Below are positions 1 through 64,000 of a stretch of 64,000 nucleotides of DNA, piece after piece. The position numbers and the translations under genes were made by a program. Below the pieces are notes generated by a model, which was given only the letters and a program-made list of their open reading frames with translations, was not told where the DNA came from and ran no database searches. The DNA lies in contig NC_087246.1 in the NCBI RefSeq assembly GCF_037042905.1, forward strand, positions 51,522,001 through 51,586,000, given 5' to 3'. This DNA is from Lytechinus pictus. Its lineage: Eukaryota. How positions within the stretch are numbered: the first letter of the stretch is position 1; each line of letters begins with the position of its first letter.

Positions 1-1705
1 TGGTATAACATTTTCATACTTAATAAATTAGAACTTCCCAGAGATGCAATAATACAAGTATTGTATTATGAGAAATTACTTTAAAAAATATCCTCAAAAT
101 GTTACGTATGGGACATTCCATCCTTGGACAAGACCTAATTTGCATATTTAATTTGATGACCCACTTTTTCCCCCAAAAGCAATAAGATGTTAGGGGGTCC
201 ATGTCCCACCTATGACTAAATCTCACAAGTTTTGTTTTTATTTTCTATGAGTTTTTATATTTGTCCCATACGTAACGCCCATTTTACCAATTATGCAAAT
301 TAGGTGGCCCAAATTAGCATAAATATGCATATTATCAAATTTTTCTTTATGAAATTTTAAAATTCAACATTTGGGCTTTCTTACCCCACCAAAGATAACT
401 CTTAAAAATTAAAGATGAAATTTTGCCTTCTAGGATGACCTTTTCTTGGACTTACCCTTAAACTTTTATTATTGTGATAATTAACCGGAGGCTCATCATA
501 AATTTACACTGTAAAATTTCAAATTGTTTTGAATAAAAACTAATACTGAAGAACAGTCATCTAAAAGATAATATAGACAAAAAATTTAATAATTGAATTT
601 ATGAGTAAACTTTAAATAAACATTCAAAAAGGGCTTCATAGTAAAAGTAAAACTAAGATCGCATTCATGATTGAGGAGTATCTAGATAATGGAAAGAACT
701 GTTTCCTATTTACATAAATCTTCAAAATTTGCAAATATTGCATCAGTAAAGTATATAAACAAAACTAACAAACTTTACATGAAATAACATTATGCAAACC
801 AGTGTATTCATCTTTCTTGAAGCAGTACTTACTGTACACTGGAAGAAGATGAAGAGGTTGATAAAGTAATGTCAAAAAAGCATTTTTTTTTTTGGGGGGG
901 GAGGGGTTAATCTAATTGAATTTCAAAAGTTAATTTGGAATCATGATGGTAATACATACAGAATATTGAATTTGAGGGTTAAAATGGTGCATTATTTATT
1001 ACAAACTTCCCGGTATCCTTCACTCTGTTAATTTCTTTTTAAAAAATATGTATATTTTCAATTAGTCACTATATTCATGGGGGGGAAAAAATATTTAGAC
1101 CTTCACATTTTCTACATGAATCACATCAATAATTAGGCAATATGAAATAATGTAATTTCATGTAAATTGTGATTACACTGTTTCTGGAAAATTTTTACAT
1201 TACTTATTAGTTTACATAAAAGTATACAATCTCTACAACTTCTTCTAAAGCACAGGTTAATTGTAGGTCAATTATCCCAATGTATTAAATGCTTTGTAAA
1301 AACTGTTTAACATTTTCATTAACTATTCTCTATCATAGCTACCACTAAAAGTCTACCTTGCATTGAACTCATATGTAGGCTAATTTACAAGTCAAAAGTA
1401 CAATATTTATCACTCTTTAAATAAAAAGACTTTATATGTAAACAGGGCAATGGACTTCTGAGAATGAACACCCCTTCATTTTCAAAAGCATTTTCATTCA
1501 GGCAGTAAAAGTAATGATGATTACAACACATTCAGAGATCATACTCCATAACTCCACCCCACTCAGACCCCATCACAGTACCTCACCCTTTACACCAATG
1601 GCAATAGATAGAAACTCATCCACACCCACATCTCTTCTTACCCCCACACTACCAGCTGAAAGCAAGGTGTCAATGGACACAGCCGGCACATATGCAAATA
1701 CTTAC

Positions 1706-1881
1706 AAGACATCGAAGTTCTGGAAGGATACTGCCGGAATGGTGTTCAGATTCAATCCAGAGCAGTTGAAAATACGATTTTGACATTGACATCCATCTGG
1801 CGTTCCACTAGGGCATTCTTGAGCAAAAACGAGGTGAAATATCACCAAAAAGAGCGTTACGACAAATATCCCCCTCGCCAT
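1706..1881 (-). CDS. First coding exon of a secreted or membrane leucine-rich-repeat protein (signal peptide + LRRNT cap); gene continues left, probably beyond the window
   Basis: Reverse strand reads accATGG (Kozak) then MARGIFVVTLFLVIFHLVFA|QECPSGTPDGCQCQNRIFNCSGLNLNTIPAVSFQNFDV(L). This is a hydrophobic signal peptide followed by a C-P-x-C-x-C-x-C-x-L-x-x-I-P LRRNT pattern. It ends at a phase-2 GTAAGT donor (1705), typical of LRR genes. Too short for the ORF track. Confidence 0.8.
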
Positions 1882-2289
1882 GGTTCTGTGTGTATAGTAA
1901 ATCCTTTTCGCCTAGCTTAGCTTTCCCCGCAATCTTTGTACTGCTGCTGTCCGAAGATCGAGTCACCGACTTTGCCTGAAAACAGGGTTTTAGTCGAATG
2001 AGCACAATCAATAGATGAAAAGGGGATCGTGGGGGCGGAGCTCGCTAAAGGGTAAATATGAACACGGTGATTATTCCTGAATATACCCGGCTTTTCCGCG
2101 GTTACTGGACTGAGGCCTAACGTAAATATTGTGATACTTTGTTTATACGTACATCAACTTCAAGGGGCCTCAAGGACCTCGAGGGCCGTTCCCTCCGAGG
2201 GTGGGGGGGGGGGGGGGTGGGGGCGGGAGGCACTAGCTCACTATCAAAACAAGGTGGATAAGAGACATATAACTCACTCACACTTAAAA

Positions 2290-2893
2290 AGTACCATGTC
2301 TCTTTGACTTTGTACCAGTGTTAGTGTCTCAATGCTCTCAAACGTTGCAACCAATAAAAGCGCCATGTACTTTGCTTCCAATTTAAGTATCTCAAATATC
2401 ACACTTTTCAACCAATAAAAGTGCCATGTCTCTTTTGCTTTGCTATCAATAAGTATCTCAATCCTCTCACGCTATTCAACCAATATAAGTACCATGTCTA
2501 TTTTACTTTGTTACCAATAAAAGTACCATGTCTCCTTCATTTTACTACCAATATTAGAATCTCAATTACAGATTGCAACTAATTAAAGCGCCATGTCTCC
2601 AAAATAAATATCTAAATTCTCTCACACTTTTCAACCAGTATAAGTACCATGTCTCTTTCACTTTGTTACCAATATAAATATCTCAATTCTCTCACACTTT
2701 TCAACCAATAAAAGTACCATGTCTATTTCACCTTGCTACCAATGAGTATCTCAATCCTCTCACACTTTTCAACCAATAAAAATACCATGTCTCTTTCACT
2801 TTGCTACCAATATAATCTCAATTCTCTCACACTTTTCAACCAATAAAAACACCATGTCTATTTCATTTTGCTACCAATATAAATATCTCAATC
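2290..2893. repeat. Minisatellite, ~68-70 bp unit, ~9 degenerate copies
   Basis: Recurrent AACCAATAAAAGTACCATGTCTCTTTCACTTTGCTACCAATAT...TCTCAATTCTCTCACACTTTTC, with units starting at ~2633, 2703, 2771 and 2838. Confidence 0.9.
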
Positions 2894-5760
2894 TTCAATT
2901 CAATTCAATTCAATTCAATTCATTTTATTCAATCATTTAAAAAATCAATATACAAACCAAACTATATACAAATCATACATGAATGTAACAGTATAGTTTA
3001 AATGATTAGGGTGCCCCTAAAAGCAAAAGCTCGATGAGTGGGACACCCAATACATATATATATATTATATATATAAGCGTACATAAAAGTAAAAAGGTAA
3101 CAATAATAAACACAAACAATACATAAGAAAATAAGACGGTAAACCTACAGGGGAGAGGAGGGGGGGGGGGGTCAGGAAAAGAGTGTGGAAATGAATTGTG
3201 TGATTAATTGGCATACATAATTACAAGTGAACTTTTGAGTTTTGTTTTAAATGCAGTAACATTTGTGCTAGAAATTACAGTGGAAGGGAGGGAATTCCAT
3301 ATTTGAGGACCAGTGGATTTAAATGAATAAAGGGTTGATTGATTGAATGCTACAGGATAATGGAATTTAGAGTTTGAACGGGTATTGTATTGATGGTAGT
3401 CTTTATTATATTTAAATAGATTAATCATATTAAGGGGTGCTAAGTTGTGATTTATGTAGTACATTAGAATTGCAATTTGAATTTTATGAATATCAAAAAC
3501 TGTCAAGGTGTTTAATCTAAAAAATAAAGGGCGTGACGGAGCTAGGTAGTGGGAGTTAGAACAAATACGTAAAGCCTTTTTTTGGAGAATGTGTATGAGG
3601 TTTAGTTTTGTAGTGCCACAACTTGCCCAAGTGATATTACCATAATAGATATAAGGAAGCAATAAAGAATTGTAGAGCATAAGCAAATGTTTTTCTGTAA
3701 GATTATTACGTAATTTAGCTAATATACCTATATTTTTTGACATCTTATTACTAACAAAAAAGCGGTGGTCATTGTAACATAATTTGTCATCAAGTACAAA
3801 TCCTAAGAATTTTACGGAATTTACTAATTTTAAAGTTACATTTCTAATTTTAACATTGAAGTCGAAAGATACATTGTGGGATAAATGAGGTTTTCGAAAA
3901 TACATAACACTTGTTTTGTCATAATTGACAACGAGTTTGTTTGCATCGAACCAATCACAAATCTGACATAACTCATCATTTGTTTTTTCCAGTAAATATA
4001 TAAAATTGCTATGGGTAGAAATAATAGTAGTGTCATCAGCAAATAAAACATAATTAAAGAATGAAGATGCTGAACATAAATCATTTATATAAATAAGGAA
4101 GAGAAGCGGGCCCAGTATGGAGCCTTGGGGGACTCCATACTGGGTGATAGAATATTGAGAATCATAATTGTTAAATGAAGTGTAGTTTTGTCGATCAATT
4201 AAGTAGTTCTGGAACCATTCCCACACTGCTCCCCTAATACCGTAATGAGATAATTCATATAAAAGAATGTTATGGTCTATGAGGTCGAAGGCTTTTGATA
4301 GGTCTAGGAATATTCCAAATGAGTGGTAATTATTATTCATATTAGTTAAGAGGGTATTATTTAAGTCAATTAATGCATGCTCACATGAATGTCCTACCCT
4401 AAATCCGTATTGACAGTTGTTTAATATTCTGTTATTATCTAAGTGGGAAATTAATCTTTTGTAAACAATTTTTTCCAGGATCTTAGAAAAGCATGATAAT
4501 AATGTAATAGATCGGTAATTAGAAAATGAATGTTTATCGCCTCTTTTGAAAACTGGGATGATTTTTCCGATTTTTAAGCTATTAGGTACTTTGCAAGAAC
4601 ATAAAGATAAATTAAATATATGTACTAATGGTTTAAGTATAGAAAAAATTACTTTTTTGATAACAAAGGAACTTATATCGTCAAAACCGGTACTATATGT
4701 CAACTTTAATTCCTTAACGATTTTAATTATTTCTAATTCATTGGTCGGATAAAAATACATAGAGGATTGACATGGATTACTTAGGTATTGGCTAAAATGA
4801 TTTTTGAAATTATGAGCAGATTGTTTTAGGGTATTTGAGGCAATGTTGGAAAAGAAGTTGTTAAATTCATTTACTATATCTTGATTATTACAGACTTTAA
4901 CATTATTTTTCATAAAATATAAAGGAAAATTTTGTTTATTTTTCTTACACATTAGGTAGTTTATAATTTGCCAAACCTTTCTAAGATTATTTTTATTCTT
5001 GGATAATAAATCACAATAATATTTTTTACGAACTGATCTTAAAAGCTGATTTAAAATGTTACGATATTTCTTATATTTCATTTCAATTGATTTAGTACGT
5101 TTTTGGCAAAAAAGTTTGTGAAGTCGATTTTTTTTATTGATACATTTTAACAAGCCATGACTAATCCAAGGCTTTTTAGCCGAAATCTTAGTCTTTTTTT
5201 CAAGTTTACAATTCACATTAAATGCTGATTTGAATACTTCAAGGAAATTATTATATGCATCATTTGCATCACCTAATGATAATATATGATTCCAGTCAAA
5301 AGAGAGTAACATTTTGTTGAGGCTATCAATATTTTCTTTGTTAATGCTTCTTTTCTTAAAATTCAAATCGACGTCTGTTTTAGAATGAGACCTTATATTA
5401 CGGGTAATTGAAAAAATTGGCAAATGGTCAGTTGTATCGTCATAAAATATTCCAGAAGATATATTATTTTTGCATACATTCGTAAAAATATTGTCGATTA
5501 AAGTTGTCGAGCAACCGGTTATTCTTGTAGGTCGGTTAATCAAGGGTCTGAGGGAATTATTATACATTATATTCATAAAATCATTGACATTTGCAACTGA
5601 TGAACTATTCAACAAATTTATATTCCAGTCACCCATAATATATATATTCTTGTTTTCATTTATAATTTAACTAAGGCATGTATTTACATCGTTATTAAAA
5701 TCAGTTACATTTGAACCAGGATCACGATAAATAATTCCAATGATTATGTTTTTTTTATCA
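2894..5760 (-). mobile_element. 5'-truncated non-LTR retrotransposon (CR1/L2-group, Crack-like)
   Basis: ORF2 has the end of an APE endonuclease (GDWNINLL, RPTRIT, TLIDNIF, DHLPIF) and an RT domain. The 3' UTR has a stem-loop (~3009-3048), AATAAA and a (TTGAA)n tail at 2894-2929. Homology continues to ~5760 (IIIGIIYRDPG) through one in-frame TAA. Confidence 0.9.
3204..5636 (-). CDS. LINE ORF2 remnant: partial endonuclease + reverse transcriptase (810 aa open, N-terminus truncated)
   Basis: RT motifs IIPVFK, NYRSITLL..FSKILEK, QYGFR, FLDLSKAFD, GVPQGSILGPLLFLIYIND, FADD, KFLG, GPQIWNSLP. Confidence 0.85.
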   Translation of the reverse strand: MGDWNINLLNSSSVANVNDFMNIMYNNSLRPLINRPTRITGCSTTLIDNIFTNVCKNNISSGIFYDDTTDHLPIFSITRNIRSHSKTDVDLNFKKRSINKENIDSLNKMLLSFDWNHILSLGDANDAYNNFLEVFKSAFNVNCKLEKKTKISAKKPWISHGLLKCINKKNRLHKLFCQKRTKSIEMKYKKYRNILNQLLRSVRKKYYCDLLSKNKNNLRKVWQIINYLMCKKNKQNFPLYFMKNNVKVCNNQDIVNEFNNFFSNIASNTLKQSAHNFKNHFSQYLSNPCQSSMYFYPTNELEIIKIVKELKLTYSTGFDDISSFVIKKVIFSILKPLVHIFNLSLCSCKVPNSLKIGKIIPVFKRGDKHSFSNYRSITLLSCFSKILEKIVYKRLISHLDNNRILNNCQYGFRVGHSCEHALIDLNNTLLTNMNNNYHSFGIFLDLSKAFDLIDHNILLYELSHYGIRGAVWEWFQNYLIDRQNYTSFNNYDSQYSITQYGVPQGSILGPLLFLIYINDLCSASSFFNYVLFADDTTIISTHSNFIYLLEKTNDELCQICDWFDANKLVVNYDKTSVMYFRKPHLSHNVSFDFNVKIRNVTLKLVNSVKFLGFVLDDKLCYNDHRFFVSNKMSKNIGILAKLRNNLTEKHLLMLYNSLLLPYIYYGNITWASCGTTKLNLIHILQKKALRICSNSHYLAPSRPLFFRLNTLTVFDIHKIQIAILMYYINHNLAPLNMINLFKYNKDYHQYNTRSNSKFHYPVAFNQSTLYSFKSTGPQIWNSLPSTVISSTNVTAFKTKLKSSLVIMYAN

Positions 5761-7947
5761 CATATATTAATTTAACTGTAACATTAAGCTTAGTTATTAA
5801 CCATACAGTTAATTTGTATAAATGACATGTAACAAATAACGAGATCAATCATAAACATAATTTACAATAAATTTTTATGCTTTGTGTTCTGGGGCACATC
5901 TAAGCAAGATCAGACTGTATTTCTAATGACTACATGGAAGATCATACAACAGAGATGAAAGACATAACCTTTTTGGAAATTTATTTATTTACAGTTTACA
6001 ATTTCTCTGTTGCTTACAGGGATAACAATCATCAGACGTAATAAAAAATACATATTAAAAATGAACCCCTTTTTATTGACATAAAATATATTTTCCATGG
6101 CCTGGAATTACACTGACACTGTCTGCCTGAATACAAACATCTGTCTAATAAGTGGCATCTTTTTTGTTAATACTGTTAAGCTTTCATGATTATTTGATAT
6201 ACAAATATATCATTCATGTATATTGTTCATTGCTTTGATCAAATATTTAGGGTATTTAATTTAAATTGACCTTATCGGTCTCAATCTAATATGTATCATT
6301 TTACATAAATAAAGAGGAATGGTTTGTCTTTAAGTGCTTTCACGATCAACTCAAATACCATTCTTTACCATATGCAGTACATCAATAGGCATTGCCTTCC
6401 TATACATATCATCTTTTTCAAGAATGTATCAGTCCGATTTTTTTTGGGGGGGACATATTAAAGTTTATTTATTTATTTATTTGTTTATTTATAAGTCTTT
6501 TTTTAGTAGGGTGGTTCCATGAGTAATTGGCATACTGTTGTCCTTGGAGGCCCTACAACAAAATACAAACATAACAAACATAATTATGAAAAGTGTACGA
6601 TGTGAAGTAAAGACAAACAAACTGTAAAGAAGAGAACAACACAAAGGGCCAGTTTATAAATTAAGGCTATTATAACGTTTGAAGTTGAATTTTAAATCCA
6701 TATTTCCTTGGAACAAGCATCTTATTTGCCTAAATACAACATATAATTAACTTCAATACAATAAACTATGAGAGGCTTCAATCAAGATGCAATGAAAAAC
6801 AATTTAAATGGCATGATTGAAGGAGGGCAGGCGTAAAACAAATATCATTATTGTGTAAAAGTACTAAGACAACACTATTTCAGTGAACTATATGCTGATA
6901 TCAATATATTTCTAATAAAGAACTTGGTACATGCTGCAGACGAAGCTGCGAACCTTTAGAAATATGATTGATTAAGCCAAAATCATTGATTTTGATATAA
7001 AGTTGGTAATTTATTGGAGCACATTGGTGATCGGCGGCAAGCCATTTCATCAATCGATGTTTACTTCCAGGCGTACACTGTATATTACTTTAAGAAATGC
7101 TTGATATAAATATGTGCATTACTATGAAGTATTGCTCTTTAGTTATAGCTGGTAATTCTTATACACAGGTCTTTAAAAATAGGTCAATTTGTCTATGAGT
7201 TGCAGAACGATTCTTCATAAAAGACCATGATTTTAGTTTTTAGTTTCATGACGCTATCATGTACTTAGAATGTGTAAAGAAATGCACATCATTTTTTAAT
7301 TCATTGAGAATTTTCTAATGGTTAGCATTGAGCAATATCTCCTTTACAGCACAACTTAATATGTATAACATACATTGATCTTTCATTGAAAAAGCACTCT
7401 TGATTGATAGTGTAAACATAACTACATATTTAGTTCTCACAAGTATTTGATAAGACTGCAATTTTTTATTTTATTTAAGTGCCCCTGCCCCTCTATGCCA
7501 AGAATGTTGAACATCCCCCTTATATACATAATACAGAAATGAAGTATTTTTCATTTATTGTTTCATGCTATGTTTATTACTTTTTCAGTTATGTTTTGCA
7601 TATATTTATGAACAGAAACTTCCTGCATCTAGAAAATGGTCGCATTGAAAATATCACATTAATAAAATTTGATACTGATATGAACAAGCCCAATGAACAT
7701 CGAAACACAGTCAAGAGCCTGGTATGATGGTTCATGGAAACATTTGACAAATTAATCGCTGATGCACATTTTTCCAAAGAGACAGTTCAAATGAATCAAT
7801 CACCATTTCTAAGTATCCACTTGGCAAACAGAACAGTTCATATGTAATCACTACACAGGTGATTTCATTCAGTTTTGGACAGGGCGATTTGGAACAGATT
7901 CGGTGTGTGGAGGCCGAAGACTAAAACAAGCTTTACAAGCTTTAACA

Positions 7948-10900
7948 TCAACTAACAAGTTTCTTGGGCATTCCATTTTGGTCCAGCAGACTCAGTTCCT
8001 GGTCTATCACTACCTGTGGTCCTGGTCCTACTTTGGAGTGGATGATGTATTTCAGAGCACCTGGATTGGGGTCTCGCTTCATGGTACTTTGGAGATCCTG
8101 TGTATAAAAAAAAAAATCTTTTTATTTTTTAATTCTATTTTTTTAAACTTCTCTAGTAATATTAGCATTGGAAGGATAAAGTATAATATAATAGATCTAT
8201 GAGATTAAAAACAGATCTTTCAAATATTTCTAATGAATTTGATCAATACGATCGCACAAAGAAAGATAATCCAAAACATTATTCAGGGATCTGAATAAAT
8301 ATTTATCTTCAATAAAACGTTTGACTAATAATTTTATTAAAATAATTAACATAGATTACAGGGATATTAGAAAATCATTAATAGTCTAAAAATAAATTAA
8401 GGTTTTAATTCAGGTTTGTCCTAAATCTGCATATTGATAGCTCCGTCTTATGCAGAGTTGCAAAAGATTCAATAGATTCCAAGAGTACTAACAAGAGGAT
8501 TATTGATAATACTACTATCCAGTCCTCTGATATAATCCTCACTGTCTTGAGGAGGGAAGCTACGATAGATTAGAGATAGTATCTCACCCACAGTCTCCTT
8601 GGGCCCCATCTTACAAAGAGTTATGATTAATCCGAGCAACCTCAAGTACATGGAAAACCATCAATGTCATAAACTTTTCTTAAGGAAATTTGCAAGATGT
8701 CCTTTGAAAACAAAGAGAAGCATACTGAATTGTCAAGAAAACAATGAATGTGACAAGTAACATAATCCAGAACAAACTAAAATAATTAGAGTCTGAACTT
8801 TTTTTTCTTTATCAATGTTGTTGTTTTATTTTTGTTTGTTTGTTTACGATCATGTCTAATTATGTAAATATTGTGATTTCCTGTAATTGATTATTTATGA
8901 AAACAATAAAAACATAATTAAAAAAAACAAAAACAAAAAAAACAATGAATGTATGAATATACATATCTAGAAAATATTTGAACAAACATGCATTTTAGAT
9001 GTTGACGTTGCTGGCTTTCCATAGTTGTGGTTGATCGGATCAGTCATAACTCTTTGCAAGACGGGGCCAAGGAGCACTTACCTGAGGTATATCATGAACA
9101 CTACTATCCAGTCCTCTGATGTATTCCACATTGTCTCCAGATGGAGGGAAGCTATGATGGATCAGAGATAGCACCTCATTCACATTCTCCTCAAGGATGT
9201 ACAATACTGCATTGGGACCAGCATCAAATGTGTAACAAGCCTGTAGAATGACAATCCATCATCAATATAGGTTTTAAAACAAATGCATAAACAAATGTGA
9301 TTATTTTTACTCTCAGATACACACAGCGTACAAAAGACCATGGCAGGGGAGATTTTTGCAGTTGCTGCAGCTCAAATCACTCCTAAATATCCTCAAACAC
9401 ACACCTTTGTGATGACTAATTTTATCAAAATTGCCCAAAGTTTGCTACAATTTTTTATTTTACAAATACTTTTTGTTTAACAATCAATTACAGGGCTCAA
9501 TGATTTGTTAAAGACCAAATGACATAGTCCACGGGGTGATTTCAAGTCCGGTGTTGAAATATGGATTGCTTCCCCTAGATCCAAAACTTATTCATAGTTT
9601 GAAAAACTGATCCAGATCACATTATTAACACCTCAACAACTAGTGAGTTACTTTTCAGGACCATCATCATCATCATCATCATCATGTTACGAGGTGAGGT
9701 AATCCTGTTGACCTCGATCACTTCGTCTGAAATTACAGTCCTCCATCTCCATGTGATGTGTCATTATACAACAAAAACTTGCACACGTGGAGGGTAGAGA
9801 CGGTTTTGATCATAGGAGATTGAAACGCTCAGACCACCAAAACTTATCGAGTCTTAATTTAAAAACATCGATGGAGCCTGAATCAATAACTTCTTGGGGG
9901 AGGCTATTCCAGTCATTTACTATCCTGTTACTAAAAACGCATTTGCGTATATCGAGTCTCGATCGTTCTTTAAATATCTTTGACGTATGACCTCGAAGAT
10001 GAGAACTTGTCGATGGCAAGAAAAAGTGACTCGAGTCCATCTTGACTATTCCTTTCAGAATTTTAAATACCATGATGGCATCTCCTCTCCTTCTTCTATA
10101 GTACAGGGAGTGTAAGTCCAATACTATTAATCTATCTGTGTAGGGGAGTTCTTTTATCTCCTGCACCATCTTAGTTGCTCTTCTTTGGACTTTCTCAATT
10201 TTATCTGCATCTTCTTTCCATCGAGTGTTCCACAAGATGTTGCCATACTCAAGGTGTGGCCTAACCAATGACTTAAACAAAATCGGTAGGGTCCTTGTGT
10301 CCAGTTGAGAGAAAGTCCGTCTGATAATACCAAGGAGCTGATAAGCTTTGCTTACTTCCATTGATACATGCTTATGAAATTTGAGTTCTGAGTCAATCAA
10401 TACACCCAGGTCCTTTTCTCTGGTGGATGAGGCAACTTCATCTCCATTCATGTGATATTTATCTTTCTTGTTATTTCTCCCAAGGTGAAGAACTGTACAT
10501 TTATTCCGGTTGAAAGGAAGTTGCCATTTTTCAGCCCACATGGTAAGTTTGGACAGGTCTGCCTGTAAGGCCATGGATTCTCCATCGTTCCCCACTGCTC
10601 TGTACATCTTAGTATCATCCGCAAAGAGTAAGATCCTGGAGTTTATGTCACTGGGCAAGTCATTAAGCCATCTTCATTTTATGTTTGGCGTTATGATCGT
10701 GTAAAACTTGACCTAACACCAACACCAAAAGGTCAACACCGTACTTGAAATCACCCAATATCTATCTCATACAAATGCAAATTACCTTAATTGAATTTTT
10801 TTTGTGCCAAAAAGGTAGCCCCAAAATAAATACAGAACAGCCCCAATGCTAAAAAGAGGATAGTCCTTTGAAATGAAATAATTACTTTCTGACCTGATTA

Positions 10901-13900
10901 AACAAGTGTATCACTTTTCAAATATGATGCCATCATTTTCTAATCTCCAAGAATTCTACGATCTCATAGTGAGAATTTCATACCTTTGTTTTTCCGTGGA
11001 ATGAGTTGTAATCATGTACCATCTGAACAATCGACCTTGATGTGTCATTCATGTAGGATATAGGTGGGTAGGTGTCCAAGCACACAGCATGCATCTGGTT
11101 GCTGTCCTGTGATATAAAGATGAATTTCATGTAGAGTCTATTATATGTGTAAAAGCATATTTTCATCTTGGTATACAATCAGAGTTTTTTCATTTAGTAC
11201 AGACAGAAAAAAAGCCCATGATGACTCTTTAATATGTTTTTTTTTGTTGCCAAAACTCATTAGAGGTATTCAATCAGAGAGGATTTAATATTTGGGTTTC
11301 TAAGCATAGCATATCAAAAGTAGAGTACTAATCAGCCACTGGCTTTGCATGCACTAAGCAGAAAAAAGGGGATCATATGCAGTATGCACCCATTGTTTAG
11401 GGGTGGTTTTAACCCAGAGAGGGATGATAGTCGTTGTGAATTCAGATTTTTGAGTCTGAATAAGAGGTAACATGAAGTCTCTAGTAAGTTTATGATTATA
11501 TGGTAATGATAAATGGCTACACTTAATATTTACAAATTCAAAATCCTTCTGAAGGTTTCCATGGCAAAGAAAAAGAGTATCTTTGGTTTTATGGTACAGT
11601 ATGTATCTATCGGGGGCATATGTTCGTCCTGTTTCAGGACTAGCATATGCCCACGAAAGATACATGCTGTACTGTGAAACCACTGTACACTCTTTGATAT
11701 CCTTGACAGTTACTTCATATATAATTTTAATGGAATTAGGTGATTTAAGTACCTTCATAGTAAGTTGAGCAAAAGTCTCATAATCTCTTTCCCTGATAGC
11801 TTTCCTCATAGTTTCCATGTATCCTGGTATCAATGTTACCCTGTGCTGAAGGAGTTCACTTGTTTCGACAGTAGTCTGCATACCAGCAGTGCTACTCGTG
11901 TGTTTCTTCTGATCGCTTACCTACAACGGGAAACAGAACATGCCTTCAAAAACTCTGAACATCAAGATATCCTTCACACCAAGTATAAGATAGATGTCAT
12001 TAAGAGAAGAAAATATCTCATAACATTATGGAGATAATATGAGGATTTATTGGCTTCTTCACTCCATGACTGAAATCATAATATTTCATTCAGCTGAAAA
12101 AAACCCATTAAATTGATTCTGGGTTTGAAACTTCAAATACCATATACATGTATGGTGACACTGATAGTGACTATGAAACACGACCAAGAATGAGTTTCAT
12201 TAATTAGAGGCACAAGCACTTTCCATCCAAACACAAATTTTGATCAGTGGTCAGATCTCTTCATCTACCACCTAGGCTATTTAGCTTAATACTGCAGCTT
12301 TCAACCATGTCCTATGATTTGAATAAAGGAACATAGGTATATTTCACAAGTTCAGTGTGACCTGAAATGCATGAAGCACTTAAATTCCCATCACCCATTG
12401 GTCATCAATTGATCAACTCTTTGTGAAACACCCCCAGTACTTACAACAAGTATAAGGATTCTCATCTCCGGCCAGTAGGTCTCATCTACCACCTGTTGAG
12501 CTATACTATCACTGCCATCATTAGATTCCCCATCCAGCCACTCCACAAAGCCCCCATACATACTCCTGCATGCGCTCCCAGAGCCTTGACGGGCGATGTC
12601 GGACACGTTCCCCTGGACATCATAGACCTGTGCCAAGGTAGCGACTGCAAGAAGAAATGTGGAAAGTAATAGATTATTAATGTAAATGTAGGTGAAAGAC
12701 AGAGAAATAATAATTACAATAATAATTTCATATGAATAATAATAATAATTACTTCTTATTAAGCGCTTTTTCAAAAGTTACAAAGCGCTGTACAAATGAC
12801 AAAACAAATACAATCGGTGAAAACTTAAAACCAAACTACACAAAATGGAACATTACTTGCAATATATGAAACATGTTAAAACAAATGAGATTCAAGCATC
12901 TTCTTAAACACATCAATTGAAGAACATTGTCTAAGTTTATGGGGTAATCTATTCCAATATTTGGGGGCAAACACAGAAAATTACCTATCACCTACTAATT
13001 TTAATGTTCGGGGGATGTGAAGAGGGATATGTGATGATGACCGAGTGTTGTACATTGATTGGCGAACTGTTAGGAGGTCTGACAGGTATGGTGGAGCTTG
13101 ATCATTGAGACATTTGAATGTGATAGTCAGACACTTATGCTCAATTCGATTTTTTACTTTCAGCCAGTGTAATTCTCTTATCAGGGGGGTTGTCTGGAGA
13201 GGAAAGGGAGAACAAGTTTGACTCATCAGAATGAAAAAGTATAAAAGTGGGATTTTAATTGGGTGCTTATGATAATGTTTGAAATTGAGAGAAAGAGAGA
13301 GATAGAGACAACAATACAAACAAGCAAGAATGGAAATACTCAAGAAAGCATGATATTAAAGTTAAAATTTTACCAAGACATGCATATCCAGCAGCAGATG
13401 AAGCTAAACCAGCAGCAGTAGGGAAATTATTTTCAGAACAGATATGAAGCTTCCAATCCTCAGGGCATGATTCGTCGGCCGATATCTTCCTCTTCCGAAC
13501 CCTTTTCCTAACTAGAATAAAATGATATGAAAGTGAAACCAGATATAATGAACAATACATCATACATAAATATATAACATAAATGTAAGATTTAGTGATT
13601 TGGATCTATAGTAGATAACCATTATGATTCAGGAAGAGTGCTTGATAGAGCAATTTTATTCCATCATTGAAATAATTAAAGGGGTAGGGTGTTTGTGTTT
13701 TACAAAGAGTAAAGTCTGAGCTAATAAAAATCATGCTTAAGTTTCACCAAACACATGATCTTTTAATGTCATTGATTAACCCTATCTTTACTGGGCTATT
13801 TCAGACCAACATATACTGGGGGGGGGGGGTCAAGTTGACCCCCCCAGATCTCGGCCGTTGATTGCGTAATCACCGCGAAAATTTGCACGCACGTAGAGCT

Positions 13901-16900
13901 GGATGTAAACTACAAGACTGTATAGTAAAATTTTCAATTTAATTGCTCATATTTAAAAAAAATTAAGTATGCAAATAAGCGTATGAAATTTGCCCTAATT
14001 TTGTTTTTTTGTGCATGTTTTTGCGTTTAACTCAATTCATAAAGCTAGGAGAATACTAACTTTTGGTGAACATATAGATTTTTACATTTCTAACAAAAAA
14101 TTGCCAAAAAATAATTAATTTCACATGTATCTTATTGTTTTTAAATTCTTATGTATTTCTTTCTTTTTCAAACCTTTGTTTTTTATTGTTTTTTTCAATG
14201 AACTTCATCGGGGAACCTTTTGCGATCATAAATAACATAAAATAAATCAATCTAAACCAACAGTAGTAAAAATGATTATTGGTTGATAACACAATTTGCA
14301 TTGACAATTTGCAATTTTGGGACTGACATGCGCTTACAAAATATTTTGCGTAATTTCAGAACCGCATACCCGGGTGTCGCAAATTTGACTCAAAAGATGC
14401 GCAAGATTTGAAAGTAAAAAGTCAGAGAGCGGCGTGGTCAAAAAATTTTGTACGGTGGCGTAGCGGCGAAATTTGTCGAGTTTAATAAGAAATGGAGTGC
14501 ATCCCATGACTGTGTGTGTGTTGGGGGGGGCTGGTATGCTAAAGGTTTGATGAATGCATCATACTTACTCTCTTGTAAGCAGGTTCTTATTCTTGGATTC
14601 TCTAAAGACTCTTCCCTGAAAATAAGAACAATAATCTTCATTAAAAGCAAAAAAAAAAAAAAAAATCCCAAAACACACAGATTTTGACTATTAAGAAATA
14701 AAATCTTTGTACAAAACATTGCATTAAAAACAAGACATGTAAATTTAGTCCAGAAACTTGCTGAAGTAAATGTACTAATTAAAATGTATTTGTTATGACC
14801 TTCCTAGTTACTGATAATCTTCCAATGGAGGCATAAAATACAGATTAAAAATAATTTCTTTAATGCTAATTTAAGTGTTGTTTATGAGAATCTGGGCAAT
14901 GTAACACAAATGATTTGCATGGCTGTCTTGGGGTCATATTTTGAATGCAAGGGCATGTGAAGGGCAATCCTCTTTAGTGGACCTTTTTACTTTAAGATTC
15001 TTCCTTAATAACATGAAAAGATCTTGAAAACTTGCAGTGATCAGTTTGTGCTACTAGAGTTTCTTTGAAAGGGCTCTAATAATGTTATATTATATCTATT
15101 CACATTGAATGAAACGATGATAAATCTTTTTGGTGCTTTTAATCTTCTTTTGATTCATCCTTGAACCCATTATTGCAAGGATTAGTTGTGAAAAAGACCC
15201 TCCCTCCTCAATGAAGAATCAACTACTGTATTAATTATGTTCTATTAAAAATCAGACATTAATCTCCTATAGAAATTTCTACATGTATCTTTATAAAAAA
15301 AAATCGCTGAATACTTCAAACTTACTTGCCATTGAGCCAGAGTCTATCTTCAAGGAAGTGTTTGCTGCCAGCTATAGTCGTGGTGGTGCACAGTTGATCA
15401 ATATGAAGGGTAGCACTCAAAGACGAGTTCACAGGAAGAATTAATTTTTCATCTCGTTTGCCCCCTTAAAAATGAAAAGAAAACAGAGAACAATGCAATA
15501 TACATGCAGCCATTCCATTGCGACTCGCATGACATTTACACAAAATTTCAACTTCTTAAGGTTAATTAATTGAAAATCGTATATTGCACACTTGTTTTTT
15601 CTATTGATTTCAATCAAAATATGGATAATACACATTGTCCAACAAAAATTTTGAATTTACAGTACTTAGTTTTTGTAGGAGATATTTCAATTTGTTTGTT
15701 GTGACTCGTGTGACGCGACACTATTGAAGATTCCTGACCTTACTGTATTTGTAATTTCCTCAGGAGATACCAGATTTTGATGAAATTTTCTGGAGAGTAT
15801 TTTGAAACATCTGGAAATATTGTTTTAAGTCGATTGCCATTTGAAAATGTGACTCGCGTGACACAGGAATGTGACTTGTGTGACAAGTATCATTTTGGAC
15901 TATGAGTTGAAAAAATTATCATGATTTTAAACAGTGAAATGGGCCAAATTTCATTCCATTTATTGTTTAAACAAAGGAACTTTAAGTCTAGCTCTGATGC
16001 ATTTACTTTCATGAAAGTTATGTGGGACTACATATTGTAGTCCCATAAGTGTTATTAACATTTAACGTTTTTCTAAAAAGTAGTCATTTAGGCCTAAAGA
16101 AATGACATGAGCCAAAAAAATCCCAATCATTTTCCTTTTTTCCCAAAAATATTACTTGTGTTGTGATATGTGACTCGCATGACATACCCTAACAAGTGGA
16201 ATGCCTCTGGCCGTCTCACCTGCATCACGCGATTCAATATAGCAGCAGTGCTGATTTTGAAAACTACTATAACTCGCACAAGATGTTCAGTGATACTTGG
16301 TTACTCTTATTTCCACGTTTTATGAACTAGACCAATACACTTATAGAGATATGATGGCAATTCAACAAATACCCCCAACGTGGCCAAAGTTCTTTGACCT
16401 TACATGACCTTTGACCTTGATCATGTGACCTGAAACTCGCACAGGATGTTCAGTGATAGTTGATTACTATTATGTCCAAGTTTTATGAACTAGACCAACA
16501 CACTTTCAAATTTATGGCTGTAATTCAACAAATACCCCAATTTGGCCAAAGTTCATTGACCCTAAATGACCTTTGACCTTGATCATGTGACCTGAAACTT
16601 GCACAGGATGTTCAGTGATACTTGATTACTATTATGTCCAAGTTTCATGAATCAGATCCATAAACTTTCAAAGTTATGATGGTAATTCAACAGATACCCC
16701 CAATTCGGCCAAAGTTCATTGACCCTAAATGACCTTTGACCTTGGTCATGTGATGTGAAACTCATGCAGGATGTTCAGTGATACTTGATTAACCTTATGT
16801 ATAAGTTTCATGAACTAGGTCCATATATTTTCTAAGTTATGATGACATTTCAAAAACTTAACCTTAGGTTAAGATTTTGATGTTGATTCCCCCAACATGG

Positions 16901-19900
16901 TCTAAGTTCATTGACCCTAAATGACCTTTGACCTTGGTCATGTGACATGAAACCCAGGCAGGATGTTCAGTAATACTTGATTAATCTTATGGCCAAGTTT
17001 CATGAACTAGGTCCATATACTTTCTAAGTTATGCTGTCATTTCAAAAACTTAACCTCAGGTTAAGATTTGGTGTTGACGCCGCCGCCGCCGTCGGAAAAG
17101 CGGCGCCTATAGTCTCACTCTGCTATGCAGGTGAGACAAAAAAACCTTAATGTGACTCGCGTGACAGCACCTTAGGGTGTTTTTTCGTAATGAAGGGATT
17201 TACAGTTGGCAATCTTCTTTGCTGGATTGATTTAGTACTTTAAGCTCCTTACTTTTTATCAACTACAATTTATAATTCCTAATACTTGAAAGTATTTTTG
17301 TGACTCTCGTGTATGGAACGCCAGAAGGGAATCAAATATTTATATTCGACACCAACCAAAAAACTATTTGACGCGGCAAAATTCTATTTGACACAAAATA
17401 TATTTGAAAAAAAATATATTTGATAAAAAATATATTTGACAAAAATATATTCGACAAAAATATATTTGATAAAAAATATATTTGACCAAAATATATTTGA
17501 CACAAAATATGTTTGACAAAAATATATTCGACAAAAAATATATTTGACAAAAATATATTCGACAAAACGTATATACGACAAAACATATATTCAACAAAAC
17601 ATATATTTGACAAAAATATATTTGATAAAAAATATATTTGACAAAATTATATTTGACACAAAATATATTCGACAAAAAATATATTTGACAAATTTATATT
17701 CGACACAATTTCATTTGACAAAATTTCATTAGACACAATTTCATTTGACAAAAACTAATTCGACACAATTTCATTTGACCTACACATTTGGCGTACCATA
17801 CGTGCGATGTCAAAAATATATTCGTCAAAATTTCATTCCACAAAAAAAAATTCATTCGACACATTCGACAAAATTTTTTTCGACAATGTTTCATTTGATA
17901 ATTTTATAAATTGACAAAATTTAATTCGAAAAAATAGTATTCAAAGCGAAAAACCATTTTATTCGACTAAAATTAATTTGATGAAATATCAATTCATTCT
18001 AAGCCTGAGTCATATCGATTTTTTCAGAAACCGGTGTTCGAGGGCTTCGCGCCGATCGAACATCGATGCATCGACAAGTGCATGGCCGGTGAATTTGAGG
18101 CTCTCGCGCCGCTGAAAATTTGCCGCAATTTGATGGTTATTTAGCCAAGATAACGCCCTGTTTACAAGTCTGCAATCGCCGCAGTCCTCTTTCCCTTATT
18201 ATTATATCTTAAGAAAATATACTCGAGCGTTTTGTGTTTTATTTTAAAACAACTTTTGTCAACTTACATCCGTTTTTTTTTTCAAGTTAAATGCAAACAC
18301 TTCCAAGACATCCCATTCAGAGTCACATCACATGTACGTCGTCGTTCGTGTAGCTAGAGTTAAATTTCTAGACGTCAAGTCGTCTGTTGCATACACGCTC
18401 TCAAAACAAATTGACTCGATCGACCCACTCAATCCACTCGTGCTGTTGCTCTCATTCCCCCTTTTTTTCTTGATCTCAAATCTCCCGTACTATTTGAAAT
18501 TAAGTCTTGAAATACATGCACTAAACTCAATCAACCACATCACATCGTTTTGCAGGGAAGTTTAAGCGCACGCTAACATGGATCAATGACAGGGCGCTCA
18601 CATTTTTCATACTCACTCACTTCATTCACAAAAAAGATTGTGTAAGATAAATAATCAAAGTAACTTGAACAAACGGCATAGAGTAAACAACTTTAAAAAC
18701 TTTAATGAAAAAAATACAAAGTCATAGCACAACGGGATTTGAACAACTGTTTAGAATAACAAAAAAATATGAATACAGATAAATATCACGTCATACCTTA
18801 CTTTGCAAAGTCATTCACCATTTAAAGTGAAATGTATGATAGGCGACTTACTTGTTTGTTGTTTCCATTTTTAGTTAGAAACATACTCGAAGTTAAAAAA
18901 ACAATGTTTCCATAAATAATTATTTACTGGATAAGGCATCGAATTTTGTATAAGTGGCTGAGCTTCGGTGTACGTCAGTTTTGAATTCTGAAGTCTAAAA
19001 CAATTGATACATTTTACGAAACTGTAGAGTTCGTGGAAACAAATATTTGTGAGTTGTGGCGGCTTTCACTTCAGTTATCGTATTCACCCCTCTTCAAAAT
19101 TATTTAAAGCTCGTCAGTTAGTCTTCAAAAATACATGGAATGAGTGAATCAACAATATGGGAAGTAGGCAACGTACATGACCAACAACTTCCTTACTCAC
19201 TGAAAGGCAGAACAACGAGTTACTAAATGCAACCAAGGAGTTACCAGCACTCCTTGATATACAACGCAACAACTTAAAACGTAAAGTATACTGAACTTAA
19301 GATTACTTTTTTAGTTTCTTATCTTTACTGTTTGCTTAAGTTCTTTCTCGAAGTTACTTATGAGGGTTTTTACTTACCCAAGTTGTTAAGAAAACCATTT
19401 GAGGGTACGGAAATAAAATAATAAATAGCGTCAATAAATAATATCCATACTTAAAAAAACAAGCATGACATGAAATTTAAACAAAACATAAATACCATGT
19501 ACCATACATTGCTGAAAGAATCAATATAATACTAAAAGAGTGAAGACAATTCAAGAAACAAAATGCAAACCAGCAGATGAACGTTAAAAAAAACCCAAAA
19601 AAAAAAGTATCTTACACAGACTTTTAACGTAGCACTAAGCAATGTAAGAGTAAAACGTATCAGGTAAGCAAGTATCAGGCATAAATATAAATGCTAAACA
19701 GTGAAGAAAATGACAAGTGTCTAGTATTCATGTATAGAGTTTTTAAGGGCAAGTTCGTACTTGGGCAAGATCGACTAGTCAACAATAGGCCAATGATCAG
19801 ATGAGTCTCTAATGAGCTTGATTCGTGGTTTTCCATTAGACTTTCTATATTTCACGCATGTAATGTAACCAATTAGGTTAATGTCTTATCACACTTCTAC

Positions 19901-22900
19901 GTAACGCTACTCGGCTTCTATTCTTTCAGGTTGCCCTTCAAGAACACCAACAAGTCTACATTTTCTGGTTCCAAGCATGATCGCTTCTTGTTAACTATGT
20001 TCCCAGCAGAAGAAAACACTCTTTCTGACGGAACAGAAGTCGCTGGTAATGTTAAATACTTCTTCGCCAACTGTGCAACGCGTGGATATGCGTCCTCGTT
20101 GTCTCTCCACCATAGTAGCGGATCTGTAGCTCGGGGTGGAGCAGGTCGCTGGAGATATGCGTCTACTTCGTCGACGACTTCCGCTTCCTCGCCTCTGTCG
20201 TCTGCTGCTTCCTTTGTTCCGGTGAGCAGAAAGTCAAGAGCGGAAGTAGAAGGTTGATCATCATCTCGTCCATCTGCCCTTCGTCGTTTGGGTACTGGCG
20301 GGGGTAGTTCTTCTCGGATCGCGGAAATAACAGCTTCGCGCGTAGAATCGGCAACAAACGACATGCTCTTATGTCTTGGGTCTAGAGCAGATGCTTTCAG
20401 GGTGGGCGTTACTGGAGAGGCCTCTGCCGTTCCACGATCTGTTGCCGGACACAGATCAAATCTGTAGAAATGTAAACAAATAAAAGACAAGAACAATTCA
20501 ATGAAGTGAAGATATGATATAAATTTCGAAGTAATCAAAGCTCACGAGTCACGAAGAAATGTAGTATATTTTATTAAGCCTGCAAATTTAAATTACATAA
20601 ATATTCATAAGAAGTTATTTACGCATTGAAGATTCGCTTGGAGTTATTTTATGTAAATTATGTTTCAAGTTTACTTTATAGTGTTTTGTTAAAGTGTTAA
20701 AGCATGATCTTTTTCTACGTGTATTAACCTTCCAGTTTTATCTTGATTCTTGGTCATTGATGAAATTTTATGTATTAGAAAAAATAAAAACATACTATTC
20801 TAAGTGCTTGTCGATCTCTGCTTCTTTTGTTATTAACTTATTTGTTATACGAAATTATGAAACATGAGTTGTAAGTCTGTAAGATGTTTTAATATTATTG
20901 GCCATACGAGGAAACGTATAAAGAAAAAACTTACCGTCGGGTCAACTCATCAGCAGCTTTCCGTTTGAAGGACTGTACACCAGGTAAGTCGTCTTCTCCA
21001 ATGGTGAGATGATGATCGAGGATGCCAGCCATAAACGGCCCCACAACTGACGATGTTGTATGCTCTTCCCCTGACAGGACAGTAGTTGCGACCTGCAAGA
21101 AAAAAGTAAAGTACACGTAAGGCATAGAGCTATTACTATGTGTAAGATCTATAAGACTCAATATACATTGGGGTTGGACTAAAATATGAATTATGAAAAC
21201 ATATTCTACAAGTATATTGATTAATTATTTTTATATACATTTTTTTAATTCCAGTTATTTCTTCGATCTTCATAAATATATGAGAAATTATACTTTAAAA
21301 ATAATACAATTTGATTTTCTAATTACATTGGTTGATTTTTTAAATATATTTTTATTTATGATAAATAGTGATGGTAGCCAGAATTGATTTGTAAAATTTC
21401 ATCCAAAGTATCTAGGAGACTAGGATAAAACAGTTACACATAATATTTATGTATATTCACCTTGAACGGTTCCAGGCTGTCGAGGAGACCTTCTAGCAAT
21501 CGCCACTGTTGATCTGTTAGTTCTAATACCCGGGCATCTGCTTGGTTGGTGTAACGCCGGTTACTCAAGACTCGACAAACGGCCCATCTCTGCTCTTTCA
21601 GGCGAAGCAACATATCGAATGTAGAATTCCATCGAGTTTTGACTGCCTGAATCAGCTTGTGTTCTTCAATTCCCATCTGCTTCTGTTCGGACTCCAGGGC
21701 GTTTGTTGCGACCACGGAGTGCTTAAAATGGCCAACCAGCCTCGTCGCGGCAGCAGACATGTTCCTTATACTCGGAACAGAGTTCAATGCAGAGTTAACG
21801 CATAACTGCAGTGTATGGGCTGCACAGCCGATGTCATGAGCCAAGATTCCCTCCCCAACTCGACGTACATTAGCAGCGTTGTCGTGGACAACGCCACTAA
21901 CTTTGTCCATAAGGCCCCACTCTTCTGTCACACGCCTGAGCTGATTTTGTAGGGCCTGGGTTGTGTGGCGCTGAGGCTCATCTTCGTCTTCAATGCCCCT
22001 TACGGGCTTTGTTTCCAAGATAAAGTTTCGCCTCTGCCATCTGTCACCAATTCCGTGGGCGGTCACAGTCATATAGTCTTTAGTCCCTACACTTGTCCAG
22101 CAATCTGTCGTCAAGGCAACGGAGGGCACCTCTCCAAGCAACTCGAGGACACTTCTCCTCTTCACGTCGTATAACGCCTTTAGTCTATTAGTAACGGTAC
22201 GCCTGGTGGGCATGGTGTAACCTGGCTCAAGGGTTCGAATTAGCCCCCGGAGCCCCTCTCCCTCTACACAACTTATGGGTAGCCCGTCTTTCGCAACTAA
22301 CGAAACGATCCCTTCTGTTATTTCTTCACTCCTCCTTGGTGTAGGTGGGGTCTTGAAGAAGGAGGTTATAGGTCCTTGGCGTTGGTCAGGCGCAGTCACG
22401 GTGTTCGGGTGTTTCTTTACAAGATGACTATTCATCGTAGTTGTGGATCCTCCCGTGTACTTATAAACTACATCACACAGTTTACACTTGACACTAGAAT
22501 CTGACGTCTTAGCGAAATACTCCCAAACTTTGCTCGCTTTCCCCATTCTAATTCCCCAATCAATATACACCAACGACAAAAGTATTTGATTCCTAAATCC
22601 TAATCTCCGCACACTGATTAAAGTGAATTAACAACGTATGACGAATGGGCAAACGTTCGGTATACTGCTATGTAGTTCAGAACAATTATTTGAAGAGCTG
22701 TTAATGATGAAGGTCAAACGCAAAGTAACCTTAAATCCTTCTTGTGTATAGTGTCTTAGCCATTACACGCATCGGCTGTTGCCTCTGCTTTGTTCGAGCG
22801 GATTAACGAGAATTGGTCTTTTGTTCGAGTTTGCACCAATTAATCCGCCTTTTGTCATCCTCTAATATGGCACACGCCCCAAACCCCCATTCAAGGCACA

Positions 22901-25831
22901 CACGTCAAAGCACACGCCAAATACACGTTCAAGGCAAGCTCGTCAGGGGGATAAACTTGGAGCTTTGGTCAATTTAATCCAACCTTTGAATATGTGATGG
23001 AACGAGGCCGGGAATAGTGGGGGGGGGGGGGGGGGTAGTCTGTTAAAATGCCTTTGCTCTAATGTCCGGCTGATTAATTTTTCATCGCATCTGTACTTTA
23101 GTAATGTAATGCACAGGAATAGAAATTCTACTTTAATAAGATACATGTCTGGGAAAGTGTGTTACTTGTTCAAATGTGTAGCTCCAAACTCTTTTACTAA
23201 TAGTGAATCAATAGATTGATGTACATAATACTAGTACATACCTGGTTTGTGCTTCATGGGGAGATTGATGATGCTGCTAAAACAGCGTCGGCAAACTTAT
23301 ATGATGACCATATCAACTTAAGATCAGGAAACGAAGTCGAAACTTTATTTTTGTATTTTCTAATTTTCTTCAATAATTTTCTCACTAAAAAACAATTACA
23401 AACTCAAGTCATTCCACAACAATTTTCAAAATAAATATTAGAATAGAATACAAACTGAATGAACAGTAAAAAAATATGAATACGATTGGACAATGGAAAC
23501 TAAAAGACAGGAATGGTCGTAAATTCGTAATGCAAAATTGCAAATAAGTAAGCATGCAAAAATTAATGATGCAACTGTCATTAACACGAACTACATGGAA
23601 TTCATTTTGATGATTTCTAGACGATTTTTTTTCTCGATTTGAAATGATTCACTTGACAAATGCTGATGAAACATGATGTGTATGTGACGCACAAATGATA
23701 AATTCGTCATGTGGATGAAACCCCTTATCGGGAGGAACAATGACCGTAATTTAATTGCAAGCATTAAAAAACTCGTCAAAAACCATGCAAAGAATTCATG
23801 CATTGTCTTGAGTCAACACATTTTGAAAAGATGCGCCTCTACAACATTGATCATGTGATCGCTTTCAAAACGAGAGTGATCACATGATTTAAACTAAAGT
23901 GAGGCTACGATGGAGTCGTCGTGCATATATGTGGCGCGATATACGGAGCACGCGTTGCGTAGTACGGTAGTAGTGCATTGAACGAATCGAAGACAAGTAT
24001 CATCATCGAGCGACCAGTTCGTTCTCTTGATGCGTTTATACCTGCAAAACTCACAAAAGAGAGTAGGAACCAAGTAAGCAAATTAAAGTTTTGAAAATAT
24101 GAAGGTAAATTGTGTATAACAGGACTATCAAACAAAAGATTTTGTGTTTTGTAGTCAATTTGGTAATTTCGTCGATGCATCAAATTCATCAAAACGAAAT
24201 CGACGTCTTCGATCGAACACCGGCTTAATAATCGATTCGACTCAGGCTTAATTCATTCGGCAAAATTTCATTTTACTACCAAATTTTGTTCGACAAATCC
24301 TCATGCAGCTGGGCCACCGATCGCGATACCGGCCAATAGTACTACAGCCCGGGCTAGCGTACGCCGTAGGGACCGTCCTGGTCCCTACACTTGCCCGACT
24401 CTAACTTTTATCACTCATTCAATGAACAAGGTTATGATATAACCTTGTTCTCAGTTATATCTCCATGTGTGGCAAAATAAGGATGGCAATGTTTGGCTTA
24501 TTTTCTCTTTTTTTTTCGGACAAATGCTTGATTTTTTTACACTGACAGTTTCCATTACACCTATTCGTCATACAACTTGGCCCTTAAGTAAATTTGGTTC
24601 TTTAAATTTTTTTTTCTTAATTAAGAATAGAGATTTTAAAAAAAGAAAATTTTCTTGCCATATTATTTTCCACCAATAGAGGGCATACACAAAAATATGC
24701 AAAAAAAGTTTTTGAGCGCTCTAGTGAATACAAAAATTATTCCAAAGTTATGAAAAATAAATTGCAACTGTATGGAAATTAGTAATTTTAGTCACAAAAG
24801 TGATATTTTAATCATTTTTTTAAGTGTGTGCTCTGTACAGCATTGGCATGCCATAGTCTAACTTGTAGCTGTAGATTCCCCACAGGCAGGGTGGTTGCAG
24901 TGAACAAGTGACTTTTACTTGCCCCGGGCAATCGGGCACGTGCTTATGTAGCACCCTGATTTATTATAGAAGTACTAACTAGATCTAGGCCTAGATGATT
25001 GATAGATCCATTTACTCCTCTTTTTCCTTTTCCAAACCCCGCCTAGCCTGCATTCACATTGAGTCCTTTCCAAAGTTTTCTCACTCGACAGTCGACTCTC
25101 ACTCACTCACTCAGCTCAGCTCGACAGTACGACAATACACCATGGGCCGATTGCACGAAAGGGTCTTTCCAAGGACCGTCTTTCGTGTCGCCCATCTTTT
25201 ATGATGCGCTATAATGAGTATAAATGGGGTGTTTCTGAAATTTATGATAAACAAATAAAATTTGTAAGCTTGCTTTTAAATCAAATTTTATACAATTTCA
25301 TGAAATATCACATCATTTTATAAACAAATATTTTGTTTATTTTAAAGGAAAAATAAAATATATTTGCAGATAATTTATTTGAAATGCGTTTCACATGGCG
25401 TATCATAAAAGATGGGCGACACGAAAGACGGTCTTGGAAAGACCCTTTCGTGCAATCGGCCCCAGACGGTGGACTGTACTGTTTCCAGAAGAAGAAGAAG
25501 AAGAAGCTCAATTCAATCGGCCATCGGCATCGGCCAACGCAACGTCAACCAACGCGAAAAACCGGTGAACGGGGGAAATCGGCCATCTGTCATAAATGCA
25601 CCAGGGAAGATCCGGGCGGTTGAAAATGTGACAGCCGCTCTTGTCTGCTAGTTGTAAGCGCACACGGCTGAATTTTCACCACTACCTCAAAATAATCGGA
25701 TTATTAACATTCGAACTAAAAATGAAGCGAAACAAAATTACATAAATTTCCAAATTTACATCTTACTTACAATATTTGATGACAGCAATGTTAATTGGGG
25801 CTTTACATGTCACTATTTTGCCGATTTCCAT
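7948..25831 (-). CDS. MVD: Diphosphomevalonate decarboxylase (mevalonate pathway), 9 coding exons, 394 aa
   Basis: Exons: 25771-25831, 15326-15464, 14569-14615, 13374-13511, 12445-12644, 11753-11920, 10984-11106, 9082-9240, 7948-8097. All are GT-AG and phase-consistent, totalling 1185 nt. Motifs: [102 protein letters not shown]. Candidate minus-strand AATAAA at ~7465-7470. Confidence 0.97.
8493..8597 (-). other. Diverged duplicate of the 3' part of MVD exon 8, located in intron 8
   Basis: [35 protein letters not shown] versus exon 8 [36 protein letters not shown]. Followed by GTTAGT at the homologous donor position. Confidence 0.85.
8601..9068. mobile_element. MITE family A (TIR GG(G)CCCC(A/G)TCTTACAAAGAG; Harbinger-like CWG flanks); other copies at ~32126-32548, 45262-45537 and ~50677-50946
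   Basis: Terminal inverted repeats plus shared internal sequence (GTTGACGTTGCTGGCTTTCCATAG). The 45262 copy is flanked by CTG/CTG. Confidence 0.85.
9662..10665 (-). mobile_element. CR1-type LINE 3' fragment (RT C-terminus, ORF 9810-10658) in MVD intron 7
   Basis: [50 protein letters not shown]; (GAT)n 3' tail at 9662-9685. Confidence 0.92.
12735..13197 (-). mobile_element. L2-type LINE 3' fragment in MVD intron 4
   Basis: [40 protein letters not shown]; L2-like 3' end (CAGCGCTTTG...AAGCGCTT) with a (TTA)n tail. Confidence 0.85.
13777..14485. mobile_element. Probable piggyBac-like non-autonomous element remnant
   Basis: Begins TTAA-CCCT and has repeat-like internal sequence; the right end was not clearly resolved. 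Confidence 0.4.
15510..17321. mobile_element. Non-autonomous DNA element with repeated TGTGACTCGCRTGACA motif, interrupted by a HINE-like element
   Basis: Motif at ~15521, 15700, 15848, 16169, 17151 and 17300; imperfect termini CCATTCCAT...ATGGAACGC flanked by CAG. Confidence 0.5.
16191..17144 (-). mobile_element. Helentron-associated (HINE/DINE-1-like) non-autonomous element, copy 1
   Basis: Subterminal inverted repeat GTCTCACCTGCAT/ATGCAGGTGAGAC, short internal IR, (GCC)n microsatellite, internal ~120-bp tandem units (TGACCTTTGACCTTG) and T/A-rich ends. Near-identical inverted copy at 34352-35332. Confidence 0.8.
17380..17990. repeat. Degenerate 16-17 bp tandem array TT(T/C)GACAAAAATATAT; continues briefly after the hAT insertion (24259-24300)
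   Basis: Direct reading of more than 25 units; explains the spurious ORFs at 17332-17894. Confidence 0.9.
18000..24250 (-). mobile_element. Full-length autonomous hAT (Ac/ZBED1-like) DNA transposon, 6251 bp, in MVD intron 1
   Basis: TIRs TAAGCCTGAGTCatATCGATT / AATCGATtcGACTCAGGCTTA. Perfect 8-bp TSD ATTCATTC at 17992-17999 and 24251-24258. TCGA-rich subterminal motifs and an intact transposase. Confidence 0.95.
19918..22546 (-). CDS. hAT transposase (ZBED1-like), 3 exons, 595 aa
   Basis: Exons 21461-22546, 20935-21092 and 19918-20461 (GT-AG, 1788 nt, no stops). BED finger (VWEYF..CKLC..H..KKH), catalytic TTDCW / HDNAAN / [17 protein letters not shown] and hATC dimerisation domain ([14 protein letters not shown]). 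Confidence 0.93.
25144..25463. mobile_element. MITE with long (~65 bp) terminal inverted repeats
   Basis: GGGCCGATTGCACGAAAGGGTCTTTCCAAG...ATGCGC is mirrored by GCGTATCAT...CTTGGAAAGACCCTTTCGTGCAATCGGCCC. Confidence 0.85.
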
Positions 25832-25978
25832 GTCAGTAATTTTTTCACAAAATTTCAGAGCAGAGATATGGGAGGGGCTAAAACGGTGGTACCATACGAT
25901 CAGTTGAAACGACAATTCCTATTGGACAGAGAATAACTTTGGTCCAATTACAGTCTTCGTATCATCATGCAATTCAAA
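25832..25978. promoter_or_regulatory. Compact bidirectional promoter shared by MVD and METTL17
   Basis: Divergent start codons 147 bp apart. GC-box-like GGGAGGGGCT (~25870), oppositely oriented CCAAT boxes (ATTGG 25921-25925, CCAAT 25944-25948) and YY1-like AAAATGGC overlapping the METTL17 ATG. Confidence 0.75.
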
Positions 25979-28900
25979 ATGGCAGCTCCCATGAGCTCAA
26001 AGTTCACCATGCTGACAACACCGAGATATCATTGCCTCCAGCATATCCTGGCTCTCAAGGAAAGGAGAATGGCATTGAAAAGGGTAAAATCAAGGATTGA
26101 TCAAGATATAACTTACAGCTTTTTTCTTAGAACAAAAGTAACGATAGTCATGATAATTAAATAGACTAAATCTAAATTCTGATTCAAGTATTAGCTAGTC
26201 CCACATGTTGAATATGCTGATGTAGTATTAGTAACAGTTAACAAAGTTAGACTAACTTTAGTAATATTTATAAAAAAAACTTATCTTTTTCACTTGAGCC
26301 GCACGTACGAACAGCAAAAAATTATGAAAGATTAAAGAAGTTATTAGAATTTTAAGATTTTGATCTGTGACGTCATGATATATGCGAGGAGCTTCCTCAT
26401 TATAAATTATAATGAGGAAGCTCCTCGCATATATTCATGACGTCACAGATCAAAATCTTAAAATTCATTATAATATAATGTATTTTACTTTTATTTTTTA
26501 GGCCCTACTTTTTTTAAGAAAATCAATCATGCATGATTCATGTCAATGAAATGCCATTTCTCAGAAAATTGAAGATAGTTTTCATTGTGCCTTCAGTATA
26601 TCAATAGACAAATCTTTTCACAACACCCACTCCTAAAAGAAATAAAAGCATGAGTTGCCATGTCCATGAACCATAAAGAATTGAAATTTATGGATTTTAT
26701 ATTACACAACATTATGGGGCAGCTGCTCGTATATGACGTCACAAATAAAAAACTTTAAATTCTAATATAACTTTCTTAATCTTTGATGGATTTTCCTCAC
26801 TGATATTTTAATTATTTTTTTCTGCTATTTTTACAAAAAACATTTCGTCAGGGTGGAACCTCCCCTTTAAATACACAGGTGCCCTATAAAAAAAAGTTGA
26901 TGTGTTTGTCAGGAGTCATTGCACTTTCACAACATTCTATAAAATAAAGCCAAATTTGAAAGCAAATCTCCACAATCCCCTTTCCCATGCAGCAGCCATT
27001 GGATGGGTCATTTTGGGCCTTTTTTTATCTCACTTTCTTACATACTTTTCTGCTTTCTCCTTTTTAAGCTTGATTTTCTTATTGATATTATATCTTTAAA
27101 CTTATTCTTTTTCTCTCTCCTTTTATGTGTTTATTTTCTCCTTTCTTTTCCTTTTTTACCTTTGTTCTTTCTTCTAAGTTTATTTCTTTGTCCCATTTGT
27201 TCTTCATTTTCAATCCTCTTTTTTTCTTTATTCATCATTATTTCAATTTACTGTTCTCCATTCCCTGAAAATTCCTCAGGTCTTTTTATTTTTCTTTCTT
27301 TATAATTTTTTCACAAAATTTTTGACTTTATATTTTTTCTGTTTTCATGCTGTCCTGTTAATGTGTGATATGGACTGATAAAAGTGAAAACTGTCAATTA
27401 GTCAGATAAAAAAAAATCAGTTCTCTTTATTTTTAGTTTAACAGTGAATGATAATTATTAGATCCCATACTAGGAGATACATAGTGATGTACTTTTTTAT
27501 TAGCAGTCAGATTATTGACTGCAATTCAGTCATTGAAATAATATTTTTATTGGACTTGACTTGATGTAGGCCTGCACCATATGATATTTGTTTTTTACAT
27601 CTCGAGAAAATTGTGAGAAAACAAGAAATTCACTTATCAAAGTTGGTTTAAAAAAAAGAAAAGATTGCAAATTTGCCAATCATCTTGCTTGAAGCAAGCT
27701 GTATTCAAGTTCACTCTGTTTGCATAGGCCATATATTAGTGAAGTAGCTATAAGGAGCTGAGTAAGTTTGTGTAGGCTACATGTTTGTTGATTATTTCTG
27801 ATGTCTGTGTTTTAGGATGATGTTCAAAAGGATATACATGTAGATAGCCAGGAATGTATAGAAGAGTATGTTTGTAATAACACAAATTATAATCAATAAA
27901 TACTAGCATTAAGATAATAGAATTAAGACATTTAGACATTCTTATATCTACTCTTTATTTTTCTTGGTTCCAGAGTTTAGCTAGGATCTTTATAAGGTGA
28001 AATCAACAGTCTCAGCAGGAAAACTAGCCAAGTTTATAACCTGAGTTATTGATTTTTGAAATAAACACATCTTACCCTTCAGTTCTTGTCCTCCACAAGC
28101 AAGTCTATAATTGTTTATGGTGTTTTTCCATTGACTTTATTATCCAGGTCCTTTCTACTTTCCATGAAGAGAAACATGAATCAAAAGAAAGCAGAACTAA
28201 CTGGTCTTTGGATACAAAGGCTACAAGTCACCGACGTCATGCTGGGGTACGGCAAATGAAAACCATCAAGCTTCCTGATGTTCTCACAGACAATATTGCA
28301 TCAGTCCTAGACGGTAAGTGCAAAATTATGGATGTTTCTTTAATATTCAGTCTTGCATCATGTTTAAAAAGAATGAATCCTGTTGTCAAGTAGTGACAGA
28401 CATACAATTAGGTAATGAATGAGTTTATTTAGTAGCATAGTATACAATCAATAAAACCATATCATACCAAACCTCAAACATAAACCTAAGAAATTAACGT
28501 CATTTTATAGTTCCAGTTTCATCCCAGTTTTCTTGGGATCTCACTGCTTGTTCTACTGAGTTATCCTTATTATTCCCTGTGCTTGTGGTTCACCATTCAG
28601 ACGAAGAGAGTTAAACATTTCCTTAATATTTCAATTCTCACTCGTCACCAGTGATACATGAAAAAGTGGTAAGCCCACGACCCTCTCCTGATAATGAATG
28701 TTGATGCATGATGAAATGCACAGATTGATTTACAGGCACTAGCTCTCCCATTTGACAAAAAATTAATATCTTGATTTATTTCTTCAAATTCACATGGAGA
28801 GAACTGGACTCATCTAAAATTGAGTTGATTATGAACTTAAAAACTAAACATTGAAAAGGACCAAATTAAGATTAAATCTCTGTGTTTCCTATAGGTCTGA

Positions 28901-31900
28901 CTATTCGTAATCTTATTCCTGAAGCAACCAGATTGTCTAACTATTTGAGCAGTCGTAAGAGACCTGTAGAAGAGTCTGAATTAAGAGCAGCAGCTCGGCA
29001 TTTCTCTGAGGAAATTGGACTAGAAGGCGAGTCATAGGGAGCATTTTCATGAAGTGTTCTATCATTGATTTTGACTGACAATGTTATTATAAACCAATCA
29101 CATACAAGGATTTCAATAGCTTATAACATTTGTTATTGAAAAATAATAAGCCTGTTCACGGTTGTAAACTGTGCACGAGCAGAAAAAGGTCATTTGAGAT
29201 AAACCATGAAGGTGGCTTTCAAATTCACTGACAAAGGCATTTGTGATTTGATGATTATTCATGTATTCCTTTCAAAATATTCATTTTATCACATCCAAGC
29301 TGAAGAGTAATAAATAGAGCCTTCATAATCACTGGTCTTTGACAGTAGCCTAAACAATAGTCAAATGTGCCAAAGGCAGACAATAAAACAGATTTCCAAA
29401 CTTTATCCCTGATGTACTATTCTAGTCACCTGGTCTATACAATGCCTTTGTTCTTAGAATTTGAATACTCTACCGGTAAAGCTTACGCAACATCTACATT
29501 TAAAAATGATAGTGCTTATCCTAATGAAAAATCACAAAGGTCATTTGAGAAAAGTTGATCATGAGCTAACCGTGAACTGGCTTATTGACAAGATGCTTCA
29601 TTAAGTGCTCTCACAACTGGGAGGTCGGGAGTTCATTAAAAGATGGTAGTTGCTGCTACCCTGTTTGGTGTTCAATGATTGAAGGGATATAGTAACGTTG
29701 ATCTGGCACTGCACAATGGCTGCCGGGCCCACGATCAATTGGGCAAAAAATAATTTTCAGAGAATTTCTATTTCGAACAATAAAGTGGATTTTTAATTGT
29801 GGGACCTTGTATTGAATGTATCAAACTAATTTGACATCAGTATGAAATAACTTGGATCCATACTATTTAAGATTGATAGAGGATAATGCAAAGTGTCAAA
29901 CTTGTAGATTCTAAACTCTCAATATTAATGTGTGGTTTTGTTTTGCTTTCTCTCCCCATAAACCAGATGTAGATGCTGGTGATGTCAACAGCCAGCTGTT
30001 TCCTCAAGAGGGAAAAAGAAAGATACAACATGTGATGAAAAACCTAAGAAGAAACCTCTATAAATGGCAGTCAATAGAGTAAGATTTATGCGGCCTTTTG
30101 AATGATGCAAGAAGGGAAATTCTTTTTAAAAATGATAACCCATATAATTTTTTTTTTCAATTTTGAGCTGTTCTTTCCTTATAATTAGCATTTTGGGAGA
30201 TCCAATATTGATCATTTCCTTGTATATTTTTCATTAAACTTACTCTTAAATGCTTCAAGTTTGTTTTTCTATTTCTGGTAGAGGCTTAAGTTTGGGGTTC
30301 CTTTTCCTTTGGAATATTGAAGGGACATATTTACAACAGAGCTGCATCTTCCATACAGGAATCCTTTAAGTGTCTTATCACTTATTCTCACATTTATAAC
30401 AGATAAAATATATGGTAATGCAGGGGAAAGTGCCTTTAAATCCCACTATCAAGGCACAATGTGTTAATCAGAGCAACTTTCCTGTATTCTTCATTGTAAT
30501 TTTCTATTATGAATGTGAGGATTGGTGATAAAAGTATGCATGCAGGAAGGTGCATAGAAACTCTCTGACTTCTGGCTAATATAGATGACACAAGAGGTTT
30601 ACATTATCACAGTGTGGTCTGTCCTGTTGGGTTGGAACGTAGAAAAATAGGGAATTAGTACCAAGTCTTGCTTGTATTTCCTTGGCTGAAAATGTATGAA
30701 TTTTACAAGACTTCTTAAGATTCCTCCCATGACACTAGTTTGGGAACCATTTCCTTTTTTGTAAATTTTCTTTGCGATAAATCGCCTTCTTCTTTTGAAC
30801 ATCTTATTATTGGCAGGAGGAGTTCAGATTGTTATTCTCTCTCTATAGGAGCATATTATTTATGAAAAAAGGAATTTACTATCTTTTCAAGAATGAAATT
30901 GTGAAGGGGGTGGGGATGTCATATATCTTGTATTAGAGGACATGGTAATTGGAGTTAAATCACTGTTATTACTTCTCGTTCATTTCACCAATACTAGGTA
31001 TGATGATGTGAAAAGCTTAGCATATATGCTTGCAAGGATGCCCCCTAACTATGCTGTATTGTCCAGAGTTCTAAACGAGGTACGTGGAATTCACCCCTAT
31101 ACATTATGCTTCATTTTAACCATTGTAGGAAATTTAATTTATCAAGAATGCATTAGCATATACAACTAATTGTGTCCCATTAATGAAATCTAAATTGAAG
31201 GCAAGGTATATAAACATGTTAAAACTGACTTCTAAAGAAGAGACAATATCATGTATTTCATTTATAAGTTTCCAATTACATTAAAAAAAATGACCCCTTT
31301 TATGCAGATGAATAGAAAACATCTTCAGTAACCAATTAGCATTTAACATACCTTGTGTGTTCTTTAATCCCAGATCACATTAGAACATACTTATGTATAC
31401 AAGTACATGGATGTTATGTATTCATTTTGTTGTTGTTGGTGTTGATATTACAATTTATGTGTTTTATTTTCATTCTTGTTTGATCATAATTGTTATCATT
31501 TCTGATCCTGTGTCAGATCAAACGAGGTGATCCAGGGTATGTGCCTTCAAGCATCCTTGATTTTGGATCCGGGCTTGGTACTACAATATGGTAATTACAT
31601 TCAAATATTTTAATATGAAATCAAATGTAATTCTTTACAATTTTTGGGGCTTCAAATATGCAAAAACGTAAATCTCTTCAAAAGAAGTATTGGCCAGTAC
31701 AAAATGTACCAAGAAAAGCAAGTTTTGCACAAAAAATAACTTAAATAACTCCAATAATGTTACTGCTATACATATGACCCTATATTATCAGTTGTTTTGG
31801 TTAGTATTTATGTACTGGTTGGAAATTTATCGTTTCATGCTGTCAAGCTCTTAAATTTTCAAATATTTGTAAATGATATTACATACATTTCCATGTTTTT

Positions 31901-34900
31901 CTATTGTGTTTTTCCATTCTTAAATACCAATATTTCAGGGCAGCTCACAATACATGGGGAGAATCCGTCAAAGAATACTACCTGGTAGAGGTTTCCAAGG
32001 CGATGCATCAACTCTCAGAAAGGTTACTCCAGGTTTCAGCTGGCAAGGAGGAGCTCCTCATTTCCAATGTCTACTTCAGATACTTCATGCCAGTCTCTCT
32101 CAGGGTATGTATGATTTACATTTCTGGGCCCCATCTTACAAAGATTTGCGATTGATCTGTAGAGCATTTCATCAACATTTTTGTCCAACAAGATGTCAGA
32201 TCTGACAATTTTCCTTGATTTGGATTGGCTGAGAAGCACTGTTCCTTTGGTAACTGTCAGATAAAACAGGACTTGTCGGATAAAACGTCTGACAAGTCTT
32301 TTCACAAAACGCTTCCCTGGTCAATCTCTACTGTATGGAAATCCATCAATCTCATAATTTTTCTACAGGAAATTTGCACAATGCCCTTGTAAGAGCACAC
32401 CAAGTTTTTAAGAAATTAGTGAATGAACATATGAATATACATATCTAAAAAATATTTTGAACATACATGCATTTTAGATGTTGACGTTGCTGGCTTTCCA
32501 TAGTTGTGATTGATGGGATCTATTGCAACTTTTTGTAAGATTGGGCCCTGGTCTGGACCTCTAGGTCCAATTTTGATAAAGACTTGTTATAATAACAAAT
32601 GCACAATTTCTATAACCAATTTACTATCAGCCAATCAGATTGAATGATTTCAGTAGCTTTAAACAGTTATTGCAAATTGGTAACATAACAAGTTTTATGA
32701 AACAGATTACGCATGAGCATGCCTTGCTGGAGTGATGTATTTTATGACTCATCCTCATCCATTACCTCATACATTAGTGATATTTGTAACCTTAGATTTT
32801 TTTTCCAGGCACGATATAGTATGACAGTATCAGCCTACTCCCTACTTGAGCTACCTTCCTTCCAAGACAGAGTCAATACTGTACGATCATTATGGAAACT
32901 GACAGATGATTACTTGGTCTTGATAGAGAATGGAAGCTATGAAAGCTACTTGGCTCTTATGGAGGCAAGAGATGCTATTCTTATGATGGTAAGGAAAAAA
33001 GTTATTGGCCTGTATTCTCAAAAGAGGTTTCAATTGTACCATGGTACAAAACCATAGACTATGCAGATTTTTAAACATAATTACGCTTATTTCATCGCAT
33101 ACACAAAGTTAAATCCAATTAAATGCGTGCTTTCGGCAAAGTGCACTTAAAATGAAGTGCGTTTATGAAATAAATCTGCATAGTCCATGGTTTTGTACCA
33201 TGGTACAATTGAAACCTCTTTTGAGAAAACGGGCAATTATGTTGGATTTTTAACTTGTAAACATATCAGTCATTATGATAAGAGAAAACTTGAAAGAACT
33301 TGTTGCTGAAGTAGGAAATAGCAGTACTCTCCTATTGAGTTAGGACTTACATTGATGAATTAGATTTCATTGAATTCTTCTTGTTCAATATTCAATTTGA
33401 GGAGAAATATTTCACATCATCCTAGCTTTATGTTCACATTATCTGACCAATGTAACTTACCAGCTGAAAAAATCTGTAAAAATTGGAGAAGCAGTATCCT
33501 GAGTTCCTGGATTATTAAGGAGTTTAACTCTTAAAAATTAAACTTGTTCAGGACGGTCTTGTATTAGTAGTAATATTCTGGTACTTATTTCATACTTTCA
33601 ACAGATGCCATGATAACCAAGTAAAAATTTCAAAGAAAATCTTGATTTTCATCCGGAAATGAGGTTGTACATCCAGGATTTTTTTAGTCGAGAAACTGGA
33701 TCATGAATGAAGATTTTAACCTTAATTATGTTTCCCACAATCCATTATATATCCCACTCTTCCTTTCTTTGGTCTTATTTTCTCCCACTCTTTTATTTCT
33801 TTCTATCATTTTCCTTTTCAAAAGAAGGACCAGGATCAGACGGAGGAAGATTCTAATACTGAAGAACCAGAGAATCAGTTTCATGACAGACTCAAACCTC
33901 AGATTGATCAAAGAGGTGGCTATGTATTCGCACCGGTAAGTTTTTCAGACCTATAACATTGCTAATGGGTCTTAAATCAATCCAAGGGTGTGGTGAAGAC
34001 CATGACCTTGGATGTGCTACTGATTGGCTTCAATGCCACCTTTCTCTGTCCTTGGATGTTTCTGTGCCCTGTTTGATTTTTTCCCATTTAAACTATTGGT
34101 GATTATGCACAATACAAAATTGCCTTATGCTATAAAAAAATGAACTGAATTTAAAGTATGGGCTGAGAATGTATTATGTTACTTTGATTCATTTCAGTTC
34201 ATGAGTAATACCAAAAAAAGGTAATCTGGGGTCCAATCTACAATTTGTAGAATGGATTCCTCATTTTCATTATCTTTTATCTTATGTCTATTTATTTATC
34301 TTTTGTTGCTTGATTAATCTTGCCTTATTGACTATATATTTCTTATTTCAGTTTTTGTCTCACCTGCATAGCAGAGTGAGACTATAGGCGCCGCTTTTCC
34401 GACGGCGACGGCGGCGGCGGCGGCGGCGGCGGCGACGGCGGCGTCAACACCAAATCTTAACCTGAGGTTAAGTTTTTGAAATGACAGCATAACTTAGAAA
34501 GTATATGGACCTAGTTCATGAAACTTGGCCATAAGGTTAATCAAGTATTACTGAACATCCTGCCTGAGTTTCATGTCACATGACCAAGGTCAAAGGTCAT
34601 TTAGGGTCAATGAACTTAGACCATGTTGGGGGAATCAACATCAAAATCTTAACCTAAGGTTAAGTTTTTGAAATGTCATCATAACTTAGAAAATATATGG
34701 ACCTAGTTCATGAAACTTATACATAAGGTTAATCAAGTATCACTGAACATCCTGCATGAGTTTCACGTCACATGACCAAGGTCAAAGGTCATTTAGGGTC
34801 AATGAACTTTGGCCGAATTGGGGGTATCTGTTGAATTACCATCATAACTTTGAAAGTTTATGGATCTGATTCATGAAACTTGGACATAATAGTAATCAAG

Positions 34901-37536
34901 TATTACTGAACATCCTGTGCAAGTTTCAGGTCACATGATCAAGGTCAAAGGTCATTTAGGGTCAATGAACTTTGGCCAAATTGGGGTATTTGTTGAATTA
35001 CAGCCATAAATTTGTAAGTGTGTTTTGGTCTAGTTCATAAAACTTGGACATAATAGTAATCAAGTATCACTGAACATCCTGTGCGAGTTTCAGGTCACAT
35101 GATCAAGGTCAAAGGTCATGTAAGGTCAAAGAACTTTGGCCACGTTGGGGGTATTTGTTGAATTGCCATCATATCTCTATAAGTGTATTGGTCTAGTTCA
35201 TAAAACGTGGAAATAAGAGTAACCAAGTATCACTGAACATCTTGTGCGAGTTATAGTAGTTTTCAAAATCAGCACTGCTGCTATATTGAATCGCGTGATG
35301 CAGGTGAGACGGCCAGAGGCATTCCACTTGTTGCTGTTTGAAATAGGTAATGAGTCTATTAATTGTATACATGACTAATCTAGCCATTGGGCTGCGACTT
35401 ATGAAGTTTGAATTGAAACAAAAATATACACTCTCCATGCACACACAATTAAGTAAAAACACAATGCATTACAGATTCTATGCTCGCATACATGATTACC
35501 GGTACTAGAAAAACCAAGGAAGTATCAAACACCAGATATGGATATATTAGACTTATTTTGTGAGCAGGCCTTCCTGTCTGGATCATAACCTGTGTGATTT
35601 TGAAATCTTTAGATATGTCTAATTTCTTGTGACAGTGTTCCCACGATGACCCCTGCCCTAGACTACAAGAAAGCAATGGTATACCATGTAACTTTGAACA
35701 AACCTATCAACCCTTGACTCAGTTTTCTGGGAAGAGATCAACTGCAGCCGACATTGAGAGGTTCACATACCTCATACTCAAGAAAGGGCCCAGAATCGAC
35801 ACACACGGTAAGTTATAACATTTACACTCAATCTTGATCGTAGGTCAACCTCAGCTGCCAAACTTTACGTAGAAGCAAGACATCAAAGGTGTTTATAAAA
35901 CTCCTCTTTAATCGTCTGGTCCCCTTTTTTTTAGTCATGTAAAGTTACTTGTAAATTTGAAACCATTACATCAGGTTTCTCTCATGCAACTATGACTTTA
36001 TGAATCGGTTGATTTTTTATGATGGTCATGTTATATATCACTGTTTCCCAGCTAAATCTCCGTCACATGCTTTTGAGCGTTGCAATGTACCCCTTTTTAT
36101 CACAAAGATGTTTTTGTTATTCATTTTATGAAATTATGCAAAATTGATGCATATCTATTTCTATTTTCTTTATTATTTGCCTCAAATTTTGTGTATCACT
36201 GTCAAATCTGTTGCAAAAACTGGTGTATAGCATTTCAAACATAATGATAAACAAATTTTCTCAAAAATTAATGTTTTCTTTCGATACACAGTATACATGT
36301 ATATTGCTTTGTTATATTTTATTCTTATACGTTTTAGTTAGTTTAGGGTTACATTAAACCTTTTGGTCCATATTCGTGTACAAGGTTACAGTTGTACCAT
36401 GTAAACAAAACCATGGGTTATGCAGATTTCTTTTATTAACGCCTTTCCCTTTCAGCACCCTCTGCCAAAAGCAGGCATTCGATTTGATTTTTCTACGCGA
36501 TGAAATAAGTGTTAATATGTACAACAATCTGTGTAGTCCATAGTATTGTACCATGCAACAATTGAAACCTCTTGTGAGAATATGGGTCTTTGTGCCTTCA
36601 GACCATCCTTTGAGTGTTTAATTGTAATTTCATTTCAGATTGGCCCAGAGTTGTCAAACCAGTCCTTAAGAAGTCTCGTCATGTAATATGCCGTCTCTGC
36701 TGCAACGATGGGAGTCTTGGGGAAGCTGTGTTCACAAAGTCTAAACACAGCAAGTGAGTGATATGAAGATCAGTCAAGTAATTAGAGAGAACAGAGAGAC
36801 AGAGAAAAACAATAAGGCAGAAAGAGGGGGGGGGGGGTTAGAGAGGGTGAGGTACAAAGGAATATAGGGAGCGGAAGGAGAGATTTCTTCTGCAGATAAA
36901 ACAGGGGTCTGTTTCCTAAAGCTATTGATGAAGTCATGCATGACTTTACGAAGAATTGAACATTGAGTGCCAGAATTCGAGCCAAGGATTTTCCCTGACA
37001 TCTTAGGAAATTATGACCTTCTTGTATCTCTAATGATTCCTCATGATTGTGGCTAAATTGAGGTACGTTCTGAATAGGGTGTTTTAACTGTACACATGGT
37101 TATCATTTACAAATTTCAACTTCAACCTTTATTTAAGCATGCCTTATTCCAGTTATTCTTTAAGAGGTGGCAATCTTTATGAACTGCTCCTTTGAAAGAA
37201 CCTCCCCGGAAAGCTAGTGGGATATAGTGTTTCATTTCAACATAAATATTTCAACACATTGAACACTTTTGGCTGTCAATTATGCAAGCATTTCTTGGAT
37301 ACTATAAAGCATAAATATTGATTTTAGGGGGGTGAAAAAGAATCATGTAAAAGCTAAGTTTTATGTTTTCAGTGAACAGATGTTGCTTGTATTTCCAGTT
37401 TTATCAATATCTTGTTATTTCGTCTCATATCTGTTCCTTGATCAGAGACATGTATCTTTGTGCCAGATACACCAACTGGGGAGATTTGCTACCGGCTGCA
37501 CAGAGTGAGATCACTGATACAGATACAGACAGTTGA
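25979..37536 (+). CDS. METTL17: Mitochondrial small-subunit assembly factor / methyltransferase-like 17 (Rsm22 family), 12 coding exons, ~501 aa
   Basis: Exons: 25979-26083, 28148-28313, 28895-29026, 29967-30078, 30998-31079, 31517-31590, 31939-32104, 32809-32988, 33825-33935, 35636-35807, 36639-36753, 37446-37536 (1506 nt, phase-consistent). Features: MAAP/basic transit peptide, LAYMLARM..NYAVL, ILDFGSGLG (SAM motif I), AYSLLELPS, LVLIENG, YVFAPCSHDDPCP..PCNF, WPRVV..V..KSRHVICRLCCNDG, Y.CARYTNWGDLLP. An upstream in-frame ATG at 25967 is possible. Confidence 0.95.
26347..26466. repeat. Near-perfect ~120-bp palindrome in METTL17 intron 1 (derived from a Kolobok-like repeat ending ~26870)
   Basis: GAATTTTAAGATTTTGATCTGTGACGTCATGA..GAGGAGCTTCCTCATTATA|AAT|TATAATGAGGAAGCTCCTC..TCATGACGTCACAGATCAAAATCTTAAAATTC. 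Confidence 0.9.
29620..29790 (+). mobile_element. Dispersed repeat, probably a SINE 3' part; second copy at ~53750-53875
   Basis: Shared GATCTGGC.CTGCACA..GGC.GCCGGGCCCACGATCAATTGGGCAAA...TATTTCGAACAATAAA. Confidence 0.55.
33008..33234. mobile_element. Foldback MITE (GGCC..TATTCTC termini); related copies near 36340-36587 and 52448-52755
   Basis: Inverted arms TTCTCAAAAGAGGTTTCAATTGTACCATGGTACAAAACCAT / ATGGTTTTGTACCATGGTACAATTGAAACCTCTTTTGAGAA. Confidence 0.75.
34352..35332 (+). mobile_element. HINE-like element, copy 2 (METTL17 intron 9)
   Basis: Reverse complement of 16191-17144, near-identical apart from a longer (GGC)n tract. Confidence 0.85.
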
Positions 37537-37664
37537 TGACTTCTCTCAAGCATGTATTTGGACAAGGATGGATGACCTTCTTGAGCATGAAGATCGTGAA
37601 AGTCTCAAGACAGTATGGTTGGACAATGTTAAGGCTACCCTGCATTGGGACTGACCTCGTAACT

Positions 37665-37872
37665 CAGAGCTGCCAAGTAGTACTGATTTTCAGTATTTAG
37701 CACTGAAAAGTGAGAAGAATACTGATAGTTTCATATAAAATACTGATCTCTAAAGTTTCAGCTTTATGTGTTGTCCTATGGTATTTTTTTTTAAATACTG
37801 ATTTCCTCACCGAAATACTGATTTTCAGCTCTAAAAATACTGAAATTTTCCTTTTTCAGGTTGGCAGCTTTG
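37665..37872. mobile_element. Small hAT-like MITE (CAGAGCTGCCAA termini) in the METTL17 3' region
   Basis: TIR CAGAGCTGCCAAG / GTTGGCAGCTTTG, internal AATACTGA repeats, flanks GTAACT/ATAACT. Confidence 0.7.
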
Positions 37873-37936
37873 ATAACTGTTCTCAGGTAATTCTACGTGT
37901 TTGCCAAATTCACGGCATTCACGGCTAAGCCCTAAG

Positions 37937-38310
37937 TGATGATGATGATGATGATCCACAGCATTTATATTGCGCCATATATCTGTTAAAAACATTCATA
38001 GGCGCAGGCTCATCCAATAAGTTAATCACTACACATCTGCCAAAATAAGTGAGTTTTGAGAGACGGTTTAAAGAGTTCTATGCTGTCAATTTCACGAAGT
38101 GAAGAAGGGAGGGAGTTCCAAAGGCGTGGAGCAATAGAAGAAAAGGCACGGTCTCCAAATCCCCTTAGGTGTGTGATGGGTACATGAAGAGTGACACCAG
38201 TAGCAGAATAGCGCAAGCCAGGACGTACACGGCGTTGTTCTATAAGGGAGGTCACGTATCCTGGAGCTAAACCATGCACAGCCTTGAAAGTAAGAAGGAG
38301 GATTTTGAAT
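37937..38310 (-). mobile_element. L2-type LINE 3' fragment
   Basis: HGLAPGYVTSLI...GFGDRAFSSIAPRLWNSLPSSLR...LKTHLF; (CAT)n tail. Confidence 0.88.
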
Positions 38311-38423
38311 TAGAAGTGCTTTTTGAAATCGTGCTGCAACATAGATCCAAGCAAGATTTTCATGATGCAGAACAAGGAGAACTTGTCTTAAGGGAAGAGA
38401 AGATTCTTTGTCATACATGGCCA

Positions 38424-38638
38424 GGGGGGTGTTTCACAAAGATTTAAGTATGACTTAGAGTCACACTTAAATGCCGACGTGTAAGTGATATGTAACGCGC
38501 AGTCTGATTGATTAATACACAGTAGTGCGCGTCCTCTTGGCACGATCTGACCAATGCGGTCGTGCCTTTTATACTGCACCCAACTGGGCATTTAAGAGCG
38601 ACTCTAAGTCATACTTAAATCTTTGTGAAACACCCCCC
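38424..38638. mobile_element. MITE family B (TIR GGGGGTGTTTCACAAAGATTTAAGTATGACTTA); second copy 43013-43225
   Basis: ~45-bp inverted termini; two similar copies, preceded by CAG and CTG respectively. Confidence 0.88.
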
Positions 38639-38852
38639 TCCCAGGTTGTGAAAGCTCCCTATTATGACAAGTATCCTGCAGTAACAAGGGAACTAACCAA
38701 GTTGGTGTGGTACACTTGTCATGCCTGTGTTTTTGTATCGCAAGAAGACGAAGAAGATTGGACGATAGCTATCGATTTACTAAGACCAAGAATATGACCC
38801 ATTTCTCCTAGCTTACAAAAGTCATATTAAAGCATAGGAACATTTGATATGT

Positions 38853-39129
38853 GGGGGTGTCGTGGTCTAGTGGTAACGACTCTCGTCTTTCAATCAGAGG
38901 GACGTAGGTTTGAATCCCAGCCATGGCGTGTTTTCATTCAACAAGAAATCTACCCCCATTGTGCTGCACTCAACCCAGGTGAGTGGGTACCTGGCAGAAC
39001 TAATTTCTTGAATGCACGGAGTACTGAGAGGCAGCTCGAGCTAATGGCGGGGTAATAATAACAATGTGCCTCAGAAAAGATAATTTCTAGATAGATGGCG
39101 CTATATAAATGCCTGTTATTATTATTATT
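38853..39129 (+). mobile_element. tRNA-derived SINE with L2-like tail
   Basis: A box TGGTCTAGTGG, B box GTTTGAATCC, core TGTGCTGCACTCAACCCAGGTG, 3' GCGCTATATAAATG followed by (ATT)n. Confidence 0.85.
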
Positions 39130-39779
39130 GTATTAGTCAATCATCAACATCAGTTTCTGATGTGCAGCTCCTATTGAAGAGAGTGCAGATTAACTATGAG
39201 AAATTATTTGCTGCAAAGAGAATTTTTCTTTTCTGGAACTGCTTCTTAATTTTAGTGAAGAAAAACCCAGGATTATCATCAATTCACAATTTTAATTTGC
39301 AATTGAGTCATCAGAAAATCACTGTGGTTCCTCGTGCAAAATGCACTCTTAAGATAGATTCCTTGGCCCCTGGAGGGTTTTCACAAAACAATTTACTATT
39401 ATTCTCCTAGTATTGAGGTGTAAACAGGGATTGCTTATGTTTGTCCTTCAATAGAAATATAACATACGGCGAAGGTAAATTATCCCCCATATCTAATAGC
39501 CCTCATAAGTTGTTTTAGGGTCCAATGCATCATTTAATGTCATTTTATGATGAAGATAGGAATTTAGAATATAAAAGAAAATATTATACTGTCTTTTTTT
39601 CCTTTCTGTTACTGTTGCAGTATCCAGTGTATATTAAAAAATGTATCAAATCAGAGAAGATTTGTTTCTTGATTAATTTGTGACTCACCCCTTTTTCATG
39701 TTGATCTTATTCAGCCTTCCCAGTTCTAGATCTATATCAAAGGGTGCCTACCCACTACTTATACCCCCGCTCTATGCTT

Positions 39780-40675
39780 ACCATGGCAACACAGTTTCCA
39801 ACACACTTGGAAAATGAATCTTGCCTGTCTTCCAATATGAATGTTTATGCAAAATTTCAAGAGCAATGGTAACAAAACTGGGGAAGTAGTTTTCCTGGGT
39901 TTTCAAAACCTTTTGGGCAATAACATGCTGTTACCAAGGCAACAAATTTTGAAACACATTTGGAAAAGCGAATTGCATGGTTTTACCTGAAGACCAATGT
40001 TGGGGTAAACTTTCATGAGCACTGACCAAAAACTGGGGAAGGAATTTGATCCACAATGAGTTTTCCTGGGGTTTTTGCCATGTGTTTACCATGGCAACAC
40101 AATTTCTGACAAATGTGACTTGCACATCTTTAGCTCAAGACCTATGTGTTTTGTAAATTTCATGAGAATTGGACATAAACTGATAAAGTAGTTTGATTTC
40201 TGATACATGCAAAAAATATGTCTTGCACATCTTTACCTCAAGACCAATGTGTGAGCCAAATTTCATCAGAATTGGTTGAAAGCTGTTGTAGTTTGAACTA
40301 CAAGATTTTTATCTAATTTGTTGTTACCATGGTAACACAATTTCTGACACACACAAAAAAGTGTCTCGCACATCTGTACCTCAAAACTAATGTGTGAGCC
40401 AAATTTAATGAGAATTGGTTGAAAACTGATGAAGTAGTTCGAACCGCAAGATTTTTACCCAATTTTTTACATTTAATATTGTTACCATGGTAACACAATT
40501 TCCAACACACACAAAAAAATATGTCTTGCATATCTTTACTCCGATACCAATCTGTGTTTGAAATTTCATGACAATTGGTTGAAAATTGAGGAAGTAGTTC
40601 GATGAACAAGTTTTGGAACGGACCGACCAACTGTATGCCGATTCATATATATATGCCCCCTACAAACTTCATTAC
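39780..40675. repeat. Degenerate ~120-bp tandem repeat (CCATGGYAACACAATTTC...AAATTTCATGAGAATTGG), probably the core of a HINE-like element
   Basis: Motif recurs at ~39781, 39933, 40089, 40327 and 40484. Confidence 0.65.
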
Positions 40676-41090
40676 AAACAACTATCAGTTGCTCCAAGAA
40701 TGTTCTATTTTTCAATTCTCATGGTTTGACTTGCATGAGGGCCACCCAGCGATGATTTTTCTAAAAGAAAGAATTACTTGGTGGCTTGATGCATTTCATA
40801 AAGAATTTATCCTATAACAAACATTATCAAGAATGTGCAAGTTTATTAGTAGCGCTCAGATCTAATTTATATGCACATGAATCTATTTGACTTTTAGCAA
40901 TTCAATTAATAACAAAAGGATATGTATTTTTGTGCAGATGGCTTCTCATTTAGATTTATATTAATGATATGGATACAGCTCTCTAACTACAGTAGAGTGT
41001 TGAATAATTGTCTTACTCCAGAATGAGAAAAACATTGTGTTAACATCCAAGTTGAATAATTTTCTATGGTCCCAAAAGATTTCGATCTAA

Positions 41091-41654
41091 AGGTCAAGTC
41101 CACCCCAGAAAATTGTTGATTTGAATAGAGAAAATAAATAAAAAGCATGTTGAAAATTTCATCAAAATCGCATGTAAAATAAGAAAGTTATGACATTTTA
41201 AAGTTTCACTTATTTTCCACATAAAAGTTATATGCCCAACTCGGTGATATGCAAGTGAGAGTCGATGATGTCCCTCACTATTTCTTCTACTTTTTATGGT
41301 TTGAATTATACAATATTTCAATTTTTACAGATTTGACAATTAGGAGCAACTTGTCTGAACCATGAAATAAAGCATTGGAAGGAATAAAAGTTTATTTCAC
41401 AGGACAATGAGAAAATTAGGGATATCTTGTATTTCATGTAATAAAATACAAGAGAAATAGTGAGAGGATTAAGTCTCACCTCATTTGCATACCGACCAGG
41501 ATGTGCAAAAAACTGTTTTGTGAAATTAAGCGAAATTTCAAAATATCATAACTTTCTTTTTTTACATCCGATTCTGATGAGATTTTCAGCGTTATACTTG
41601 TGGGATTTTTGTCTTTTTATTCCAATCAACTTTTTGTTGGGTTGGAGTTGTCCT
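41091..41654. mobile_element. Kolobok-like MITE (AGG..CCT termini, TTAA target); copies at 57195-57758 (intact TTAA TSD) and partial at ~54030-54345
   Basis: TIR AGGACAAGTCCACCCCA / TGGGGTGGACTTGTCCT; shared AAATTTCATCAAAATCG and CGATTTTGATGAAATTT subtermini. Confidence 0.8.
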
Positions 41655-44600
41655 TCAAAGTCACTTGTACTTGATGCATTTTTACTATTCTAGTTTTGCT
41701 AATAACCCCCCCCCCCACACACACACACACACACACACACAAGAGATCAAGAACAACCAAGGGAGATACACAATCTTGATGTTCTATGAACATGAAACAT
41801 TTATTTGCATTTTGTAACAGATATGGTTACCATAGCTAGTTACATCAAGTGCTTACGCGACCACTGTACATGATACTTTTTACATAATTTATGTAAATAT
41901 TGATACAATCGAATCATTCATTAAATTCTCATCAAATTTTTTTTCTCTATATCAAAAATACTTTTCATAAAGCCTCAATCTTGTCTCTCCAAATTCTCAA
42001 GCAAGACACTTGTGGCAAACACATTGTCGTGGTGTGGTGATATTGACTTTGCAGAAATTGGGCTTCATTTTCATGTTATCATACCATACATAAAGGGCAG
42101 TCTTAAGTCTCTTAGGCAAGTGGCATATTCTCCATAGAAGATAGGAAACATACTTTGTGTTTTGGCCATAACAAATGGGGGGGGGGGGAAGAAAAGAGGG
42201 ATGAATGTGCTCTAGTCTTTCTCAAAGAACTAGAGTGACAAATTTCCTATGGAATAAAAAAAAAAAAAAGGTTAGATAATTTCAGCAGAATGTCATCAAT
42301 AATCTAAATTTACACAAGACATTTGGAAAATCCCCACCCTTTATACAATACTGTATAATAAATTTGGAAATGTAATGGATACCAAGATTATCTAAGAGCC
42401 CGATGATATAAAATACATCACATAAGGAGATTAGAGCCCATTGTGACCTAATTCAATTTCTGCATTAATCATTCCTTCTCTTTGTGTTCAAGAGTTGTAA
42501 CGTGAAAGTAACCACTGTGAGTTTGATGAATTACTTGAGAAAATATTACCTTTCCATACATATCCAGTATTTGAATGACCAAGTGTTGTTCCTGGGTGAC
42601 GTATTCTGAAAAACCAGGTGCAATCTTTGATGTTAATAAGCCAATCGTGTGAAAGAATACATCCAATTATTTGATTCAACCAAATGTAATGAATGATACA
42701 TATATGAATGCAGCAATGATATAATAAATCAATGAATTTGACAAATCTTTGAATCTTAACTGCCTGTGTCTTATGATTTTGGGAGATCTCTCCTATTTAA
42801 CCCCCCTTTGTTTTTACTTGGGGGAAAATGAGGCTAAACTCAGACTCAAGACCAGTCAATACTGAAAACATGCCAAAAGTATACATCTACTTCTAGAATA
42901 GTATTTCTGTGACTAATGCTCCCTTTAATTCCAAACAGGCATATATATGCTATCCATAATACATTGTGAAGATATTCAGATAATATCAAGCAGATTGGCA
43001 TTTTAACTTCCTGGGGGGTGTTTCACAAAGATTTAAGTATGACTTAGAGTTGCACTTAAATACCAAGTTGCGTATGGTATGAAAGGCTTGATCGCATTGG
43101 TCAGATCGTGTCATGAGGACAAGCACTACTGCGTGCCTATCAATAAGATGCGCGTTCCATATCATGTACGCGTAGGCATTTAAGTGCGACTTAAGTCATA
43201 CTTAAATCTTTGTGAAACACCCCCCTGGTTTTCCGAACACAGTACTTTGTGAATAAATTGAAGAAAACACAAACAATCTGGGTACTGTATATGCTAGCAT
43301 TCTATAAAGAAAAAAATGTCAAAAAAATATGATGAATCATAAAAATGAAGAAAAAACCTAAATATCATTGACCATTAAAATAATATGCCCCTAATGAGAT
43401 AAAGAGAAATATAGTTCCTACAAGAGTATCTTACTTTACCAATAATTTGAACTTGACTATTAAAGTGTAAGCAATATCAGATAATAATGCACAAAAATAT
43501 GAATAAAACGTAAAACACTAATCTACAATGAAGATCATACGAAATAATATATGCATCGGTAGCATTTTTATACCGTACCATACCAATAAAACAATGATTA
43601 AGATACTAAAATCTAACTTATAATCATAATATGAAATATCACCTTAAAAATATGAATAAAAAAAGTAAACTTCATAACACATTAAAAACAATCACTGTAC
43701 TAATCCGAAATAAAATGTAAGAAAACGGGATGACAAAAGTAGCCTAAATTACTAAACATAACTAAAACAAGAGATAAAGCATGTGATCAAACTCCTATTA
43801 TCAATGTTATAGTGTGTGAGTACATAAGCAAATACATAAAGCCATCCATTCGAGACATTCATCTTCTGAGTATTCTTATCACTTACAACAACAGATAAAA
43901 TAAAACAAAAGCATGAACTACATAGCTTAAATAAAAATGATACAGTCCCAATAACTGGTCTAACTGACCTAAAAGCAATGTCAAAGAGTGTTTTGAAGCC
44001 ATAAATTGCATGAGCAGTAATAAACGTGACAGGACAATAAAGTAGTTGATATGCTCCCTGTCTGATAAAATGAGCATGCAAGAAAGAAAAAAAATTATGA
44101 AAAAAAAATTCATAACAAACTCCATTTTACCCCCAATCCAACCAAATCAAAGTGAAGCTGTATGTCAAACTATCATGTTGTCACGTCTCTAGGAGTGCTA
44201 AATAGTATCTATCCAGCACATGTTAATCTACAAAACAAATTATCATCAATACTTGATTGAAATGTACCATAAATGTTGTTCTGTCTTGGACAAATGTAAA
44301 TATTCTATCAGGGAATATACTTCTGAAATTAATATTTGAATGTAAGTGACTGTTAAATGGTGCTAAGCCAATGATGGGAATCAATTAGCTTTTTAAAAAT
44401 ATTGTTGAATGAGATTTCCAGTCACATTTTAACTCTTGAGGAAAATGATTACTTCTGCAGTTGGTGATAATTTATAGGAAGCAATTTGATTACAAAAATG
44501 ATAATCATTCCAACAACAAAAAATGGTACAGTACAAGTTCCAATTCTATTAATGGCACCCCTACGAAAGACACAAGAATGTGAAATGTGCAACCTGAAAT

Positions 44601-44996
44601 GTGGAACAGACGTAAATACCATTACTTTTATACCTCACGATCGTTTGCACCATTAATGACATGACAAAAGCTGCAGCGGAACATATCTACAAGTCTTTGT
44701 AGCACACTATTTTACCAATGAATGCAAGATATAATTTCTACTTTCAAGACATCTACTATTGAAAAGGAAGTGCAATAATCCTGCATTATAAAACTAATCA
44801 ATTGTCAGAAATAGTAAACTAAGCAATCAACACTTTGGCATCAATCTAAATGAAATTCAATGTAATACTTGAGTTGATATTCCGAAATTACAATACATAT
44901 CCAAAATTACATATGCTGTTTTTACTTTTTGCATTAGAAACTAGAAGAAATATGCTTTGCTAGTTACAATCACTCTTTCCATAGGGATAGGGTATT

Positions 44997-45186
44997 GCGG
45001 TTCCATCCATGACATTTGCTCCAACGACAAATGCTCCGCTCTAATTTCCACGCACTAATCCAATGACCAACTTCAACCCTGGGTATAACAATATACCTCA
45101 CCCTGAACCTAACATAACACCCTATTGCAACCCTAACCCTACATCTTAGACAAAAAATAAGCCCGGAGCAAATGTCGTGTCACCGG
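44997..45186. mobile_element. Short TIR element with internal AACCCT-like repeats
   Basis: GACATTTGCTCC / GGAGCAAATGTC inverted; internal AACCCTAACCCT. Confidence 0.55.
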
Positions 45187-46029
45187 CAATGCTGCAGTCA
45201 CACTTATGGAACCAACCAATGACGTGCCACTTAAAATAGGATAATAGGTTTGATAGGTCTGGGCCCCGTCTTACAAAGAGTTACGATTGATCCAATCAAC
45301 CACATCTATGGAAAGCCAGCAACGTCAACATCGAAAATTCACGTTTGTTCAAAACATTTTCTAGATATGATGTCTCTTCATACATTCATAGTTTTCTTGA
45401 AAATTCAGTGTGTTTCTTTTTGTTTACAAAGGACATTGTGCAAATTTCCTGAAGAAAAAATTATGACGTTGATGGATTTCCATATACATGTACTTGAGGT
45501 TGATCGGATCAATCGTAACTATTTGTAAGACGGGGCCCTGGAGTCAGTTTTGTTAATGTGACTGCAGCACAAACACTCAGACAGTATCTTTGGAGTTTAA
45601 TGAAAAGCAAACTTAAATTTAAGTTTGTCATATTAGGTCCGTAGTACCGTTTCTAGGAAACATCCAAGTTTCGAAAATCAACATAGAAAGATAGATCAAC
45701 TATAGGAGAACTGGTTACACATTGCGTTAAATGTCCAAACACCCAAACTCTAGCTGCAATACATTGAAATTTTCAAATAATTTGGTCACTTCCAACAAAA
45801 TGACCACCAAGAATCGGGGGGTCTGTGAGACTGCGGTCTTACCACAGAGTCAAGGTCAGTCCTCCATCGCACTCCATCGCAGTAGTCCATCCAGGACGTA
45901 CGGAGATAAACAGCCTGCTGTTAAGCTCTGCATTGATCGCATCTCCAACTTCACTCATTTCAGAGTCTATTTTTAAAGTCACATGACTTGCCATTGTCAC
46001 CTGACATCACAGTCACCCGACATTCCACC

Positions 46030-49000
46030 CTACATCATAGATGAAGACTGCGTTTGCATGGCTTCTTGCTGCGCTTCTGATGTCTTGGGTTGTTCTACAC
46101 TGCCACCCATGTCGTAGATCTGCGTTTGATGTATGGCGGAGGCATGCTTCATCAATTCCCAAGGGGTGATGGCTTCATGCTGGCAGAATACACATACCCA
46201 ACTTCCAGGTTCTGAAAATGAAAAAAAAATTATCTTCTGAAATTTAACTGAGTGTGATATAACCCTTCAGACCTCCAGTTGTCACACAGACAACATTGTG
46301 TCACAAAATGATACAAGAACGGCATATCATTGTTATCATGATAAGGTATATTTTAACCCCCATCCCCTATCATGAGATAGTACCAATGCGATTAAATTTG
46401 GTAAAGTTATCAATCAATACCAAAATATGTTCCTTGGATGAAAACCAAGCTGTACATTCCTGTGAGAAATTAATAATAAAATATGCAAGAGATACAGCTG
46501 CAAAACACTTTCAAACAGTGCATTGAATACAGAGGTAATCTCGTCTACAGTAGACCCGTGAAAGATGTTTGTCATGTTTCCTAGAATTTGAGTGGGCAGT
46601 AGCAATAAAAGAAGCTGAATAGACTGTCATTGGAACAGCAATGTCCATTACACTTGCCCACTCACACGTAAGAACAATGAGAATAACGCTGCAGCCGATC
46701 ATCGGCTCACGGACCGCTCTCTAGTATCACGCTGGTCTATGGCTCTTCTATGCTGCTGACTGCTATGGGGACGTCGACTGAAATCAAAACTGTTTCGATC
46801 AATGAACGAACGCGATACTGAACGTGAAAAGTGATAACTTCCGGTCAACTAGTACCAAGTGCACGTCATAGACAATCGAAAACTTGTTAATGTAATAGCT
46901 TGTGCAGGTCTCGAGTTGGGTTTCGCCTAAGTGACTGTCTCATTCATGTCTATGTGACAAGAGCAATACAAAGTAACGTGGTTGTCTTACAAACGATCAA
47001 CATCATGAAACCTTAGGCACCTTGTCAAAAGTCAGAGCCAAGTCTTCCCTGCAGGAATCCTGAAAGTGGCTTATTACTACAAATCCTCACATTTTATTAG
47101 GCCCTACATTTTATCATAACAAAACAACGGGAAATGCAGGAAAGCTTCCATGAAAGGACGCATAGCACCTTCATAGCAGATCTTCTGCCTAAAGACATGG
47201 CAAAGACTTTTGACAAGCTGCCTTATGAACACATTTTTTCTTACCATCACCACTCTTGGTTAGTCTATTCCTCTTCTTCATTGTCACCCCTTTAGCTGGA
47301 ATGGTGGGCAGTGAGGAGGGATCAACATACGCTCTGTCAAAGACAATCAAACATAAAAACTAACATTTTGTGATGGAATTCAAGTCACTGCATTCAAACA
47401 CTACCATGCCAGTCATGGCTTAGGAGGAGGGGATGCCTGCCATTACACTGTAGATCAATGATTATTCAATACAAATCAAGTGCATTGCATTGAATAAGCC
47501 AGGGGGCCGTTTCATAAAGCTGTTTGTAAGTTAAGAGCAACTTTAAGAACGACTGGTGATCCCTTCTTGTAGTAAATGGTATATTGATTGGCGATGGTTT
47601 AGAACGTAAGAAAGGATCACCAGTCGTTCTTAAAGTCCCTCTTAACTTACGAACAGCTTTATGAAACGGCCCCCAGTTATCATTAAAGATTTTCAGAGAT
47701 GCCAACTTTTGGAAATCAGAATTAGGGAGGATTTGCAACCGACACCAAATTATGTGCGCGTAGCGGACATCTCGAGCGCGGAGCGCTCGACCCTTGCGGC
47801 CTGGGTCCAGGGCCCGCCTTAGGGCCCTGGAAGCTCTGGGTTTCTAGATGCTCTCTGGTGCAATCTGACCCTTATTTTGGAGCATTTCACATGTTTTTAT
47901 AAAAACATTGTTCCCACTTTTTTAACATAAAAATTAAAGAAAATATCAGATATGCATTTTTACATGTAAAAAAAATGAGGGGACAATAGAAGGAAAGTAC
48001 CTGTTCAACAATAATAATAATGAGGAATTATCCTCTTTATTATTATCAAAGCGCGGGTAACGTCTTCCTCCTCGCTGGTCCCTTGCTTGGTGAAATAAGT
48101 CAACAGGGTACCGTAGGTAACAGTGTATTAACCGCACCTTTTTCTCGGCGGGACAGAATCAAAAGTCGGGGGTGCGGTTTATACACGGTGACAGGTCTGA
48201 GCCAAGCCAATCTCAGCCTGATACCACTACCAGTTTTCAACTCGCGTCGGGTGGCCGAGCGTAGCCGCTTGGGGCAATCCCGTTTAGAGGGGTATGAGCC
48301 GCGGGTATAAAAGGGAAGCAACTATGACTACCGGTATCTGCCGTAAATGTCCCTCAAAGTTATATCACGGTAACAAACGCACCTACCTTCATGAAACTGA
48401 CTATTTTTAATGGTGTGACTCTGTCTTTGTTGTCATTTTTTAGTCATCGAGGCAAAGTTCAGACGCCAATCGATTGCACAGCGCGGTGCAGCTAGCCGAA
48501 TAAGACATGCATGTGTAATGTTTATCGCAACGTCAACGTAAGCTGGCGCTTTACCTTTCCGTGGAAGTTATTTTGTTTGACAAATTATTGGTATTATTTG
48601 ACAATTAATCATCCATCATCTCAAAATCAATCTTCAATCCCCATCTTCACTCCTTCCGACTTTTATTTTTAATTATTATTCACTTTATTCCCGCCCAGAG
48701 CTCCCATTGAAAATACGGTATACCGGTACTAGCATTTTTTTTCCTATTTTGCTGTCTGTAAGATACCGCCACACACGTACTGAGAACTACCGGTAGTGGT
48801 TCAAAGCAGACAAGAAAAACACCTGAACAAAATCGCAAATTTCTCGTATCTTGAACCTTCCCGTATTCCCTTGTCTAAAATTCATGTCAAGACATTGAAT
48901 GCTAGACAGCATTCTGAAAGCAAAAGTGGGGCTGTGATGCAGGAAATATGATATGAACGATCTTCTCGTATGGGTGAGCCCCCATGTTGATGCTGGTATC

Positions 49001-52000
49001 GGTACTTGCAATGAACACCGGTACCATATGTGTGTGTGTGAGGTGACTCGGAGTGTGGAAGTGGCCAATAATATCGGCAACTTGCAGATAAGTGACGAAG
49101 CGCTGATTTCCCATCATTTTTTACTAGTAATTCTTCGATATTTTTTGGTTCTTGACTCTTTCTTAAATACGCATATTAGAGATAGAAAGTAAGTTTGATT
49201 AAATTATTTTTTTTTTGATTTTTTTTTTTTTTTTAATGATTTTTTTTTTTTTTTTTTTTCCATCCGAAAATGGGGGTGCGGTTAATACACGGGTGCGGTT
49301 AATACACCGTTACTTACGGTACTAGTGGAGCTCGAAGATCTCGTCTTCGCAATGTCCGTAAATATGCCGTTTGCTCCCTACGTCAGTACGTGCTTCCGAA
49401 TATCATCACGACCTCCTTGCTCAACTGAAATGTCTACGCTGCAAATTGTGCAAAATGCATGGTAAATTCCTCTTTCCGACTTCCGAATACACGGGTACTG
49501 GAGACTGTATTCAGTCTTATACTTCTGAGACCATTTCTTGGTCTTCTTTTTTGATTTTCCGCCATTTCGTGTCAATATCAACCCATCAATACGCCGAAAT
49601 CACACACCGATATTCCACCGCATGACTCGACAAATCCAGGGCCGCGAGCGCACACGCCTCGCGAAGCTAGCCGGGCCTACCGGCCTGGTGCACAGTGGAT
49701 TCCTGTTGGGCATATCACATGCACCAGCTTTTCGCTGCTCCATATTTGTCTGCCTTTCACACAGAATTTAGTAGCAGCGAACGTAATGGAGTTACTACAT
49801 GCTAAAGTTAGCAGACGATACATGTACTTCCAATCCAATTTGATCAATGCAAAAAAATCGTAATTTCGGGAGGATAAGGATGGTAATCGTAAGGGCGGGA
49901 GTTGGGATGAATTTTCGGGAGCCTCCCGATTAAATCGGGAGGGTTGGCATCTCTGGATTTTGTGCACAGGGCAAATTTAAGTCCAGCTCACGGGTTATGT
50001 AAAGGTGTTTCAAATGTGTATTTGTTTGTATCAGGAGCAAATAAACACAACTTGATTTAGATCCACTCATTTTACTGTTATGATGATGAACAGCATTTGT
50101 ATAGTGCCATTTATGTATACAAAAAACATTCAATGACGCCAGCTCCCCAATATGTCACACTTTATTCACACAGTCGCTAGAAAAGATGGGTCTTTAGTTC
50201 AGATTTGAAGGTCTCAATGTTGTCACAATCACAAAGTTGGATTGGTAGAGAATTCCAAAGACGAGGAGCAACTGATGATAAAAACTCTACCTCTGTGTGT
50301 TTTCAGCGGGTACCTGGGCACTTGAAGAAGTCCAGCAGGAAGAAGTCTTGGCCACAGCTGAACTACGCTGATTAGTCCAGTTACATAGCTAGAGGCCATG
50401 TTAAGTAGAGCTTATAAGCTTCTACTTCTACTTCATTTGAAACAAACAATTTTCAGTTGGACTTCTGAATGAAAATACACTGTGTTTAATGTAATAGGTA
50501 AAAAAGAAGGAATACTTACACATAACCACAATCATGGTTAACTTTTTTGAAGCCTCTTGGTCTGTTTAAGTCAGGATCACTTGCCAAGTATAAATCTAAT
50601 GATATTAAAGAAAGAACAAAAACAAACATTTATAGAAAAAGAAGTGATCGTAATGGGCAGGGGTGTAGACAGAGCGGGGCCCCGTCTTACAAAGAGTTGC
50701 GATTTATCTGATCAATCGAAACTATGGAAAGCCAGCAACATCAACATACATTTATTCATGTTTATTCAAAATATATTCTAATTATGATATATATTCATGC
50801 ATTCATTGTTTTCTTGAAAATTTGCTGTGCTTCTCTGTTTACAAAAACACATTGTGCAAATTTCCTGTAGAAAAAATTATGACATTGATAAATTTCAATA
50901 AAGTTACGATGATTGGATCAATCGTAACTCTCTGTAAGACGGGGCCCAGGAATAATCCCAAACTTCTGAAGTAGTCTGCTGTGCAAACCTTTCACCCGAG
51001 TTAATAGGTACGAATGCGCAGCCTCAATGACTTGTGCATAGAAGGCCCTCTCGATGAAATTGAAACAGCAAGTTTTATATCTTTCGTGCTAGTCTTGTGT
51101 GAAGACCCATTTGTTGATCAAAGTTTCAAACAGGGTCTGTGCCTGCAGACTACTTCTGAAGTGTGTGGAACCGACATGTAGAAAGACATCATGCTTACCA
51201 TCATAAAAAGTCTATGGCCCGTTTCATGAAGGACTTGCAACTGTTGTAACTTTGCCATTATGGCAACTACCATGGTAACCTTGATTCTGATTGGCTGCTG
51301 AGCCCTATTACCATGGTAGTTGCCATAATGGCAAAGTTACAACAGTTGCAAGTCCTTTATGAAACGGGGCCCCTGGTCTATTCTTCTATAACACAAAGAT
51401 TCATAATCGGTTGCAAAACATTAATGGCCTATCAAGATAATCCTTGCTTATGTACATTTTCTTCAGACAACTGACCTAGTTATCAAGCAAAGACACTTCT
51501 CTATTTGCAATTGATCGCAAACCTTTGTTTTACTGGGGAAAGGTAGTAATGATGTACATGTAGATAATAGTGTTGTAGACTGTAGATTCACTACATTGCA
51601 CTGTAGTCTGTAAACTTCGGCACATATACAATGTGCAAAGATGAGAAGATTACTAATATAAAATGTGTTATCCTTCAGACATCAGTATTTTTGCCTGAAA
51701 TATTGATAAACAATCTGAATTATTAGAAAAATGTCAATGTAGTCCAATTGTATAACAAATATGAATTCATAAGGGTTACTCTGAAAAGCGACTACGGTAT
51801 AAAAAGAGATTTCTGCTCAGGAACCGAAATCTTGATGGTCACTGACTTATTTCTATAAATGGTGTGTTATTTGCAAAGAACCAAGAAATTGAAAGATGTA
51901 AATTTTCACAAAATTAAATGAGAAATTATCCAATATGTACTTGTGTAGGATGTTTCATTTTTAATTTCTTGTGAAAATTGCTCCCATGAACGTAAAATAT

Positions 52001-53595
52001 GTGCTTGTACCAAATATTTATCATCAACTTATAATAGCCTAATATTCCTACTATTCCTATTATTCTGAACCAAAACCCGTCAAGGCTCTAACCTTAACAT
52101 TTTTGAAAGAGAAATAAGAAAGGAGTAAATAAAGCAATTGGACCAATATATTTTAAACCCTAACACTGAACAAACATACATGTAGGCAGATTGAATAACT
52201 TCAATGAAGACACAGAATCTGAGGTGTGTATAAATTGTATAACTTCAATGAAGACACAGAATCTTAGGTGTGTATATAAAATATGGAAGTTTCTATAACA
52301 GTGGTCTCATTGTCCTCCTTGAAAATCATGACAGGCCTAGGCCAGATCCACAGGTAAGTACATGTACATGAAGATCGAAGATGCATTGCTAATGGAATTG
52401 ACAACCAATCAGCATGATACTACCGGTAGTCTGTGTTAATTCACTAAGGCCCGTATTCTGAAGTCAGGTTTAACTAAGACCATGGATTAACTCTGTGCTA
52501 AAATTATGGGAAGCCAAAAGTGTCAAAATTTGTATTAAGTTGTTTGTTTCTTATGTTAACTGTGCTATTTTCTGATTCATCGATGGTGAAGACAATCATC
52601 TATTTATAATTACTAGACAATTATGAATGATTTGAGAGCCAAATGAGCTGAAATATATCTCTACTGTTAGTGATCTATGTAAAAATTGGCTATACATACA
52701 CTTAAACCACTACTTTAAACCTGAGTTTAAGTTAAACCCAACTTCAGAATACAGGACTACGGGTCTAACAGTCTGTAACAAGAGCTGTTTGAGCAACCCG
52801 TGGAGCTGAATACTTCATAAGTTGCTGCGCAAAAACCTGCATATCATCGCTGGGGTGTTCAATCCTTGCATCTCAAATTCAAAAATTTGAGGAAAGCTCA
52901 GAAAAACCTTGTTTTTGGAATCAGAACATAAGTAGGAACCTTCTTTTGCCTAGAAAGAGATTTCTACAGGAATTAGGAAACGGTTATGAGATGACATGAG
53001 GTTGCCAACAATGCCATAATTCTAAAAAAAGAAGCTTTTTCTGAGCAGTCCTGGCAATGCATTATTCCATAGTCTCACCTAGCGGTTGACTCTTGATGAG
53101 TTTTCCCTGTTCCCCTCTCATGGCATTCTTAGCTTGTTCAGCCGTTTCAAACTGCACAAACCCAAATCCGCTGTGGATGGAGATGGCCCTGATACGTCCG
53201 TATTTCATGAATGTCTCCATCAAGAGCTCCATGATGTTCTTCCGGTCCTCCTTCCTGGTGTACGTGTTCAGGTTGCCGACAAAGACGCGGGCCGCCTTGG
53301 CCGAAGGCGACATGTCGTTGGTGTAGTTGCTCACCGCCGGATACTTGCTCATGAAGCTGTTCATGGCTGCTCCGCTCATTCCCTGGTGGCCTCCCATGCC
53401 TTGCATGTTACCCATGCCCATCCCCATCCCCTGCATGCCCATACCCAAACCCATCCCCATGCCCATATTCCCCATGCTCCCCATGTTTCCCATATTCATT
53501 CCCATGCCATGGGGACCACCGTGGGGTCCGCCGTGGTGGTGGGGCTGATGACCATGGTGGCCGTAGCCGGGCCCAGAGCCATAGTTGCGGTGCAT
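46030..53595 (-). CDS. hnRNP C/RALY-like RRM protein with N-terminal Gly/His/Met low-complexity region and C-terminal C2H2 zinc finger, 4 coding exons, 287 aa
   Basis: Exons 53079-53595 (acceptor at 53621-53622), 50520-50595, 47245-47333 and 46030-46211; all GT-AG, phases 1/2/1, 864 nt. RRM: SNYTND.SP...ARVFVGNLNT...FMKYGRI..ISIHSGFGFVQF......A..A..GE.G..I..QPLDLYLASDP, matching the hnRNP C RRM pattern. Last exon EPGSWVCVFCQHEAITPWELMKHASAIHQTQIY. Confidence 0.85.
47503..47673. mobile_element. Palindromic MITE (GGGGCCGTTTCATAAAG termini, CAG TSD); related element at 51216-51372
   Basis: Long inverted arms; CAG on both sides. Confidence 0.85.
47694..49955 (-). mobile_element. Non-autonomous hAT-like (Blackjack-like) element with remnant of the transposase N-terminal zinc finger; 6-bp TSD
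   Basis: TIR CAGAGATGCCAAC / GTTGGCATCTCTG, GATTTT on both flanks. ORF 49378-49581 reads KYKTEY..QYPCIRKS.....HAFCTICSVDISVEQGGRDDIRKH. Confidence 0.75.
48111..49319. mobile_element. Tc1/mariner-pogo-like non-autonomous element nested in the hAT-like element
   Basis: TA-CCGTAGGTAACAGTGTATTAACCGCACC ... GGTGCGGTTAATACACCGTTACTTACGG-TA (TA TSD). Confidence 0.8.
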
Positions 53596-54637
53596 CGCTG
53601 AGAGAGGTTGGTCTCTTGAGCTGCAGACAGAAAAAAAATTTACATCCTTGATATAAGTCATACATATATCATGTGAGAGGTATATTGAAAATCCCAAAGC
53701 AACATCGACACCCAATTAATCAATTTGAACGTACTAAAAAATATACTTGAAGGGATAGAGCCTCGTCGATCTGGCGCTGCACAGCGGCAGCCGGGCCCAC
53801 GATCAATTGGGCAAAGCAAATTTTCGGAGTATTTCATTTCATGTCTATTTCGAACAATAAAATATGGATTTTCATTTTTTTATAAGGCAGTGATTTTTCT
53901 AGTTGTCTTTCCTGCGTTTAAGATTATAAGGAGGATATTTCTAGAGACAGTCAAGCAGTCTGCTCCTCTAAGTATACACAACTGTGCATCACCTTTGTCC
54001 ACATATGTCGAGTTTCATAAAGAATTAGGAGAGACTATATTAAACAATGCTAATTCCACAGGTTCAGGAAAGAATCAATTGTTTTTTCACTTGACAATGA
54101 GAAAATTAGAATATTTCATATTTCATATAATAAAATACAAAATAGTGAGTGGAAGAAATCATCAGTCTTCACATTTGCATGTACCAATCAGGATGTGCAT
54201 ATAACTGTTTTGTGAAATAAAGCAAAACTTTAAAATGTAACAACTTTCTTATTTTACATCCGATTTCGATGAAATTTTCAGTGTTATACTTGTGGGATTT
54301 TTCTCTTTTTATTGAAAACAACTTTTGTTGGGGTGGACTTGTCCTTTAACAAGTTTCAAATTAGGAAAAAAGTAATGACATTGGCATTTCAAATCTAAAG
54401 AAAAGAGCAAAATTTTAACAAGAAAATCCTTACAAAGATATGCAGTTAGCAAAGAATGGTTTGCTAACATTATCCATTTTTTCTGATCATGTATGATGGT
54501 GATCGAAAAAAATTTGTTTGTCTGGAACATGGGGTGGTTTGTAAAGAAAAAAATAACATAACACGATAAATTTAATAAAACATGAGAGTTCAGAGACTAT
54601 AAGGAGAAAAATAAAATTTCTGGACATTCTGGTTTAA

Positions 54638-55220
54638 AGGGATGCTCCGGGCTGATAATATTCATATCTAAATAAGCAGAGTAAAATTCGCAAAGCAAAA
54701 TGCTGAAAATTTCATCAAAATAGGATTATATTATAACAAAGTTATTGAATTTTAAAGATTTCATTGTTCCGGTGAAACAGTTCTAGGCATGTCTTCATGA
54801 ATATTCATTAGGTGGGCAGATCATGTCAAATCCCCACTTTCCTTTTTCTAATGTTATTACATGAAATCATTTTTTTTTCTTTTTTTCTTGTGTAAAAGAT
54901 GTGTCTCCTTTATTATGAAATAAGTTACAGCAAGAAATAACTAATGCAATTAATCAGTTGTCAATCTAATTGCTTTAGTTCTTGGCAGAAAAAATTAAAT
55001 AAACCTAATTTCATATAAAATACAAAAGAACATGTGGAGATATGACATCATCAGCCCACCTAATGAACATTCATGAAGACATGCTAAGAACTGTTTTACT
55101 GGAATAATACAAATATTTAAAATTCAATAACTTTATTTGTTATCCAATTTTGATGAAATTTTTAGCTTTGTGAATTTTCTATTTAATTAGATATAAATAT
55201 TTTCAGCCCGGAACACCCCT
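54638..55220. mobile_element. Kolobok-like MITE with TTAA TSD
   Basis: TTAA-AGGGATGCTCCGGGCTGA ... TCAGCCCGGAACACCCCT-TTAA. Confidence 0.8.
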
Positions 55221-55248
55221 TTAAATCAGAAAAGTTGCATCCCTGCAT

Positions 55249-55923
55249 TACAAGTAGAACACCTCTGGAAGTCTCGCCTGCATTATCATTCATACAATAT
55301 AGCAGCAGTGCTGACTTTGAAAACTACTATAACATAATTATTCACAAAAAAACACAATTCATATAATGATACAATACTATGTTCATTGACAATGAAAGAC
55401 ATTTGACCTTGATCATGCGACCTAAGACTTGTCAGTGATACTTGATTACCCCTATATCCACATTTTATAAACTATATCTGTAAACTTTGAAAGTTATGAC
55501 AGCAATCTAATAATTACCTCCAAAATAGCCAAAGTTCATTGACCTTAAATGACCTTTGACTTTGGTCATGTGACCTGAAACTCGCATGAGATGTTCAGTG
55601 ATACTTGATTACTTTCATGTCCAAGTTTTATGAATCAGATCCATGAACATTCAAAGTTATGATGGTAATTCAACAAATACCCCCAACATGGCCAAAGTTC
55701 ATTGACCTTTGACCTTGGTCATGTGACTTGAAACTCAGGCAGGATGTTCAGTAATACTTGATTAACCTTATGTCCAAGTTTTATGAACTAGGTCCATATA
55801 CTTTCTAACATATGCTGTCATTTAAAAACCTTAACCTTTGGTTAAGATTTGATGTTGATGCCGCCGTCACTGCCGTCGGAAAAGCGCCTATAGTCTCACT
55901 CTGCTATGCAGGTGAGACAAAAA
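55249..55923 (-). mobile_element. HINE-like element, older copy 3; a further fragment at ~56830-57978 is interrupted by a Kolobok-like MITE
   Basis: Same termini (ACAAGT..., ATGCAGGTGAGACAAAA) and the same TGACCTTTGACCTTG units as 16191-17144. Confidence 0.75.
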
Positions 55924-58101
55924 CCCTATTATTTAGTTGAGGTAATATGCACAATCAGGGTGGGCAACTGTGTTTTTCAAACTTAACTCCTTATATCTTT
56001 CTAAGTGATACATATATTTCTTTGAAATTTTGTACATTAATTACCTATAACTGGTTAATCAACCCCTACAAATTTAATGAGAAATAGATAATGACAAGTA
56101 TGGCAAGTTCCCCCAAGTCTGCGCAGTCCCCCTTGTCTGCGCACACGCGTATTTGCGCGATTCTAGTAGAAGAAGATACGCAACGAACACAGACTTTACA
56201 CATGCAATACATAGACAGGTATTCATAAAAAAATCTGACTCAAAATGGTGGAAAAATAATGAAATTTGGGCATTTCATGTGACGGCCTCAAAATGCAGCC
56301 TTTCTCATCAAAATCCCCGAATCGTGTGCAAAGTGAATGAGCGCGCAGACATGGGGTACCATTTTTTTTTTCAATCTGAAAATGACTGCCCGAGGTTTTT
56401 TCAAGAAAATCCTATATTTTCTTTCATTTTTCAATGAGAAATTTGGTACACTTACTCATGATAATATAAGGAACCTTATTAACTGAAAGATTTTGTGAAA
56501 TAAGAAGAAATTCATGTGAAATCTTAACTCAAATTGTTAGGTGCGCAGACTTGGGGCCCACCATCATACTAATTAATAGTAATTACCGGTACCCAAATTG
56601 CTGAAAAATAGCATGTAACACATGATATTTTTTTCACATAAAAAGTGATTGAAAAGTTAATTTTTAAGTCTTAAATTCAAAACTACCCCTATGAGTTGTA
56701 TTTCTTCAGATTGCATTTTTTGATAGGCAATCCAATGATGCTAAAAACTAGGAATAAAAAAAAAGTAATTTTCAGATATTTTCAAAATATTAATTGTCAG
56801 TTGCACACCGATTGTTCTATTGACCTTGATAATAAAATACTAAGTTCATTGATCCTACATAACCTTTGACCTTGATCCCTTGACCTGAAACTTGCACAAA
56901 TGATCAGTGATACTTGATCACCCTTATGTCCATATTTCATGAACTAGATCCATCTACTTCAAAGTTATGACATTTAAAATCTTATCCTTGGTTAAGAATC
57001 AATGTTGATACCACAAGGTCAAAGTTCATTGACCCTAAATGACTGCTGACCTTGATCATGTGACCTGCAACTAATGCCAGATGATAGATACTTGATTGCC
57101 CTTATGTACAAGTTTTATGATGACAATACAAAAACATAACATTGGTTCAGGTTTTCTTGATTTCCCCAACATGGTCTAGGTTCATTTATCTTAAAGGACA
57201 AGTCCACCCCAGAAAAATGTTGATTTGAATAGAGAAAACTCAAACTAGCATAACACTGAAAATTTCATCGAAATCGGCTGTAAAATGAGAAAGTTATGGT
57301 ATTTTAAAGTTTCGCTAATTTTCACAAAACAGTGATATGCACAACTCAGTGATGATTTCCATCACTCACTATTTCTTTTGTTTTTTTATTGTTTTAATCA
57401 TACAATATTTCATTTTTTACAGATTTGACAATGAGGACAAACTTGACTAAACCATATAGTCAAACAATGCCAATTCCACATGTTCAGGGAGGAATTAATC
57501 ATTGTTTCACTTGACAATGAGAAAATTAGAATATTTCATATATCATTTATACAAAATAGTGAGTGGATGACGTCTTCAGTCTCCTCAGTTGCATACCGAC
57601 CAGGATGTGCATATAACTGTTTTGTGAAATGAAGTGAAACTTTAAAATGTCATAAGTTTCTTATTTTACATCCGATTTTGATGAAATTTTCAGTGTTATG
57701 CTTGTTGGATTTTTCTCTTTTTATTCAAACCAACTTTTTGTTGGGGTGGACTTGTCCTTTAAATGACCACTGACCTTGGTCATGTGACCTGAAACTCGTG
57801 CAAGATTATCAGTAATACCTGATTATCCTTATGTCCAAGTTTCATGAAATAGGTCCACATACTTTTCAAGTTATGATGGCATTTCAAAAACTTAACCTTG
57901 GTGATGATGCTGCCGCTGCTGCTGCCGCTGTCAGAAAAATGGCGCCTATAGCACTCTGCTAGATGCAGGCGAGACAAAGTGAAATTGATAAGATTCACAA
58001 GGCTACATGTTTAAAGGTTACAAAAGATGATTACTGGGCAATGTGGTATGCGCTTGTAATCCAAGCCCTACATAGGGAAGATATGAATTGATGCAGAGGT
58101 C

Positions 58102-58663
58102 CCGGGGGGGCCACTTCCATTGACGAGTGGATACCATGCGCGACCATGGGGTCTCGAAAAGCACCCTAAACACGTATTTTCCATATTCTGAAAATGCACC
58201 CCTTAACAAGTATTGGCCTGTAAAACCCTATCCTTAACAAGTATTGGAAACAAAACAATACTCTTGCCAATTATTCCCTGAATTGACCCCCTAAACAAGT
58301 ACAGCGATATTTTTGTTGTTATAATGGACGTCGGCGTTACCTTTACCTACATCATTGGGTTTAGTACAGCCCCACCTCCCACATCTCGCGCAAATCGTAC
58401 TCTAAACACGTAGTATTGACTCTTGGGGCAAAAAGTACATCCTTTATAAAACATTTTAGTCTTAATTTTTTACACCCTCGCAAATTTGACCCTAAACACG
58501 TAGCTTTCCTAGCAAAAATAGATACCCTTTTTTCATTATTTGAGTGTTTTTGACACCCTTATTACGTTACGTACGTAACGTGCCCCATCTTGAAAAAGCC
58601 ACCTTTTTAATATGTTTTTTGGGTCGCGCATGGTATCCTCTTGTCAATTTAAGTGGCCCCCCC
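58102..58663. mobile_element. MITE with CCGGGGGGGCCACTT termini
   Basis: GGGGGGGCCACTTCCATTGACGAGTGGATACCATGCGCGACC / GGTCGCGCATGGTATCCTCTTGTCAATTTAAGTGGCCCCCCC. Confidence 0.8.
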
Positions 58664-61599
58664 AGGGCAGAGGTTCAAGCCCTAGTCAGGTTTCTCAGAT
58701 GGCGACGTAAAAGGTTGGTTCCAGACGTAAATAGTCATGTCTGATTGATACACATCTGTAAAACTCAATCACACACATATTACCCCCCCCCCAAGAAGAG
58801 AAGAAATCATGTAATAACAGCAAATTAAGATGTAACAGTAAAATTAAAATTTGCACATATCCTGAAAATATATAAAGTATCAGTGAGTTCTACAGAACCA
58901 TATTTTATTCATACATCCATAGAAAATTGAAAAAAAATGCTTGAAAATAACGAAAACAATAAACGGTGAACAATAAACGGTGAAGAATAAAGTACTCACC
59001 AATAACGGCTAAAAAAAAATCAGCGGTCTTTCAATAAATGACACCACTCTGCATAAAATAAATCAAATAAATATTAAAAGAAATTATATAAATTTTATAT
59101 TTTAAACAAGCTTGATGAAAAAAAAAAGTTGATAAGGTCACATTTTAACTTAATTCAGACGTTAAATGAGCAAAAAGCCCTAAAGGTAAAAACCAAACGG
59201 TCATGAGCTGTGTACAAGCTGTATTCAATTAAAAGTCTCTATCACAAATATTTTAACACTAGATCTACCGTTGGTTTGAGTGGCGATTAGTCATATTCGA
59301 CTATTGTCGCCATTGACTCATCTATAAAAATCTCACTTCTCAGTTCTCACATAATGATATTATTACCAATATGATGTGGACATATATAAAATATTTTTCT
59401 TGTGTATCCTTCTAATATGAAAAAGATAATTATAGTATATACAAAAGTTTGTCGTAACTCTTACTCAAAATGGCATATAAACAAATCTTCACCAAAAACA
59501 AACCACTATCTTCAGCTCAGTTCCAACTAGTTGCGCTTGCCCTGCCCTTTCAAAGATGCAATCATACCGGTATGTCTATGGTATGAATATAGGCATTTGG
59601 GGACCTTACAAAGAAAACAAAAATACAATATTTACAACCAGGGAAAGTATGCACCCACCATCTCAATTTTTTTATATTCTTTTACGCGTTCCCTACCATC
59701 ACATCGTGTTTAAAAGTTCTTTTCCCTGAAAAAAGACAAGAACAAGATCAATGTTAACTTCCCATCAAAAGTACATTGAAAATGGCTAACCAGGGGAGTA
59801 GCGGCCTCTGATTATCAGGGCTTATGGTATTAGAAAGTTTTGAATACCCTTCTAGCAGCGCAAGGGAGGGAGGGTTGCCCGCAAAAGCGGAGCTCCCGGC
59901 AAAAAGCCAGGAAAACAATGCTCTATGTGGAACTGCTTCCCTTCCAAGTGCCAACACATTCCCAAGGCTCCACACTAACTTTTTTTCTTGGTGGCCCGAT
60001 CGGTCCATCAAAATCATCAATATCATATTTTTGATGGCCCGTATCAAATTAAGTGGCCCTAAAACAATAGAAAACAACAGAATTTATCAAAACTTTGGTC
60101 GCCCAACCGGGCCACCAAGTGTTTGCTTTTACAGAATTTTGGTGGCCCGACTTTCATTTTTGGTTGCCCTGGGCCACTGCTAATGTAGAGCCCTGCATTC
60201 CCCAATACTAGCTCTGAGTTAAAACATGGACAGATTTAAAACGAGTCTATAATAATTAGCTTGATGTAGTGTACTTTTAATCTATTTCAAGGTTTATAAT
60301 TTGGTAATTATGGGTCACTCTCCCAAACAACCTAAAAACAAAACAAAAATCATGAAGCTGAAAATATAAGTGAAAAGCAATCACACTGAAGATCGCGTCA
60401 CCTACACAACACATGATGAGGCCATGGCCATGCCGGCCCATGGGGGGGGGGGGGGGAGTGGATTTTCATTCTTGCTTAATTTTATTTGCTTGGAATTGTA
60501 GTTGGAAAAAAGACTAATTTGCCGAAACATATCGAGCTTATTTATTGGCAATACAACTGGCAAAAATTAGCTTTTATTAACCTTACTAACGACTTAGTCT
60601 AAGGCCCTCATAGAACATGAAAGGATTTTTACTGTTAGTGTTATACTATCTAGATCCAACGATGGCAAGGCCCGAGGGTGTGGGTCCAAATCCATCACGA
60701 CCATGAAAACTTAAACAATGTTATTGTTAAATCTTACTTGATTGATAAAGGTCTGTATAAGTTTTCAGATGTGAACTTGAGCTGGAGCCTGTTTGTAAGT
60801 AACGTTATTCTGCTTTAGGCCTAACGTTAGGCCCAGCTAGCTCTCACTCAGTCTCTTATCAATATCTAGACCAAAAGCTTCGGTCTCTGTTATGTTGGTT
60901 GTTCAGCTGAACTCCGTTGGCTTCACTCACCAAATACAGAGACCGAAGTTCTAGCGCGATCTGTACAGGGGACTCAATGGCCATATGTTTATGTACTTAA
61001 GATCGGATAAAACGGGGAAGTGAATTTGCGCGACAGCCGAGGTAAGTCACTGTTTTTGTTCCTTTTAACTTGATTTTTCTCCATTTTTGGGCAATTAATG
61101 CCAAGAGGGAATATTAATTTGCATTTTGGTCGCGTTAATTTTCAAAATTTTTATTCATTAAAGACAAAAATTGAAGAGCCCCGACGGGGGGATTTTGCAT
61201 TGCAAGTCCCCTAATGGTGGCTGCACGCTAGCGAGCCGTCTGTGTACGAGGAGAAATTTAAAAAAAAAAAAAAGTTAAAAAACTCCTCGAAACAGACGGC
61301 TGTCAGCTGTCTAATCAATATCATGCTTATAAACACACCAAAACAAACACGTTGGTCCTTCGACTACACACATGCACTGCAGCTGCATGCAGCTCAGTAA
61401 ACGTCATTTCTCACGACTGTCATTTGTAAACTGAACATGCTCAACTAACTCGATAAAAAACATCTCCCTCCCTACCTTACTATTGAACCTATTTTCCTAT
61501 TAAAGACGATCCTTACATTAGTTATGAATATTACTTAACACTGATTAAAATTTTTGACCGGTTAATTCACTAAAAATGAAAAATATACAAAATAAAATA

Positions 61600-61880
61600 C
61601 CCACGTGTAACATTTCCAGGTGAACCAGACGGCGGAGATCAGCGTACAAAATACACAGCGAGCTAGCTAGCTAGCTGCGCTAAATTCAACGAGACGCAAA
61701 ACGTCATGCATGCCCGGCCGGCCGGCCCGCACCGGCCCTGCCGTGCCGGCGATGCCGCTCCGGGGAGCGCTTACACAGAGCTGCATCTTGCATGCTCGTA
61801 TGCGCACGTGGGGTCACTGAATAATAACTTCCTCAATTGATCAGTCAGGGTGGGGCGCAGCTAGCGAGCTGGGCTGTTAG
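61600..61880 (-). promoter_or_regulatory. CpG/GC-rich segment, probable promoter and first exon of the hnRNP C-like gene
   Basis: Local GC/CpG island (GCCCGGCCGGCCGGCCCGCACCGG, GGGTGGGGCG) in AT-rich DNA; candidate minus-strand donor GG|GTATTT at 61600. Confidence 0.45.
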
Positions 61881-62209
61881 AGAATTGAAATTGAAGATGC
61901 ATGCCCAGTGCCTCAGACTCAGTGCTCACTCAGAGTGGTTCTCGATGGAAATTTTTGAGGTCAAAAGCCAGTAACTTAAAATGAGCTGATGATTATTTAT
62001 TTTGTATTTCATTGGGGGCCTGCATGAATAGGCATATTTGCGATTCGAGCATCAAAATCAACTTCTGCTTGTCCCTTTTTAGTCAGTGTACGCCCTCATC
62101 TTGTTTGAGCTATAGCGCATGCATTTAATTGGCAGTGATATGTTGGTATTATTATTATGCATCCCAAGAAAATGTTCTTATCCTTCCCACCTTCATTTTC
62201 TTCTAGCAA

Positions 62210-62605
62210 TAACAGAACTACATCATCATCCTCAATCATTTTCCTACTCACCATCATCTTCTTCATGATCATGATCATCACATCATCCTCATCATCATCA
62301 CATCCTCCTCTTCATCAATTCAGCATCCTCGTCGATCACCATTATCATCATCATCACCATTATCATAAATTCATCATAATCATCATTAACATCATCCTCA
62401 TCACCATCATCTGATCGTCATTACCATTGGCTAAATCATCATCAGCATCACCTTAATCATAATCATCACCATCACAGATCATCATTACCACCATCATCAT
62501 CACTATCTTCATCATCATCACCATTATCATCATCAGCAACATCATATCATTAACATCACCATCATCATTATCATCATATCACCACCACCACCATCATCAC
62601 CATCG
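62210..62605. repeat. Long degenerate (CAT/CAC)n trinucleotide microsatellite
   Basis: Direct reading. Confidence 0.92.
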
Positions 62606-64000
62606 CTATAATTTATAAATCATGTAAACAAACAGGAGGCTTCATGGTAATAATGTCATGAAGTATATAGTTTTACATTCCAGACAAACACATTCTGTGA
62701 ACATTCCACAAAGATAATGAAAACACATTACCCCCAAATATTGTCTTTTCTTTTAATACAAGAGACAAGTTTATTGATACAATTTTCCAGGTTTAATACA
62801 TACAACGTAATAAGTGCACAAGATGAGCTGCTAAGCAATGAAAAAAAAAACGACTCTCAATGCACCAATCAAAATGAACTTGGGATAAATACCAAGCCAC
62901 AAACCATTAGCACAGAATGTAGAATGAATAATAATTTTATTATTTGGTAGCTTTTTTAGAGAGACAAAGCATAATAAAAAAAAACCTAATAATTGCTCTG
63001 TCACTATCAATTACCAAAATGACTCTAAAAGCAGATTTATTTTTTATGACAACCTTGCTTAGGCCTCCTGTCTACATCCTAAAATCATAAACCACCCAAA
63101 ATACTCAAACAACCATGCTAGTAAAACAAATAGAGATTATATTTACCTAAAAACAAACACTCCTAATAATAAACTTCATAGTCATACTAAGTAAAACAGG
63201 AATCTAAGAATGAAACTTAGAATTGTAAGATGTCAATAACCGATTATACAGAACAATAACAAGTACACTTCATAGTATTAAACGAGATTAATGGGGTATT
63301 CGCAACAACAAAAAATGTGCTTGCAATTGATATTCAATATCACATGTAAATTTGCAATTGATTGATCAATTGTAAATAAACATAATCAATTTACATTTTT
63401 TGTAGTAAGCAGAACAGCAATCAATTGCAAGCCCTCTGATTGATTCTGAGACTTATTACTGACTTAACCCTTTTAGATGAACAATACTGAGAGAAATATT
63501 AGAATGCTTGTGAAGCATCCTTTGGAAAATGTGGCTATAATTATTGGTCACTGCTACTTGCATACATGTACATCAAAATCTAGACATCTGTAATACAATA
63601 CTTTGTGCCAATCATTAGATAGGCCTATATATTTGCTGTTTTTTAGTGAAATTAAAGGGCTTGTAACGAAAAGTTGCTAAAGTATAACAAACCACCATTA
63701 ATTTCATGTTTATTCATGAACTAAAATAAGTCCCCCCCCCCCAAAAAAAAAGGGGGGGTACATTTTCTTTCTTATAGGAAATAAAACGTTTTTTTTTTAA
63801 ATCAAGATTTGTGCACCTTCTGCTTGGTTAAGAATGCCTAGACAACCTCCTATAATTGAACAAGTTTGAAAAGAACTACATGATTTCATTTTTCTAAGCT
63901 TGGAAATGCAGCATTAATCAAGAGCATCGCAAAATTGTTCTCTCATTTGCTTTCTACCTCAATTCAGACAATAAGTAATGTCCTTTAGCCTTTCTGAATT

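Follow-up and report, generated by a model that had tools for sequence, protein, structure and literature searches.

Vertebrate hnRNP C recognises uridine tracts of nascent transcripts through its RRM, gains high-affinity RNA binding from a basic region and carries a leucine-zipper oligomerisation domain that makes the human protein tetrameric. One study takes Drosophila CG42458 to be the hnRNP C of flies (PMC5570092). A second, unrelated protein enters the comparison through its zinc finger. BCL11A finger 1 is an atypical, isolated C2H2 finger with hydrophobic residues where the DNA-contacting residues usually sit; it has a predicted dimer interface, is reported as required for BCL11A multimer formation, and publications on it favour self-association over DNA binding (PMC12006351). 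What it does is being actively investigated, since multimerisation of BCL11A controls the silencing of fetal haemoglobin.

The gene described here lies in a 64,000-nucleotide stretch of the sea urchin Lytechinus pictus genome (NC_087246.1, positions 51,522,001 to 51,586,000; the window). The initial annotation, made from the sequence alone, read it as an unusual and possibly undescribed fusion of an hnRNP C-type RRM to a BCL11A-like finger. The best overall explanation is probably that it is one of three clustered Lytechinus genes of the non-vertebrate hnRNP C/RALY type, whose finger, of the BCL11 finger 1 type, would act in self-association.

Gene structure and expression

The features of the gene are as follows (positions in the window).

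53079..53595, minus strand: coding part of exon A, with ATG start codon, His/Gly/Met-rich low-complexity region and RRM (translation)
53362..53595, minus strand: N-terminal His/Gly/Met-rich low-complexity region, ~78 residues (translation; kept in S. purpuratus and Diadema)
53083..53286, minus strand: RRM of hnRNP C/RALY type (Pfam RRM_1 and solved relatives)
50520..50595, minus strand: exon B, post-RRM extension (DLYLASDPDLNRPRGFKK...), homologous to hnRNP C LDINLAAEPKVNRGKAG (2MXY alignment; RNA joint 47333/50520)
47245..47333, minus strand: exon C, linker with basic KKRNR patch at 47264-47278 (both flanking joints in RNA)
46030..46211, minus strand: coding part of exon D, finger and 25-residue Gln/Ser-rich tail (sequence; RNA joint 46211/47245)
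46114..46211, minus strand: extended finger motif, EP to IY (C-x2-C-x12-H-x4-H; AlphaFold2 model; family profile)
45521..46029, minus strand: 3′UTR, minimum extent (transcript contigs 45521-46211 and 45672-46211; stranded read depth goes on below 46030)

Four minus-strand exons join in frame at GT/AG sites with fitting intron phases (1, 2, 1). Their product of ~288 residues consists of a His/Gly/Met-rich head, an hnRNP C-type RRM, a basic linker and an atypical C2H2 finger. The donor of exon A is G/gtgaga after 53079 and its acceptor is probably at 53621, which would add 26 nt of 5′UTR; the product starts with MHRNY, as do P0003 and P0004. Exon B is bounded by ...attag upstream and gtaagt downstream, exon C by ...gacag and gtaag. 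The DEP motif is split by the intron: exon C ends with the codon for D and one base, the first, of the codon for E. Exon D follows an acceptor ...tttcag and ends with a TAG stop at 46032-46030; the zinc ligands of the finger are Cys 46194-46192, Cys 46185-46183, His 46146-46144 and His 46131-46129.

The four exons and three junctions (53079>50595, 50520>47333, 47245>46211) are those proposed by the initial annotation, and they are borne out by the splice sites, by RNA joints for the last two and by NCBI models. The three peptides that it quoted were read correctly, exon B extending slightly past the quoted end to ...KKVNHDCGYV. The joints 46211/47245 and 47333/50520, with CT..AC ends (GT..AG on the minus strand), were found in two transcript-contig runs and also in raw stranded RNA-seq data from two runs (6+6 and 6+4 reads), the spanning reads having several start points and, in all cases, the first mate on the plus strand. 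Segment 46030-46211 is thus present in transcripts, both in RNA contigs and in stranded reads. A single 1195-nt contig spans 3′UTR/exon D, exon C and exon B and departs from the genome exactly at 50595; its 336 further nt lie outside the compared stretch. The RNA read comparison covered 6 kb that include the last two junctions; junction 53079>50595 is outside this stretch and for that reason lacks direct read support, but the identical join is found in three NCBI protein models and the hnRNP C alignment is unbroken across it.

The spliced product equals the NCBI models of Lytechinus pictus (99%), S. purpuratus and Diadema. Its C-terminal 122 residues share 87-88% identity across the three echinoid genera, far more than chance would give for such short exons. 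A gene fusion or mis-splicing artefact was ruled out by the RNA joints in the window and by other species, in which RRM and finger are encoded together on single short transcript contigs. The locus is a real, expressed hnRNP C-like gene that had already been modelled; for the locus itself, the outcome is mostly tidy annotation of a correctly spliced and expressed gene.

Relationship to hnRNP C and RALY

Pfam RRM_1 matches residues 104-171 (E 1.9e-10). The closest solved relatives are hnRNP C1/C2 (2MXY, E 1.6e-16) and RALY (1WF1, E 5.7e-14), with bit scores of 63.8 for 2MXY, 61.3 for 1WF2 and 55.6 for 1WF1 against 38.7 for the next family. This agrees with the earlier assignment to the hnRNP C/RALY type; an NCOA5-type RRM was rejected because hnRNP C and RALY rank first among the solved relatives. 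The 2MXY alignment crosses the first junction, pairing LDLYLASDPDFNRPKGF with LDINLAAEPKVNRGKAG, and the KKRNR patch then follows. From the position of this patch relative to hnRNP C, we take it to be a likely nuclear localisation signal.

Vertebrate hnRNP C1/C2, RALY and RALYL share with the urchin protein a single N-terminal RRM of identical sub-type and a post-RRM extension (LD-x-x-LA-x-x-P-x-x-NR) followed by a basic patch. The urchin protein differs from them by a six-residue insertion in the first third of the RRM, by the His/Gly/Met-rich head and by its C-terminal part, where zipper and acidic tail give way to a single C2H2 finger followed by a short Gln/Ser tail. The absence of these two vertebrate elements, also noticed in the initial annotation, is plain: the zipper motif is not found and the chain ends 33 residues past the last ligand His. 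By its RRM and its post-RRM extension with basic patch the protein belongs to hnRNP C/RALY in the broad sense. It is not a vertebrate hnRNP C proper, which is marked by a basic region plus zipper (LxxIKxELxxIK) and by an acidic tail; zipper and tail are lacking here.

Distribution of the RRM-finger layout

A word-based search with the C-terminal 122 residues returned echinoids only, so that an exhaustive search was needed to reveal the family. An RRM and one finger of matching spacing were then found in 63 of 152 proteins (matches listed in the exhaustive search plus the proteins of the first search). Named members of this group include all five echinoderm classes, a hemichordate, amphioxus, flies, mosquito, copepod, scorpion, sea spider, priapulid, abalone, annelid, brachiopod and flatworms (e.g., amphioxus XP_035671633.1, Lingula XP_013382175.1, Haliotis XP_067651460.1, Echinococcus CDI97126.1 and Aedes XP_062708330.1). 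The finger form is absent from vertebrates among 150 representatives of the matches listed. The LxxIKxELxxIK motif or its IKxEL core is present in 27 of the 89 finger-less proteins, and 25 of these 27 visibly carry vertebrate-type hnRNP C/RALY/RALYL sequence before the RRM, as do the finger-less top matches. None of the 152 proteins combines finger and zipper, the zipper motif being absent from the window product and from every finger-bearing protein of the set.

An RRM followed by one C-terminal finger is the usual architecture of hnRNP C-like proteins outside the vertebrates, throughout Bilateria, with gene models in the genus itself, and the view of an unusual or lineage-specific fusion cannot be maintained. 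By part order and finger signature, both shared with the non-vertebrate hnRNP C-like/RALY models, the window gene is a plain member of this RRM-finger family. The echinoid gene 1 differs from the other non-vertebrate members by loss of the core Phe of the finger and gain of the Met-rich head, and insect members are much longer (517-762 residues). The Trp and Leu of the finger helix are conserved in at least 90% of the family. Only three hnRNP C-type RRM exons were detected in the genome at E <= 0.001, each with a finger exon nearby (clustered paralogues). Since no other hnRNP C-type RRM gene was found at this threshold, the three are the co-orthologues of hnRNP C/RALY. The literature search found no paper on an RRM-finger hnRNP C and none mentioning both CG42458 and C2H2. 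The Drosophila member of the RRM-finger set is P0021, a putative CG42458 counterpart. Fly and other invertebrate "hnRNP C orthologues" differ from the human protein exactly in its tetramer-forming part, and results may not transfer between them unchecked.

Fold and signature of the finger

The finger has the signature EP-x4-C-x2-C-x12-H-x4-H-x3-IY with a conserved Trp at helix position 2. Its AlphaFold2 model is beta-beta-alpha (mean pLDDT 87.9), and C2H2 fingers are the top Foldseek matches, at 0.8-1.4 Å rmsd to solved fingers but with E >= 0.35. A family profile built from 62 fingers gives the window finger 61.7 bits. Pfam had no match on the three small exons at E <= 10 and, on the 62 family fingers, matched only generic C2H2 models, all below threshold, and pointed to no particular family; the zf-C2H2 gathering score is reached neither by the window exon nor by family members or BCL11 finger 1. 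The PDB profile search returned generic fingers only (best single finger ~14 bits), BCL11 finger 1 not being among the matches, and the ESM Atlas generic C2H2 clusters only. Pfam-based annotation detects just the RRM, which makes this family-wide finger invisible to it.

Relationship to BCL11 finger 1

Likeness to BCL11 was assessed with database-derived BCL11 sequences. In a genome search with the family profile, BCL11 finger 1 ranked best after the paralogues (41.7 bits, E 7.6e-8), every other finger scoring <= 28 bits; it belongs to the true BCL11 gene of this genome, located elsewhere (G000:C7:19344390-19346651). Across 16 BCL11 proteins the family HMM gave 34-55 bits for finger 1 and -3 to +7 for all other fingers, and hhalign scored the family profile 84-88 against BCL11 finger 1 versus 19-32 against BCL11 fingers 2-6. 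In the reverse direction, the best non-BCL11 match of the BCL11 finger 1 profile was paralogue 3 (38.1 bits, E 1.1e-6), and family fingers scored 14-52 bits. The window finger itself reached 25.4 bits (E 0.011), or 21.6 bits in a second scoring, within the generic range and below three unrelated fingers at ~27 bits. Urchin BCL11 finger 1 searched as a single sequence against the genome found itself only, so that profiles are needed.

The hnRNP C-like finger and finger 1 of BCL11A/BCL11B have in common the C-x2-C-x12-H-x4-H spacing, E and P at positions -6 and -5 from the first Cys, I and Y at +4 and +5 from the last His, S-A-W-x-L where the helix begins and a Q between the histidines; each is a lone finger that scores below the Pfam C2H2 cut-offs. 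Spacing and flanks match in the window finger (DEPGSWVC...H-ASAI-H-QTQ-IY against DEPSSYIC...H-AQNT-H-GFR-IY in BCL11). The window finger does not have the hydrophobic helix-start run A-W-F-L-L or the core Phe four residues past the second Cys: it reads P-W-E-L-M, with Ala for the core Phe (QHEA). Most family members keep this Phe, with A/P-W-D/E-L-M, so that compared with BCL11 finger 1 an acidic residue breaks the hydrophobic run. In echinoderm BCL11, the finger 1 Trp is replaced.

Outside the finger the host protein and BCL11 are unrelated. The window product has one finger only, and the N-terminal CCHC finger and DNA-binding fingers 2-6 of BCL11 were looked for in it and not found. Its N-terminus, MHRNY, does not carry the BCL11-type repressor motif. 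Both genes have a phase 1 intron before the finger, lying 3-4 codons nearer to it in the hnRNP C-like gene; given this offset, the introns were not accepted as evidence for exon shuffling.

The profile comparisons support assignment of the hnRNP C-like finger, at family level, to the same sub-type as the isolated BCL11 finger 1, the window finger probably being a diverged member. Its own kinship becomes visible only with the family profile or by way of one paralogue. The BCL11 likeness claimed initially stands at the level of the family profile; taken alone, the window finger scores no nearer to the BCL11 finger 1 profile than generic fingers do. Common descent of the two finger types would go beyond what these comparisons prove.

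Possible role of the finger

From the published dimerisation models of BCL11A finger 1, we infer that the hnRNP C-like finger would be a protein-protein module rather than a DNA reader, most likely serving self-association, and that it may do the job of the leucine-zipper oligomerisation domain of vertebrate hnRNP C. A homodimer prediction for residues 172-244 with zinc scored 0.03, with the chain's own fold at a pLDDT of ~50, and weighs neither way. The family helix start, in which an acidic residue takes the place of the BCL11A Phe, suggests that the pairing interface of BCL11A finger 1 need not be conserved.

Convergence or chance, the finger being a generic degenerate C2H2, would account for the missing Pfam match, for the generic-range score of the window finger against the BCL11 finger 1 profile and for the single-sequence reverse search that found nothing beyond BCL11 finger 1 itself. 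It is improbable, because the controls exclude chance at family level: the other fingers of the same BCL11 proteins score at most 7 bits where finger 1 scores 34-55, the hhalign scores are well apart, the best generic finger of an 812-Mb genome trails by 13 bits, and the likeness includes EP and IY flanks at fixed spacing. A role as nucleic-acid-binding element, adding RNA (or DNA) affinity or specificity and replacing the vertebrate basic region in this respect, is somewhat less remote, though still unlikely. Single C2H2 fingers that bind RNA exist, the modelled fold is that of a C2H2 finger, the closest structural neighbours in Foldseek are DNA-binding fingers, and the finger follows a basic linker. 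Yet when the family consensus is aligned by us to standard finger numbering, helix positions -1, 2, 3 and 6 are S/N, W, D/E and V/K, acidic or hydrophobic unlike the polar or basic residues of DNA readers. It moreover stands alone in its protein, scores below threshold with every Pfam model of nucleic-acid fingers, and has its counterpart, BCL11A finger 1, portrayed as a non-canonical finger that does not bind DNA (PMC12006351).

The finger might also bring in chromatin or transcription partners that BCL11 uses too, or pair with BCL11 finger 1, and so couple RNA binding to transcription complexes. In this genome the finger type is common only to BCL11 and the hnRNP C-like genes, and since BCL11 finger 1 is predicted to self-pair, mixed pairs are conceivable; the sole partner of finger 1 reported in the same work is, however, itself (PMC12006351). 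The interface residues differ as well (W-D/E-L-M versus W-F-L-L) and the Trp is replaced in echinoderm BCL11, so that we give this reading little credence. Equally speculative is a broader version of self-association, in which the finger would be an ancient, portable pairing module limited to two protein families; because the same module sits in BCL11, mixed hnRNP C-like/BCL11 pairs could then tie nascent-RNA packaging to the BCL11 repressor complex. Self-association among the hnRNP C-like proteins themselves is the preferred reading. BCL11A finger 1 has numerous and varied natural relatives in a second protein family, and these could help to map the residues needed for its pairing.

Gene Structure and Transcription of the Locus

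The window locus is an ordinary, already modelled gene of four exons. It encodes a nuclear-type, hnRNP C-like RRM protein in which a single C2H2 finger is conserved. Its borders, read from the sequence, are the following.

Features of the gene (window coordinates)
~53621, minus strand: 5′ border of exon A, preceded by ...ctgcag
53595, minus strand: start codon ATG in exon A
53079, minus strand: 3′ end of exon A, followed by gtgaga
50595-50520, minus strand: first short exon, AG/GT borders
47333-47245, minus strand: second short exon, AG/GT borders
46211-46030, minus strand: third short exon, AG/GT borders; stop codon TAG at 46032-46030

The first exon encodes a His/Gly/Met-rich head and the RRM (Pfam RRM_1, residues 104-171, E 1.9e-10). 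As the initial annotation stated, the frame is carried exactly through the three short exons; the finger (DEP-GSWV-C-x2-C-x12-H-x4-H-QTQ-IY) is read from the last one and the final bases of the exon preceding it. The head (53362-53595, minus strand, first ~78 residues) is of low complexity with GMGMG runs. It is kept in S. purpuratus and Diadema, whereas vertebrate hnRNP C, as aligned, has none.

Four RNA runs were aligned to window 45400-51300. The joints 46211|47245 and 47333|50520, whose ends CT..AC correspond to GT..AG on the minus strand, are present in transcript contigs of two runs and in raw stranded reads of two further runs (6 and 6; 6 and 4 reads), the reads over each joint having several start points. 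The first mate lies on the plus strand in all exon reads, which fits minus-strand RNA. A contig of 1195 nt combines 45521-46211, 47245-47333 and 50520-50598, followed by 336 nt without match to the intron. Junctions 50520>47333 and 47245>46211, initially predicted from sequence, are thus both found in cDNA, and the finger-coding segment 46030-46211 is transcribed. Junction 53079>50595, which reaches beyond the stretch covered by the RNA alignment, is supported by the hnRNP C alignment that spans it and by an identical join in NCBI models of three echinoid genera (L. pictus “hnRNP C-like”, 99% identical; S. purpuratus LOC100888393 isoform X2; Diadema setosum “hnRNP C-like 1”), among which the C-terminal 122 residues share 87-88% identity.

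Very high-copy repeats flank the exons (45400-45596, 47370-47763 and 50522-51300), with a summed contig depth of 10,000-50,000 and many reads continuing into unlike sequence. Part of intron 2 is bridged, on both strands, by RNA reads and a contig that join 48106 to 49318; the 1211 nt skipped (48107-49317) look like an insertion that the reference has and other copies or individuals lack, or the join like a repeat-derived transcript. The same intron has read coverage on both strands at 49340-49930 and a 67-codon open frame (49378-49581, minus strand) whose Cys/His pattern is reminiscent of the zinc-finger region at the N-terminus of transposase genes that have been domesticated or have decayed.

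Family Assignment and Distribution of the RRM-Finger Layout

The RRM and its extension match hnRNP C1/C2 best (2MXY, 63.8 bits), then RALY (1WF1, 55.6 bits), with the next family at 38.7 bits, in agreement with the hnRNP C-type RRM initially proposed. An exhaustive HMMER search with the S. purpuratus protein from RRM to end gave 790 matches (E ≤ 0.001); layouts were counted on 152 proteins, namely the matches listed and those of the first search. A single finger of the form C-x2-C-x12-H-x(3-5)-H follows the RRM in 63 of these 152, with H-x4-H spacing in all but two. By their source names, these members come from crinoid, sea cucumber, brittle star, hemichordate and amphioxus (the latter named RALY or hnRNP C-like), from mosquito, soldier fly, Drosophila, sand fly, copepod, scorpion, sea spider and priapulid, and from abalone, annelid, brachiopod, tapeworm, fluke and monogenean. 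RRM and finger are encoded in one piece on several short transcript contigs (1.2-2.1 kb). The leucine-zipper motif of vertebrate hnRNP C/RALY (LxxIKxELxxIK or its IKxEL core) was found in 27 of the 89 finger-less proteins, all but two of them with hnRNP C, RALY or RALYL-type sequence N-terminal of the RRM. No protein among the 152 examined had both zipper and finger, and to judge from these sequences the two are mutually exclusive across the hnRNP C/RALY family. The earlier view that the finger takes the place of the zipper stands at the family level.

The L. pictus genome has only three hnRNP C-type RRM exons (E ≤ 0.001), all within about 80 kb, each with its own finger exon on the same strand 3.5-7 kb downstream. 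Two lie beyond the right end of the window.

Paralogues outside the window (contig C2 of the L. pictus genome, G000)
G000:C2:51591481-51596769, minus strand: RRM and own finger exon, 5.5 kb past the right end (loci L005/L009)
G000:C2:51642510-51646296, plus strand: RRM and own finger exon, 56.5 kb past the right end (loci L002/L008)

From this gene content and the spread of the family it follows that the window gene and hnRNP C/RALY are co-orthologous, and that an RRM followed by a finger is what is normal outside the vertebrates. Since this layout occurs throughout Bilateria, the description as an unusual fusion does not hold; the protein is a variant of a known family. Fly CG42458 has been handled as an hnRNP C orthologue (PMC5570092). 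Names of members in other species vary (SRSF5-like, VASP homolog, “nuclear polyadenylated RNA-binding protein 3-like”), and “transcription factor kayak”, given to a 718-residue Drosophila teissieri member (XP_043651168.1; P0021), looks like a naming error.

Relationship of the Finger to BCL11 Finger 1

Kinship was assessed on database-returned sequences, using a profile built from 62 family fingers and their flanking residues and a set of BCL11 finger 1 from 16 diverse animals (consensus EPSxYIC-xTCKQxF-xSAW-xLLQHAQ-xxH-GxxIY). Against the whole L. pictus genome the family profile recovered the three paralogues (56-62 bits) and then a single outlier (41.7 bits, E 7.6e-8), generic fingers reaching at most 28 bits. 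The outlier is finger 1 in a 753-codon open frame, in which BCL11 fingers 2-3 and 4-6 are encoded as well; the frame shares 97% identity with L. variegatus “BCL11B-like”. It belongs to the following exon.

Sea urchin BCL11 (contig C7)
G000:C7:19344390-19346651 (= L030:3390-5651), minus strand: large last exon

The two profiles aligned by hhalign with a score of 88 (E 3e-23); in a control run finger 1 scored 83.9 versus 29.5, 23.1, 31.6, 19.2 and 25.8 for fingers 2-6 of the same proteins. The family HMM gave 34-55 bits on 16/16 BCL11 finger 1 sequences and -3 to +7 on every other finger. In the reverse direction, the best non-BCL11 match of the finger 1 profile in the L. pictus genome was paralogue 3 (38.1 bits, E 1.1e-6), the most BCL11-like of the three, and family members of other phyla reached 52 bits. 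These forward, profile-profile, cross-species and reverse scores show the kinship to be real at the family level. The BCL11-like finger initially recognized thus holds for the family, but not for the window copy alone, which scored 25.4 bits (genome search) or 21.6 bits, no better than unrelated fingers. With Ala for the core Phe and Pro-Trp-Glu for Ala-Trp-Asp, it is a diverged family member. In echinoderm BCL11 finger 1 the otherwise conserved Trp and EP are replaced (AAEKYIC...NAATLL), making the urchin copy the least typical of its set.

The likeness of the two finger types may reflect shared descent or convergence; a phase-1 intron precedes both in urchin genes, at positions 3-4 codons apart. 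Both the BCL11 finger 1-type finger and the finger-for-zipper layout appear unreported in the searchable literature. Domain databases display only the RRM because neither the family finger nor BCL11 finger 1 reaches the cut-offs that Pfam sets for C2H2, and neither type is covered by a specific Pfam family of its own.

Possible Role of the Finger

Vertebrate hnRNP C acts as a tetramer held together by the zipper. BCL11A finger 1 is an isolated atypical finger with hydrophobic residues in place of DNA-contacting ones and a predicted dimer interface (PMC12006351), and is required for multimer formation according to the account of Zheng et al. 2024 given there. On standard finger numbering, the contact positions of the family consensus are S/N, W, D/E and V/K, a set unsuited to DNA reading. 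Together with the mutual exclusion of zipper and finger, these features lead us to favour, tentatively, a finger that would mediate self-association of the RRM-finger proteins. Alternatively, it could bind RNA or recruit partners. With the family alignment as input, AlphaFold2 confidently models the finger as beta-beta-alpha (mean pLDDT 87.9); the solved structures closest to this model are classical fingers, with non-significant E-values.
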